From the NCBI RefSeq assembly GCF_021869535.1, contig NW_026262679.1:27962001-28026000 (forward strand): a stretch of 64,000 bases of DNA, in the 5' to 3' direction. A program made the position numbers and the translations under genes. The stretch is from Mytilus californianus (Eukaryota). Of the stretch, positions 1 to 64,000 are shown piece by piece; the stretch's first letter is position 1, and each line of letters begins with the position of its first letter. The notes under the pieces were generated by a model, which searched no databases, had not been told where the DNA came from, and saw nothing but the letters and a program-made list of their open reading frames with translations.

Positions 1-503
1 TTGACTTATTTTTAGAACTTACTTTGCTGTACATTATTGCTGTTTACAGTATATCTCTATCTATAATAATATTGAAGATAATAACCAAAAACTGCAAAAT
101 TTTCTTAAAATCACCAATTCAGGGGCAGCAACCCAACAACGGGTTGTCTGGTTTGTCTGAAAATTTCTGGACAGATAGATCTTGACCTGATGAACAATTT
201 TACTCATGTCAGATTTGCTCTAAATGCTTTGGTTTTAGAGATATTAGCCAAAATCTACATTTTACCCCCTATGTTCTATTTTTAGCCATGGCGGCCATCT
301 TGGTTGGCGGGGCGGGTCGTTTGACACATTTTTTGAAACTAGATACCCCAATGATGATTGTGGCCAAGTTTGGTTAACTTTGGCTCAGTAGTTTCAGAGG
401 AGAAGATTTTTGTAAAAGTTAACGACGGACGACAGACGACGGACGACGGACGCCAAGTGATGAGAAAAGCTCACTTGGCCCTTTGGGCCAGGTGAGCTAA
501 AAA
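1..503. mobile_element. End of a Helentron/HINE-like non-autonomous element (truncated by the window start)
   Basis: (GAC/GACG)n microsatellite at 421-452, then a hairpin agctcac-ttggccc-ttt-gggccag-gtgagct at 468-498, ending in an A run. This microsatellite plus terminal hairpin layout is typical of bivalve HINE elements. Family assignment is inference. Confidence 0.5.
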
Positions 504-2055
504 GGTGAAAATGAATATTATAATGGATTTAGTTTATGTGAACTAGTTTGGCGTCCACAGGGTCGTATAACCGTTGCCTGTGAACTACCAGTACACTAGA
601 GTATTGGCATGACTAACATACCTTTGGTCAATAAATTTACATTCATCAATATATGAAAATTTGGGTTGGGTAATTGCTGTCAGTTTTTGTTAACAAATCT
701 CAAATTTGAGAAACATCTTTTTGTGTTAGGACTTTATCTTTTAGCGAAATTTGAAATATAGGATTATTATGATACTTTGGCTGAATTAATTCCAGGTGAC
801 AATTTTTTTGGTGAAATTGGCAAAATAAAGTTATGTAAAAACTGATTTTTTTTTGTGAAACACCTTTCTGTGCGAGGATTGCAATGGAAATTGATAAGCA
901 GGTATAATATTCTTTTCCAAATTTATTCAAAGTGTGACCGATGACGTGTAGAACATTTATCTTAATCACAAATTTTGTTAGGATTTGAATAAAAATTGGT
1001 AATGTGTATACATACATGTAACATGTAACATGCTATGTCAAATTTATTCCGTATTTCAAAATTTATCCGTCGACCTCCATTTGTTAAATGGCTGCCATAA
1101 TACATAAAAAAAAATCATGGTTAGGGGCATTGCATTTGCGCAAATATTTACTAAATCCAATCGTTTATTTGCTCTACAAGGTTGTATATCATTTGCGCCA
1201 AAATATAAAAATTACATTTACGCCATATCACATGTAACACATAACGGAAAAGTTTAAACATTCATTGATATATCGTGAATAAGATTTTTATAAAGTATCC
1301 CCCTCTGGGTAACTAAGTGAGTACATTTTGTACATACTCATTTCTAATATAAAACTGAGAGTCACTTAAGTTTAAAATTGTATAGTGTTCACATTTTTGA
1401 GGTGTAAATTCTGAGAGACAAACAGGCCGATAGTTTTCTCAATTGAATTGTTTCATATTTTTCATGTCGGGCCCGATTATAGCCGACTACACATTATGGG
1501 TTTTCCTCATTTTTGAAGGCCTTACTGTTGCCTTTAATAGTTTTCGTCCTTTTCATTTGAACTTTGGTGGATATTTGTCATACCGCATCTTCTTTCTTTT
1601 TAATAGAGGAAATAAGTGTATTTTTTTATGACCACACATGTAGGTTATCAAATGTTCATTAGTACATCCGTTGCTTACAAATCTTGAGTCAGAACAAACT
1701 TTTGGTTTTACTTCAATGTATAGTGCTTTAATTCTTTTAGGTTTTATGATCACGTTAATTTATAACAGAAGTTTTGTGTTTTTTTTATAATGAAACGTCT
1801 CTTTTTAAAAAGTGCTTTTATTACGGTTATGATGACTGGTTTCTGATGAACGTTTATTATGCAATAAAAAAATGTGTTTTAAAATTTCTCTTATGAATAA
1901 AACTATTTTTTATAATTTTTACCTGCATTTACCTATATTATTGGCGCAAATGAAATGTATTATTTTGGCGCAAATGAAATATGTTTCGTTGCGCAAATGA
2001 AATGCCAATTGGCGGAAAAGCAAAGCACCGACGGTTAGCTTATATGGACTTGTTA

Positions 2056-2285
2056 TTAGTCCCCTACCGACGAAGTCGAAGGGGACTTTAGGTTTGCACT
2101 CTGTCTGTCTGTCTGTCTGTCTGTCTTTCTGTCCGTCCGTCCGTCCGTCTGTCCGACTGTCTGTCTGTCTGTCTGTCAGTCCGGCAAATCAGTTTTCCAG
2201 ACTTTTTTCTTCGTGCTTGAAGATATTGATTTGATATTTGGTTTATTGATTTATCATGACAAGTTACAGGTCAAGTTCAATTTTC
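2056..2285 (+). mobile_element. HINE-like element end with (TCTG/TCCG)n microsatellite
   Basis: Hairpin gtcccct...aggggac at about 2060-2088 followed by a (TCTG)n/(TCCG)n run at about 2100-2183. Confidence 0.4.
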
Positions 2286-2926
2286 AAGATTTTAGCTTTT
2301 CTCTTTGTTCAGATTAAGCCCTTTCCCTAGAATTAAATTTTTTACTCATAACATATCCTTAAATGTTTCCCTTGTGTCAAAATAAATAAAGATCGTAAAC
2401 GTATACAATTTTTTAATTAATCATTTGTTTCTGCGCATCACACAATTATGTGTAAGCGTGACCCTTCCTGAAATTGTTAGTTAAATTATTTGTGATTTCA
2501 TTCAATACTTCTGCAGGTAGGGGACACTGAAATTCACATACAATACCATTATAATGCTTGCTACGAATAACACACATGAAGAAAAACGATGTTTTTTTTT
2601 AATTCAATAATCCATACTCATACTTGATACAACTAAAAGAAGAGGAAACTAGCTTTAATTGCTGTTCTTAATTTCAAAGTCACAATGATGCCTTCAACAT
2701 ATATAGCAAAATATTATATATTAATGCAGGATCAGGCGGAGCTGCAGTTTGATCGGACTTCTTTACGAGAAGTTGTTACTGCTATACATACGTTTATGAT
2801 TGTTCATCAGTTTTGCAATAAACATCTCATTCTAATGAGTTTTCTTTAGATGCATTCTGGCAGTGAAAAAAAATCTGGTTTCTCGAAATTTTGTATTTGA
2901 AAAATTAGTTGTTTTATACTTTTCAG

Positions 2927-3340
2927 ATGTGAAGACAACGATCTTTAGATTAATGCAGAAGTTAAGCATTGATTTAGTTGATGTACCTGAACACATTATT
3001 GATGTACTGAAACGCAAAAACATCTCCATACAAATTTTGTCCCAGGATTTCATTTGTCAGAGCATGAAGTCAAATTCAGCTTACAAATCGTTCACAAGTG
3101 AGGAAAAACTGGACATTTTAAGTTTTCTAGTATCCGATGGCGGCTTCTCCGGATTACATGGTTTAGAGTTACTCCCCCTGAACAATGGTTGCTTCTGTTC
3201 ATTTAATCATAGAAACCAGAACAATCAGGTGTTTGTCTGTAAAGAAGAAGTATATTTATTTCCTGGACAAGAGGAGAAGTTTATTAGACAAGGACTGAAT
3301 GACGAAGTTTACAACAAACTCTTCACAGCGGCGAGCAAGG
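2927..3340 (+). CDS. SACS: Sacsin-like protein, internal exon
   Basis: Acceptor ttttcAG at 2925-2926 and donor GTAATT at 3341. The phase-1 end joins in frame to the phase-1 acceptor at 11081 (G|GA = Gly). The peptide contains the sacsin-like segment LLSFLxSD...LHGLELLPLNNGCF. Confidence 0.8.
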
Positions 3341-4109
3341 GTAATTATAGATACATGTACTAATAAAAAAAAAGAAAGCATAGTATATCTACTGGACTCA
3401 GACTACAAATCAAGGCGCAGGAGCTCAGTACTTTCTATTCCACAATTCCGTTAACTGATTTAACTATTGGGCCAAATTTAATCAAACTTGGCAAGAATCA
3501 TCATTGGGTATCCAGTTTAAAAAGATGTGTCCACTATATAAAGAGAACATCTTACAGGGGTCAAAATGTTAGATCTACCTTCTGTCTTTTTGCATTAAAA
3601 ACCGTCAGATGTCTTCTTATAGGAGTTATTGCCCTTTATTGATGAATTTTACTATTTTTTTTCATTTTTGCCTATTTTCGTGAAAATCAAAATAGATAGA
3701 GACAAATTATTATATATAAAAAAAAAATGATCAGCTACAAATAAGTTAACATGGCCGAAACTTCATATATCAAAAATGATCTACAGGGCAAGATCTACAA
3801 ATAAGTTGATATTGCTGAAATCGTTGGTCATCTCTTGAAAGGAGTTAGTGCCTTAAATCACTTTTTTTTTAACATTTTTTGCATATTACCTTGAGATGGA
3901 AATCTTAATAGGAAAATGACCAGCAAGACAAGATCTACAAATAATTCGTCATGGCCGAATTCGTTAGTCGACTCCTTATAGGAGTAATTGCCCATAAATG
4001 TCAATTTTTACTAATTTGTTACCTTATTGTCTATTATTTTACTATAATAATAAATTTCACTATAATAGATAAATAGAAAGTTTAAAAAGCAAACATGTTC
4101 AAAAAGAAA

Positions 4110-5135
4110 AAATCTTTAAATAATTCATCTTATGGTGTTGATATATCTCAACTTGTTCGATTCGCTCGTGTGTGTAACAACGTATTTGATTGTAACGAAA
4201 GAAATCTCTGTATAACTGAAAAAATTATTACACCAGGTTTTTCGATATCACAAACTAGTAAAACATTTACTGAATTTTATCATCGGTACAAGGACATCAT
4301 TCGTAAATATAAATCAACATGCATACATCTTATACATTCAGGTATTTCACATCAAATCTGTTATGGTAATATTCTATACAAAGCACAAAAATGTCGGCAT
4401 TCACCTCTAAAGCTAACAAAACCTTTAAACAGAAATATTCATAAGTGATATAGTTACGATACTGTTGTCAGGTCATTAAAGATGGTATATTTTTGGTATT
4501 AATATTTATTCTAAAACCAGTTGTTGGCATGATACGGGTTATGTTCTTCACATATTTTTTATGATGGTATGATACTAAACCCCTCATGGAGGGATTGTGC
4601 TTGGTTTTCATATGATGAAGACATAATCTTTCAATCAGTTTAATTGAGGTCTGGAGCTGCCATGTCAGTAACTGCTAGTAGTCCTTTGGTAATTTATGTA
4701 TCTTTTTCATTTTGCTTAGTTTCTTTTGTTACCTATTCTGACATCGGACTCGGACTTCTTTTAAACTGAGTTTTACTGTGCGTATTGCTGTGTGCTTGTT
4801 TATTCTACATTGCCTAGATGTATAGGGGGATGATTGAGATCTCGCACAACATGCCCAACCCCGCTGCATTTTTACGCCTGTACAAAGTCAGGAGCCTTTG
4901 GCCTTTGTTAGTCTTGTGTGTTTTTTTTTTAATTTTAGTTCATTTATATGTTTTGGAGTTTAGTGTGACGTCCGTTTTCACTGAACTAGTACACATTTTT
5001 GTTTAGAGGCCAGCTGAAGTCCGCCTCCGGTTGCGGGATTTTCTCGCTGTGTAGAAGACCCATTGGTGGACTTTTCTGCTCTCTGGTCGGTTTGTTGTCT
5101 CTTTGACACATTCCTTATTTCCATTCTCAATTTTA
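4110..5135 (+). mobile_element. 5'-truncated retroelement: degenerate Penelope-like RT C-terminal fragment plus 3' UTR
   Basis: The peptide SYGVDISQLVRFARVCNNVFDCNERNLCITEK...FTEFYHRYKDIIRKY resembles the post-RT region of Penelope-like elements; it has an apparent frameshift near 4240 and a stop at 4446. The downstream 4780-5135 segment recurs at 48743-49110 and 57081-57378 with the same 3' end. Confidence 0.6.
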
Positions 5136-5425
5136 CAGTATATATGCAATTGGCAAACACTATAGATGATAGAGAAAAACTGTAAAGAAAATAACATTAT
5201 AAGCAATACAAGATAATCAAAAAAGAGATTTTGGTCATCATTTATAATATAGACTGGAGAGTGTCCATAGTTGAATATACACATAGACCAAGGTAAGCGA
5301 CAGACGCTCTTTACAGTCTCTAGATTATGTGCTTGACGTCCAATGGTACAATGGTACAATGCATATCTTATAACTACATTGTAAATAAGAAGACATGTGA
5401 CGAAAGTTGCGTAAGGCGAGACATG

Positions 5426-8355
5426 GGGTCGACTTCGATTTAATTAACTCAGGTTACTCGTTTAAATCGAACTGGTAGAGTTTAAATCGAACCGGTAGAG
5501 TTTCTCTAAAACGTTATCAATTTAACCTTTTGACCCGAGTCGAGTTCTACCTACCTCGTTGGCAGGTTTAGTCGAGTAGAGTTAAAAAAACAAAATGGAA
5601 GAACAAGTGAAGTAAGTAAAAACTTCAATTTCAAATTTTATCTACTTGCATCTTACACTGGGCAACACATTGCAAAAGTAACAACTTTATAAAACCAAAT
5701 TATGAAAAAAGCAGCTCAGTTATTGATTTAATACAAAATGAAAATGTTTTCATCATTTGGTACGATTTGATAAAGCAGTGGCTATTTTGCCGGCGCCGGC
5801 AAACTAGAAAATATGCTATTTTGCCGGCTCTGATTAAAATACCTTGATAAAAGCTTGCAAAATAGCATATTAATATAGCAGTGGCTATTTTGAAGAGGGA
5901 ATTTTAATATTTTTCGGCAGTACCATTAAAAAATACAGGCGCCGGCAAAATAGAAAAGTAAGCCTTTTTGTCAGCTCTGATTAAAATACCTTAATTAAAT
6001 CCGACAAAAAGGCATATTCTATAGCAATGTCCATTTTGCCGGCGCTGTCAATATCGTGAATTTGTTATTTTGCTGCTTTCTTTTTAAAGAGGTAATTTTA
6101 ATATTTACTTTTGAAAAGTACTATGAAAATGTACATTATCAACACAGACAAATCATATCATTACCGGAGTACAATCGCCACGCGGAACATGTCTGCTGTG
6201 AATGCAATTTAACAGAATTGATATCAGGTCAGCTTTGTTTCTTTAGATATTCAATATAATGTTATTGTCGTCTAATATTTCTTCCATGTAATGCTTCATT
6301 TTGAAGGGTTTGAAGAGTTTACTCGACTTGTAACAGGTCGGGAACTCTATATTTCCTGACGTCAGAATATATTTGCATAGTAATTTCTCAAATAGAAGGT
6401 AAACATGGCCTTAAAAAAACTGACCAATCGACTCATTGAACTACAATGCATTGTGGGCTACTACGAGTTTACTACCACTTAAAACACGTGGAGTAAGTGG
6501 GAACACTGTCAACTAATATAGTGTCTGGGACTCTCATAATAATTGTTTTTGTTCAGCGAATGTGTTTAATGTAAAATATATAACATAATATTTTATGTTC
6601 ATGCTCAGATTAAAAAAATATTGTTTACTGGGTTCACGATTCGACTTTCTTTTTCGCCTTGTAAAAGTAATTGAACAGGTTTTGGCCATTGTTATGCATT
6701 GTACCTGTGCATTAATTTCACAGGAAACAGTGAAATTTCCAATGAAGTGACCACTGTCCAGTATAAAAATAATTTGAGCTCTTTTAAACTTTAACTCCTT
6801 ACTTAGAAGAATAGAATACATGTATATGAAGCAACCGAGACAAATACAGGAATTTAAATCAGAAAAGGACCTGTTTCGAGTAGAATTAAGAAAAACAAAA
6901 TACCTGTATCCAATAAATGAGAGAAATATATAATAATAGGTTTAGATAAAACGCTGCAATTTTCACAAAACATATCAAAGTTCACGTCTTGTCACACATA
7001 AACATGGATAGCATAATAAATGATTTTATTAAGATTGACAAATATCCGAGTCCGTTAAAAATATCAAAGATTCAAATATCTACATTAGAAGAAAACAAGG
7101 TTTGCAAAGACGAAAACAAAACAAAACTACAGCTGCTTGCAATGATTGAGAAAAATCTTGCTTCATTACCTTCAGAACAAAGGGAACAGTTTGAAATAGC
7201 AAAAAGTCCAAAAAAACTGAAATATGCCAAAAAATCAATACTTATAGAATTTGTTAACATTGTCAGACAAGAATTAAGAAATGTCTTAAGCAATTTTGAT
7301 GAAATTTGATAGATGATATAGGTTTAATACATGTTCTGTACCTGTCAAATTCTAAATATAAAAATAATACACAGTATTTCTATAGTAAATATCTCTTTTC
7401 AAGATAATAGTAACCAATCTTTCTAAAAGGTGTTTGTATATAAAAATAAGGAGAGGTGGTATGATTGCCAATGAGACAACTATCCACCGAAGTTCAAATG
7501 AGCAATTATAGGCAACCGTAAGGCCTTCAACAATGAGAAAAACCCATACCGTATAGTCGGCTATAAATGGCCCCGATTAATGATTCCACGTGTTTGTTTC
7601 TTAAAGACAAATTAATAAAGGCACACCCTTCCTCGATTTATATGACTTTTTAATCATAAAAGAAGGTACAATATCATAACACCAATTTTGTGAAAAGCTG
7701 GGAAATTTTAGTGACCCTAACACATATTTGACACACTCTAAGTCTTCTTCTATTTTACGAACCCAAAATTCAAGGATCCCTTATTTTTTTAAATATCTGA
7801 ATGAAAGTTTATCTTATGGGTAATTGTGTTTTTCGCTGTTGTTTTGTTGCTGTCTTGTGGACGAATATCTGAAATCTTCTTGTAATCATCAATCATATTA
7901 ATGGCTATATGTCGGGTAATTCAAACACTGGTTTCTTCGCATAGAAATAACTCTTCGTTAATCTGAGCATGGAACGAATACTTTGTATCACAGACTATAA
8001 ATGTGGACACAAAAAATGAAAAACTAAGCGAAATTGTTAATCCCGCAATGCATGAAAAAATGTGTTGTATTTCAGTAAATAACACGTATTCCCGGTTGAT
8101 CGTAAACACGTAGTAGTCCATCATGCATTGTTACTCATTTATTGGATTGGTCAAAAACCCAGGAAACACAAAATTGCGTCGTAAATAAACAAATACATGT
8201 GAGAGGACATTGGTATGCTAATTTTCGCATATCCATATAAGGTAGTGTTCCCGACCTGTGTAAGTTAATGTTCGATTTAACTGTCTATTGCACTTGCGCA
8301 GTTACGTAAAAAGTTTTACCCGAGCAACCCGAGTTAATCAAATCGAAGTCGACCC
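5426..8355. mobile_element. 2.9-kb segment bounded by 35-bp inverted repeats (possible non-autonomous DNA transposon)
   Basis: gggtcgacttcgatttaattaactcaggttactcg (5426-5460) is the reverse complement of 8321-8355 at 32/35 positions. The motif ttaaatcgaac is subterminal at both ends. No TSD is visible. Confidence 0.5.
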
Positions 8356-8677
8356 GAGTGTTGCTTTCCGGCGGCGACGGCGTCAACAATTGTTAAGTTT
8401 TCAGCTATATACAAAGGATATTATATATCCGAGCAAAGAACAAAACAAGTTAATGTGTTTGAAATTTTTAAAAAGGAATTTTCTTCAGCAAATGTGAAAA
8501 CTTCCATAATTTGGTTGCAGAAAAACTTAATTTATCTTCTTAAACTAAAATTTATAATATATCATAATATTATTAATTCGTATATTTTAACTAATTTGAT
8601 TCGTTCAGGGATAGTCACATGTTAAACTATATTTTCTAAGGTAGAGAGAAAACGGCGGCTAGCTAAAAGCATATTGC

Positions 8678-8710
<33 letters not shown>

Positions 8711-9078
8711 TTCAGCTAAAGTCAGTTGATATATTTTCTAGAAAGCATAACTATCAGTATCTAGCAGTTTAATGACTATTTTGAGGCCCTGCCTCCTAGG
8801 TTATGGTCTTATGACTGAATTATATGTTATTAGCAATTTTCAATGTTAAGTTTTTCTGCTAAATTCAGTTTGAGAGGAACTACTTGTGATAGATCAATGA
8901 AATCTTCCATAAAGTTGCATTACTATCAGTAAATATCAGTTAAATAACTATTTGGAGGTCCTAGTTCATGGTCCAGACTTATCTCTGTGTCAACAGTTTA
9001 TTATTATAATTTTAACTGACTTATTAAAATGACCAGTATGACTATACTTAAGCAATTCGTATAGTTTGTTAATCCAAC

Positions 9079-10316
9079 TTTTTATACGACCCCAACAATT
9101 TTTGTGCGTTCGTATAATGATATGATGTCGTCGTCGTCGTCGTCGTCGTCCGAAGACAAATTTGGTTTCCGGACATTAACTTTAGTTTAAGTGAATGGAT
9201 CTCTATGAATTTTACCAGAAGGTTCAATACCACAAAAGGATTGGGATTGATTTTTTGGGTTAAGTTACCAACAGTTTAGGAATTAGGGCCAAAAAGGGGC
9301 CAAAAACAAGCATGTTTGTACTTTCCGGACAATAACTTGTGTGTAAGTGTATGGATCTCTCTGAAATTGTACCACAAGGTTCCATATCACAAAGGGAAGG
9401 CTGGGATTGAGTTTTGGGGGTAATTACTCCAAGGGGTTGGGTGGGGTTCAAAAAGTTTTGGGGTGTTCATATTTTTGTTCTTCAAAATTTTTGAAATTTC
9501 AAATTTTTTGAAAAGTTTCAAGAAGAAATCTTCAATTGCACAGTATTGCGTAATAGCACAGTATTGCACAACAGCACAGTATTGCGCAATAGCAAGAACT
9601 TTTCAATTGCACAGTATTGCGCAATAGCACAGTATTGCGCAATAGCACAGTTTTGCGCAATATCAAGAAATCTTCAAGTGCACAGTATTATGCAATAGCA
9701 CAGTATTGTGCAATAGCAAGAAATCTTCAATTGAAAATAAATACAAATCTTTTAACCAATTTCAATGGGATTAATTTAAAGTCTTTAATTTTTGGGGGTT
9801 CTAACCTTGTATAACTATTTTGGATATTGGGCACCATTTTTAAATTGGTCTATATTGAGTTCAAAAGGGTCCAAAATTAAACTTTGTTTGATTTCTTCAA
9901 AAACTGGATTATTGCGGCTGTATGATATGCTGAATCTTATTGTGCATTTAGATTTTTTATTTTGGGCCCTGTTTTCAAATTAGTCCATATTAAGGTTTGA
10001 AGGGTCCAAAATTAAATATTGTTTGATTTCAACTAAAATTAATTTTTTGGTTTTTTTTATATGCTGAATCTAACCATGTTGTTAGATTTTGGATATCAGA
10101 CCATTCTAGGTAAATTAAATGTCCCATTTCAAATTTTTAAGATCTTTGACCACATTTATTTTGTGTCAGAAACCTATATTATCATGATTATGTAAAAAAT
10201 TTGATCTCAATTCAAATTCAGACAATATCAAGCTTGGATATTGTGTCCAAACTTGCCCCAACTGTTCAGGGTTCGACCTCAGCGGTCGTATCAGGCTGCG
10301 CGCAGCGAAGCATTTT
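9079..10316 (+). mobile_element. Helentron-associated HINE-like element with internal 18-bp tandem repeats
   Basis: 5' tatacgacc with an inverted ggtcgtat at 10284-10291; (GTC)n at about 9127-9150; terminal palindrome gctgcgcgcagc at 10295-10306; T-rich flanks; internal gcacagtattgcgcaata repeats at 9538-9720. Confidence 0.6.
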
Positions 10317-11080
10317 ATTACTATTCAGTATGGAATATCCTAGGAATTGTTATAAAATATTGTCTGAATGTGTTTTTCGTCACCTTATTCGTATTTTTGT
10401 CAATTCCACCATTCACCGTGTACACACGTGACGATGAGCTAACAAAATAGCCAAGCAACGACACATCATAACGTACCTCAAACGAAAGATTGGAAAAATT
10501 CAAACAATGATGCATTACAACGTTATCAAATAATATAAACCGACAAAAAAACCGAAATCGAACAGATTGACTATATATTTCATCGGCAGTTTAGCAGTGA
10601 TTAGTTGTAACATGTAACCGCTTTTTTCAAATCTGCCAGATACTTTTAATTACGAATGGCATATGTTTAGATCGACAACGTGTGCAACTTCTTGTTTTTT
10701 TTTTCAGAAATGTATCACTCTTATACATTGTAGCCGATGAAATAAAAAAATTATACTTACAAAAACGCATCTTTTTAAGTCACTGAAAATTCGAGAAAAG
10801 ACTGTCTCAAACAACCTCCAATTTTTGAATTATTCAACTGTGTCACTTTCAGAAGTTTGATCCCTCCACTTTTCAGCCCACAGTCTACTTCTACTCAACT
10901 GAATACTGTGCAGACTATTCGACTGTACAACAACAATTCTACGCAGTTGTATAAAATAAGACAATGAGACATTGGTACTCTGGACTTGGGTTAACATATC
11001 ACATAATAACAAATGTCTTATCTGTATTATACCATAAATTAAGCTAATTATTTATTTATTATATGTATTGTTTATTGCAG

Positions 11081-14000
11081 GAAACTTTCAGCTAGCAATT
11101 CTTCATGAACAAAGTGATGTTGCCAACCTAATACAAGCGACTATAGCCAAGTACATAGGACCAATAACCAAGAAATGTATTCAATGGTCTCAATCAAATC
11201 CAGTAGGAATGGACTGGCTGAAGAAAGTTTGGTCTTACATTCAGCAATATGATCTGAATTTCTTTAGTCATCTGAATTTGATACCACATACCAAGACAAA
11301 CGGACTATACAAAATATCTACCGTATTTCTTCTGAAATCAAATGGATCGTTCGATATTCCTTCGGATGTATGTTGCTGTTTGGGATACTTAGATATTGTT
11401 GTTCTTGATTTTATACCTTCTGAAATTGAAAATCACATAAGCATTCGCAATTTTATTTATTTGCCGACAGTGGAAAATGTCTTCCAGATGTTAACAAAAG
11501 TGCAAGCGAATGGTAATGTTTACCAATTCATTCAAAAGTTCAATGAAGCAGTCACAAACTCTCAAAGATCGCAGTTTGTAACATATATTTCACGATATTC
11601 TAACATGAACAGACATTTAATTAGTCTTCTTTCTTCTTTGGCACTGTTTGTTGAGAAGACATCACGACGATTTGTGTCGTTGAATCAAGTCAGATCTATT
11701 GCTGACACTGACGGTCTTCCCTTGAGGTACTTTCGGGAAACCTTAGATTGTTCTGACACAAAATACAGATCGCTAGCACAATTGCTGAATGCTACATTCA
11801 TCGACAGAGAGGATGTTATTATTGACATTTTGCAAAATCTGAGTAGCCAATATTCTGAGAGTGATACGAACAAAATGATGGCATATGTCCTGAAAAATAT
11901 TTCATATTACCGAAAGAGCGAACAATTGTTAAGTCTTGCTAAAGGCATCCCGTTTGTATACAGCAATGATGGACAGAGAAAACGAGTAGCAGAATTGTTT
12001 GATCCAGAAGATCCTATTTTACCACTGATAATTTTGGATGGGAACAGATTTCCGAAGAAACAAAGTTTGATTGTTGAACTAAAAATACTGAGAAAACTAG
12101 GTTTAAAGACGGTTAATGATGTTACTCCACAAGATGTACTGTGTTGTGCACAACACATTCATAGTAACTCACACAAAAACACAGAGAAAGAACGCTCAGA
12201 AAAATTGTTCGAATTTTTACAGAGATTTAGTGGACTGCTGAATAATAACATATCTGGATATAAGCTATCGCATCATCTTTCAAACCTACGTTTTGTCGAG
12301 CCTAGCCAGCGGAGAAGAGAATTCCCCTTGTCTCTGCCATGGTATACAGAAACGTCAGAGAGTACTTTTTGTCGACCTTGCGATTTTCTTGACGCAAAAC
12401 ATACAAAATTAGTAGGAAGTGTTAGGCCAGTTTTGAATCGTGACTTTTCAACTAATTTGGCCTTATGTTTTGGTTGGACAGTAGAACCCACTGTGTCCAA
12501 TGTAGTAAACCAGCTACTTATTATTACTGAGAAATATAAGGACCAGAACAAACCTGAACTGTTACCTATCATTAATGACATCTACAGATTTTTGGCATCA
12601 CACTATGATGGAAGTAATATCTTTCAGAATTTATGCACCCAAAAATGGATTTGGATAGGCAATGGGTTTAAAGCACACAACCGTGTTTATTTGAAAACTA
12701 AACCATCTGATATCAACCTCACTCCGTATTTGTACCCCCTGCCTGTTGAATTAAAAGATTCAATTTTGTTACAGTTCTTCAGGAAAATGAATTGTATTGA
12801 AGAGCAAGACACCATATTATTGATCAGAGTTCAATCAATGATCCGGGACAATTACAAGAGCAACACTAAAACAATTGAGAGGGTAAAAACAGATCTTCAG
12901 CTCGTTGTAAACATTTTGAACATTGTTAAAGATGCTCCGAACGATCAGGTCGATGGTGTATTGTTTCCGATCCATCAACAAGATAAATTGAAGGTTGTAT
13001 TGAAACCTCCTAACGAATGCAATTATTCTAAAGATGATGATGACATATTTGGAGATGAAAAACACTTTGTGCATCAAGATGTACCAGTTGACACTGCTGA
13101 AAAATTGGGTGTTCAATCGGTGACGGACACATTGCTGGAAGATGCGGAACTTCTTGAAGAATGGGGACAAAGTGAACCTCTGACTAGAAGAATAAAAAAT
13201 CTACTCGAAGCGTACAAAGATGGACTTTCAGTACCAAAAGAAATTATTCAAAATGCTGACGATGCTGGAGCTACAAAGGTTTGCTTTATGTACGACCAAA
13301 GGGATCGTGAAAAATACGGGAAGATGTTACTCGACAAAAATATGTTTGAATGTCAGGGACCAGCACTTTGGGCGTACAACAACGCAACATTTTCAGATGA
13401 AGACTTAAAGAGTATAACGAAAGTAAGTGGTGCAACCAAAGAAACAGACACAACTAAAATCGGAAAATTTGGTCTTGGATTTTGCTCAGTCTACAACCTG
13501 ACAGAAGTTCCAAGTTTTGTAACAGGGGACCAAATGGTGATATTTGATCCTCACTATGATTATCTTGGAGATGCACTCAAACGTAAAAAACAACCCGGTT
13601 TGAAAATTGATTTGCGGAAAAATAGAAAAATATTAGAAAGAAAAAGATCGCAGTTCGAGCCATATAATGGCGTTTTTGGATGTAATCTTAATGTTCAGCA
13701 AGATAATGTATGTTATAATGGAACTTTGTTTCGGTTGCCACTAAGAACTAGACAGCAAGCATCATCAAGCGAAATAAGTGACAAACCATACAACAATCAG
13801 CAGATGATAAGTCTGATGAGAATATTTGCCGAGGCCGGAGGAAATCTCTTGTTATTCACACAAAATGTTGCCACCGTCGAGTTTTATCATCTACCGGAAA
13901 ATGAAACGGATCCTCAAAATGCTTCTCTTCTATATAGTCTACAAAGACAGACTTTGCAGTTAATTGAAAGACCCATGTATATGGCCTCTGCAGAAAGCAG

Positions 14001-17000
14001 GAAATCAGTTCTTCAGGAACTCTCAACAAGTATTGAAGACGTTAGAAAAGACCCAAATAAACACCTGTCTCCAGTTGAACTAAGTATTTTACTTCAAATT
14101 TCAGTCAAAGCAACAGGCGGACTAGCTCATATTGGGATAAACGGGAGTTCTTCATCAACGAAATGGTTTGTTACATGGGCAACTGGTACAGATAGAAGCA
14201 AGACTCTTGCAATGGATTCAGCTGTTAAGGGTTTACTGCCTCTAGGTAGTGTGGCTTGTCCGTTAGAAAACATACATGGGGACACGTACAGGACTTGCCA
14301 ATTGAATGAATTACCTTTCGGGTTTTACAAAACCAGTCATGTCTTCTGTTACCTCCCACTGCCTGTTGAAACAAAATTTCCAGTTCACATCAATGGCTCT
14401 TTTGCTGTAACATCTGATCGCAGACGACTCTCATGTAAAACAACAGATGATAAGGATTCATTTCAGAGCGACTGGAATGAAGCTTTGATGACGGATGCCG
14501 TTTGTAATGCTTATATACTGTTCCTTAAAAATCTTCGTCACCTAAACATTGAAACGAAAGAACAGTTTCACAAACAATGGCCTGTACAGTATAAGAAAGA
14601 GGAAAACCAGAGCAACTTTGGTAAATTGCAAGTTTCATTTTATCAGAAAATAGCAAATGAAAAGAAAGGTATTGAAGTATTTAGGAGAGAAGAAAACTTT
14701 ACCTCTATTGACCATTGTAAGTTTCTTGACCCCAAGATACTGGAAACAGAATTTGGTGACAAGGCATTTTCTGTTTGTATTCAACTTCTTGAAAACGATA
14801 AAACTACAATGATGCAATTACCAAGCAGATTAAGTTCATGTTTTAAAGATGCAGGATGTGAGTCAATAATAGAATCAAGAATAATAAATATCATTACGTT
14901 TTATTCAGAATTAGTTTTGCCACATCTTTCTTCAAATGAAATTTGGGATGAACAAATCAAAGACCAGCTCATGCTTCATGCATTGGACAATGCATCTGAT
15001 AAGATACTTTCGCTTTTGCAGAACCATGAATCTATACCGACAGCTCCAAATAGACTCTTTAGACGTCCTAGTGAAATAGTTAACAAAACAGGACCTCTGA
15101 ATGTTCTCTTTTGTGATGAAGACCAACGGTTTGTGGTTGGGACAGAGTACACTACATCAAAAAGATTGAATACTCTAAAAAATCTCGGAATGATAACAGA
15201 CCAACTTTCAGAGGATCTGATTGAAGATAGAGCAGTTTCAATACAATCTCTGGCTACAGTCTGCTCTCAATGTGCACTAGATCGCTGTGCACAATTTGTA
15301 AAATATCTAAATACGATGCACACGAGTATCATTAAAAACCAACGACTGTTGAATAAATTGCAGTCAATTAAGTTTTTGCCAATAAAATCTAAACCCAATG
15401 ACTGGAAATGGACTTGGGCTGCGGATACAGTTGCACACCCTGGAGATAAATGTGAGCATTATACATGTGGGAATGAAAACCATAGGAAAGATACCTCTGT
15501 AGTTTTTGAACGCCCAATTGAAATTTATTCTGCAACATTGAATGATATTGTAGGATGCATATTTCCAGTTTTGGATGAAAGTTACTTTTCACGTGACAGC
15601 TACCATGAACTTTTTACACAGCTTGGTGTAAATAACGCAGTTGATCTTGGACAAGCATTAAACAATCTATCCACTCTTAGCAATGCTGTTTGTCAAAATG
15701 GAATTGGTGATGGAACACATATGTTGAACAACACAACATTGAGTGTATATAGATATATCAATGATATTTCCATACACAACTTACACTTAGAAGAGAAGGC
15801 TAGTTTTTTATATGAAACAGCAGAGTGTTATATGGACAAAAAAATTCTACTTCTTGATGGTAGTTTTGTAAAACCTAACAATGTTTTTTTGGATATGTCT
15901 GAAGACTGTATCCCTTACCTGTATAGTCTTAAAAGGGCAGACCATATCAGAAAATTAAAAGGATTTGTAGATCTCTTTAGAATTGAAAAGCAATGTCCTG
16001 CTCGACGGGTAATAAATGAATTACTATCATATCAGTCTAAACATGGATCAGATGCAATGAACGAGAGTGAAGTGAGACTTTATGTTAGACTTTTGAAGGT
16101 TTTAGTTGATTCACTAAACAGCGATGTAATAGATAATGATACTCTTAGGGAGCTATATATTCCAGATGCTGATGGAGTTCTGAGCCCTATTCATACGTTA
16201 TGTCTTGACAGCATCGATATAAAGTCCACAGATACAATGAGATTCACACATCAAAGTATCTCCCCAGAAATTGCAGTGCCATTAGGAATCAATACTAAAA
16301 GACAAAAAAAGGTAGCCGACTGCTCTAGACCATCAAAAATTTATTCAAAAGACTTTGGTCAGCACGAGGAACTTATCACAAGGATAAACCGTATACTCTC
16401 GGGCTATCCTTGTGACTCTGGTGTACTGAAAGAAATGGTGCAAAATGCAGATGACGCTAAGGCTACAGAAGTGCATATTGTCATGGACTTTGCTATGCAT
16501 CCAACAGACAACTTACTTTCCGAAACATGGAAGCCTTTGCAGGGACCTGCTGTTCTTGTATGTAATGACAGTTATTTTTCTGAGTCTGATATAGAAGGAA
16601 TCCAAAGGCTTGGAATAGGCAGCAAAAGTGGAGATCCAACAAAGACTGGACAGTATGGAGTTGGATTCAATGCTGTGTACCATCTGACAGACGTTCCCTC
16701 ATTTCTGACAAGAGGTCCAGAAGTTCAAACTGGAGAAGTTCTTTGTGTAATGGATCCACATTGCAGATATGTTCCAGATGCAACGATTCAATGTCCAGGT
16801 AGAGAATATATAAATACTGAAGTATTAAAAGAAGAACATCCTAATGTTTTTAGCTGTTATCATGATCAAATTCTACTAAAAGAAACTGGAACAATTTTCA
16901 GGCTCCCAATAAGAACATCTCAGTTTAAATCAGATATTTCTGGATCACACTTAACCATAGAAGATGTTAGAGAGCTTGTTAATGGCTTCAAAGACGAAAT

Positions 17001-20000
17001 GGGAGAAATGCTGCTGTTTGTCAACCATGTAAAATCTATAAAGGTTTCAGAAATAATAGAAGGAAAGTTACAACCTGTATACTGTGTTCATTTGGAAATG
17101 TCCGACACAGATGCAGAAATGAGACAAAAGTTTTATAACATGATAGACAGTGGATCTAAAAGCATTCGGGATTGTCAAGAACCAGACTCCATCGATCCAA
17201 ATGAAGTTAAATATTTTGCCGACATCAGAGATTGTAATGGTGCATATTCAAAATGGTTAATAGTTCGTCGAATGGGTTTTTCAGGAAAACATAAAATACC
17301 AGAAGAAGTTATCGGTTCCTACAGAAATGGAAATCTTGGCCTTCTACCAAGAGGAGGTATAGCTTTGTCACTTGATGAAGGGAAGAACGAAAAGGAAAAC
17401 GGCAAGGCGTTCTGTTTTCTGCCACTTCCAGTTGAAACTGGACTACCCGTTCACGTGAATGGACATTTCGCATTAGATCACGAGGCAAGACGAAACTTGT
17501 GGACAGATGATAAAGAAGGATATCGATTATCTTGGAACAAATATTTAATGGAAGACGTCATTGTTCCATCTTATGTAAGTGCCTTACATATATGGAAGAA
17601 AAAATACAGCATCGATACTGGTACACCAACAAATGCACAAAATATGAAGAAAACGCTTATAGAATACCACAGACTTTTTCCAGACACATCAAAGATTACA
17701 GGCATTTTCAAGTTCCTGGCGCAAAGTTTATACAGATGGATTTATAATTATGAAGAACATATGTTTCCAGTATGTAAACTTGTTACAAAAACTGACGTAA
17801 TAACAACCTTTTACCCAGTTGTAAGTGATGTCTTTCATTTTCCTTGTGTATTCAACACATTAAAAACAAAAAACATAACAATAACAACCGACTTCAAGAC
17901 TGTTTCACACACTAGCAAAAGAATAAATGAGCGTGTTTCAAGTTTGGAGCATTCAGGGGCATCACTTGAAAGCAGAGCTGTTCAAAGGCTATCACAGTTC
18001 ATACAAATATGCAAAGATATAGGAATCAAATTGCTGGAATGCCCAAAACATATTTTAAAAAGTATGAAGGATGCTGATCTTAAAGTTGAAGAGATGACCC
18101 CAGTATTGTTCATTTCCTTTCTTAAGTCACATGAAGAAGAACATGAAGATAGTTGTAAGATTGGTAAAATGGGACAGTCACTGGAAGAAACTGCTTTAAG
18201 GAAAATACAGAATCTTGAAATTTGTATAGAGTATTGTAAAAAGGTGACAAACGCAAATTTTGGTGACCTAATGGAAGGATTACCTTTGAATCTGACAAAT
18301 GATGGTGCCTTACGCTCATTCAGTACGTCGCATCCAGTATTTTGCTCAATATACTGTAGTCTCCTGCCCCATACATCGAATTTGTTTTTGCACTGCAATT
18401 TAGTTGATAATTTCAGCCCATCTGATAAAGGATTGAAGGCATTTGATATCGAAGGCTTTGTTGAACACCTCCCAGAAACTTTACATTTAGAGAAATACCG
18501 AACGAAGAATATACCAGTAGAATGGAATCCACAAAGTTCTAATATTCCAGAATCAGATTGGATTGAGAAAACATGGAAATTTCTTAGTTCTGTCGTACGT
18601 AATACACAACAGATGACAGATAACACCGAATCAAACACCAATGCTGAAGTTAACACATCAGAATCTATTTTAAAGATTCTCAACCAACTCCTGTATTGGA
18701 GTTTGGTTCCGTCAGTTCAAGTGAAAACATGTTTAGTTGAACAAGAAAATGAAACAAAAACGCATCTTTTAATGCCTGTGGGTGAAGCTATGTTTATACT
18801 GGACATAAGTACGTTTTCGGGAAAGCTCAAAAGGGCTTTAGAGGAATTAAGGATGCCCTTTCTAGACGAAAATATATACTTTGAGTACGACAACATTGTA
18901 AAGCATTTGGTCGTTGTAAGAGATCGTCCAATCTCTTTGCTCAATCTATTATTTGAAAAGCGACATACTATTGCAAGTCTACAAATTGAACCGACAGATT
19001 GTATAGAAATAATGGACTTTCTATCTGACCATTTAGACATTATGCTAAAAAATGATTCGGAAAAAGATATTTTGGAAAAAATAAAAGAAATACCGCTCCA
19101 TGTCAGCATTACAGGACAACATTGTAACATAAAAAGTGGTCAAAGCGTTCTGGTAATAAATGATATAGTTATAACTGATGGAATCGAAGAATGGGCTGAA
19201 GCATCATATACCTTACTTCTGCAGACAAGTACAAAACTCACTAAGCTATACGAAACATTAGGTTTTACAGATAAAAACCTGAAAAATATTGATCTCTACC
19301 GAAAGCACTTACTGCCAAAATTTGTCGCTTTGCCTAGGGAACATCATATGGCGCACATCAAGTACACACGAGATGTTTTGTTAACAAAACCGATTGGCGG
19401 TTCCTTTAATGAAGTGCAAGAAGATCTCATTTCAATACTAGAAAGAGTTCAATTTGTGCCCGATATTGATGGGGATTTGAAAATAGCATCGAAGTTTAGG
19501 GATCCAACAAATGAGCTTATGCGACTTATGCTTTCAGACTCGGAATTCCCAGCAACAGAATATAAGGATAGCGAATGGATTTTTTTCTTGAAGATAATCG
19601 GCTTACAAACTGAAATTACACCAGAAATGGTCTTACAATTTGCAAATGATATTGAGCAAATTGGACGGAATGGTATAACAAAAGAAAATGAAAAGGATTT
19701 GACATCAAAATCCAAGTTGTTAGTGGAGCATATCTTTACTCGACTAGAAGTAGATACAAACATGCTGAGATCATTAAATACCATAAAATTTATTCCTATA
19801 CACACTATTTGTAATTGGAAATCACGTATATGCTCACAGGCTAATGAAGCAGAATTGATCAGTTTTCATAATGCGACTCTCAGTTATAAGCAAGATATTT
19901 GTTGGACAAGATGTTCGTTAATTCCAGAATGGGCAAATCCATTAAATCCATTAAACCAGCATTATTATGTCGGAATGAAAAAGTATGACGAAATGTTCAA

Positions 20001-22161
20001 ACATTTAGAAATAGTCGAAGAACCAGAATTTAGAGATGTTGTTTGTCATGTGCAGAACATATGTGACAATATGAATGCACTCATTCCCACAATCCAGGAG
20101 GATGAACGTCTTTCCTCAAGAATAGAAAAGTTAATGATTGGTATTTATAAATGGTTACATGGTAAAATGAATGATGGGTCAAACAAGGATAGCATGAAAA
20201 GGACACTTTATGCAAAACCTATTATTTTTTTGCCGGTATATAAATTATTTGTCTCATGCAATAAAGTTGCCATACACATAAAGGAGGAAGATGTTATAAA
20301 GCCATATCTTGTGGAGGCTCCGAGTAAATACGCCTCTTTTTACAATTTATTTGAATGCCTTGGTATGCAAAGACACATAAATGTTTGTAGTTTTGTTCAT
20401 GTGTTAAACCAACTGAAAACGAATATTGGAGACAGAACGGAGCTATTCGCAGAAGAAATGCAAATTGTAAAGCAAGCGGTTCAAAAAATGTTCGACTATT
20501 TACGACTTCCATTATTTGGTGACACTGAATATAAACAGCTTTCAGAATTAAAAACGCTTACTATGCTGTCAAGAGAACTCAATCTATGTGATTCAAAGCT
20601 TCTAGTATATTCTGACAATGAAGCTTTTGAGGAGAAAATAGGAGGTGACATGACAATGTCATATCTCGTAAGACTTGACGAACTTGGAGTAGGGATTACT
20701 GGTTCATTTTCACGAGAATTTCAAAAATTGCCAAAACATTTACAACCAAACATTTTGTCAAACATGATAAAAAAAAGATTGAAAGACAGTTTTGAATTAG
20801 TTCCGATAGATGAAAAAGGACAGTTAATTGCTACTTTGCTAAGTTCCTCGCAGTTCCATAAAGCAGTATTCCGTATTGCTATGCACGCAAGAAAACGAAT
20901 TGAATGGTTAACTGCGTTGGATCTGAATGAAAACATTGTAAATAAGTGGATTGAAAACCTAGAGAAAATACAGGTATTACAAGTCCGAACAATCGAATTT
21001 GATTTAAAGTTTAGAGACCAGAAGGTAGGATCGAAAGAGGTTACTTGTTATTACCAAAAGAAAGACGACTCTCCCAGTATTTTGTATTGTGCCCTAAAGG
21101 CTACAGAACTGAAGGAATGGGTGGTCGAGAATAGTGGTGTTTTTGATTATGCAATTTCCCATTGTTGCGACAGGAAATTTTTCGACGTTGGAGGCTTGCT
21201 TGTAAAAACTCTACTAAAGATCGACAAATTAGAAGACATGTCAATATTGTTAGATAATGAAAATGTTGAAGAATTTTCTATTTCAATCAGATGCCAATCT
21301 TCTTTGTTTCCACCTACTGGTACAACCGTGCATCAAAATTGGCATAGGTTTTTAGACAACAGTTTTACAGAGTTTCACGAGGGTGAATATGTAGCTGTTC
21401 TTTTGAGTGAGGAACAGAATGAAGGCGATATGTACATCCCAGCAGTCTATATTTATGCCAAGATCTTACAGAAATGCGACCCTATCCAAAATACATTATC
21501 TATTATCAGAAGTACGTTGCTAAAGTACAAGGTGCTTGTAGGGCGTGGTCGTATTCAGGAAATACATGCATTTGATATATTCAAATTTAATCGGAATAAA
21601 CAAGAAACTACTCAAGAGCTTGTGCCTTTTCTCGATATAGCAGATACTTCTCCTGACGACAGACCTTTGGAAAGCATTTGTCAGGATGTAGAAGCTATTA
21701 TACTTGCAGCATGGACTTTACCAGAAGAAGAAAGACGAAAATTAATCAAACGATTGTACAAAAAATGGCATCCAGATAAAAATCATGGAAATGAATTTGC
21801 GTCAACAGAAGTATTCAAGTTTATCAAACAAGCTGTTTTGAATTTAGAAAGGGGGCACGGCATCAGAGATAACAATACAGAGGACTTTGATTTTTCTAGG
21901 AATTCAGCATTTTGGTCCCACTTTCAGACATGGGACCATGATGCAACTAATAATTCTGAAAGACACTCGTCAGAAACCAATGGTGGCGGTGGCGCTCAAG
22001 GACATACGGCTGGTCGGCAAATGCGAGAACCTGTTCCATCATTAGCTGAAGCAAATCAGTGGATGCAACAAGCTAAACGAGACGTTACAGCAGCCAGTAA
22101 TTTTTTTGAAGCAGCGGAAGTAGGACACAATTTCAACTGGATATGTTTTATTTGTTATCAG
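11081..22161 (+). CDS. SACS: Sacsin-like protein, 11,081-bp giant exon (two sacsin repeat regions with GHKL-like ATPase motifs, J-like domain, start of HEPN)
   Basis: Open frame from the ORF track; acceptor ttgcAG at 11079-11080; donor cag|GTAATG at 22162. Repeat at about 13162: WGQSEPLTRRIKNLL...KEIIQNADDAGAT...KIGKFGLGFCSVY. Repeat at about 16354: FGQHEELITRIN...KEMVQNADDAKAT...KTGQYGVGFNAVY. J-like motif KRLYKKWHPDKN (HPD at 21769-21777). HEPN start EANQWMQQAKRD...NWICFICYQ. Confidence 0.93.
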
Positions 22162-23210
22162 GTAATGAAAAGATATGGTTATTAATTTAACAGTTCTTAA
22201 TTTTTGAAATGGTTGTAATTCCCTTTGGATTGAAAACACAGGAGTTATGTTAAGTATGAATAGTTAAATAATATAGCTATGTTTAGCTAGCTATTGCAAA
22301 AAGAATACCTAAGTTTCAATAAAGATTAAAGAAATTTATACTGTGATACAATAAATCTCTCTGCAATGCAGTAAAATTTCAGAAGGACCTAAACCTATTT
22401 AGAAAACATGTAATTATTTTTACCAGTATATCGCTTCTTTTTCTTCTACATTTTCCTTTGAATGTTTTTTGACAAGTACCGATTATGAGGGTTTTTACAT
22501 TTTGATACTGTAACGTGAGGGTACCCAAATTGCACCTATTTTGACAGTTTTTTCGCCTACGTTTATTTATGATCCAAACAAAAGTTTCCATTTTGTGTTT
22601 ATTTTGTAGAAGTATCCTTATTTGCTATATAGTCCCACCAATTTAATTTTGAATCCATATTGAATCATAGAAAATGGGTTTGAACCGACCTCCAAACGAC
22701 CCGTGATTCTGTAATGAGGAGTACTCATGCTTAAATTCACGTCCGTGAAAATCGAATAACTGATGTTTTGTTTTATTTCTTCAAATATTTAGAACAATTT
22801 GACAACAGTCCATGCTTAATATTCATATTTTAAGAAACGGATGCCCGTAACATATTTTAATTGCTTATTCTTAGAAGTTGACATTTTGTGGACGTCGTAT
22901 GGCGACGTTTCCGTAGATTTTACTTTTTGGAGAAAATAAGTACTTCACCTGTTGATATGTACCGTGAACGTTTTGTATATATATTTAGCTATGTTGAAAG
23001 ACGTGCATAATGTCAAATAATAAAAAAAAAACTAATTTTTAATTCTCTAAGAAAACTTGTAAGACTTCCGCTGCTATTTTAGCTAAATGGGTGCAATTTG
23101 GGTATTCGGTGCAATTTGGGTACAGTGACGTTAAATATCTGAATGGTCTTGTGTGTTTTTTTCATGATGGAAACAGCATTTGTCTTTTGTTCACCGTCAA
23201 ATCAGAAGAA

Positions 23211-24085
23211 CTAGAACACACCCGCGAAATCGCGGGTATTTAGAGCTTGGTTGAAAGTATGTATACTGTTGTAGGATGAATTTTTGTAAAAGATTTTATG
23301 TCTGGAGAATTTCAGAAAAGGTATCAAACTGAGTCATAGGCACTTGGAGACAGGACAATTATTTTAAGCCCTCTCCCTTTTTTCCAAAGTCCGTTATTTT
23401 TTTGCTCTCAGTTAAATTCTATGTTTTTCGCGTTTCTGTATACTATGAACATACATACAATATAAATAAAGTGTATTTACTATTAACTATCAATTCCAAG
23501 TTTCTTCTCCACGGCGATCACTGCTATATTATATAGAGAGTCTCTATATATTATAGGGTTATAATCATAGTATGCATGCAGAATAATGCGATAATAATTA
23601 TCCTGTCCCCGAGTAATTATGAAAATTATGTTTAAAGAGGGGAGTAAAGGGGGGGAGGTATCTGCTCGGAAGAACGCGAAATAAAATTGCCATTTCACGA
23701 TGAGCAAACAATCAAAAATTTCTTGCACGTTGATCTTTTTATCGATTTCAAGAAACACGGTGTATAACGAACCTTTTTCACGGCTGCACGTGAAATAAAA
23801 AGTGGCAAAACACGTTGCACGAAAATAACCCTTTACCCCCTCTTTTAAAGTTTAAAATCGGAAGTTTTGGGTATGACTTAAAAGTCGGTCTGATGACGGA
23901 AACAATATCCGGACGCCTTTTTCTTCGTTTTTTTCCCAAAATAACTCAAACTGAATAATCATAAGAATGGATGACAAATGCGACTATGCATGGTACCTAT
24001 AGGACACAGAGGCATGATGATTAATTTATTGGGGAAGGAAGAGAAGCGACACAAAAAATGAGGTCTTCTCGTTTAATAGTATAGA
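23211..24085 (-). mobile_element. Non-autonomous Helitron (875 bp) in the last sacsin intron
   Basis: On the minus strand the 5' end is A|TCTATACTATTAAAC and the 3' end is CTAG|T (23211-23214). A GC-rich hairpin acccgcga-tt-tcgcgggt (23220-23237) lies 5 nt before CTAG. No TSD. These are canonical Helitron termini. Confidence 0.85.
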
Positions 24086-24353
24086 TATTAAAAAAATTGA
24101 TAAACATTATGACGTCGGTGATAAGTCCGACTCAACATATTTGATGACACACGACTCACGATAATGAGTGATTTTCAAAGTTTGATTTGGTCCTAAATTT
24201 GTGTAAGGGTACAAAAAATAAAAACACAGACTTTAAAATAATTTTTTAATAGTAGCAGAAAGTTGAAATTAGATTCAAGATTAAATATTGTTATGATCAT
24301 TCTTGTTTCAACGTTAAATTTATCAAGCTTATTACAACATTATTTTTCACCAG

Positions 24354-24629
24354 TCTGTTGAGAAGATCTTGAAAGCTATGCACTACAACATGGATTCAAA
24401 CAACGTTCCCAATTCAAGCAGCTTGGAAAATTTGGTCACTGGCATGAATATTGAACTTCAGGATATGGTCATTACTTTGACGACATTACTTGGAAACCAC
24501 GCGGGATTGTTATACCCAGACCGTCATTCAATTCCAAGTATACCTGCAGATGAATTCGACAAAGCAAAAGCAGATCAAGCGATAAAACTAGCACACAAGA
24601 TTATAGAATATGTTTCTGACAGGCTCTGA
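24354..24629 (+). CDS. SACS: Sacsin-like protein, last coding exon (HEPN C-terminal part)
   Basis: Acceptor cacCAG at 24351-24353, phase 0. Splicing gives CFICYQ|SVEKILKAMHY, matching the HEPN C-x-x-Q-x-x-E-K-x-L-K-A pattern. Ends with YPD...AIKLAHKIIEYVSDRL and TGA at 24627-24629. Confidence 0.9.
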   Translation, partial: SVEKILKAMHYNMDSNNVPNSSSLENLVTGMNIELQDMVITLTTLLGNHAGLLYPDRHSIPSIPADEFDKAKADQAIKLAHKIIEYVSDRL

Positions 24630-27600
24630 AGGTGAGTAAAATGACAACTAGAAATAAAATACGTATTTCCCTTATGGCTTGAAGAAATTGTTAGAACGCT
24701 AATCTTACATTGTATCTATAAAACAGAGATATTCGTAAAGCATACAATCATACTCTTTTAAAACTCGATAGATACACTTCGTACAACATCTGCTCTTGGC
24801 ACTCGGTAACGGCATGATTTAAACTATGCTGTGTACATGAATTATTTTATTGTTCTAAAACTAAGGTTGCAACGCTTTTAGACAAAGTTAACCTCAGACT
24901 GTTTTGATTGTTTTGCTCTCAAAATATTAATACGTTCTGCTATACGTATTCTTCGTGGGCATACATGTACCTGATTTTGTTCTTTAGAGGTGTCATGTGG
25001 AGAATGAGTGTTGTTGGATTGTTGTCTCATTGGCGTATAATATCCCACAATGTATGAAAAGCAATCTAACAAATACTGTTATAGATTGCCCGCCAGTTCC
25101 ACAGAAAATACAGAAACAATACGAACATTTTAACATGTATGGGAACCGTCGAGATATTCGTATAACTCGGCAGGAAATAATGTTTCAATTAAAGACGAGA
25201 AAGTTTTGTCATTTCTATTTAACTATAATTATAGTATCATTGCGTCAAATGGTGAAGCGGGAAACATAGAGAAGTTACTCTTATATAAATGATAAATGAC
25301 ACAAAATGAATGGTTTGTTTTACGTGGGTAGCCATACTGATTAACACTCATTTCAAACTACAGTGATCGTACTCTTTTAATAGATAAAATATGATACTAA
25401 CATATTAAAAGTATTACGTATGTTTATTGATAATTTTTTTCAGATCTGAGGATGGTGGAATTGAGAAGAAACAGTTTTCAGATATTCTACAAAAGTGAAT
25501 TTGATATCTGTTGAGTTGATCGCATGTGTTTATTGACCGTATACTTGTAATATATTGAATACATGTTGGGTTTTCTTTTTTACATCTGCACAACTGAGAA
25601 TGGTGCAACATTGTTTAATTGACATTTAAAAGACATTATAATGCAGTGATAAGTTATTTGTTATTTGATCTGAAGAAAGTCTTCGAGACAAGTAGTTCAG
25701 TAAACCACGCAATTAATTTAACAATCATGTTGTTAATGATTTTATTTTAAACGGTTCAGAAAGGTTCAAATGAAATTGACCTTTGGTAGAGATAAGTATT
25801 GTTGATATAATATAAGAAAGACTTACTTAAATGCACATACATTATTAAAACTTGTTTGTTGATTTTTTTATGTAAATTTTGTTCATTGTATAAATTCTTT
25901 AAAAGTAGGAAAAGTCTTTACTTCTTCACCATTAATGACTGATTTACCCTAAGAATCTGTGCAAATTATGTAACTATTTAATTGGTGTCTTGAATCTTTT
26001 CTTTTTCGAATCTGCACTTCATGTTTTCTTTTTATTATTTTATACTATACAGTCATATATATCTTATTAAAGCAGTTTTTACAAACTGCGTGTAAGTCTT
26101 GTTCTGATTATTTTTTTTATAAAACTAATGATAACTTTAATATTTGTTCAATAACATATCTCCGTATGAAGATTAAGGGATGAATATGTATGAGAAACAT
26201 TCTGATTACTACAGTATATTCTTGGCCATTGCCGTATAGGGAAAGTAGTAGTAATTAATTTCCCTAGCTTTAGGTTGCCCTTCTGTGTACCGTGTAGCTA
26301 CTCAGGCGAAGGTAGTCAATTTTAGAGCGTTTTGGTGTGTAAATTTACAACATAATATTTGAAACACATGGATATATATTTTGGAGAATTTTTTGAAAAT
26401 ATTTCAGATTTTTCATAAATGTTTTGTAAAAAGACGGTTGCTATCATAATTGATACTTTGGTACAAGGTCAATAGAAAGACCGTCATGCCACAATGTGAC
26501 TTCAATTTCTAAAACAATTAATAAAGTACTTCTATCACACTCAACTTTCTTGTAAAAATTAGCAAATTCAGAAACTATTAGTTCTGTCGCCTATGATGGG
26601 AAAGTATTTCAGTTTTTCCTATTATAAGCATTATTTGTATAGAAAACGTTGTTTGTCTCCATCCTGACTGACTTACTAAGTGGAAGGTTTTCAATGATAA
26701 ACTTATATGAATCATGTTTGTTTGTTTTATGTGTTGTAGATTATATGCTGTTTTACTTCAAAATATATTATGACATACATATCACTTGAAACTGCAAAAC
26801 ATCTAATGGAAAGATTTGTATCAGACATTTTCGTTACACTTAATTTTGTTATATATTAAAACTTCATGCACTTTTTTTACATCATTGTTTCAGTATAGCC
26901 TTTTTCGGCGTTTTATTTTTGCACATGTATAAATGTACGCAAAACAATCGCATGTTAAAACAATAAATTAAGGATATGCCTGACTTCATGAGTATGGACA
27001 GACAGTAGAGTTTCTGTTAATAGTTAGACTAGTTATGGTATTTATTTACAATTGATTATTTGCAAGATAATTGGCTGTTAAAGACCATAATGGCAAACAA
27101 ATTACTTTAATTGAAACTGTTTTTTATGATTCAAAGAGGGAGGCATGTTTGAACTATCTATACGGCAAATGTGGCCGCTACTACAGTTTTGTATTTTCAT
27201 ATTTGTATACTACTTTTGTCAAGCGCTTTTAAATTTTGATATCTAATGTCATGTATATTAATTAAAAATGAGATAAGTTATTGAAATGTGATACTGTTAG
27301 TAAAGATTTGATTTGTATTTAAGTGTGTACATGGTTTGTATTATGATTTTACTAATAAATGTTTTGTTTGCTTAGATTGGAAATAATATTAAATCAATTT
27401 AATTTGAAAATGAGTGTTTTATTGTCCTTTATTTTTAAGCAGTAATCAATGATAGAAAAATATAAATATTATACACATTTTACACATACTGACCAAGGTG
27501 ATATTTTTTTACTGAGATTTATAATCACACAATAACACTTTTTTTTCAAAGAGCAGTATGTTTTTATTACACTGTGTGCATTGTTTCATCGCTACTTTTT

Positions 27601-29769
27601 ATCCCCCCCCCACAAAAAAAAAGAAAAAAGAAAAAATCGGTTGCATATAGTACTAGTAATCACTTTGTCTGTCTCAAGGCCTCAAAAACATGTAAACCCT
27701 CACCTTATTCTGTATGTGGTTGTCTCAGGTCAGTATCCTGTTATTTAGTGATTGTCATAAGTTGCTGTCTGCTATATTTGTTTTCACTTATAGTTATAGT
27801 CATATCATAAATCTAGGCATTTGTTTTCTCATTTGAATTGTTTCACATTTTTTAGCCGCATCCTTCTATAATAGCTAACTATACGGTATGGATTTTGATC
27901 ATTGTTGAAGTTGTACGGCGATCCATAGTTGCTTTCATCCGCGTCCTTGATCTTTAATGGATTGTTGTCTCATTAACGATCATACAACACCTTATTTTAT
28001 AAAGACAACAACAATCACTGAACCAGATACAGTCCGGATAGCTTGACTTGGTACATTTTCAAGCACAAAATATGATGGGGTTAAACCAGTTTAACTTGCG
28101 CACAAGCTCATCTTTACCTATCTAGACTATATGTCGTTAAACTAAAACACACAATAAAAAACCTGTACAGAGCCAGAAAGTATTTAAAATGAAGGAAAAC
28201 CCAATTTAACCGAATTGGTGAGTATATAAACTCAGTTGATTTTGCTATATTTACGAGGTTGTATCCATAATTTCCACTCAACAACCAATGAATTGATTTC
28301 AATGACAGTAAATTATCCTAAAAAGTCTTATATGTAATGCCATTACGCACTACTTGTTTTACGTAGGAGGATCGCGGTGTTTTTAATAGCAAATTGCAAT
28401 ATCTACAAAACAGTTATCATTTTTAATCGTGACTTCTCCGAAAGCAATCACCTATTTAAATTTGTTTCTTAAAAATTGGCAGTTGCAAATAACAGAATAT
28501 TTACTAGAGGACGTATACATCTTGTATATGTATCAGTAATTACTTACTAGTACTTTTGAGCCACTATTTTGTTTATGGAAAACAATTCACAAAACTTTTT
28601 TAATACCTCAGTATGCGTCTTTTCTTGAAAATGTTCTGGTGTTAGAGGATAATTACGTTTTTTTCAGTATACGGTTTCAAACACGAATAAAATTATTACT
28701 TAATTTTGCTTTCATTATTTGAACTCTAAATGCAAAGTTACTCTGTGCTTTGTACTGAATATTGTCACGCATTTTCCTTTGATTTTTGTATTTAAAATTA
28801 TTTCAGTTCCCTTAATTACTGTAACTCCCTCACATGTCAGTATGCTTGTTCCTAACAAAGACCCTCTCAATGCTTACTTCTGTTTCTCCACGTATCCTAT
28901 CCATTTAGAATTTGGTGTTGGTCACATATTTTTGTAGTTTTTGTTGAATTCATTCATTTTTCTAGATTTGATGAAGAACACGGTATCTTTCATTCCACTC
29001 TTTGTTGACACTCTTGTGATATCAGTTTTGGAGTCGTGTCGTTTTGTTTTATTTCTACCGTTCGTAATCTTGTCTATCCTCTGTCTTGAAAAGGTCACAA
29101 TCGGTTATGTTATAGGGTTGGAAAAATCTCGTGTACTGATTATTTAAGAATTTGGTAATATCTTAAGGTTTACCAATATACGTTGATATGAAGTCTTATG
29201 AATGACTATTTATCTCCAAATTTTGACATAAGCAAATAGACAGGTGTCAGAAGTACCTAATTAAGGACAATTCATTGTTGAAATCTTTACGGGTTTTGAT
29301 TGGATTCTGTGAATTTTTTTCGGGACTGTCGTTTGTCATATTTCTTTTTTCTTTCTGCAATAGTGTTGCCTGGCTTTCTTCGACTTATACTCTCTTGATA
29401 TATATTCTCCTCATTTTAGCTGTGTAAGACATTGAAGTTAAACATCACATGCCATTATCAGTTTGTTCGCGAGTGGATCTGAAAAATGATCGAAACATTT
29501 TGATTGCCACTGAAAAGCAAGGACGTACACAAATACATGTAATAAATAAATCAATTGATTATTGGATTGTCAACCAGCCAGGTGCTGCTTCCTTGCAATA
29601 ACTACGTTCTATCTTACGTAAATAGAGCGATTCGGTTTAATCCTATAATCCTACATAAACGTTGTATGTTATAATTTGAATAAGGTTCTTCATAAATTGA
29701 GAAATAACATTCTGGTTTTGACAATGAGCTGTAGAACTTCCAGAAAACAGGGCTATGTAAAATCAAATG

Positions 29770-30075
29770 CAAAAAATACATTGTATAAAATAAGGAGATG
29801 TGGCATGAATGCAATGGGACACCAGAGACCAAATGAAGTACATGTTAGCTACTTTAGATCTTCGTGCGACCTTCAACAATGAGCAAAACCCATACCGCAT
29901 AGCAAGCTATAAAAGGGTCCGACATGACAAAATGTAAAACAATTCAAATGAGAAAACCAGTGGACTGAATTATGTAAAAAACATCAAACTCAAAAATACA
30001 ATAAACAGCAACAAACGACAACCAGAGAGTTGCAGGCTTTCGACTTTGGATAGGCACATACGGAATGACAAGGTA
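29770..30075 (-). mobile_element. Family-B repeat copy (partial)
   Basis: Shares the cttcaacaatgagcaaaacccatacc...aaaacaattcaaatgagaaaac motifs with 37138-37560. Other partial copies lie at about 1430-1545, 7440-7575, 27820-27995, 35360-35590 and 61130-61330. Confidence 0.6.
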
Positions 30076-30929
30076 AAACATGTTTGATATTGGTTCATTA
30101 TCTACTGCAAGCATAAATGGGATTTTTTTCAAACTGAACCACGTTTAATTAATTCATTTTTTGACAAATATTTAAATATTCGATAGGGACAATTTAAATG
30201 TGAAGATAACATCATTAATGTTTTAAAGTTGCTACAATAAAATTATATAAGGACGCTTCCTTATACAGCGGTACAAACCAAACATCATTAACAAAATCGA
30301 AAAAAGGAAAATAGCATTTCAATGAGCTACGCTTTTCGTGTAAAAAAGGAACCACAATTATGAATTAACATGTAAAAGAAGTCTGTAATAATCAAGAAGA
30401 TTTACTAGGCTGTGCAAAGCGGGAGTGGTTACAGGGGCAATTCATAACACTTGGCATTAATGTCATTCTGTACTGAGTATCTTGCGATTAAGTATACAAC
30501 GTAAACCATCTCTAAAAAACACAATTACTTCATAAGTCAAGTCAAAACTTCTAGTATTGATAGGAAGATTGAAAAAATATAGTCTAAATTGAAAACAACG
30601 TTCAAACCTATGATTGAGTTGGATAAAAACCGCAATTTTTATACGTGTGCATGCAAAACAAATTTCTTGTTAGAGGGGTCTAAAAACAGCACAAACAACA
30701 TTTTCCAAAAGACCAAAAAAGTGAAAAAGTATATTTTAACAAAACCTATTTGACTAACAGGTCGAACAACAAATGTTCTTAAACCCTGCTGACTGCCATT
30801 GGCGATTGCCAAATAAACGGATCAACGATGTAATAAATGGATCTTAATTATAAATCTAATACTAAACAGAAAACAATAAACTTGCGGAAAAGATGGTATA
30901 CCGCAAACAAAAGGTGCAAAGGTTTTTGT

Positions 30930-30973
30930 ACACCATATCCGGATTTCGACAATTAATGTCTCTTCAGTGATGT
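30930..30973 (-). ncRNA. Type I hammerhead ribozyme, copy 1 (intact)
   Basis: Minus strand reads acauca-CUGAAGA-gaca(uuaau)uguc-GAAA-uccggaUA/uggugu. Stem I is 6 bp (one G-U), stem II is 4 bp, stem III is the palindrome AUCCGGAU, the cleavage triplet is AUA, and the predicted cut is between 30936 and 30935. Confidence 0.85.
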
Positions 30974-31473
30974 TAGGAATCGAAACGGTATTTGGAAAGC
31001 CATACAATTTACCTCAATTTAGGATAGACTCTTGAATTTTGAGGAGTCAAAATAGGATGAACGGATCATATAAACCCGAAGGCAAATATAATACAAGCCC
31101 AAACGAAAAAATATAAACAAGTCTAAATTGAAAACAACGTTCAAACCTAAAGTATGATTGCGTTGGATAAAAACCGCAATTTTTATACGTGTGCATGCAA
31201 AACAAATTTCTTGTTAGAGGGGTCTAAAAACAGCACAAACAACATTTTCCAAAAGACCAAAAAAGTGAACAAGTATATTTTAACAAAACGCATTTGACTA
31301 ACAGGTCGAACAACAAATGTTCTTAAACCCTGCTGACTGCCATTGGCGATTGCCAAATAAACGGATCACCGATGTAATAAATGGATCTTAATTATAAATT
31401 TAATACTAAACAGAAAACAATAAACTTGCGGAAAAGATGGTATACCGCAAACAAAAGGTGCAAAGGTTTTTGT

Positions 31474-31517
31474 ACACCATATCCGAATTTCGATAATTAA
31501 TGTCTCTTCAGTGATGT
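31474..31517 (-). ncRNA. Type I hammerhead ribozyme, copy 2 (two stem substitutions)
   Basis: The core is intact, but stem II has a C.A mismatch (gaca/uauc) and stem III reads AUUCGGAU, losing the perfect palindrome. Confidence 0.7.
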
Positions 31518-32017
31518 TAGGAATCGAAACGGTACTTGGAAAGCCATACAATTTACCTCAATTTAGGATAGACTCTTGAATTTTGAGGAGTCAAAATAGG
31601 ATGAACGGATCATATAAACCCGAAGGCAAATATAATACAAGCCCAAACGAAAAAATATAAACAAGTCTAAATTGAAAACAACGTTCAAACATAAAGTATG
31701 ATTGCGTTGGATAAAAACCGCAATTTTTATACGTGTGCATGCAAAACAAATTTCTTGTTAGAGGGGTCTAAAAACAGCACAAACAACATTTTCCAAAAGA
31801 CCAAAAAAGTGAACAAGTATATTTTAACAAAACGCATTTGACTAACAGGTCGAACAACAAATGTTCTTAAACCCTGCTGACTGCCATTGGCGATTGCCAA
31901 ATAAACGGATCACCGATGTAATAAATGGATCTTAATTATAAATTTAATACTAAACAGAAAACAATAAACTTGCGGAAAAGATGGTATACCGCAAACAAAA
32001 GGTGCAAAGGTTTTTGT

Positions 32018-32061
32018 ACACCATATCCGGATTTCGACAATTAATGTCTCTTCAGTGATGT
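32018..32061 (-). ncRNA. Type I hammerhead ribozyme, copy 3 (intact)
   Basis: Identical to copy 1; predicted cut between 32024 and 32023. Confidence 0.85.
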
Positions 32062-32556
32062 TAGGAATCGAAACGGTATTTGGAAAGCCATACAATTTAC
32101 CTCAATTTAGGATAGACTCTTGAATTTTGAGGAGTCAAAATAGGATGAACGGATCATATAAACCCGAAGGCAAATATAATACAAGCCCAAACGAAAAAAT
32201 ATAAACAAGTCTAAATTAAAAACAACTTTCAAACCTATGATTGCGTTGGATACAAACCGCAATTTTTATACGTGTGAATGCAAAACAAATTTCTTGTTAG
32301 AGGGGTCTAAAAACAGCACAAACAACATTTTCCAAAAGAACAAAAAAGTGAAAAAGTATATTTTAACAAAACGCATTTGACTAACAGGTCGAACAACAAA
32401 TGTTCTTAAACCCTGCTGACTGTCATTGGCGATTGCCAAATAAACGGATCACCGATGTAATAAATGGATCTTAATTATAAATTTAATACTAAACAGAAAA
32501 CAATAAACTTGTGGAAAAGATGGTATACCGCAAACAAAAGGTGCAAAGGTTTTTGT

Positions 32557-32600
32557 ACACCATATCCGGATTTCGACAATTAATGTCTCTTCAGTGATGT
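32557..32600 (-). ncRNA. Type I hammerhead ribozyme, copy 4 (intact)
   Basis: Identical to copy 1; predicted cut between 32563 and 32562. Confidence 0.85.
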
Positions 32601-32833
32601 TAGGAATCGAAACGGTATTTGGAAAGCTATATATATATATATATATATATTTCTCAATCTACCTTTATTTTATGGAACTCAAAAACTTACAAAATAGACT
32701 TTAATTGGTTAATTGTAAAAGTTAGATTTTTCTGTAATAATCTCACTTCCTAAAAAAAAAAAATAGAAGAAATAATCAAAGAGCTATTTTTAGTGTCTAG
32801 ATTTTGCTAGTTTTCCTGCTTGAAAGTTTGAGG

Positions 32834-33099
32834 TCAAAGTGTTGGCCATCTTATATGACGCTTTCTACTCATCATTGTGGTTTTTCTCAGAGAATACAAT
32901 TTGTGGAACGTTTTCCATACTAGTCCTCCCGTCACATCAGTATTTGATCCATTCTGGTAATACCTATCATTCAAGTTACCGTCAGAACACGCGTCATGCC
33001 ACCATGCTCCCCAGTAGAAGCCACAATTTGCTGCCCAATTATCATTATATTGGTCTTTTGATGTAAAAGGATAGCCATTGCTACCTCCAAAACTGTCAC
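32834..33099 (-). pseudogene. PAN-FReD gene: last exon (fibrinogen C-terminal domain end)
   Basis: Acceptor aaacAG at 33101-33100, phase 1. Translation: GDSFGGSNGYPFTSKDQYNDNWAANCGFYWGAWWHDACSDGNLNDRYY...GLVWKTFHKLYSLRKTTMMSRK...PTL*, with TGA at 32836-32834. Not in the ORF track. Confidence 0.88.
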
Positions 33100-33455
33100 C
33101 TGTTTATTATAAATTATGTTTAATACTGTCATCTAATAAATGACAAGAAATCCACACCTACGAATTACAATGGCTAAACGCGAAACATTTTATGGATAGA
33201 AAACAATATTCAATGTAATATTTGATATCTCATTATACTTGGAATTCTGTTATGTACCATGTAATTTTGAGTTAAACGTTTTCTCGATATTTGCTTGGTG
33301 ACATGTATATTTTTTTATATTTGTCTCATTGAAAATCATGATATCACATCTCCTTATGTTTTTCTACTAAAATAAATGGGGACTGGTTAATGTTAATATT
33401 AACACGAAACTTGATACAAACCAGAATCCCCTGTCCTCGGATCCAACAATCTTAC

Positions 33456-33551
33456 CGTATTTGGCATATCTGCGTTGATTCTCAAAATCCTCCAAATCTA
33501 TTCTTAGTTCATAGTCGGCTTGACTTGTTAATAAATGTAAAAATTTATTTC
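33456..33551 (-). pseudogene. PAN-FReD gene: exon GNKFLHLLTSQADYELRIDLEDFENQRRYAKY
   Basis: Acceptor ttgcAG at 33553-33552, phase 1, with the classic FReD motif. A phase-1 GTAAGA donor follows 33456, but decayed FReD-like codons (IVGSEDRGF) continue past it, so the true 3' boundary is uncertain. Confidence 0.8.
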
Positions 33552-34424
33552 CTGCAAACATAGTTATAGACTACAATTTACTTTGTTAATCGAAAATGAA
33601 ACAATAGTATTAGTCCTCCGCCACATGCTTATGTCAAAAGACTAGAAATCTGGTTGGGAATGTCAAGTTATCCTTGAAGTTATGTCTATTATAAGACATT
33701 TTGCTGTTTATGTCAGATCCTCCATAGTATCTACATAAAACTCTAATCGAGTAGGACGATTCAGATGTACCATAGTAGGACGGGCACTTTTATATCGTAC
33801 ATGATGTAGATGTCTTTCTATGGTTTACATTAATTGTCTGGTGGTAACTCATTGGCGCTTATTTCATGCCTTTTTTATAACATTTATATTTTCACTATAA
33901 GTATAAGCCATATTTCAATGAATTAAAAAAAACAAAAAACACTTACAAGCGACATAATAATATGTTATACATGTGGAGCAGGATCTGCATTATCCTTCCA
34001 GAGTACATGAGATCACCCACGGTTTTTGATGGGGTTATTGTTGATCAGTCTTTATTTTTCTTTGTTTTTATTTTGTATATTGTTGTTTGTCTTTTGATGT
34101 TTTTTTTTTTTTTTATTTGCCACGGGATTGTCAGTTTGTTTTCGACGTCTGACTTTGAATACCCCCCCCCCCCCCTTGGTATATGTCACCTCTCTGTTAT
34201 ACTGAAGAAGTTAATAAGAATATAACTTATACTTAATGGAATGGAAGTTGTCTCTCTTCCTACAGTTAATCGGGTAATACAGTCTAAACATTACGGACGT
34301 GAGATATCATGATTTCTCCAGTATATTTTGTCCTATACTTTATCATTTTAAACTCATTTGTCTTTGAATTGAAAACAAAGTCATTGCCTTACATGGTCCA
34401 ATTTTCCCAAAAAATAGATCTTAC

Positions 34425-34522
34425 CCAACCAGAATTCAGTGTTGATATATCCAAAGCCATCTTCATACTCAATCAAAGAGCGATCAAAACTAACAACTCC
34501 TGATTCCCGTTTTTTGTATCAT
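34425..34522 (-). pseudogene. PAN-FReD gene: exon MIQK/RESGVVSFDRSLIEYEDGFGYINTEFWLG with a +1 frameshift
   Basis: Acceptor ctAG at 34524-34523 and donor GTAAG at 34424. The exon is 98 bp where phase 0 to phase 1 requires 3n+1 (97). The extra A lies in an A6 run at 34510-34515. Confidence 0.85.
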
Positions 34523-34601
34523 CTAGAAACGAATAACATGTTAATACAGTTACTAAGTGTTGTTTATGTCTCTACATGCTGTACACATGTTGTTTCAAGT
34601 C

Positions 34602-35017
34602 TGGTTTATTTAACGTATATACATGTATATGGTTCATGGTTTATATAACGTATATACATGTATATGGTTCATGGTTTATATAACGTATATACATGTATAT
34701 GGTTCATGGTTTATATAACGTATATACATGTATATGGTTCATGGTTTATATAACGTATGTACATGTATATGGTTCATGGTTTATATAACGTATATACATG
34801 TATACGGTTCATGATTTATATAACGTATATACATGTATATGGTTCATGGTGTATATAACGTATATACATGTATATGGTTCATGGTTTATATAACGTATAT
34901 ACATGTATACGGTTCATGGTTTATATAACGTATATACATGTTTATGGTTCATGGTTTATATAACGTATATACATGTATACGGTTCATGGTTTATATACGT
35001 ATACATGTATATGGTTC
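34602..35017. repeat. 35-bp AT-rich minisatellite, about 12 copies (FReD intron)
   Basis: Unit gtatatacatgtatatggttcatggtttatataac; acatgtatat recurs at 34621, 34656 and onward. Confidence 0.95.
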
Positions 35018-35649
35018 AACAGTCTGGAGATATCAAAGGTAGAGGCAAACAAGAGATATAATGGACAATGGCTTAAAATCTAAATCAGATTTAAACAATG
35101 TTTATAGAGGAAATAAATCACATTTTGTTTTTCATTTTTTGTTACAAAAAATTAAACCAACAGAAAAACGAAAAAAAAATAGACTACTGAAAACAAAGAA
35201 TCCCACATACATCTTTGGAATCTAAATACTCTAAAAGAAAAACATAGTAAACCAATGCAAGAAGGCGGTCGTGAATTTTGAATTTAAGTGATGAATAAAA
35301 AAAAAATCTTCAGCGGTTTGAATAACTTCCGTATCGCTGTTTTGTCCAAAGAATGTGTATGTAAGCAACTATAGGTCATCGCAGGATATTAAACAATGAG
35401 CAAAACCCATACCTTATAATCAGCTATAAAAGTCCTCACAATGACCATCGTGAACAAATTCAAACAAGTAAACTAACGGCCTGATTTATAACAAATAAAC
35501 GAAAAACAAAACATGACAGACATCAACAAACAACAACAACTGAATTGCAAGCTCCTCACTTGTGACAGGCACTTAAAGAATATGACTGGTTAAAGCATTC
35601 TTCTTTCTTCTTACTCTGCCTATATTAACATCAGACTGCGTTAACATAC

Positions 35650-35760
35650 CGTCCACCCACCTTTATCTGTTTGTAGATCACACCACGCATCAAACCCTGT
35701 ACAACCTTCTCCAAATATTGTATAAACTCCATTACTGTACTCTTTTAGTGATGTACAGTC
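35650..35760 (-). pseudogene. PAN-FReD gene: first FReD exon
   Basis: DCTSLKEYSNGVYTIFGEGCTGFDAWCDLQTDKGGWT followed by a phase-0 GTATGT donor at 35649. The acceptor position is unresolved (about 35765-35800). Confidence 0.85.
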
Positions 35761-36205
35761 AAACTTTGAAACATCAGCAGATGTAAGAAAAAACACTAAG
35801 AATTGTTTCAATCTTTGAATGCTACATATATTAAAATCGGACCAACCCGTAAAGTGTTTAACACCGCGTCAAGGAGATATGCATACACATATCAACACAT
35901 AATAGCATTTTAGCAAATATACAAAGAATTTGCACTAGCAACTGTAATTCCCAAACAACAATATGTTTACTTCATCATTTACCGTCTTGAAGAGAACTAA
36001 AATCGTACTGACGATTTACGATTTAAGTAGATTTTAGTACTCCAGAACGATTTTAGTACCCAGGACGATTTTAGTGTTCTATAAATTGTCTCCAAATAAT
36101 TTCAATTCTCCCCTTTTAGTAATTCTCAAATAAAATAACTTTAAATAACAATAAGACTTGTCACTAACCAGAAACTTTTATCAGAGCCATCAAGTTGGTA
36201 CTTAC

Positions 36206-36371
36206 AATTCGACATATACTCATAACTGAATCAAAATTTGCACCAACACAATTGTTGTCTGCGCCACACATAGCTGCACATTCATTGACCGTTATTCCAC
36301 CAACGTTATTGTATACCTCGCCGTATATTGTCACTCCTTTTGTAATTGTGTAAACATTTTGGGAGCAAGTA
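36206..36371 (-). pseudogene. PAN-FReD gene: PAN/apple-domain exon, portion 3' of the transposon
   Basis: CSQNVYTITKGVTIYGEVYNNVGGITVNECAAMCGADNNCVGANFDSVMSICRI has the PAN-type C-x3-C-x5-C...C spacing. Donor is GTAAGT at 36205 or GTTAGT at 36168. Confidence 0.75.
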
Positions 36372-37128
36372 CACTGTGTCTAAACTACCCCGGCAAAAAA
36401 TGTTTGGACTCGATAGTATCTAATGTCCGGTACGGTGACGGACAATCAACAGACAGAGAAAAGGTAGAATTTGTGTTTATTAATTTGTTTTTTAATGACA
36501 TTTAAGAATAAACATACACATATAACTATTTTCGATTGTGTGATGTTATATTTTCTACAACCGTTCTAGATTAATGGAGAAATAAGTAAAAAGGCACATG
36601 AAAATGGTGAATTGAGTGAACCTTGCTACGAATTTGTTTAATTTCTTTTTAAATTGTGCACATTGTACGGAAAGAAAAGTACTGAAAGAAAGATATTAAC
36701 ACAGATATTGCATGGCTAGTCACTACGAGCTCCTCAATATTTGCATTTCTGTGCATGGAACGAAAGAAATGGGTCATGTCAAAATGGAAGGACCCTGTTT
36801 CGTCAATGTTGTTTATTACATAAGGACCCGGTTTTGTCTCAGTATAGGACCCAGTTTTGTTTTGTTTTGAAACCACATATTTATGAAAAGCTACGTTAAC
36901 ACGGATCTGAACATTGCCCATCGGAAGAAATTAAATATGTGAGTCAAAAAGATGTTATAAAGATGTTATTGCAATACAAACATGTCGTGTTAAAATATAT
37001 TTCAAACGGGAACTTTTCGAAATAGGGAGTAGACATTTTTGAATGCTATACGTATACCTTATTGAACTTATCTTCGAACTAAGTTTAAATGAAAATAAAT
37101 ACTTTATAGCATGTACTTACATTAATTC

Positions 37129-37561
37129 CTTATGATATAAAAAAGAAGATGTGGTGTGATTGCCAATGAGACAACTCTTCACAAGAGACCAAATGACACA
37201 GAAATTAACAACTGTAGGTCACCGTAAGGCCTTCAACAATGAGCAAAGCCCATACCGTATAAGTCAGCTATAAAAGGCCCCGAAATGACAAATGTAAAAC
37301 AATTCAAATGAGGAAACTAACGGCCTAATTTATGAAGAAAAAAATGAACGAAAAACAAATATGTAACACAGCAACAAACGACAACCACTGAATTACAGGC
37401 TCCTGACTTGGGACAGGTACATATATACGGAATGTGGCGGGGTTAAACATGTTAGCGGGATCCCAACCCTCCCCCTACCATGGGAAATTGGTGTAACAGT
37501 ACAGTATAACGAACGAACTATAAAAATCAGTTGAAAAAGGCTTAACTCATCAGATGGATTA
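37129..37561 (-). mobile_element. Retroposed repeat (family B) with an 11-bp TSD, nested in the TIR element
   Basis: TSD tacattaattc at 37118-37128 and 37562-37572. The body (aagaagatgtggtgtgattgccaatgagacaact...ctgacttgggacagg...cggggttaaacatg) is a family that recurs many times in this window. Confidence 0.75.
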
Positions 37562-37744
37562 TACATTAATTCTAACGCTTGGTTTAAAAATTTTAACAAA
37601 TATAATGCCTACCTATGTTAAAATGAGCGTTGAGCATGGCATGAAAGAATTATTTCTTTTTATAAATAAAATTTGGTTTGCAACATTATAACGTCCAATA
37701 TCTTCGTCTTCGTCTTCGTCTTCGTAGAACAACCTAAGTGGCAG

Positions 37745-38185
37745 TTTAGACCGTGAAAAATGACAATGTGACAGCTTTCCATCAAAGACCAAATGACGTA
37801 AAAGTTAACAAATATAGAACACCGTATGGCATCCAACAATGAGAAACGCCCATACGGCATATATAGCAAGCTAAAAAAAAGGCCCAAAAATGAAAACTGT
37901 AAATAAAACTAATGTGAAAACTAACGACCTGATTTATGTACAAAATAAAAAACGAAAAACAAATACATGTATAATATACAGCAACAAAAGACAACCACCG
38001 TTTTACAGGCTCCTGGATTCGGTACTGGCACATACAGAATGGCGGGGTTGAACGTGTAAGCGCTCCCTCCCAATCCCCCCTCTCCAAAAAAAAAAAAAAA
38101 AAAAACAAGAAAAAACTGGGATAACAGCACAACATATGAACAAACTATAAAATTCAGTGAGTTGAAAAAGGCTTAACTCATTTGA
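37745..38185 (-). mobile_element. Second family-B repeat copy inside the TIR element
   Basis: Diverged copy of 37138-37560 carrying the same landmark motifs. Confidence 0.65.
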
Positions 38186-39782
38186 TTACAGAGCCCCTAT
38201 AGTAAATATGCGATTGGCGGCTGTCTCTGTTTTTTCGTCTTTTATTAAATTTTATGATGGTATACGATATAGTTACATTATATCAGTGGCGGATCCAGGG
38301 GGTAGAGGGAGTACGCCGACCCCCTCCCCCCCTTTTTGGTGGCTAGATATAGTTATTTTATTATGTTTTTTTACGATTTATATATGATTTTTTATTTAAC
38401 ATTAAATCGTAAAAAATAAGTTCCTATTGCTACGCCTGGCGGTATAAAATCCGTTTATGAATACGCCCCTTTCAAAAATCATGGCCTCGGTCCGCCCTTG
38501 CATATTGACAATTTTAAACTTGACCAACGTGCTTAAATTGTAGAACATTTGTCAATGTACGATAATCATTATACAATGAAGAGATAAACCTATATATAAT
38601 AGTTGTACTTGTTAACAATTAACTTGATACTAGTGCATTAATGAATTTGTAAATGTTAAAAAAGAGAAGAAATAAATAAGAGATAAAACATCGTTTATTT
38701 ATAAAATTACTAATCAAATAATCATCATTGCAATTTCCGGATGGCCTAAGACTATTATACTAATTTATACTTAGTATTATTTTAACAAGGAGGGGTAAAC
38801 AGATTTTTTAACGCACTATTATTGTGATCCTTTGCACCGCATGGAAATTCCCTTTCTTGGGCGATTCTGCATGCATATACATTTGTCTTTTTCTCTTGCT
38901 ATATAATGAACGTTTAGTTTTAAAATATTTATTTTCAAACGATCATACAATCTCCCCCTTTAAGTAGAGCGGAACTTTAAGATAATCACATATCAAATGT
39001 GCGTCCTTAAATTTTCAAGGCCGTACACTATTTAAGTTTGAACACTTAAATTTACATAGTTGATATAAAAAAATCCAATTGCGTTACAAAACCTTCGTTT
39101 CTTTTTAATTTTTCCTTTTGTTTTATACAAAACATTATTGAAATTTGCTTTCTTCTAAAATAGCAGGAATTCAAGTCTGTACGGATTCAAAAAGGTTATA
39201 AGTTATCCTCTGAAAGAAAATGTTTTTCAACGATCACTCAAACTGCTGTTGAACGCCATATTTTAATTTTCGTCATGCGATTATGCATTATTTTCTATGA
39301 CAAAACCGGGTCTGCTTTGTTAAATTTAAGGACAAAACCGGTTTGTACACATTGACAAAACCGGGTGCTTCAATTTTGACATGACCCACTTCTTTCATTC
39401 CATGCACAGACATGCAAATATTGAGGTGATCATAGTGACAAGTCTTGAAATCTCCGTGTTAATATCTTTCTTTCCGTACCTTTCTTTCCGTACAGTGTGC
39501 ACAATTTAAAGAGAAATTAAACAAATTCGAGGCAGGGTTCACTCAATTCACCATTTTGATGTGCCTTTTTACTTATTTCTCCATTAATCTAGAACGGTGG
39601 TAGAAAATATTACATCACACTATCGAAAATAGTTATATGTGTATGTATATTCTTCAATATAATTAAAACATCATATAAACAGAATTTCTACCTTTCTCTG
39701 TCTGTTGATTGTCCGTCACCGTACCGGCCATTAGATACTATTGAGTCCAAACATTTTTCGCCGGGGTAGTTTAGACACAGTG

Positions 39783-39834
39783 AAGTAGATGTACTAGCTA
39801 ATTCAACTACATATATAAATAATAGAAATCGTAT
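39783..39834 (-). pseudogene. PAN-FReD gene: signal-peptide-like portion 5' of the transposon
   Basis: Removing 36372-39782 and one TSD copy restores the in-frame peptide IRFLLFIYVVELASTST-CSQN. There is no in-frame ATG nearby: the first codon is ATA, or an upstream exon is spliced at the aaacAG at 39845-39844. Confidence 0.6.
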
Positions 39835-41551
39835 CGAGTGGTGCTGTTTACGCGTAAGATATAAACTAAATGTTTTGTCATCATGTGTCGATTATAAATA
39901 TTAGATACAGTCAATATTAAGGAGCCCATTGTCATTGTTACAAAATTAAACATTAAACAGGCATTAATTGAAGATTTGATAAAATCGCATTAAATTGGGT
40001 TATTTTTACTACGCCTGACTGTCCATAATAGGATATTTTTTAGCAAAATATGCCCGTGAAAACGATTTTGGTTTCAATATATTTTAATTAAATTGTTTTG
40101 ATAACTTTCAATTACATATAACCACTTGAGAAAATTAATAAAAATAGTTCATCACTATCTTGTAAAAATAACTCATAATAGTTTAATGACATCGAATAAT
40201 TAAAAATCAAAGCTTTTGTTCTAAACATTTATGAACTATAAAAATTAAAATGAAATAATAACAAAGGCTTTGTCAATAACCTAATGTGTTTTATTAAATT
40301 GTTTATCTAGTTCTGACGTTGATTTTTTTCTCTCTCAAATAAATCAACAATGAACATATTTTTTTTTGATATACGAGATTATTGACTTGATCGTAGTATC
40401 TAATGTTATGTCCCAGTTTTAAGCTAATGTCCAACTTATGTTTTGGGTGTAGGTTTGTTTTGTGGTAGAGCAATGAGCAAGCGTGACAGACAGATGCGAG
40501 GTGGCTTTGACTTTGTGATTTCCAGCTGTGACAAGATATTTATCTTGTTGACAAGAGTCTTTTGACAGGCCTGAAAATAGTCAAATCTGTTTTACTGAGA
40601 ATAGTCTTTATTAACTGCAGTCTAATTTTAAAGTGTACATAATAACAATATTACATAATAAAATATAAAGCATAATAATGCAGTCAATAAATCAGATACA
40701 ATAACAAATGATGGATTATTCATACTTAAGTTAAGAACTGTGAAGTTTCTTGCTTTTTTCACCTTGAACGGTGTAAACTCTAGAGCGTTTGAATGGTTTC
40801 TGAATTGTGCAACCAGATATGCATGGAATTTGCAGTAAACAATTAAACAACTTATAAACTTTTCATTTGTACTATAACTCTTTTGTATACCATGGTCTAA
40901 CACTATATTTGAAATATATTAGCAAACATAATAGCAAAATCAAGAGTAATTGTTCTATTTTTTGTTTTGGTTTCAGCAAAATTTCTTTTCATAGATCTAT
41001 ATTTACTACTTTTCGGCTTTTTTCCTTTTGATTTATTAATTCAGTCCAAAAGTGTTTTAGAAATCAGATACACGTACCTCGTTATGAAACATGAATAGCA
41101 CTAACGAACCAATCAAGATGCTGTTCTACTTCACTTAATGAAACTTTTAAGCTTCTGGATAAATAGTTGTATTCTCAGGACGATACTGTGATTAGAAGAT
41201 ACCCTGTTTTGAACTGAGTCGGAAATGTTTAGCTCATAAGGTACATTGTAATATTTACTAGGAAAATATTTCAATGGTTTAGTCTTGATTCAGAGCCGTA
41301 CTTATAACTATAAATTGATCATGTTTTTCCTTTTTTTTTCCCCAAATGATGTTGTCAGTGCAATAGTTTGAATATTATCAAAACTGCGATACCTGAAAGA
41401 AATAATAATTAGAATACGAAAGGCTGGTCCAAATTTAAGTGGACATGTTGCATAAAATTCACAGTATTCGTATCTTGCTAATCTATGATAAATTTCATGC
41501 TTATTTGAGAGTTTAATTTTCAGATAGTTAACAAACATAAGACCTTATATG

Positions 41552-42390
41552 AAAATAAGAAGATGGGGTATGATTGCCAATGAGACAACTTTCCATCAGA
41601 GACATAGAAGCTTACAACTATAGGCCAGCATACGGTCTTCAACAATGACCAAAACCCATACCGAATATAGAAGTTATAAAAGGTCATGACATGACATATG
41701 TAAAACAATTCAAATGAGAAAACTGACGGTCTGATTTATGTACAAAATGAATAACAAATATGATATACAGCAGCAAACAACAACCACTGAATTAAAGGCT
41801 CCTGACTTGGGAAAGGCTCATACAGAAAGTGACGGGGTCAAACATGTTGTGGGTTTCCCAACCCTACCCCTAACCTTGGATAGTGGTGCAACGGCACAAC
41901 ACAATAACAAACTGTACAAAACAATAAGCGAAAAAATATGAAAAACTGCAACAAAAGACAACCATTGAATTACATGTTGCCGACTTGGGAAAGGCACATA
42001 AAGAAAGTGGCGGGGTCAAACATGTTTTGGGTTTCCAACCCTACCCCTAACCTGGGATAGTGGTGTAACAGCACAACACAATAACAAACTGTAGAAAACA
42101 ATAAACGAAAAAATATGAAAAACAGCAACAAAATGCAACCACTGAATTACAGGTTCCTGACTTTCGGCAGACACATACAGAATGTGGCGGGGTTAACCAT
42201 GATTACGAGCACCCAATTTCCCCTGACCTGTGATAGTGATGTTACTGCACAACATAAGAACAAACTATAAAAATCAGTTGAAAAAGGCTTATAATTCATC
42301 AGATCGGCACAAAACAAGCAAACACAACTAACGAAAGGAGTTTTTAAAACACACAATACAGATCTGGGAGTACTCGCAGTCACTGAAAGC
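41552..42390 (-). mobile_element. Family-B repeat copy with an internal triplication of its 3' module
   Basis: The caaccactgaattac...gacttggg...ggggtcaaacatg module recurs at about 41780, 41960 and 42140. Confidence 0.65.
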
Positions 42391-42835
42391 TATATCAAAG
42401 CTTACTTATTAATAAAAAAAATGATGTCGTATTTGTTATCTGATTTGCTTTATCTTGTATGCAAATATGACAAAAATTGGTACGCAAGTAAACGGATTTT
42501 CAGATATGGCGAACATGAATTTATTCGGTCTGCTCACAATTTTCCTGATTTATGTCTCGAGATCAACATTTACAACATTACATTAAATAAGCCAAAAAAA
42601 GATAAAACCACGATCAAAAGACAGACAACAGTATACAAAGTTTCCAAATTTCGATGGTACGAAAACAAAGTGTTCATAGTGGTTATTGTTCGTGAGATTG
42701 TATCTTCAGTTTGTTTGAAGAAATAAAATTAGTCATATCAACTATAAAATGGGTATGACATTAAGTACAATTTGTAGTTGTGGCCATTAGAATAACCATA
42801 TTTATATCTATTTATTAACAGCCAGTTAATGTTAA

Positions 42836-43455
42836 GGGCATACGATACAGTTACAGGGGAAGTAATGACGTTGCTAACGTAAATTGTTATTTTCGCGACG
42901 TCAAACTGTGACTTATCGGGAAAAGATGCAGTTTTCGACTGATTTTTATCATTCAAACTGATTTAACTTGAAAACGAGTTCATGGACCCTTCTTTTTTAA
43001 AATGACATTTGGTTTGGTTACGTATGAAGATTATGTGTACCAATTTTCATGAAAAAGTCAATAGTGCAATTATTTTAAATTTGATAAATATACAACAAAA
43101 AATGACGTTTTTTTTCTACATTCATGAACATTTGATAAATATGAGTTATTTGTAAAAATAAAATGTACAAATTTATAGGACATTTATATAAAACAGAAAT
43201 TACAAATAATTTAACAAAAAACAGCTTGTGTTTATCTTTTAAAACAAAAAAGTTATGTATTTCTGTCGAAAGGAAAAATATGTCCACAAATCCGAATTTT
43301 AAGGAAATATCTGAAATTTCAACCTCAATTTACTCAAAAAGTAGCACATGATGGTATATTTTTTATTGCATATTTGATTTAATCAGGTAAAAAATAGCCT
43401 ATATGCAAATTTTCATCAAAATTTCATTACGGGATCAAAACTGTATTGTATGCCC
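42836..43455. mobile_element. 620-bp MITE with TTAA TSD and GG termini (Kolobok-type)
   Basis: TTAA at 42832-42835 and 43456-43459. TIRs GGGCATACGATACAG and CTGTATTGTATGCCC match at 14/15. Confidence 0.8.
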
Positions 43456-44539
43456 TTAATCTTTACTAGACACGGTGATTGTATGAAGTGGGATAAAATC
43501 AAAGTTTTGAAATCTTTTAAATATATTCCTATGCAAAAAAAGGTTTTCTTATATGATGTTTTATGCATAAACTGCATTTACCACAGGATTGTCACTGCCT
43601 TTCATTTGACAGTCGACAGCTGTAAGAAGTGCATACATGTATATTATTTGCAACCTAAACCTAAATCTGTAAAATATTTATCTTTGTAATAAAAAACATT
43701 TGATTTACGCATTAATATATAGTGATTTGTGTGACTTAACGTTTGAAATTTAGGTAGGTGGGTGATGCCTCATTACGCAATCACTGAACACATACACGCA
43801 CATACACACACCGTTACTTACAAAATTATCATATAAATTACATGTAATAAACAACCGTGAATTTTACGTTTAAAATTTCAAGTTTTGTACCATTTCCTTA
43901 TGTTCAATCCGTCTCAAAATCTGGTACCTTAATTTCACCTTTTAATAGTGTAAATCCTAACTATTTACTTCACGTTATATATTCGACTGATTCGTTTAAA
44001 GACCGAGAAATTATTACGTTTATTACTAATGTCACTCTGGTCTACAAAAAATGCGTAACAATATCTCCTCCGAAACTTTGTTGCGAAGAGGGTTATAAAA
44101 TGGAGAGACATATAAAAAGACATTCCAAATATAAGATAACTGATCATATAATTGATTAATTAAAAAAAAAGGATTTGGTTGTAAATTGATTTCATTTTTT
44201 TCTTGCAGGTTTATACATTTCAATGTGATTTTTTTTATAAATACATGTTATCAGTATTATAATGAAAGACCCAAGAAGTGAATGAAATGTGTGGAACAGA
44301 TAAGCGGCAGTATTCAACCCACCGTTGTGTCTACCGTTGCTAGATTCCTGTAGTAGCGAGCACATTTTGACCCTGCTTTCAAACTTGCGTGCCTTCTTTT
44401 ATTTCCTTGATCAAGTTAGTGGTCATTCTATTGAAAGCTCCACTTTGAAGGTTAGTTGTTGTGTATTTTTATTTTACGATGGGCAAAGGTAAAGGTTTGT
44501 TCCAACGTTAAACTGGTTTAAACCCACCACATTTTGTGG

Positions 44540-45197
44540 CATACCAAGTCAGGCTCTCTGGACCATGTGTTGTTCATTGATGTTTGTCTTTGGTTGTGAC
44601 ATACCAAGTCAGGCTCTCTGGACCATGTGTTGTTCATTGATGTTTGTCTTTGGTTGTGACATACCAAGTCAGGCTCTCTGGACCATGTGTTGTTCATTGA
44701 TGTTTGTCTTTGGTTGTGACATACCAAGTCTGGCTCTCTGGACCATGTGTTGTTCATTGATGTTTGTCTTTGGTTGTGACATACCAAGTCAGGCTCTCTG
44801 GACCATGTGTTGTTCATTGATGTTTGTCTTTGGTTGTGACATACCAAGTCAGGCTCTCTGGACCATGTGTTGTTCATTGATGTTTGTCTTTGGTTGTGAC
44901 ATACCAAGTCAGGCTCTCTGGACCATGTGTTGTTCATTGATGTTTGTCTTTGGTTGTGACATACCAAGTCAGGCTCTCTGGACCATGTGTTGTTCATTGA
45001 TGTTTGTCTTTGGTTGTGACATACCAAGTCAGGCTCTCTGGACCATGTGTTGTTCATTGATGTTTGTCTTTGGTTGTGACATACCAAGTCAGGCTCTCTG
45101 GACCATGTGTTGTTCATTGATGTTTGTCTTTGGTTGTGACATACCAAGTCAGGCTCTCTGGACCATGTGTTGTTCATTGATGTTTGTCGTTGGTTGT
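44540..45197. repeat. 60-bp tandem repeat, 11 nearly identical copies
   Basis: Unit cataccaagtcaggctctctggaccatgtgttgttcattgatgtttgtctttggttgtga. There is one internal variant (a>t at 44731) and one in the last copy. Confidence 0.97.
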
Positions 45198-45821
45198 TCG
45201 TCTCGTTCTTTTTAAGTGTTTGTAGTTAGTATGATTTGTTGTGCTGTCCAATATTTTTGGTTATTCCTGTTATTTTGTTTATGTATTATTGAATTGGCGA
45301 ACTAAAAGTGTAGCTCAACCTATCATACACATTGGTAGAGTTGACAACGTAAATTAGGTAAATACCAAATTCTTAATTTCTGTCGAGCATACAGTCTGTC
45401 CTTCCTTCTTTTCTTTCGTCTGCATCCTTGCAACGACTGAAATTTGCCATTACAAGTATCCTTCTATTTTTGCAGTAGTACTATGATCATAATATATGTC
45501 CAGGTTAATCTGCATTATGCTGGTACATGTATATGATAGCTACTTGTAAACATGAAAGGACGAATAATTGATAGTTTCATGATGATGATATCACGTTATT
45601 TGGCTTTTTTTAATACAAATTCATTAAATTAGATATTTTACTTTGCTGTTAGATTAGTTTGTCACACGAGCGACAAGAATATTTAACGAAACAAAATGAA
45701 AGATCTGATTTTAATGAGAGTGTGAATATAAGCATAGACAATCAAGAACACATAAAAACCACAAAATATAGTTACATTTCACACTTTTTAAATTTAGGAA
45801 ATGAGTCCCTTGGAATATACA

Positions 45822-48800
45822 ACATTGTGGCCATCGTCATATAGATCGACAAGAGGTACACTGTGACCATCGCCATATAGAATGACATGAGGTACACTGT
45901 GACCAACGTCATATAGATTGACATGAGGTACACTGTGGCCGTCGCCATATAGATTGACATGAGGTACACTGTGACCATCGCCATATAGAATGACATGAGG
46001 TACACTGTGACCAACGTCATATAGATTGGCATGAGGTACACTGTGGCCGTCGCCATAAAGATTGACATGAGGTACACTGTGACCATCGCCATATAGATTG
46101 ACATTAGGTAAACTGTGACCATCGCCATATAGATTGACATAAGGTACACTGTGACCATCGCCATTTGGATTGACATGAGGTACAATATGGTCATCGCCAT
46201 ATAGATTGGCATGAAGTACACTGTAGCTGTCTCCATATAGATTGGCATGAAGTACAATATGAGCATCGCCATAAAGATTGGCATGAGGTACATTGTGGCG
46301 GTCGCCATATAGATTGCCATGAGGTACACTGTAACAATCGCCATATAGATTGACATGAGGTACACTGTGACCGTCGCTTTAAAGATTGGCATGATGTAAA
46401 CTGTGACCATCGTCATATAGATCGATATAAGGTACACTGCGACAATCGCCATATTGATTGACATGAGGTAAACTGTGGCCGTAGCCATTTAGATTGACAT
46501 GAGGTACACTGTGACCATCGCCATATAGAATGACATGTGGTACACTGTGACCAACGTCATATAGATTGGCATGAGGTACACTGTGGCCGTCGCCATAAAG
46601 ATTGACATGAGGTACACTGTGACCATCGCCATATAGATTGACATTAGGTAAACTGTGACCATCGCCATATAGATTGACATAAGGTACACTGTGACCAGCG
46701 CCATATAGAATGACATGAGGTACACTGTGACCAACGTCATATAGATTGACATGAGGTACACTGTGGCCGTCGCCATATAGATTGACATGAGGTACACTGT
46801 GACCATCGCCATATAGAATGACATGAGGTACACTGTAACCAACGTCATATAGATTAGCATGAGGTACACTGTGGCCGTCGCCATATAGATTGACATGAAG
46901 TACACTGTGACCATCGCCATATAGATTGACATTAGGTAAACTATGACCGTCGCCATATAGATTGACATAAGGCACACTACGACCATCGCCATATAGATTG
47001 ACATAAGGTACACTGGGACTATCGCCATATAGATTGACATGAGGTAAACTGTAACCATCGTCATATAGATCAATTTGAGGTACACTGCAACAATCGCCAA
47101 ATAGATTGACATGAAATAAACTGTGGACGTCGTCATTTAGATGACATGAGGTACAATGTGTTCATCGCCATATAGATTGGCATGACGTACACTTTGACCA
47201 TCGCCATATGGATTGGCATGAGGTAAACTGTGGTAGTCGCCATTTAGATTGACATGAGGTACACTGTGACCATCGCCATATAGACTGACATGAGGTACAC
47301 TGTGAGCATCGCCATATAGATTGGCATGATGTAAACAGTGACCATCGTCATATAGATCGATATAAGGTACACTACGACAATCGCCATATTGATTGACATG
47401 AGGTAAACTGTGGCCATCGCCATTTGGATTGACATGAGGTACAATATGGTCATCGCCATATAGATTGGCATGAAGTACACTGTAGCTGTCTCCATATAGA
47501 TTGGCATGAAGTACAATATGAGCATCGCCATAAAGATTGACATGAGGTACACTGCGACCATCGCCATATAGATTGACATAAGGTACACTGTGACTATCGC
47601 CATATAGATTGGCATGAGGTACACTGTGACCATCGCCATAAAGATTGACATGAGGCACACTACGACCATCGCCATATAGATTGACATGAGGTACACTGTG
47701 ACCATCGCCATATAGATTGGCATGAGGTACACTGTGGCCGTCGCCATATAGATTGCCATGAGGTACACTGTAACAATCGCCATATAGATTGACATGAGGT
47801 ACACTGTGACCGTCGCTTTAAAGATTGGCATGAGGTACACTGTGGCCGTCGCCATATAGATTGCCATGAGGTACACTGTAACAATCGCCATATAGATTGA
47901 CATGACGTACACTTTGACCATCGCCATATGGATTGGCATGAGGTAAACTGTGGTAGTCGCCATTTAGATTGACATGAGGTACACTGTGACCATCGCCATA
48001 TAGACTGACATGAGGTACACTGTGAGCATCGCCATATAGATTGGCATGATGTAAACTGTGACCATCGTCATATTGATCGATATAAGGTACACTGCGACAA
48101 TCGCCATATTGATTGACATGAGGTAAACTGTGGCCGTCTCCATTTAGATTGACATGAGATACAATATGGTCATCGCCATATAGATTGGCATAAAGTACAC
48201 TGTAGCCGTCTCCATATAGATTGGCATGAAGTACAATGTGAGCATCGCCATAAAGATTGACATGAGGTACACTGCGACCATCGCCATATAGATTGACATA
48301 AGGTACACTGTGACTATCGCCATATAGATTGACATAAGGTACACTGGGACCATCGCCATATAGATTGACATTAGGTAAACTGTGACCTTCGCCATAGACA
48401 TTGACATGAGGTACACTGTGATCATCGCCATATAGATTGACATCATGTAAACTGTAGCCGTCGCCATTTAGATTGACATGAGGTACAATGTGGTTGGTCA
48501 TCACCAAATAGATTTGCATTAGATTCATTGTGGCCGTCGCCATTTACCTTGAAATTATGTACACTGTGGCCGTCGCCATATAGATTGACATGAGGTAAAC
48601 TGTGGTCGTCGCCATATAGATTGACATGAGGTACACAGTTGCCGTCTATATTTAGATTGACATGAGGTCCAATGTGGTCATTGCCATATAGGTTGGCATG
48701 AGGTATCCTGCGGCCGTCGCCATATAAATTGGCATGAAGTACTGTGTGTTTTGCTATGTGTTTGTTTACTAGTATTCTACATTTGCTAGAGGTATAGGGG

Positions 48801-49866
48801 AGGGTTGAGATCTCACAAAACATGTTTAACCCTGCCGCATTTTTGCGCCTGTCCCAAGTCAGGAGCCTCTGGCCTTTGTTAGTCTTGTATGTTTTTTTAA
48901 TTTTAGTTCATTTATATGTTTCGGATTTTAGTGTGACGTCCATTTTCACTCAACTAGTACACATTTTTGTTTAGGGGCCAGCTGAAGCACGCCTCCGGGT
49001 GCGGGATTTTCTCGCTGTGTTGAAGACCCATTGGTGGCCTTGGGCTGTTTTCTGCTCTTTGGTCGGGTTGTTGTCTCTTTGACACATTCCCCGTTTCCAT
49101 TCTCAATTTTATGAAGTACACTGTGGCCGTCGCCATATGGATTGACATGAGGTACACTGTGGTTGTCGCCATTTAGATTGACATGAGGTACAATGTGGTC
49201 TTCGCCATATGGATTGACATGAGGTACACTGCGGTCGTCGCCATATAGATTGACATGAGGTTAACTGTGGCCGTCGTCATATAGATTGACATGAGGTACA
49301 CTGTGGCCGTCGCCATATAGATTGACATGAGGTACACTGTGGCCGTCGCCATATAGATTGACATGAGGTACACTGTGGCCGTCGCCATATAGATTGACAT
49401 GAGGTACACTGTGGCCGTCGCCATATGGATTGACATGAGGTACACTGTGGTCGTCGCCATTTAGATTGACATGAGGTACAATGTGTTCTTCGCCATATAG
49501 ATTGACATGAGGTACACTGCGGTCGTCGCCATATAGATTGACATGAGGTACACTGTGATCGTCGCCATTTAGATTGACATGAGGTACAATGTGGTCTTCG
49601 CCATATAGATTGACATAAGGTACACTGCGGTCGTCGCCATATAGATTGACATGAGGTAAACTGTGGCCGTCGTCATATAGATTGACATGAGGTACACTGT
49701 GGCCGTCGCCATATAGATTGACATGAGGTACACTGTGGCCGTCGCCATATAGATTGACATGAGGTACACTGTGGCCGTCGTCATATAGATTGGCATGAGG
49801 TACACTGTGGTCGTCGCAATTTAGATTAACATCAGGTACACTGTGGCCGTCGCCATATAGATTGAC
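45822..49866. repeat. 36-bp minisatellite, roughly 100 units, interrupted by a retroelement
   Basis: Consensus gattgacatgaggtacactgtgaccatcgccatata. It explains the MAMVTVYLMSIY and VPHVNLYGDGHS repeat ORFs on the minus strand. Confidence 0.97.
48743..49110 (+). mobile_element. 5'-truncated copy of the 4110-5135 retroelement 3' UTR (family A) inside the minisatellite
   Basis: 9-bp TSD ATGAAGTAC at 48734-48742 and 49111-49119; same 3' end (ccattctcaatttt) as at 5135. Confidence 0.85.
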
Positions 49867-50109
49867 AGGAGGGGGGTCAATTTTTTCTTCGTTTATTTCT
49901 AACTTGAGCCTATTCTTTAAGTCTGTTAATCTTCTCGTTCTAATTATCGCAGCTTCATGTGTATCCTTTAAGTTTCTAATACTGTAAAATTGATATTTTG
50001 GGAGGAGTTATTTTTTTCCAATTTCGCAGTAAAGATAAAATCGTAAAAATATTTCTTCGTCTTAATCTGAATAATGGCAGATTTAAATCTGAGACAACAA
50101 AAAAAAACC

Positions 50110-50300
50110 GAATAGTTTGGACCCCCTTTATTCATGTGGACTTAAATGACTTACCAGATGCCGTATTGTCTCGAGTGAGTTTATTAACGGATGATTGCCT
50201 CTATTACCGTCCAATAAGAAACCAACAACATAACTTCACTATTCAGAACCATCTTTATAACTCGAGAAGTGAGCAACATCATGTGAAATGAGTTTTAATG
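50110..50300 (+). mobile_element. Short degenerate LINE RT fragment
   Basis: VDLNDLPDAVLSRVSLLTDDCLYYRPI resembles the INDLP...LFADD catalytic segment of CR1/L2-type RTs, with the motif decayed. Confidence 0.6.
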
Positions 50301-50569
50301 CAACCCAATGTTTATCCTTAATGTAAAGAAAATACCAGTTTTCTATTACGAGCTTATAAGAACCGTATCCATATAAGAAGAACACCCCCCCCCCCCCGGG
50401 CTGTCTATATCTTACGATTTGAAAAGGACAACGTTGTTAACCAACAAGTTTAGAACGGATAAACAAAGCTATGTAAAACAGCCTCATGTACAAGGAGTTA
50501 TCCGTAGAGTCCTTAAGACAAAACCAAGCCAATTAGAAATATCGACTTATTCTTATAATTTAACATTGA

Positions 50570-51797
50570 CAAAACAGAGAGAAAAAGTTCAATGGTAAAG
50601 AGTTCATTTCATTAGTGGGATTATAAATCTAGAGATCATGTTTGCTTTACACTAATGCTTAACAAACTCGAAATACCTCTATTAAAACTTTTTTTCTATG
50701 ACAACAATGAACTTCAAATAGTTGATTCGTACGTTTACCTCGGAATATTATAGCATTCTAATGGCAAATTTCTACAAACAGAGAAACGTCTAGCTCAGCA
50801 AGGATCCAAAGCCTTATCACCACTAATGAATACTCTGAAAAATGTTAACATATCAACTGATCAATGCTGTATTTTATTTGACAGTATGGTTGGTTCCGTT
50901 CTTAGTTATGCATCAGAAATATGGGGCTTTCATCGTGCTCGTCATATTGAATTAATTTATAACCGTTTTTGTAGATTTCTTGTCAAGGTTGGTATAAATG
51001 TACCTATTACTTTTCTATGTGGTGAACTTGGGCATTTGCCTATGTTCGTTTCAAGCGTATTAGAATTTTAAAATATTGGTTTCATATTATATTGAAAAAA
51101 CCAAGTGTTGTTTACGATGTTTACATGCGTCTGTATAAAGATGTTAATAACGGTAAAACAAATTGGGTTTTTGTGTACGGGATTTATTATCTAATCTTGG
51201 CCTGAACTTTGTTTGGATTTCACAGGATGTAACTAATCATGTAGTTTTTGATATTATTAAAAAACGTATTACTGATAAATTTTAACAAGAGGGGTCAGCA
51301 TCTTTATATGATTGTGAAAAACTTTGTAGAAGAATCAAGACAGATTTTTGTCTTGAAAATTATTTTAATTTCTTTTGTGATGTTAGATTACTTACAAAAC
51401 TACGTAGTTGGACTCTTCAATTAAATATCAAAGTTGGTAGATATACCAATACTCAAGAGAATTACGATTATGTCTTTGCTTTAATATGAACGATGTTGAA
51501 GACGAATATCATTTTGTTTTAGTTTGTCCTGTATATAGACCTGTAAGGTTACATTATTTACCAAAATACTACTGTTCTTGGCCAAATATCTATAAGCTAG
51601 ATCAATTGTTAAAAGCTGCCAACAAAACTCTGACTATAAAACTATGTAATTATCTAAAGGCAGCATGGAAAATGAGATGTCAATTATGTGTGTTGTTTTC
51701 TGCTGTTTATCAGTGTCATATTTGTAAAATATGTTTTGATTGCCATAGCATGTATATGCTTTTTGTAAATAAACTCATTCATTCATTCATTCATTTA
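50570..51797 (+). mobile_element. Degenerate 5'-truncated LINE (CR1/L2-group) ORF2 C-terminus with a (CATT)n tail
   Basis: Peptides VDSYVYLGI, LFDSMVGSVLSYASEIWG, GELG and C...DVEDEYHFVLVCPVY are spread over several frames with stops. The 3' end is aataaa followed by (catt)n at about 51768-51797. Confidence 0.8.
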
Positions 51798-52416
51798 AAA
51801 CAAATCAAAATGTCGTTAATGTTCATAATGGTTGATGTTTGTTGCCAGTGATAACCATTTTAACTTCCGATTACTATAATTTAGAAATTTTAACGAGCAT
51901 TTGTGATTGCGATTGTTGAAGTCTGAACTTCAACAATGGACAAAAATGCGCTTTCAGGAAATGCTGCATATAAATATTTAAAATAAGCGGATTTTTCCTT
52001 CGGGAAAAGTTTAATAAGACTTTTTATTTCTGTGAAACTCTGTCATCCCGTTGTAATTTACGCAATAATAAAAACCTCGTAAAAATTTCTAGTATTTTGG
52101 ATAAGTTCAAAACAAACTTAAAATAAGAACTACACGTCATATATATATTGACTTTGAAATCAGGAAGTGTATCGTCATACGAACGTAACAACAAGTGTTA
52201 CACTATAAAACTCTATACAAAAACTCTTACTTTAATAAGAGTACATAGGACTGGGTACGTCTAAACACTGCTCAGGACCTCCTGAGTGCACTCAGGACAT
52301 AAAAAGTGCACTCAGGACTCTTTATAGTCATCGTATATGCACACAGGACTGGGACCAGCCAGAAGACGTCCGTGTCACGGCCGTAAAGGCTTTACGGGCT
52401 CACCTCTCATGATTAA

Positions 52417-52647
52417 GGCCGCGTTCACACTGCCCATATGAAACATGCTTTGTGTACACAAGTTGTATTTTTTAATTTTGGAAATAAAAACTTATCAATT
52501 GCTTGACGTACATTTAATTCTATATTCAAAAGTTAATCATTAGCTGCAAGTGTTTTCAAAATTAACGTGGCATTTATTTATAATTAACGTTCAAAAGTTC
52601 AATTACACTTGTTTCAAACTTGTTTAAGCTTCAGTGTGAACACGCTT
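52417..52647. mobile_element. Possible PIF/Harbinger-type MITE
   Basis: TAA on both sides (52414-52416 and 52648-52650). TIRs ggccgcgttcacactg and cagtgtgaacacgctt, with the outer part of the right TIR degenerate. Confidence 0.45.
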
Positions 52648-54342
52648 TAAGTATTTTCATGCGCATACTCTCATTTCCCATACGCAAACAGTAGACTTCA
52701 GTCTTCGAACCCTATTCAGATTCAGATTTTATTCTAATTAATTTCTAAAAAAATCTATTGCAGTGGACGTAACTTTAAAAAATGTCACAATCAATTGTTC
52801 AAATAGTAAGCGAGATCATGAAACACATTTTTGAACTAAATACTCTAACGCTGAGTGTGAATAACTGTTGTTTCGTTGGTCGAGGAGTTTCAGAGGAATT
52901 TTTTGGGGACAACGACGGACGACGGACACCTAGTGATGACCATATAGCTCACAATGGTTCTTTACGTCAGATGAGCAAAAACTAGGCCTATTTATCAGTA
53001 AAATAAAGAAAAAGGGAAAATAAAATAAAAACAGCTCTGTGTGCTATATCTTGATCATGAAGCAGCTTCTGTCCCAATGTTTTTGAAATTACAGGAAGGT
53101 TTGGCAGAGTTTTTTTTTTTTTTTTTTTATAAATTTTAGCACAGACTGTACCAAAATGCTGATTGCATATAAATACTACGTTCATTTCTTACGCTAGATC
53201 GTGAATTAATATTTCGATTATATATAAGAAGCTTATATAACTTAAAGGCTTCCTGAAATTCCATGCCGGTTTGAAAAAAGGTAATTATTATTTTAAACCT
53301 ACACTAGACTATAATTGTGAAGTCCAAAAAAAAAAACACAATTTATCTGTAAAATTCGGGAAAATGGAACAAGACTATTTTTAAAGTTTGCTACAGATCA
53401 TAAAATAGGTTCTGTCAAAGTTTTGTGAAAAAAAATGCATGAAACTTTAACCCCAGACTGTATTTAAATGTTGACGACGCAGACGATGCCAATGATGACA
53501 GATTCTAGGACTTTATGTGTCGCCTTCGCTACTTTCATTTCAGTCGAGAAAAAAGTAAGGAAACGATCAAAGATAGATATTCTCTTAGTCACTATTTCAT
53601 AAGAGTTTTATGATAGATTGTCTTTTTTAAATTGGGAAACTAACAGAACATCATATCCAATTGTATTACCTTTGTATGCTATACGTAGTAGTTGAATAAA
53701 TAGTCGGGAAAGGTGAAAATAAAATAAGCTTTTCATGCATGGCTGATATGTTAACAAGCAATGTCAATTTTCGTACTTTACGATAATGGGTGAATATTAA
53801 TGAATTTTTTTAAACGGAACAAAAAAGAAAATGTGTTAAATCAAAACTTAAAACTATAAAATAAATTTGATTATGCGGTATGGTTCATTCCGACAACAAG
53901 TTACCCTTCATGTTTTGTACGTTCGTCGCTTATCCGTACACTTTAATAAAAATAGTTTTTATTACCTAGATTTTTTAATGAAACCAATTATTTGAATATT
54001 TTTTATCAACCTTTACATTTTAAAGTTTTCTTCAGTCTAGTTATTTTAGATATATTTAAACATGGCTTGTATTTCTGCACTAAACGTCCTCTGTTACATT
54101 CGAGGCCAACTCATTGATAAAAACAACCTATTTTAAGCATTAAAGGTTAAACCATAGCTGAAAAAATATCTGTGGTGATTCTGACTAATAGATCCAAATA
54201 CATAACATTTTATTTAACAAGTACAGTAAATAAGAAACACACATCGTGTTTAACAGAGACCTTAAATGGTCATAGAAGATACATTTAGCCCTTCGTTCCG
54301 TTTCGACAGTTTACCATGTTTAATCATTTGAGAATTGTCGTC

Positions 54343-54744
54343 TTAATTTGTTTGAATACAGTTTATGTCTTCTTTATTGAAACAATCATCATTACTTCGT
54401 TTTTTTACAAATAAAGGTAGATTGTCAACAGCTCTGGGTACTGGGATATAGTACAATTCTGCGTCTTTATTCTCAAGCTTCCAGTCGCAACTTTTGCACA
54501 CTTCCAAAACAAAAAGTTTTAATACTAATTTGGCAAAATCTTTTCCTATACAAGTTCTTGGACCACCACCGAAAGTGGCATAATTATATCGGGTTTCTAA
54601 ATTATCTGGTGTTATCCTGTCGAAATTGGGCAGGTCATCCCATCGATCTGGTTTGAATACGTCTGAATTCGTATAAAGTGGTGACGTATGGTGAGTATCC
54701 CGTATACCATAGGCAACAGTCCAACCTTTCGGTATTTTATAACC
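54343..54744 (-). CDS. CYP26: CYP26-like cytochrome P450, last exon
   Basis: Acceptor tttcAG at 54746-54745, phase 0. Translation GYKIPKGWTVAYGIRDTH...FKPDRW...FGGGPRTCIGKDFAKL...IPVPRAVDNLPL includes the PERF-like and heme-Cys motifs. TAA at 54345-54343. Not in the ORF track. Confidence 0.92.
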   Translation of the reverse strand, partial: GYKIPKGWTVAYGIRDTHHTSPLYTNSDVFKPDRWDDLPNFDRITPDNLETRYNYATFGGGPRTCIGKDFAKLVLKLFVLEVCKSCDWKLENKDAELYYIPVPRAVDNLPLFVKKRSNDDCFNKEDINCIQTN

Positions 54745-55492
54745 CTGAAAATATAATTAAACATCATTTAAATTCAATTATGTAATAAATAATTATATAT
54801 CTATATGACGGATGTGGCAATAGACACAGCTAATCCGTAGTCGTCCAAATTCTATTCATATACCTGATCTACAGTGTTATGTAATGTAGACAGACAAATA
54901 TTTCACATGCCGATATAAAGAGAATCAAGTTTAACCGATTTTTTATTTTTTTAACTTGACTACTTGAAAAATAGTAAACATGTGTAACAAACGATCCGGA
55001 ACTGATAATTGTTGTGGGTGTAATAAAACAGAAATTAAATCCCAACCTCTTGTGCGTATTAAAATTGAAAATATTTAAGAATCGATCACAAAGTTACATA
55101 ATGCAGTGTAACTCTTCTAGCTGCTTTACATTATAAATATTGTGTGCAATGCATAGTCTCTCAAAATGGTAACTGTAAGCCGGTTTTAAATGATAGTGGA
55201 TAGTATAAAGTAAGCCCCATAATATTACATTCGTTTAAAACTATTAAATACCCACAAAATATTTAACATAATAAATTCTTTTAATAAATTTGAATATACA
55301 TTTTTGCTCTCTTTTCTGCTTTTTGCTCAGTATAAATTTCAATAATAGCAAGCGAATGTTGATTTAGTGATCGCAGTTTCGAGCCAGCTTTAGACATATC
55401 ATATTTGGTCACAGGTTCGGAAATACGCCAACATTTTGTTAAAACCTTAAAGTTCACATATGAATCTCACAGTGTGAATTTTATTTTAAGAT

Positions 55493-55822
55493 TGATGATG
55501 ATGATTGATGGCTGCTTAACGTCCAGCGGCAAATTAATATGCATATTCAGGACGAGAACATGTTAATGTAATATGAATATCAACCCTGCTTTGTACTAGA
55601 CCGACACGCTGAGCTAGTTCACAAGGTAACAGTCTGTAGGAAGACATGCTACCTTACCCGGACACATTATTCTGACTCCAAGCCGACCAGTCTTTGCTCT
55701 TACTACTTAACGCCGTATGCTTAGCAGAGAATCAGCAAATACCAATTTTAAAGTCTTTGGTTTGACCCGGCCGGGGTTCGAACCCACGACCTCCCTCACT
55801 CGAAATGAAAACGCTACCACAA
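55493..55822 (-). mobile_element. tRNA-derived SINE in a CYP26 intron
   Basis: The minus-strand head carries a pol III B-box (GGTCGTGGGTTCGAACCCCGG, 55771-55791). It is followed by a non-tRNA body (ccaaagactttaaaattggtatttgctg...) and a (CAT/CAAT)n tail. The body resembles the Meta-type SINE core from recall, not verified. Confidence 0.75.
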
Positions 55823-55966
55823 GATTAAAGGACTTAAGAAAATAGGCATAGTGTGAAATTAAGTCAGGGGAAATTGGTCCTCATTCTTTAACGGCCTTGA
55901 ATGAAAAACTGTCGTAACTCACGAGTAACCGAAGGAGATTACAATATCAAATAATATAACTTGTAC

Positions 55967-56371
55967 CTCTAGTTGGAATGATTTAAGCACCTTCCTATAT
56001 CCTGCTCCAACAGGGGGTGTCATGCGTAGAACCTCTTTGGTGACATTGTACGCATATTTGTATTTTGGAAGATCATTTAAAGTCAGAATATCAAGATCAT
56101 CTGATCCTATTTCCTCTCGTACTTTATGAATGACATTTGGATATTTGCCAAGAAACATTAGACAGGAACACATTGCACTGGAAGTCGTATCATGGCTGGC
56201 GAACATCAGTTCAACAATTGACTCGCATGTTTTGAATCGACAGTTTTCTTCTTCTTCTCGGAGAAGGAAATCTAAAGCACTTACACTCTTTCTATCGTCT
56301 ACGGGAATGTTTTCTAATTTTTGTATATTTTCTGCAATTCTTTGGATTAATCGCTTTTTTGCTTTGAGTGC
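55967..56371 (-). CDS. CYP26: CYP26-like cytochrome P450, middle exon
   Basis: Acceptor ttttAG at 56373-56372, donor GTACAA at 55966, 405 bp, phase 0/0. Contains the I-helix ELMFASHDTTSSA and the K-helix KEVLR followed by PPVGAGYRKVLKSFQL. Confidence 0.92.
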
Positions 56372-57080
56372 CTAAAAAAGGAAATGTATCTAAATTATTT
56401 TTATGTTTTTTTCTTCAAACAGCTTTAATAACTTTGATTTAAGTATAAACAACAGATATATAGTATTGTTCATTTTGCATCTTTTATACGTGTGACAACC
56501 TTTGCGACATGTTAAACGGAAAATGTTTGTGGCAATATTCCTTTCACCACATGTGTCGATTAGAAAAAAAACAATTGAAGGAAATATGAAAACGCTAAAT
56601 AACAGCCATGGCAACAGAAATCTATCTTAGAGACTGTGAAAATAAGACAACGAGAAAACTTCCCATCGTGTGTCGTGGTGTAGCATAGTAGTCTTTAAAA
56701 TATTAAATAACGGGGTGACTGGAAATTCAATGAAAGGAGATGTAGACAATGCGCCAATGAGGTGACCCGACAAATATTCTAATATTTCAAATTAATCAAG
56801 TTATCAAAGGAACTTTGTTTATTATTGATGTTTTCTTCTAAATAATTGCTTAAAAAAGCTTATATCTTACAAAAAAGTGAAGCTACCTAGCATTCACCTG
56901 AGCGGCGGTACTCCTTTAAGTGCATTGGATTCCGTTACTTACACATTTAAACAACTCATCGACTACTCAATAAATTATATCTTAAATCTGTGAAGTTATC
57001 AACAAACGTCGGCAGTTGACAAATTATATAATAAAAAAAACAGGTTATCGCAATATAATAGCATGTATGTATATATAAGA

Positions 57081-57378
57081 TCTCACAAAACATGTTTAAC
57101 CCTGCCGCATTTTTGCGCCTGTCCCAAGTCAGGAGCCTCTAGCCTTTGTTAGTCTTGTATGATTTTTAATTTTAGTTCATTTATATGTTTTGGAGTTTAG
57201 TATAACGTCCATTATCACTGAACTAGTACACATTTTTGTTTAGGGGCCAGCTGAAGCACGCCTCCGTGTGCAGGATTTTCTCGCTGTGTTGAAGATCCAT
57301 TGGTGGCCTTGGGCTGTTTTCTGCTCTTTGGTCGGGTTGTTGTCTCTTTGACACATTCCCCATTTCCATTCTCATTTT
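57081..57378 (+). mobile_element. Third, shortest 5'-truncated family-A copy (CYP26 intron)
   Basis: 7-bp TSD tataaga at 57074-57080 and 57379-57385; same 3' end as the other two copies. Confidence 0.8.
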
Positions 57379-59491
57379 TATAAGAGTCTATATATCATAA
57401 TATATACAAAGAGACATGTTCCTGTCTATACTATTCATCGTAAGGAATCATGATGCTGTTGTATACCGAAATTCATGACCTTGGAAGCAAACACATTGTT
57501 GGAACGTCTGAGTGTTGTTCATCACATCTGTCGAAAACTTGAAGAATTGTAATACGTCCGGTGCACTATTTTCAGTAAATAAACAGTAACAATACGAGGT
57601 CACCCTTCAGAAATATAGTGCGGATGATGAGAATCGATAGCTAGATAATTATAGAACTAGTTCTATAACAATACTAAACACAAATATAACTGCAGCGTGT
57701 TAATTATTGTCACCGTGGGGTGTTGATCAAAATGAAACATTACACAGAAACGTCAGGAAAAAATGTAACAATAGAAAACTGTATGTGTTGTTACAACCCA
57801 TTTGTTGTTCATGTTGTTATCCTAAATTTTGTAATAACTTTATATCGACGAAAATCAGGATTGAATCACCCTTCCCAAGGCGGAACCGTCCTAGAATCAC
57901 CCCTTTAAAAAATAGACCTAATCCTAAAATACGATTAAACGGTTTATTCCTCCTATTCCCTATATTTTAAAATCTGGTATGTTATTTGTAAAAATCCATG
58001 TAGGAATGGGAGGAATACTTAGATAAACACGGGTTTAAATCGGATTAGGTTGTAAAAACATAAAGCTAATTAACTTCAGGTAAATATCCATAAAACCTCT
58101 TGAGTTTTCTTCAATGTCCAATTTGAAAATATCAATAGTAGAAAATGTAAAAAAAATGTTCTAACAAATGCATGTTCTTGTCTCATTGAAATTGTCCTGT
58201 ATCCTTATTTTGTTTTATTCTATTTTTCTATTTTTTCAAAATTGTTGTGTTTATTTTCTCGTGTCACGAATGAAAAGTTTTCGTCATTGAGTTAATCCAT
58301 CAAAAAAACAAATCAAAATAGATTGTTACAAAGTCCCAAAAGATAGAGTTTACTAACACAATGATGTAAGCTGTATTTAAGCACCATATTATACTTTTAG
58401 GACTACTAGCTGAGTAACAATGAAAAATATCATCCTTATACATGAGAGAAAAATATCAAAACCACTATAGGCAGTATAATATGTTTAGATATGAGAATTT
58501 ATCATAAATCAGTCCTTCTAAAGTATGAATTTAAGTTCTACCTGAGCATGTTACATGTACATGAACCATTAGAAAATTAACAAAATGATGAATATTTTTA
58601 AATACATTTTTTTACATTTAAAATAATATTTTTAAATTATTAGAATTTATCACAAACCCAGTCCATATAAAATCATTGTGATCTGGAACTAATACATGAA
58701 TTGGTCCTATTCATAGGTCATAGGTGCAGCATTTGGGTACGGTGGACTACTACAGAAGTATCTTACTTTGAGTGATATGAAGTGTAGTTTAAATTTGGCT
58801 TTGCCTATTCAACCTTATACTTTTATAGCATTTATCCCAGCATCAAGGCTATCGTTTATTAAGATTACGGTTCAAATTTCAAACTATATATGTGTAATAT
58901 GTATAATTCAATTTGTTAAGCCTTTTCTCCCTCATTACTTTTTAAAGTTAAATATTTGGAATTTCCTTTTATATGAATTTAAAGTACATTTCTATATCTA
59001 ATTTTCTATTTTATTATCAGTAATGCATCCATTGTTTTTATCTTAATATTCATAATTCTTCATAAATACATAAAAAGGGGGGCACCAAAAAGGGGGTATT
59101 TTTTGCACTTATTTACCTGAACATGAATTGCTTAAAACAACAAATTGCCTTATAACAACTGCTGTTGAACTTTGATTGTATATTATATCTTTATTCTCAT
59201 AAACCAAAATCCATGGTACAGAGATATTATAAACATTAATAATATAACATATAGTCAGAATTAATACAAATGTATGATCTACAACCAGAAAAAAGAAATT
59301 CCAGCTTATATAAAAGTTATTAAACAATGTTTCCCCTAAGAGTCCAATGAATAGATGGAATATGCATTTTTAAAATGGTTTATTCAACCTATGCCAACAT
59401 TTTGAAATTTAGGTATAAAATTGTATGAAAAAAATGTTGGCATAGGTTGGCAAAATTTAGCAATATTGTACGACTTGTAGCTTAAAAAGTA

Positions 59492-59558
59492 GCGCGGTGA
59501 ATGATACTGAATGAAAGAGCTCTGTCAGAGCTCTTTCATTCAGTATCATTCACCGCGC
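59492..59558. repeat. Perfect 67-bp palindrome (32-bp arms, 3-nt loop)
   Basis: gcgcggtgaatgatactgaatgaaagagctct-gtc-agagctctttcattcagtatcattcaccgcgc. Confidence 0.95.
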
Positions 59559-59619
59559 AGTCTGTCACAACTAGTAAAAGCCAATATATATATAAAAGTT
59601 TCTTTATTATTTTTACGTA

Positions 59620-59655
<36 letters not shown>

Positions 59656-59658
<3 letters not shown>

Positions 59659-59775
59659 AGTCTAAATTGAAAACAACGTTTAAACCTATGATTGCGTTGG
59701 ATAAAAACCGCAAATTTTATACGTGTGCATGCAATAACAAATTTATAGAGGGGTCTAAATACAGCACAAACAACA
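59656..59775 (-). repeat. Solo 120-bp fragment of the 544-bp hammerhead-array unit (no ribozyme), next to (TA)n
   Basis: acaagtctaaattgaaaacaacgtttaaacctatgattgcgttggataaaaaccgc...cagcacaaacaaca matches the array unit start. (TA)n lies at 59625-59654. Confidence 0.9.
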
Positions 59776-61676
59776 TATAATATATATATAATTTATACCT
59801 AAAAATAATAAAGCAACTTTTCAAAAATGAAATTTTAATTTAAATATAGAACACGAACCAATGGCAAAGGAAGATAGGCGCTGGAAAATAAGTCCAACGA
59901 TGAGAGAGCAGAGACATGTATACATGTGTATGTATGTCTCTGGTGATAGCAACCAAAGTTTTAAAGCTCTCTATTGTCTTGGCACACACGAGATTGTCTG
60001 GTATTCTATTCCAATCGGAAACTGTTATTACAAAGAATGACTATTTATATTGGTCAGATTTACTAGATGGAATTTTGAAACACCGGCTGTTGTTTTAGAC
60101 AAATTTGTCTCTAACAATGTTTGTTGTTTTATAGTCACTAAATTGTTTGGATCTTATTTGACGTTTTGGTCTCTCCTTAACTAATACTAAATCTAGCGGG
60201 ATAGCTGGTACCAACTCCCTTGCCATCTTTATTTTATGTTTTTTTTTGTAATTTTTTTATTTTTTTATTTATATATTTTGTTTTAATTTCATATTTAGAA
60301 CAACAAAATTTTGCAAGTATTTTACCATACAGAAGTGTTCTTTTGTATTATTTTTGTTTATATTTTTCAAATTACATATTTACTACAACATAATATTGCA
60401 TAGTATTTAACTGATGTTTATAATTGTATTAAGGATTAATTTTTAAAGCTTTAAAATACTGACTGTATTTCACCAGTAATTGATTATTAATTGTTATAAC
60501 AACACCTATTGTTTGTAGGCATAGATTGAATATATATTTTTCAAATGGAGGCATAGGTTGAAGACACCTTTAAAATGTAGGAATATCAGGAAGACACCCG
60601 ATTAAACCTCTGTTTAAACATTATTGATACCATGTCACTATTATCCCCAATTTAGCAATATATACATTATGACTTGGCAAGTCTATTCACATCGGTTTTT
60701 CATTTCACCCAGTAAATTACAAAACATTATACAAGAGAAAATTACAACAGTTTTATAATCAATGATAATATTACGTAATCACATTACACACTTATAGATA
60801 AACTCTAGTCTTTATATAAAAAAAATCTTTGTCTATGGTAAAAATTCAGACGTCGTTGGAAAGAAAAATAAGTCAATGTGTCGTTTTGCTCGTAAATTAT
60901 TGTCTTATATCTTCATTTGAATAGTTTTACATGTTTTGAAAATCATGAAGGATTTGAAGATGGTAACACCCATGACATACGACACTCAGATTATATCAAA
61001 ATAAAGACTATTAGATATAAGCGACAGAGTTTCAAAACAAAGGTTGAGGAGCAATTTAGTCTGGAAGAACGTGCTTTATTTATTAGTTGTAATTGGCTTT
61101 GAACTAGATTTCAGTAACAGCGAGTACTCTTGTGTCCATTGTTTTTATGTTAGTTGTTTTTTATCCTCGTACCGATCTTTTGAGTTAAGCCAATTGAAAC
61201 AGATTTTTACAGTTTGTTTACTTATGGCGAGCTGTTACACCACTATCCCACTGGCGTTCACAAACATACTTAATTCCGCCACATTCTTTATGTGCCTGTT
61301 CTAAGTCAGGCGCTTTCAGTTCGTCGCTCGTGTAAGCACGAAACACACGATTTGCTTTTAATCAGATTGGATGAAATAATTTTACACATAGCTATAGAAA
61401 TCAAAAAGTTAATCAGCGCTATGCAGTGTAGAAAATTTGATACAATATTGTCCGTTAAACAAGTTGGCACATCTGGGGTGTAGAAATTAAACTCCACGCC
61501 ATCGAAGAAAAAACATTTTCAATTGTCAAATGTCCACTACCCCATCAAGAATTACCTTTTTTGGGGTCTGTCGTTTTCTGAACACAGAACAAGAATATAA
61601 AAAATAATCAGTTTAATGGGTGTGCGATCATTTAAAAACCTGGGTAATTGTACTATAAGCATTCTGATGTTCTTAC

Positions 61677-62177
61677 CTTGTAAAGTCCAAACCCAGGCAA
61701 TTCAATCGGCAAAGAAAACATGTTATGAACCATTGATTGGTAAATTGAACTAAGTTCGTTCCCCATTTCATCATCACAGTCAAAACCGGCCAAGCATTTT
61801 GCTGCTATGATAAAAGCTAGATTTCTACATTGCGGGTATCCAAGAATGTTTCCCTTTTTACACCATTCATCTATGAAATGTTTTATTGTTTTTCTAATTA
61901 TTGGTATATGTTGATTTAATGCATCTGGTAGAAATAGATTTATAAGCAATCTTTTCCTTTCTTTGTGCTCGTGAATATCGTCCATCATAGACAGTGCATA
62001 AGGACCGAGTACTTTCCGAATGCTCGGTGGCCATTGTGATGACACATAAGAGTTCTCTGACATTAGAATTTTGCGGAGATTGTGTGCCCCCGAAACACGT
62101 ATAGTTGGTCTTCCAAGCACATGTGTCCTATATACGTTACCATATTTATTTTGACGTGATTTGTAGAACTTGTCGTT
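61677..62177 (-). CDS. CYP26: CYP26-like cytochrome P450, second exon (exon 1 is beyond the window end)
   Basis: Acceptor tttcAG at 62179-62178, donor GTAAGA at 61676, 501 bp, phase 0/0. Contains KYGNVYRTHVLGRPTIRVSGAHNLRKILMSE...WPPSIRKVLG...FSLPIELPGFGLYK, which is characteristic of CYP26. Confidence 0.9.
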
Positions 62178-62949
62178 CTGAAAATGAAAAAAAAAAACAT
62201 TTTACTGTATGTCAATACAGAACATGTTTATTGTTTTGCACCAATCATGTACAATTGTTTTTAATTTAACAGCAAAAAAAAAAACATGAAGCAACTGGAT
62301 GACACATAAAATGACTTGTAGATTTAAATTTAATTGTTTTAAAATTTTTCTGTTAACAGTTTTTTTTTATCCAATAAAATCGTTTTCAAGATAATAAACC
62401 CATAAAAAGGGCTAAAGTTCATGAAAATTTCTTTACATACAATAACCTCAATACCGTATTGGCAAAAGTAGCTCATTTTGATTACTGTCTACGTGAATAA
62501 AATGTAACCAATTAATACGCAATGTTAAACAACATTTATAAACAATGGTAATATACCACTCTGTTAAAATACATTGACTTGTAAGAATATTTGAATGCAA
62601 AATGCAGTTGTTGAATTTGTTTTATCACAGGGTAGTGAAATCAAACTTTTCGACCACTAAAAGAAAAATTGATTTGAATAATTCTGTATTTGCTTAGGAA
62701 CAATACTATTTTTCCGAAGATGAATGTATAGTATTGTATTGGTCTGGTATTGTATGGTTGTTTGCTGTGTTATCATGCATTTCACAATGGGATATATTTT
62801 TCAATTCATTTTCATACCATCAAAGCGAAAAGACGAAAAAACGAAACGCGAAAAGGCTAAAACGGATAAAGTTGAAAAACGCAAGACAAAAACCACACAT
62901 TTTCTTTCTTTAACTGTCTGAATTTAACGCTTTCATGCAGTTTTGATTA

Positions 62950-63335
62950 TTTGTAATGTTCGTGGACGTCTTTTAGTTTTAATCATATGTAATGTTCGTG
63001 GACTGCAGTCTTTTAGTTTAAACTATATGCAATGTTCGTGGACTGCAGTCTTTTAGTTTTAATTATATGCAATGTTCGTGGACTGTAGTCTTTTAGTTTT
63101 AATTATATGTAATGTTCGTGGACTGCAGTCCTAGTTTTAATCATGTGTAATGTTCGTGGACTGTAGTCTTTTAGTTTTAATTAATGTAATGTTCGTGGAA
63201 TTGTAGTCTTTAAGTTTTAATTATATGAAATTTTCGTGAACTGTAGTCTTTTAGTTGTAATCATATGTAATGTTCGTGGACTGAAGTCTTTTAGTTTTAA
63301 TTATATGTAATGTTCGTGGACTGTAGTCTTTTCGT
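62950..63335. repeat. 40-bp minisatellite, about 9-10 copies
   Basis: Unit approximately aatgttcgtggactgtagtcttttagttttaattatatgt; gactgcagtc recurs at 63001 and 63041. Confidence 0.92.
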
Positions 63336-63524
63336 CTTTTTCTTGTGGTCCTGGTGTCGATGTCTACCTTTTGCTTCATAATATCAATAGTCCCATCCCC
63401 TTTTATAATGTATTTACTTCGCTTATATTAATTTTTCAAGCCTTTTTAGAATTTATGAATGGCATTAATGCTAGGAATAATCTGTTTTATGAGAAATATT
63501 TTATCTTAATACCAAACATTTCAT

Positions 63525-64000
63525 GAGCATGACCTTACATTTCCAATAGACTATTTCTCACTTACACGATCAACATGACCTTACAATTCCAGTATAAGGT
63601 TTCTCACTTGCACGATTAGCATGACCTAACAATCCCAGTAGACTATTTCTCACTTGCACGATTAGCATGACCTAACAATTCCAGAAGACTATTTCTCACT
63701 TGCACGATTAGCATGACCTTACAATTCCAGTAGACTATTTCTCACTTACACGATCAACATGACCTTACAATTCCAATAGACTATTTCTCACTTACACGAT
63801 CAGCATGAACTTACAATTCCAGTAGAAGGTTTCTCACTTACACGATCAACATGACCTTACAATCCCAGTAGAAGATTTCTCACTTGCACAATCAGCATGA
63901 ACTTACAATTCCAGTAGAAGATTCCTCAATAACACGATCAGCACGACCTTACAATTCCAGTAGAAGGTTTCTCACTTACACGATCAGCATGACCTTACAA
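63525..64000. repeat. 46-bp minisatellite, at least 10 copies, running off the window end
   Basis: catgacc recurs at 63528, 63574, 63620 and onward; unit approximately catgaccttacaattccagtagactatttctcacttacacgatcag. Confidence 0.92.

What the first reader, a model, noticed from the sequence alone, without database searches (positions are those of the whole stretch)
30581..32627. Tandem array of 544-bp units each carrying a type I hammerhead ribozyme: a candidate large retrozyme that makes circular RNA
Seen in the sequence: each of the four units has, on the minus strand, a complete hammerhead (CUGAAGA core, 4-bp stem II, GAAA, palindromic stem III AUCCGGAU, AUA cleavage triplet, 6-bp open stem I). 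Predicted cuts at 32563/62, 32024/23, 31480/79 and 30936/35 would release monomers of 539, 544 and 544 nt. Established: tandem genomic repeats with type I hammerheads (non-LTR retrozymes, and the pseudo-LTRs of Penelope-like elements) occur in animals including mussel. They self-process into linear and circular monomers, and a palindromic stem III is linked to dimeric cleavage. Inference: this is a non-coding, self-cleaving mobile RNA. Its unit is longer than the roughly 170-400 nt monomers I recall for animal retrozymes, so it may be an undescribed family. An ORF-based annotation would miss it entirely.
Basis: partly seen in the sequence, partly recalled or inferred. Interest (0 to 1): 0.92.

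Follow-up and report, generated by a model that had tools for sequence, protein, structure and literature searches.

The report
Hammerhead-ribozyme retrozyme array, Penelope-type insertion
This is one copy of a very abundant, non-coding mussel jumping element whose 539-544-base repeats each carry a self-cutting hammerhead RNA motif; its insertion scars point to copying by a Penelope-like retrotransposon enzyme, and it is a new member of a known class, not a new kind of element.

Summary
The tandem array is real: window 30581-32631, minus strand, units of 539, 544 and 544 nt plus two partial units. It carries four type I hammerhead motifs. Three are intact and one (31474-31517) has two disabling changes. 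Rfam's Hammerhead_1 aligns full-length but below threshold (22.4 vs 34 bits). The motif has the same architecture as the tested mussel retrozyme Mg353.

The genome holds 9,521 exact copies of the 39-nt motif, against 3,953 for the published type. At least 3,208 arrays end at one unit position (q369) in a (TA)n tract. Their 5' ends are scattered. Inverted truncated copies and a 39-nt "tail" (q331-369) recur. These are the published marks of Penelope-like element insertion.

Best reading: a non-autonomous, Penelope-dependent non-LTR retrozyme. Circular RNA is not shown. Oligo-dT and cDNA reads cover the unit at background level, with no ends at the cut site, and the monomer does not fold better than shuffles. 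The unit size is not unprecedented: a 2026 preprint reports 51-972 bp. First readers of this scan flagged what look like the same family (537-541-nt units) in three other windows.

Verdict: new member of a known kind, moderate interest.

The parts
30581..32631 (-). Whole head-to-tail array: 69-nt 5' partial unit, three full units, and a 3' partial unit of about 355 nt
32563..32631 (-). 5'-truncated first unit (unit positions q476-544). The array's 5' boundary is ambiguous within TA microhomology at 32627-32631
32024..32562 (-). Full unit A, 539 nt (the family's modal length), counted from cut site to cut site
31480..32023 (-). Full unit B, 544 nt (5-nt insertion shared with unit C). B and C are 99.3% identical and 96.9-97.6% identical to A
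30936..31479 (-). Full unit C, 544 nt. Used as the coordinate reference: q1 = 31479, q544 = 30936
30581..30935 (-). 3' terminal partial unit (q1 to about q375, with a 5-nt deletion). It ends near the family's fixed terminus q369 but, unlike most copies, is not followed by a (TA)n run
32557..32600 (-). Hammerhead 1, intact; predicted cut 32563/32562
32018..32061 (-). Hammerhead 2, intact; predicted cut 32024/32023. Full-length alignment to Rfam RF00163 at 22.4 bits
31474..31517 (-). Hammerhead 3, mutated: stem II UGUC>UAUC and stem III AUCCGGAU>AUUCGGAU. Probably inactive
   Evidence: no pattern match here
30930..30973 (-). Hammerhead 4, intact; predicted cut 30936/30935
32628..32652 (.). (AT)12 microsatellite abutting the array's 5' end: the (TA)n target context typical of the family
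31111..31149 (-). q331-369 in unit C: the family's 3'-terminal module or 'tail'. Genome-wide, arrays stop at q369, and isolated or inverted 39-nt copies of this piece flank arrays. Inferred to be the reverse-transcription start region

Best explanation
The array is one insertion of a high-copy, non-coding, non-autonomous retroelement of the animal non-LTR retrozyme type, in a mussel-like 1.65-Gb genome. Each 539-nt unit encodes on the minus strand a canonical metazoan type I hammerhead. It has a 6-bp open helix I, a 4-bp helix II with a 5-nt loop, and a helix III that is only A-U, U-A plus a CCGG loop in a single copy. Two copies pairing turn helix III into an 8-bp helix.

Inferred life cycle:
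1. An array is transcribed as a multimer.
2. Two hammerheads pair through the palindrome (a double hammerhead) and cut after AUA, releasing 539-nt monomers. A host tRNA ligase may circularise them.
3. A Penelope-like element (PLE) RT/GIY-YIG protein supplied in trans nicks a (TA)n tract.
4. It starts reverse transcription inside the RNA at about q369, with a second start near q330.
5. It copies through the hammerhead junction several times on an uncut multimer or a circle.
6. It stops at a random point.

This yields head-to-tail arrays with a fixed 3' end and variable 5' ends.

Shown here: the motif, its copy number, its conservation, and the insertion architecture. Inferred: cleavage, circularisation, the identity of the RT, and the nature of the template.
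For: Motif:
- All core positions are present (CUGANGA, G10.1-C11.1, GAAA, A15.1-U16.1, H17 = A), read directly from the sequence.
- RF00163 aligns full-length.
- Element lengths match the tested mussel retrozyme Mg353 hammerhead GCGUCA-CUGAUGA-GUCUUUUGUAGAC-GAAA-CGCGCG-UC|UGGCGU. Pairs in helices I, II and III differ in a compensatory way, and the palindrome is retained.
- Cofolding two copies returns the double hammerhead as the minimum-energy structure, -26.7 kcal/mol against 2 x -9.1 for separate monomers.

Selection:
- The hammerhead is invariant across subfamilies whose flanks differ.
- Its divergence is 3.1% against 5.1% elsewhere, rank 7 of 544 windows, in a position-ordered sample.
- It is 1.5% against 2.8% in the first sample.

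Mobility:
- 9,521 exact motif copies, 3,208 exact 'q369 + (TA)n' termini and 7,272 internal junctions. That gives about 3 units per array, on many contigs.
- In 50 fetched loci, most 3' ends fall at q367-373 followed by (AT)n.
- 5' ends are scattered over the unit, with only 1 of about 45 at q1.
- 5' flanks often end in (TA)n.
- Adjacent inverted 5'-truncated arrays and isolated 29-40-nt copies of q331-369 recur.

Link to PLEs:
- These are the published PLE signatures: (TA)n bias, tandem/inverted structures and a 30-40-bp tail (PMC8557442).
- Internal RT initiation at two sites, AT-rich nicking and multimeric RNA as substrate are also published (PMC11167929).
- Retrozymes have been proposed as PLE derivatives (bioRxiv 10.64898/2026.07.22.740005).

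Template:
- Several arrays have 99.4-100% identical units. One alternates strictly A-B-A-B. This fits repeated copying of one monomeric or dimeric template.

Partner:
- One locus (L058) fuses retrozyme q343-544 + q1-317 directly to a 5'-truncated PLE (RT C-terminus, CxxC linker, GIY-YIG), as a template switch would.
Against: - Cleavage is untested.
- Rfam scores below its gathering threshold (22.4 vs 34 bits), and the model finds nothing in the larger search.
- Within the family the motif shows no covariation because it does not vary.
- The 544-nt monomer folds no better than shuffles (z = 0.08), unlike the 'highly self-paired' circles described for other retrozymes. The monomer minimum-energy fold sequesters the core in an alternative helix.
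- RNA-seq raw reads (one cDNA and two oligo-dT runs) show both orientations and no pile-up of ends at 30936/35.
- In those reads the ratio of array-end to internal junctions is 27-41%, equal to the genomic ratio of 31%. That is background transcription in proportion to copy number.
- The family makes up about 0.012% of reads, against roughly 0.5% of the genome by my estimate of about 15,000 units.
- No autonomous PLE sharing the unit's sequence was found. No same-strand pairs of this hammerhead about 3-4 kb apart appear among the first 100 listed sites.
- The window's own 3' end lacks the (TA)n run.
Confidence: 0.8

Rival explanations
1. These are terminal repeats (pLTRs) or solo remnants of an autonomous Penelope-like element, not a separate non-autonomous family. 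On this reading the array is what is left of PLE tandems after loss of the ORF.
For: PLE pLTRs carry hammerheads and form tandems. Xenopus retrozymes are sister to pLTRs. L058 shows the unit adjoining a PLE fragment.
Against: Thousands of arrays consist of the 539-nt unit alone, with precise unit-to-unit junctions (7,272 exact). No ORF over 61 aa lies in the array. No RT or EN ORF lies within 10 kb in the window. Only one ORF of 180 aa or more turned up in about 250 kb of flanks. No hammerhead pairs spaced about 3-4 kb appear among the listed sites. The unit may well descend from a pLTR, but it now amplifies on its own.
Confidence: 0.1
2. This is ordinary satellite or tandem-repeat DNA spread by unequal crossing-over or segmental duplication. 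On this reading the hammerhead-like motif is a non-functional relic.
For: Some loci are segmental duplicates (L014/L016, L024/L025) or higher-order repeats (L027, 1,710-bp period). RNA levels are at background. The monomer is not specially structured.
Against: At least 3,208 separate termini lie at the same unit position next to (TA)n, with different flanks. 5' truncation is scattered. Tails and inverted partners are present. The hammerhead is the least diverged segment free of sampling bias and keeps every core position in 9,521 exact copies.
Confidence: 0.05
3. The element is the same, but the template for integration is always the uncut linear multimeric transcript (standard PLE mechanism). 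On this reading circular RNA plays no part, and the hammerhead is a passenger or a protein-assisted processing signal.
For: For the anole PLE, hammerhead mutants insert normally in vitro, unprocessed RNA is the main substrate, and no reads end at the cut site. Here too, reads cross the cut site with no pile-up of ends. Only 1 of about 45 arrays starts at q1. Heterogeneous arrays (94% intra-array identity) look like copies of heterogeneous parents.
Against: It does not explain why the hammerhead is kept invariant in a non-coding element. Arrays of 8-9 near-identical units and a strict A-B alternation come more easily from a monomeric or dimeric circle. The related mussel retrozyme forms abundant circles.
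Confidence: 0.35

Closest known systems
Mytilus galloprovincialis non-LTR retrozyme (Mg353; Cervera & de la Pena 2020, PMC7229834)
   Same: The host lineage matches: the published hammerhead 39-mer occurs 3,953 times in this genome. Both are tandem, AT-rich and non-coding units with one type I hammerhead each. The hammerhead architecture is identical: 6-bp helix I with the same U-G wobble position, 4-bp helix II with a 5-nt loop, and a 6-nt palindrome between A15.1 and U16.1.
   Different: The unit is 539-544 nt against 350-390. The hammerhead sequence differs at N7 (A vs U), in all three helices and at the cleavage triplet (AUA vs GUC). Exact motif copies are about 2.4 times more numerous. 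Circular RNA and self-cleavage were shown for Mg353 and are not shown here.
Penelope-like elements and their non-autonomous derivatives (Craig et al. 2021, PMC8557442; Frangieh et al. 2024, PMC11167929; Li et al. 2026 preprint)
   Same: Shared features are (TA)n or AT-rich targets, head-to-tail multicopy insertions, adjacent inverted 5'-truncated copies, a 30-40-bp tail, a 3' end set by internal RT initiation rather than by the RNA end, and a hammerhead in the repeated non-coding part.
   Different: There is no RT/EN ORF. The hammerhead is of the canonical metazoan type (6-bp helix I, 4-bp helix II), not the minimal PLE type (long helix II, short helix I). The RT start lies 369 nt downstream of the cut site, against roughly 90 nt in the anole PLE. 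The autonomous partner was not identified.
Newt/axolotl satellite 2 and Schistosoma Sm-alpha hammerhead repeats
   Same: All are tandem genomic repeats with type I hammerheads whose weak helix III makes them cut as dimers.
   Different: The hosts and sequences differ. Those units are 330-350 nt. Dimer-dependent cleavage was shown experimentally for them. Here it is only predicted.
Plant LTR retrozymes
   Same: Both are non-autonomous and hammerhead-flanked, with a proposed circular RNA intermediate.
   Different: Plant elements have type III hammerheads, real LTRs, PBS/PPT, 4-bp TSDs, high GC and Gypsy-type mobilisation. None of these is present here.

Membership tests
Hammerhead ribozyme, type I | Conserved catalytic core: C3 U4 G5 A6 N7 G8 A9, G12 A13 A14, A15.1-U16.1, H17, with a G10.1-C11.1 pair | tested here: met
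   CUGAAGA / G...C / GAAA / A...U / A is present in three of the four window copies and in 9,521 exact genomic copies.
Hammerhead ribozyme, type I | Three helices in type I topology (helix I open) | tested here: met
   Helix I has 6 bp (ACAUCA/UGGUGU, one G-U). Helix II has 4 bp plus a 5-nt loop. Helix III has 2 bp plus CCGG, or 8 bp in a dimer. The RF00163 structure line aligns end to end. The double hammerhead is the cofold minimum-energy structure.
Hammerhead ribozyme, type I | Score at or above the Rfam RF00163 gathering threshold | tested here: not met
   The score is 22.4 bits against 34. There was no hit in the window-wide or 2.8-kb scans.
Hammerhead ribozyme, type I | Covariation supporting the helices | tested here: inconclusive
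   The motif is invariant within the family. Against the Mg353 hammerhead, pairs differ in a compensatory way and the palindrome is kept. Homology of the two motifs is assumed, not proven.
Hammerhead ribozyme, type I | Site-specific self-cleavage | not testable with these tools
   RNA-seq shows no ends at the predicted site, but the libraries are oligo-dT or cDNA.
Animal non-LTR retrozyme | Tandem repeats (dimers to multimers), each with a type I hammerhead; low GC; no LTR, PBS, PPT or ORF | tested here: met
   (GC 33%, longest ORF 61 aa)
Animal non-LTR retrozyme | Dispersed, multi-locus distribution consistent with retrotransposition | tested here: met
   At least 3,208 termini on many contigs, with a fixed 3' end and variable 5' ends.
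Animal non-LTR retrozyme | [quoted passage not shown] | tested here: inconclusive
   Reads cover the unit and the unit-to-unit joint, but at background level and in genomic proportions. Tandem and circular joints cannot be told apart, and poly(A)-selected libraries would miss circles.
Animal non-LTR retrozyme | Monomer RNA predicted to be highly self-paired | tested here: not met
   MFE is -105.7 kcal/mol against a shuffle mean of -106.2, z = 0.08.
Penelope-like element (autonomous) | ORF with telomerase-like RT and a GIY-YIG endonuclease | tested here: not met
   None lies in or near the array. A PLE fragment adjoins the unit only in L058.
PLE-mobilised non-autonomous element | PLE insertion signatures: microsatellite or AT-rich target, head-to-tail plus inverted copies, 30-40-bp tail, internally defined 3' end | tested here: met
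   compared
PLE-mobilised non-autonomous element | Sequence shared with an autonomous PLE of the same genome (3' end or pLTR) | not tested
The related PLE contigs fetched from other samples show no similarity to the unit.

The most novel reading that the evidence does not exclude
The fixed internal terminus (q369), the routine read-through of the ribozyme junction (only 1 of about 45 arrays starts at the cut site) and the arrays of identical or strictly alternating units could be genomic footprints of rolling-circle reverse transcription. On this reading a Penelope-like RT initiates internally at a 39-nt recognition module and copies 539-nt (or dimeric 1,078-nt) circular RNAs. This family carries the most numerous hammerhead motif I counted in this genome. 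It would then be a natural system for showing directly how retrozymes move.
Probability: 0.3. Interest if true: 0.65.

Novelty: new member of a known kind. Interest (0 to 1): 0.42.

Why it matters
ORF-based annotation misses this element, yet by my estimate it fills about 0.5% of the genome (roughly 15,000 units). It carries more hammerhead copies than the mussel retrozyme that has been studied experimentally. Its thousands of young insertions give an unusually clean record of the integration mechanism: one 3' terminus, (TA)n targets, 39-nt tails and scattered 5' ends. That record ties animal retrozymes to the internal-initiation mechanism recently shown in vitro for a vertebrate Penelope-like element. 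It also offers a concrete RNA module (q331-369) and target ((TA)n) for a reconstitution experiment. It does not change the current picture of retrozymes.

Tried and rejected
- Tandem Repeats Finder did not report the array because the period exceeds 500.
- Rfam at gathering threshold and at E<=10 on 2.8 kb gave no hammerhead. Only the 81-nt search did.
- The recurring '495-544 + unit + 1-55' forms in the first genome search looked like a 105-bp terminal-repeat architecture. They were artefacts of the candidate windows, so that idea was dropped.
- Spacings of about 3.1 kb between junction motifs suggested an autonomous element. The loci (L048/L049, L054/L055) turned out to be separate arrays.
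- The huge summed depth in run X1 looked like massive expression. It is what a whole-genome DNA run would give for a repeat of about 10^4 copies, so it is not counted as expression.
- RNA-seq reads gave no strand, cleavage or circle information.
- Homologues of the L058 endonuclease and three of their contigs come from other organisms and share nothing with the unit.
- Sequence-string and 'Mytilus satellitome' literature searches found no description of this family.
- A direct alignment with the published Mg353 unit was not done. No copy is in the DNA I hold, and I did not type a long sequence.
- A majority-rule unit was computed only as a yardstick for divergence. It is not reproduced here.
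Full report
**Observation.** The window holds a head-to-tail array on the minus strand from about 32631 to 30581. It consists of a 69-nt 5' partial unit, three full units of 539, 544 and 544 nt, and a 3' partial unit of about 355 nt. Tandem Repeats Finder missed it because its longest period is 500.

Each unit boundary carries the string ACAUCA-CUGAAGA-GACAUUAAUUGUC-GAAA-UCCGGA-UA|UGGUGU. It matches a strict pattern three times, where shuffles give none. The copy at 31474-31517 has two substitutions, one in helix II and one in the helix III palindrome. The predicted cut sites and monomer lengths are correct.

**Is it a hammerhead?** Every conserved core position is present. Helix I has 6 bp (one G-U), helix II has 4 bp with a 5-nt loop, and helix III is A-U, U-A with a CCGG loop. 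This matches the 'canonical metazoan type I' description in PMC4209133.

Rfam finds nothing at gathering threshold, or at E<=10 in 2.8 kb. With only 81 nt searched, RF00163 aligns over its whole length and structure at 22.4 bits (gathering 34).

The experimentally active mussel retrozyme Mg353 has a hammerhead with the same element lengths and a different palindrome, ACGCGCGU. Several paired positions differ on both sides.

Cofolding two copies gives the classic double hammerhead as the minimum-energy structure: -26.7 kcal/mol against -9.1 for each monomer, whose own best fold is not the ribozyme. The sequence therefore predicts cutting in multimers and quiescence in monomers. Cleavage itself is untested.

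**What the genome says.** The assembly is 1.65 Gb in 175 contigs. Counts of exact matches, each with zero for the reversed control:

| Pattern | Count |
|---|---|
| 39-nt hammerhead of this family | 9,521 |
| Published Mg353-type 39-mer (up to 1 mismatch) | 3,953 |
| Array 3' end, '...TTCAATTTAGACTTGTWTATAT' running into (AT)n | 3,208 |
| Internal version of that junction | 7,272 |

The last two give about three units per array.

I examined 50 fetched loci: 20 chosen by similarity and 30 taken in positional order. Their features:
- Most 3' ends fall at unit position q367-373, where q1 is the first base after the cut.
- 5' ends are spread over the whole unit. Only one of about 45 lies at q1.
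- 5' flanks often end in (TA)n.
- Inverted 5'-truncated arrays often sit beside the 5' end.
- Isolated 29-40-nt copies of q331-369 occur after the (TA)n or inverted at the 5' end.

An apparent '50 + unit + 55' architecture in the first search was an artefact of candidate windows.

**Link to Penelope-like elements (PLEs).** (TA)n bias, tandem plus inverted structures and a 30-40-bp tail are the published PLE hallmarks (PMC8557442). In vitro work on an anole PLE showed several matching features (PMC11167929):
- nicking of AT-rich DNA;
- reverse transcription starting at two internal sites, with the interval between them being the 'tail';
- multimeric, unprocessed RNA as substrate;
- a hammerhead that is dispensable in vitro.

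A 2026 preprint argues that animal retrozymes are non-autonomous PLE derivatives and reports consensus lengths of 51-972 bp. The present family fits this frame closely, with q369 and about q330 as the inferred start sites.

One locus (L058) joins q343-544 + q1-317 of the unit directly to a 5'-truncated PLE with an RT C-terminus, a CxxC linker and a GIY-YIG domain. That is what a template switch would produce. It is a single case, and the partner remains unidentified.

**Selection on the ribozyme.** Across 215 motif instances the hammerhead is the same in subfamilies whose adjoining sequence differs. Divergence is 1.5% against 2.8% in the first sample. In the positional sample it is 3.1% against 5.1%, ranking 7th of 544 windows. 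The only lower window is the one used to pick that sample. A passenger motif in a non-coding repeat would not be expected to stand out like this.

**Template.** Arrays regularly run through the cut site and almost never start at it. The template is therefore continuous there: either an uncut multimer or a religated circle. Some arrays have 99.4-100% identical units and one alternates A-B-A-B, while others are as diverse as unrelated copies. These data cannot decide between rolling-circle copying and copying of multimeric transcripts.

**RNA evidence.** Raw reads from one cDNA and two oligo-dT runs cover the whole unit in both orientations and include the unit-to-unit joint. No ends pile up at 30936/35. 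Reads that run from q369 into (TA)n make up 27-41% of local depth. The genomic share of termini among junctions is 31%, so these reads reflect transcription in proportion to copy number.

The family is about 0.012% of reads, against roughly 0.5% of the genome by my estimate of about 15,000 units. The 544-nt monomer folds no better than shuffles (z = 0.08). Circular RNA is thus neither shown nor excluded, since these libraries would not capture it.

**Context in the window.** No ORF over 61 aa lies in the array, GC is 33%, and no PLE ORF lies nearby. The 5' end abuts an (AT)12 tract. The 3' end has a 5-nt deletion and no (TA)n run, which is atypical for the family. Units B and C are 99.3% identical and differ by 2.4-3.1% from unit A. 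This suggests a later local duplication.

**Verdict.** This is a real, abundant, hammerhead-bearing non-autonomous retroelement of the animal retrozyme/PLE-dependent kind. I found no description of it in the literature I could search. First readers of this scan flagged what look like the same family (537-541-nt units) in three other windows. It is a new member of a known kind. The length argument for novelty does not hold, and circular RNA remains to be shown.

Noticed in passing
window 11068-22185 (+): An uninterrupted 3,705-aa ORF with two Sacsin domains (E 6e-154), an HATPase_c_3-like stretch and a C-terminal DnaJ-like stretch. This is a sacsin-like gene with a giant single exon, about 8 kb from the array.
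   Followed up: partly
L058 1496-3028 (G000:C1:9617634-9619166): Retrozyme q343-544 + q1-317 is fused in the same orientation to a 5'-truncated Penelope-like element (RT C-terminal motif, CKSCGNRRCLTC linker, GIY-YIG core, one frameshift). It could be a template-switch chimera or a nested insertion. The locus ends before the PLE 3' end.
   Followed up: partly
L018 (G000:C88:73043500-73051800): An array of 8 full units, 99.6-100% identical, alternates strictly between two variants (A-B-A-B...), as if copied from a dimeric template.
   Followed up: partly
L027 (G000:C165:97228500-97238499): A higher-order repeat of about 1,710 bp is built from rearranged unit pieces (q353-544, q1-544, q1-260, q92-357) plus about 460 bp of other sequence. 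It shows secondary amplification of a rearranged copy.
   Followed up: no
window 34602-35018: A 35-bp minisatellite, 12 copies, 95% matches (TGGTTTATATAACGTATATACATGTATATGGTTCA), lies 2 kb from the array.
   Followed up: no
window 44518-48543 (-): A cluster of overlapping 170-240-aa ORFs in several frames has only low-complexity Pfam hits (TAP_C, Tox-GHH, Nbs1_C, with no stretch significant on its own). It is probably a coding-like tandem repeat, not a gene.
   Followed up: partly
own genome: The published Mg353-type retrozyme hammerhead occurs 3,953 times (up to 1 mismatch), mostly as widely spaced single sites on contigs C1 and C2. It is less often in long arrays than the family studied here.
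   Followed up: no
RNA run X22, window position 30966: In organism A, 28% of reads carry U4>C in the hammerhead core (CUGA>CCGA), against almost none in X21 (organism C). This points to a species-specific subfamily with a dead ribozyme.
   Followed up: no
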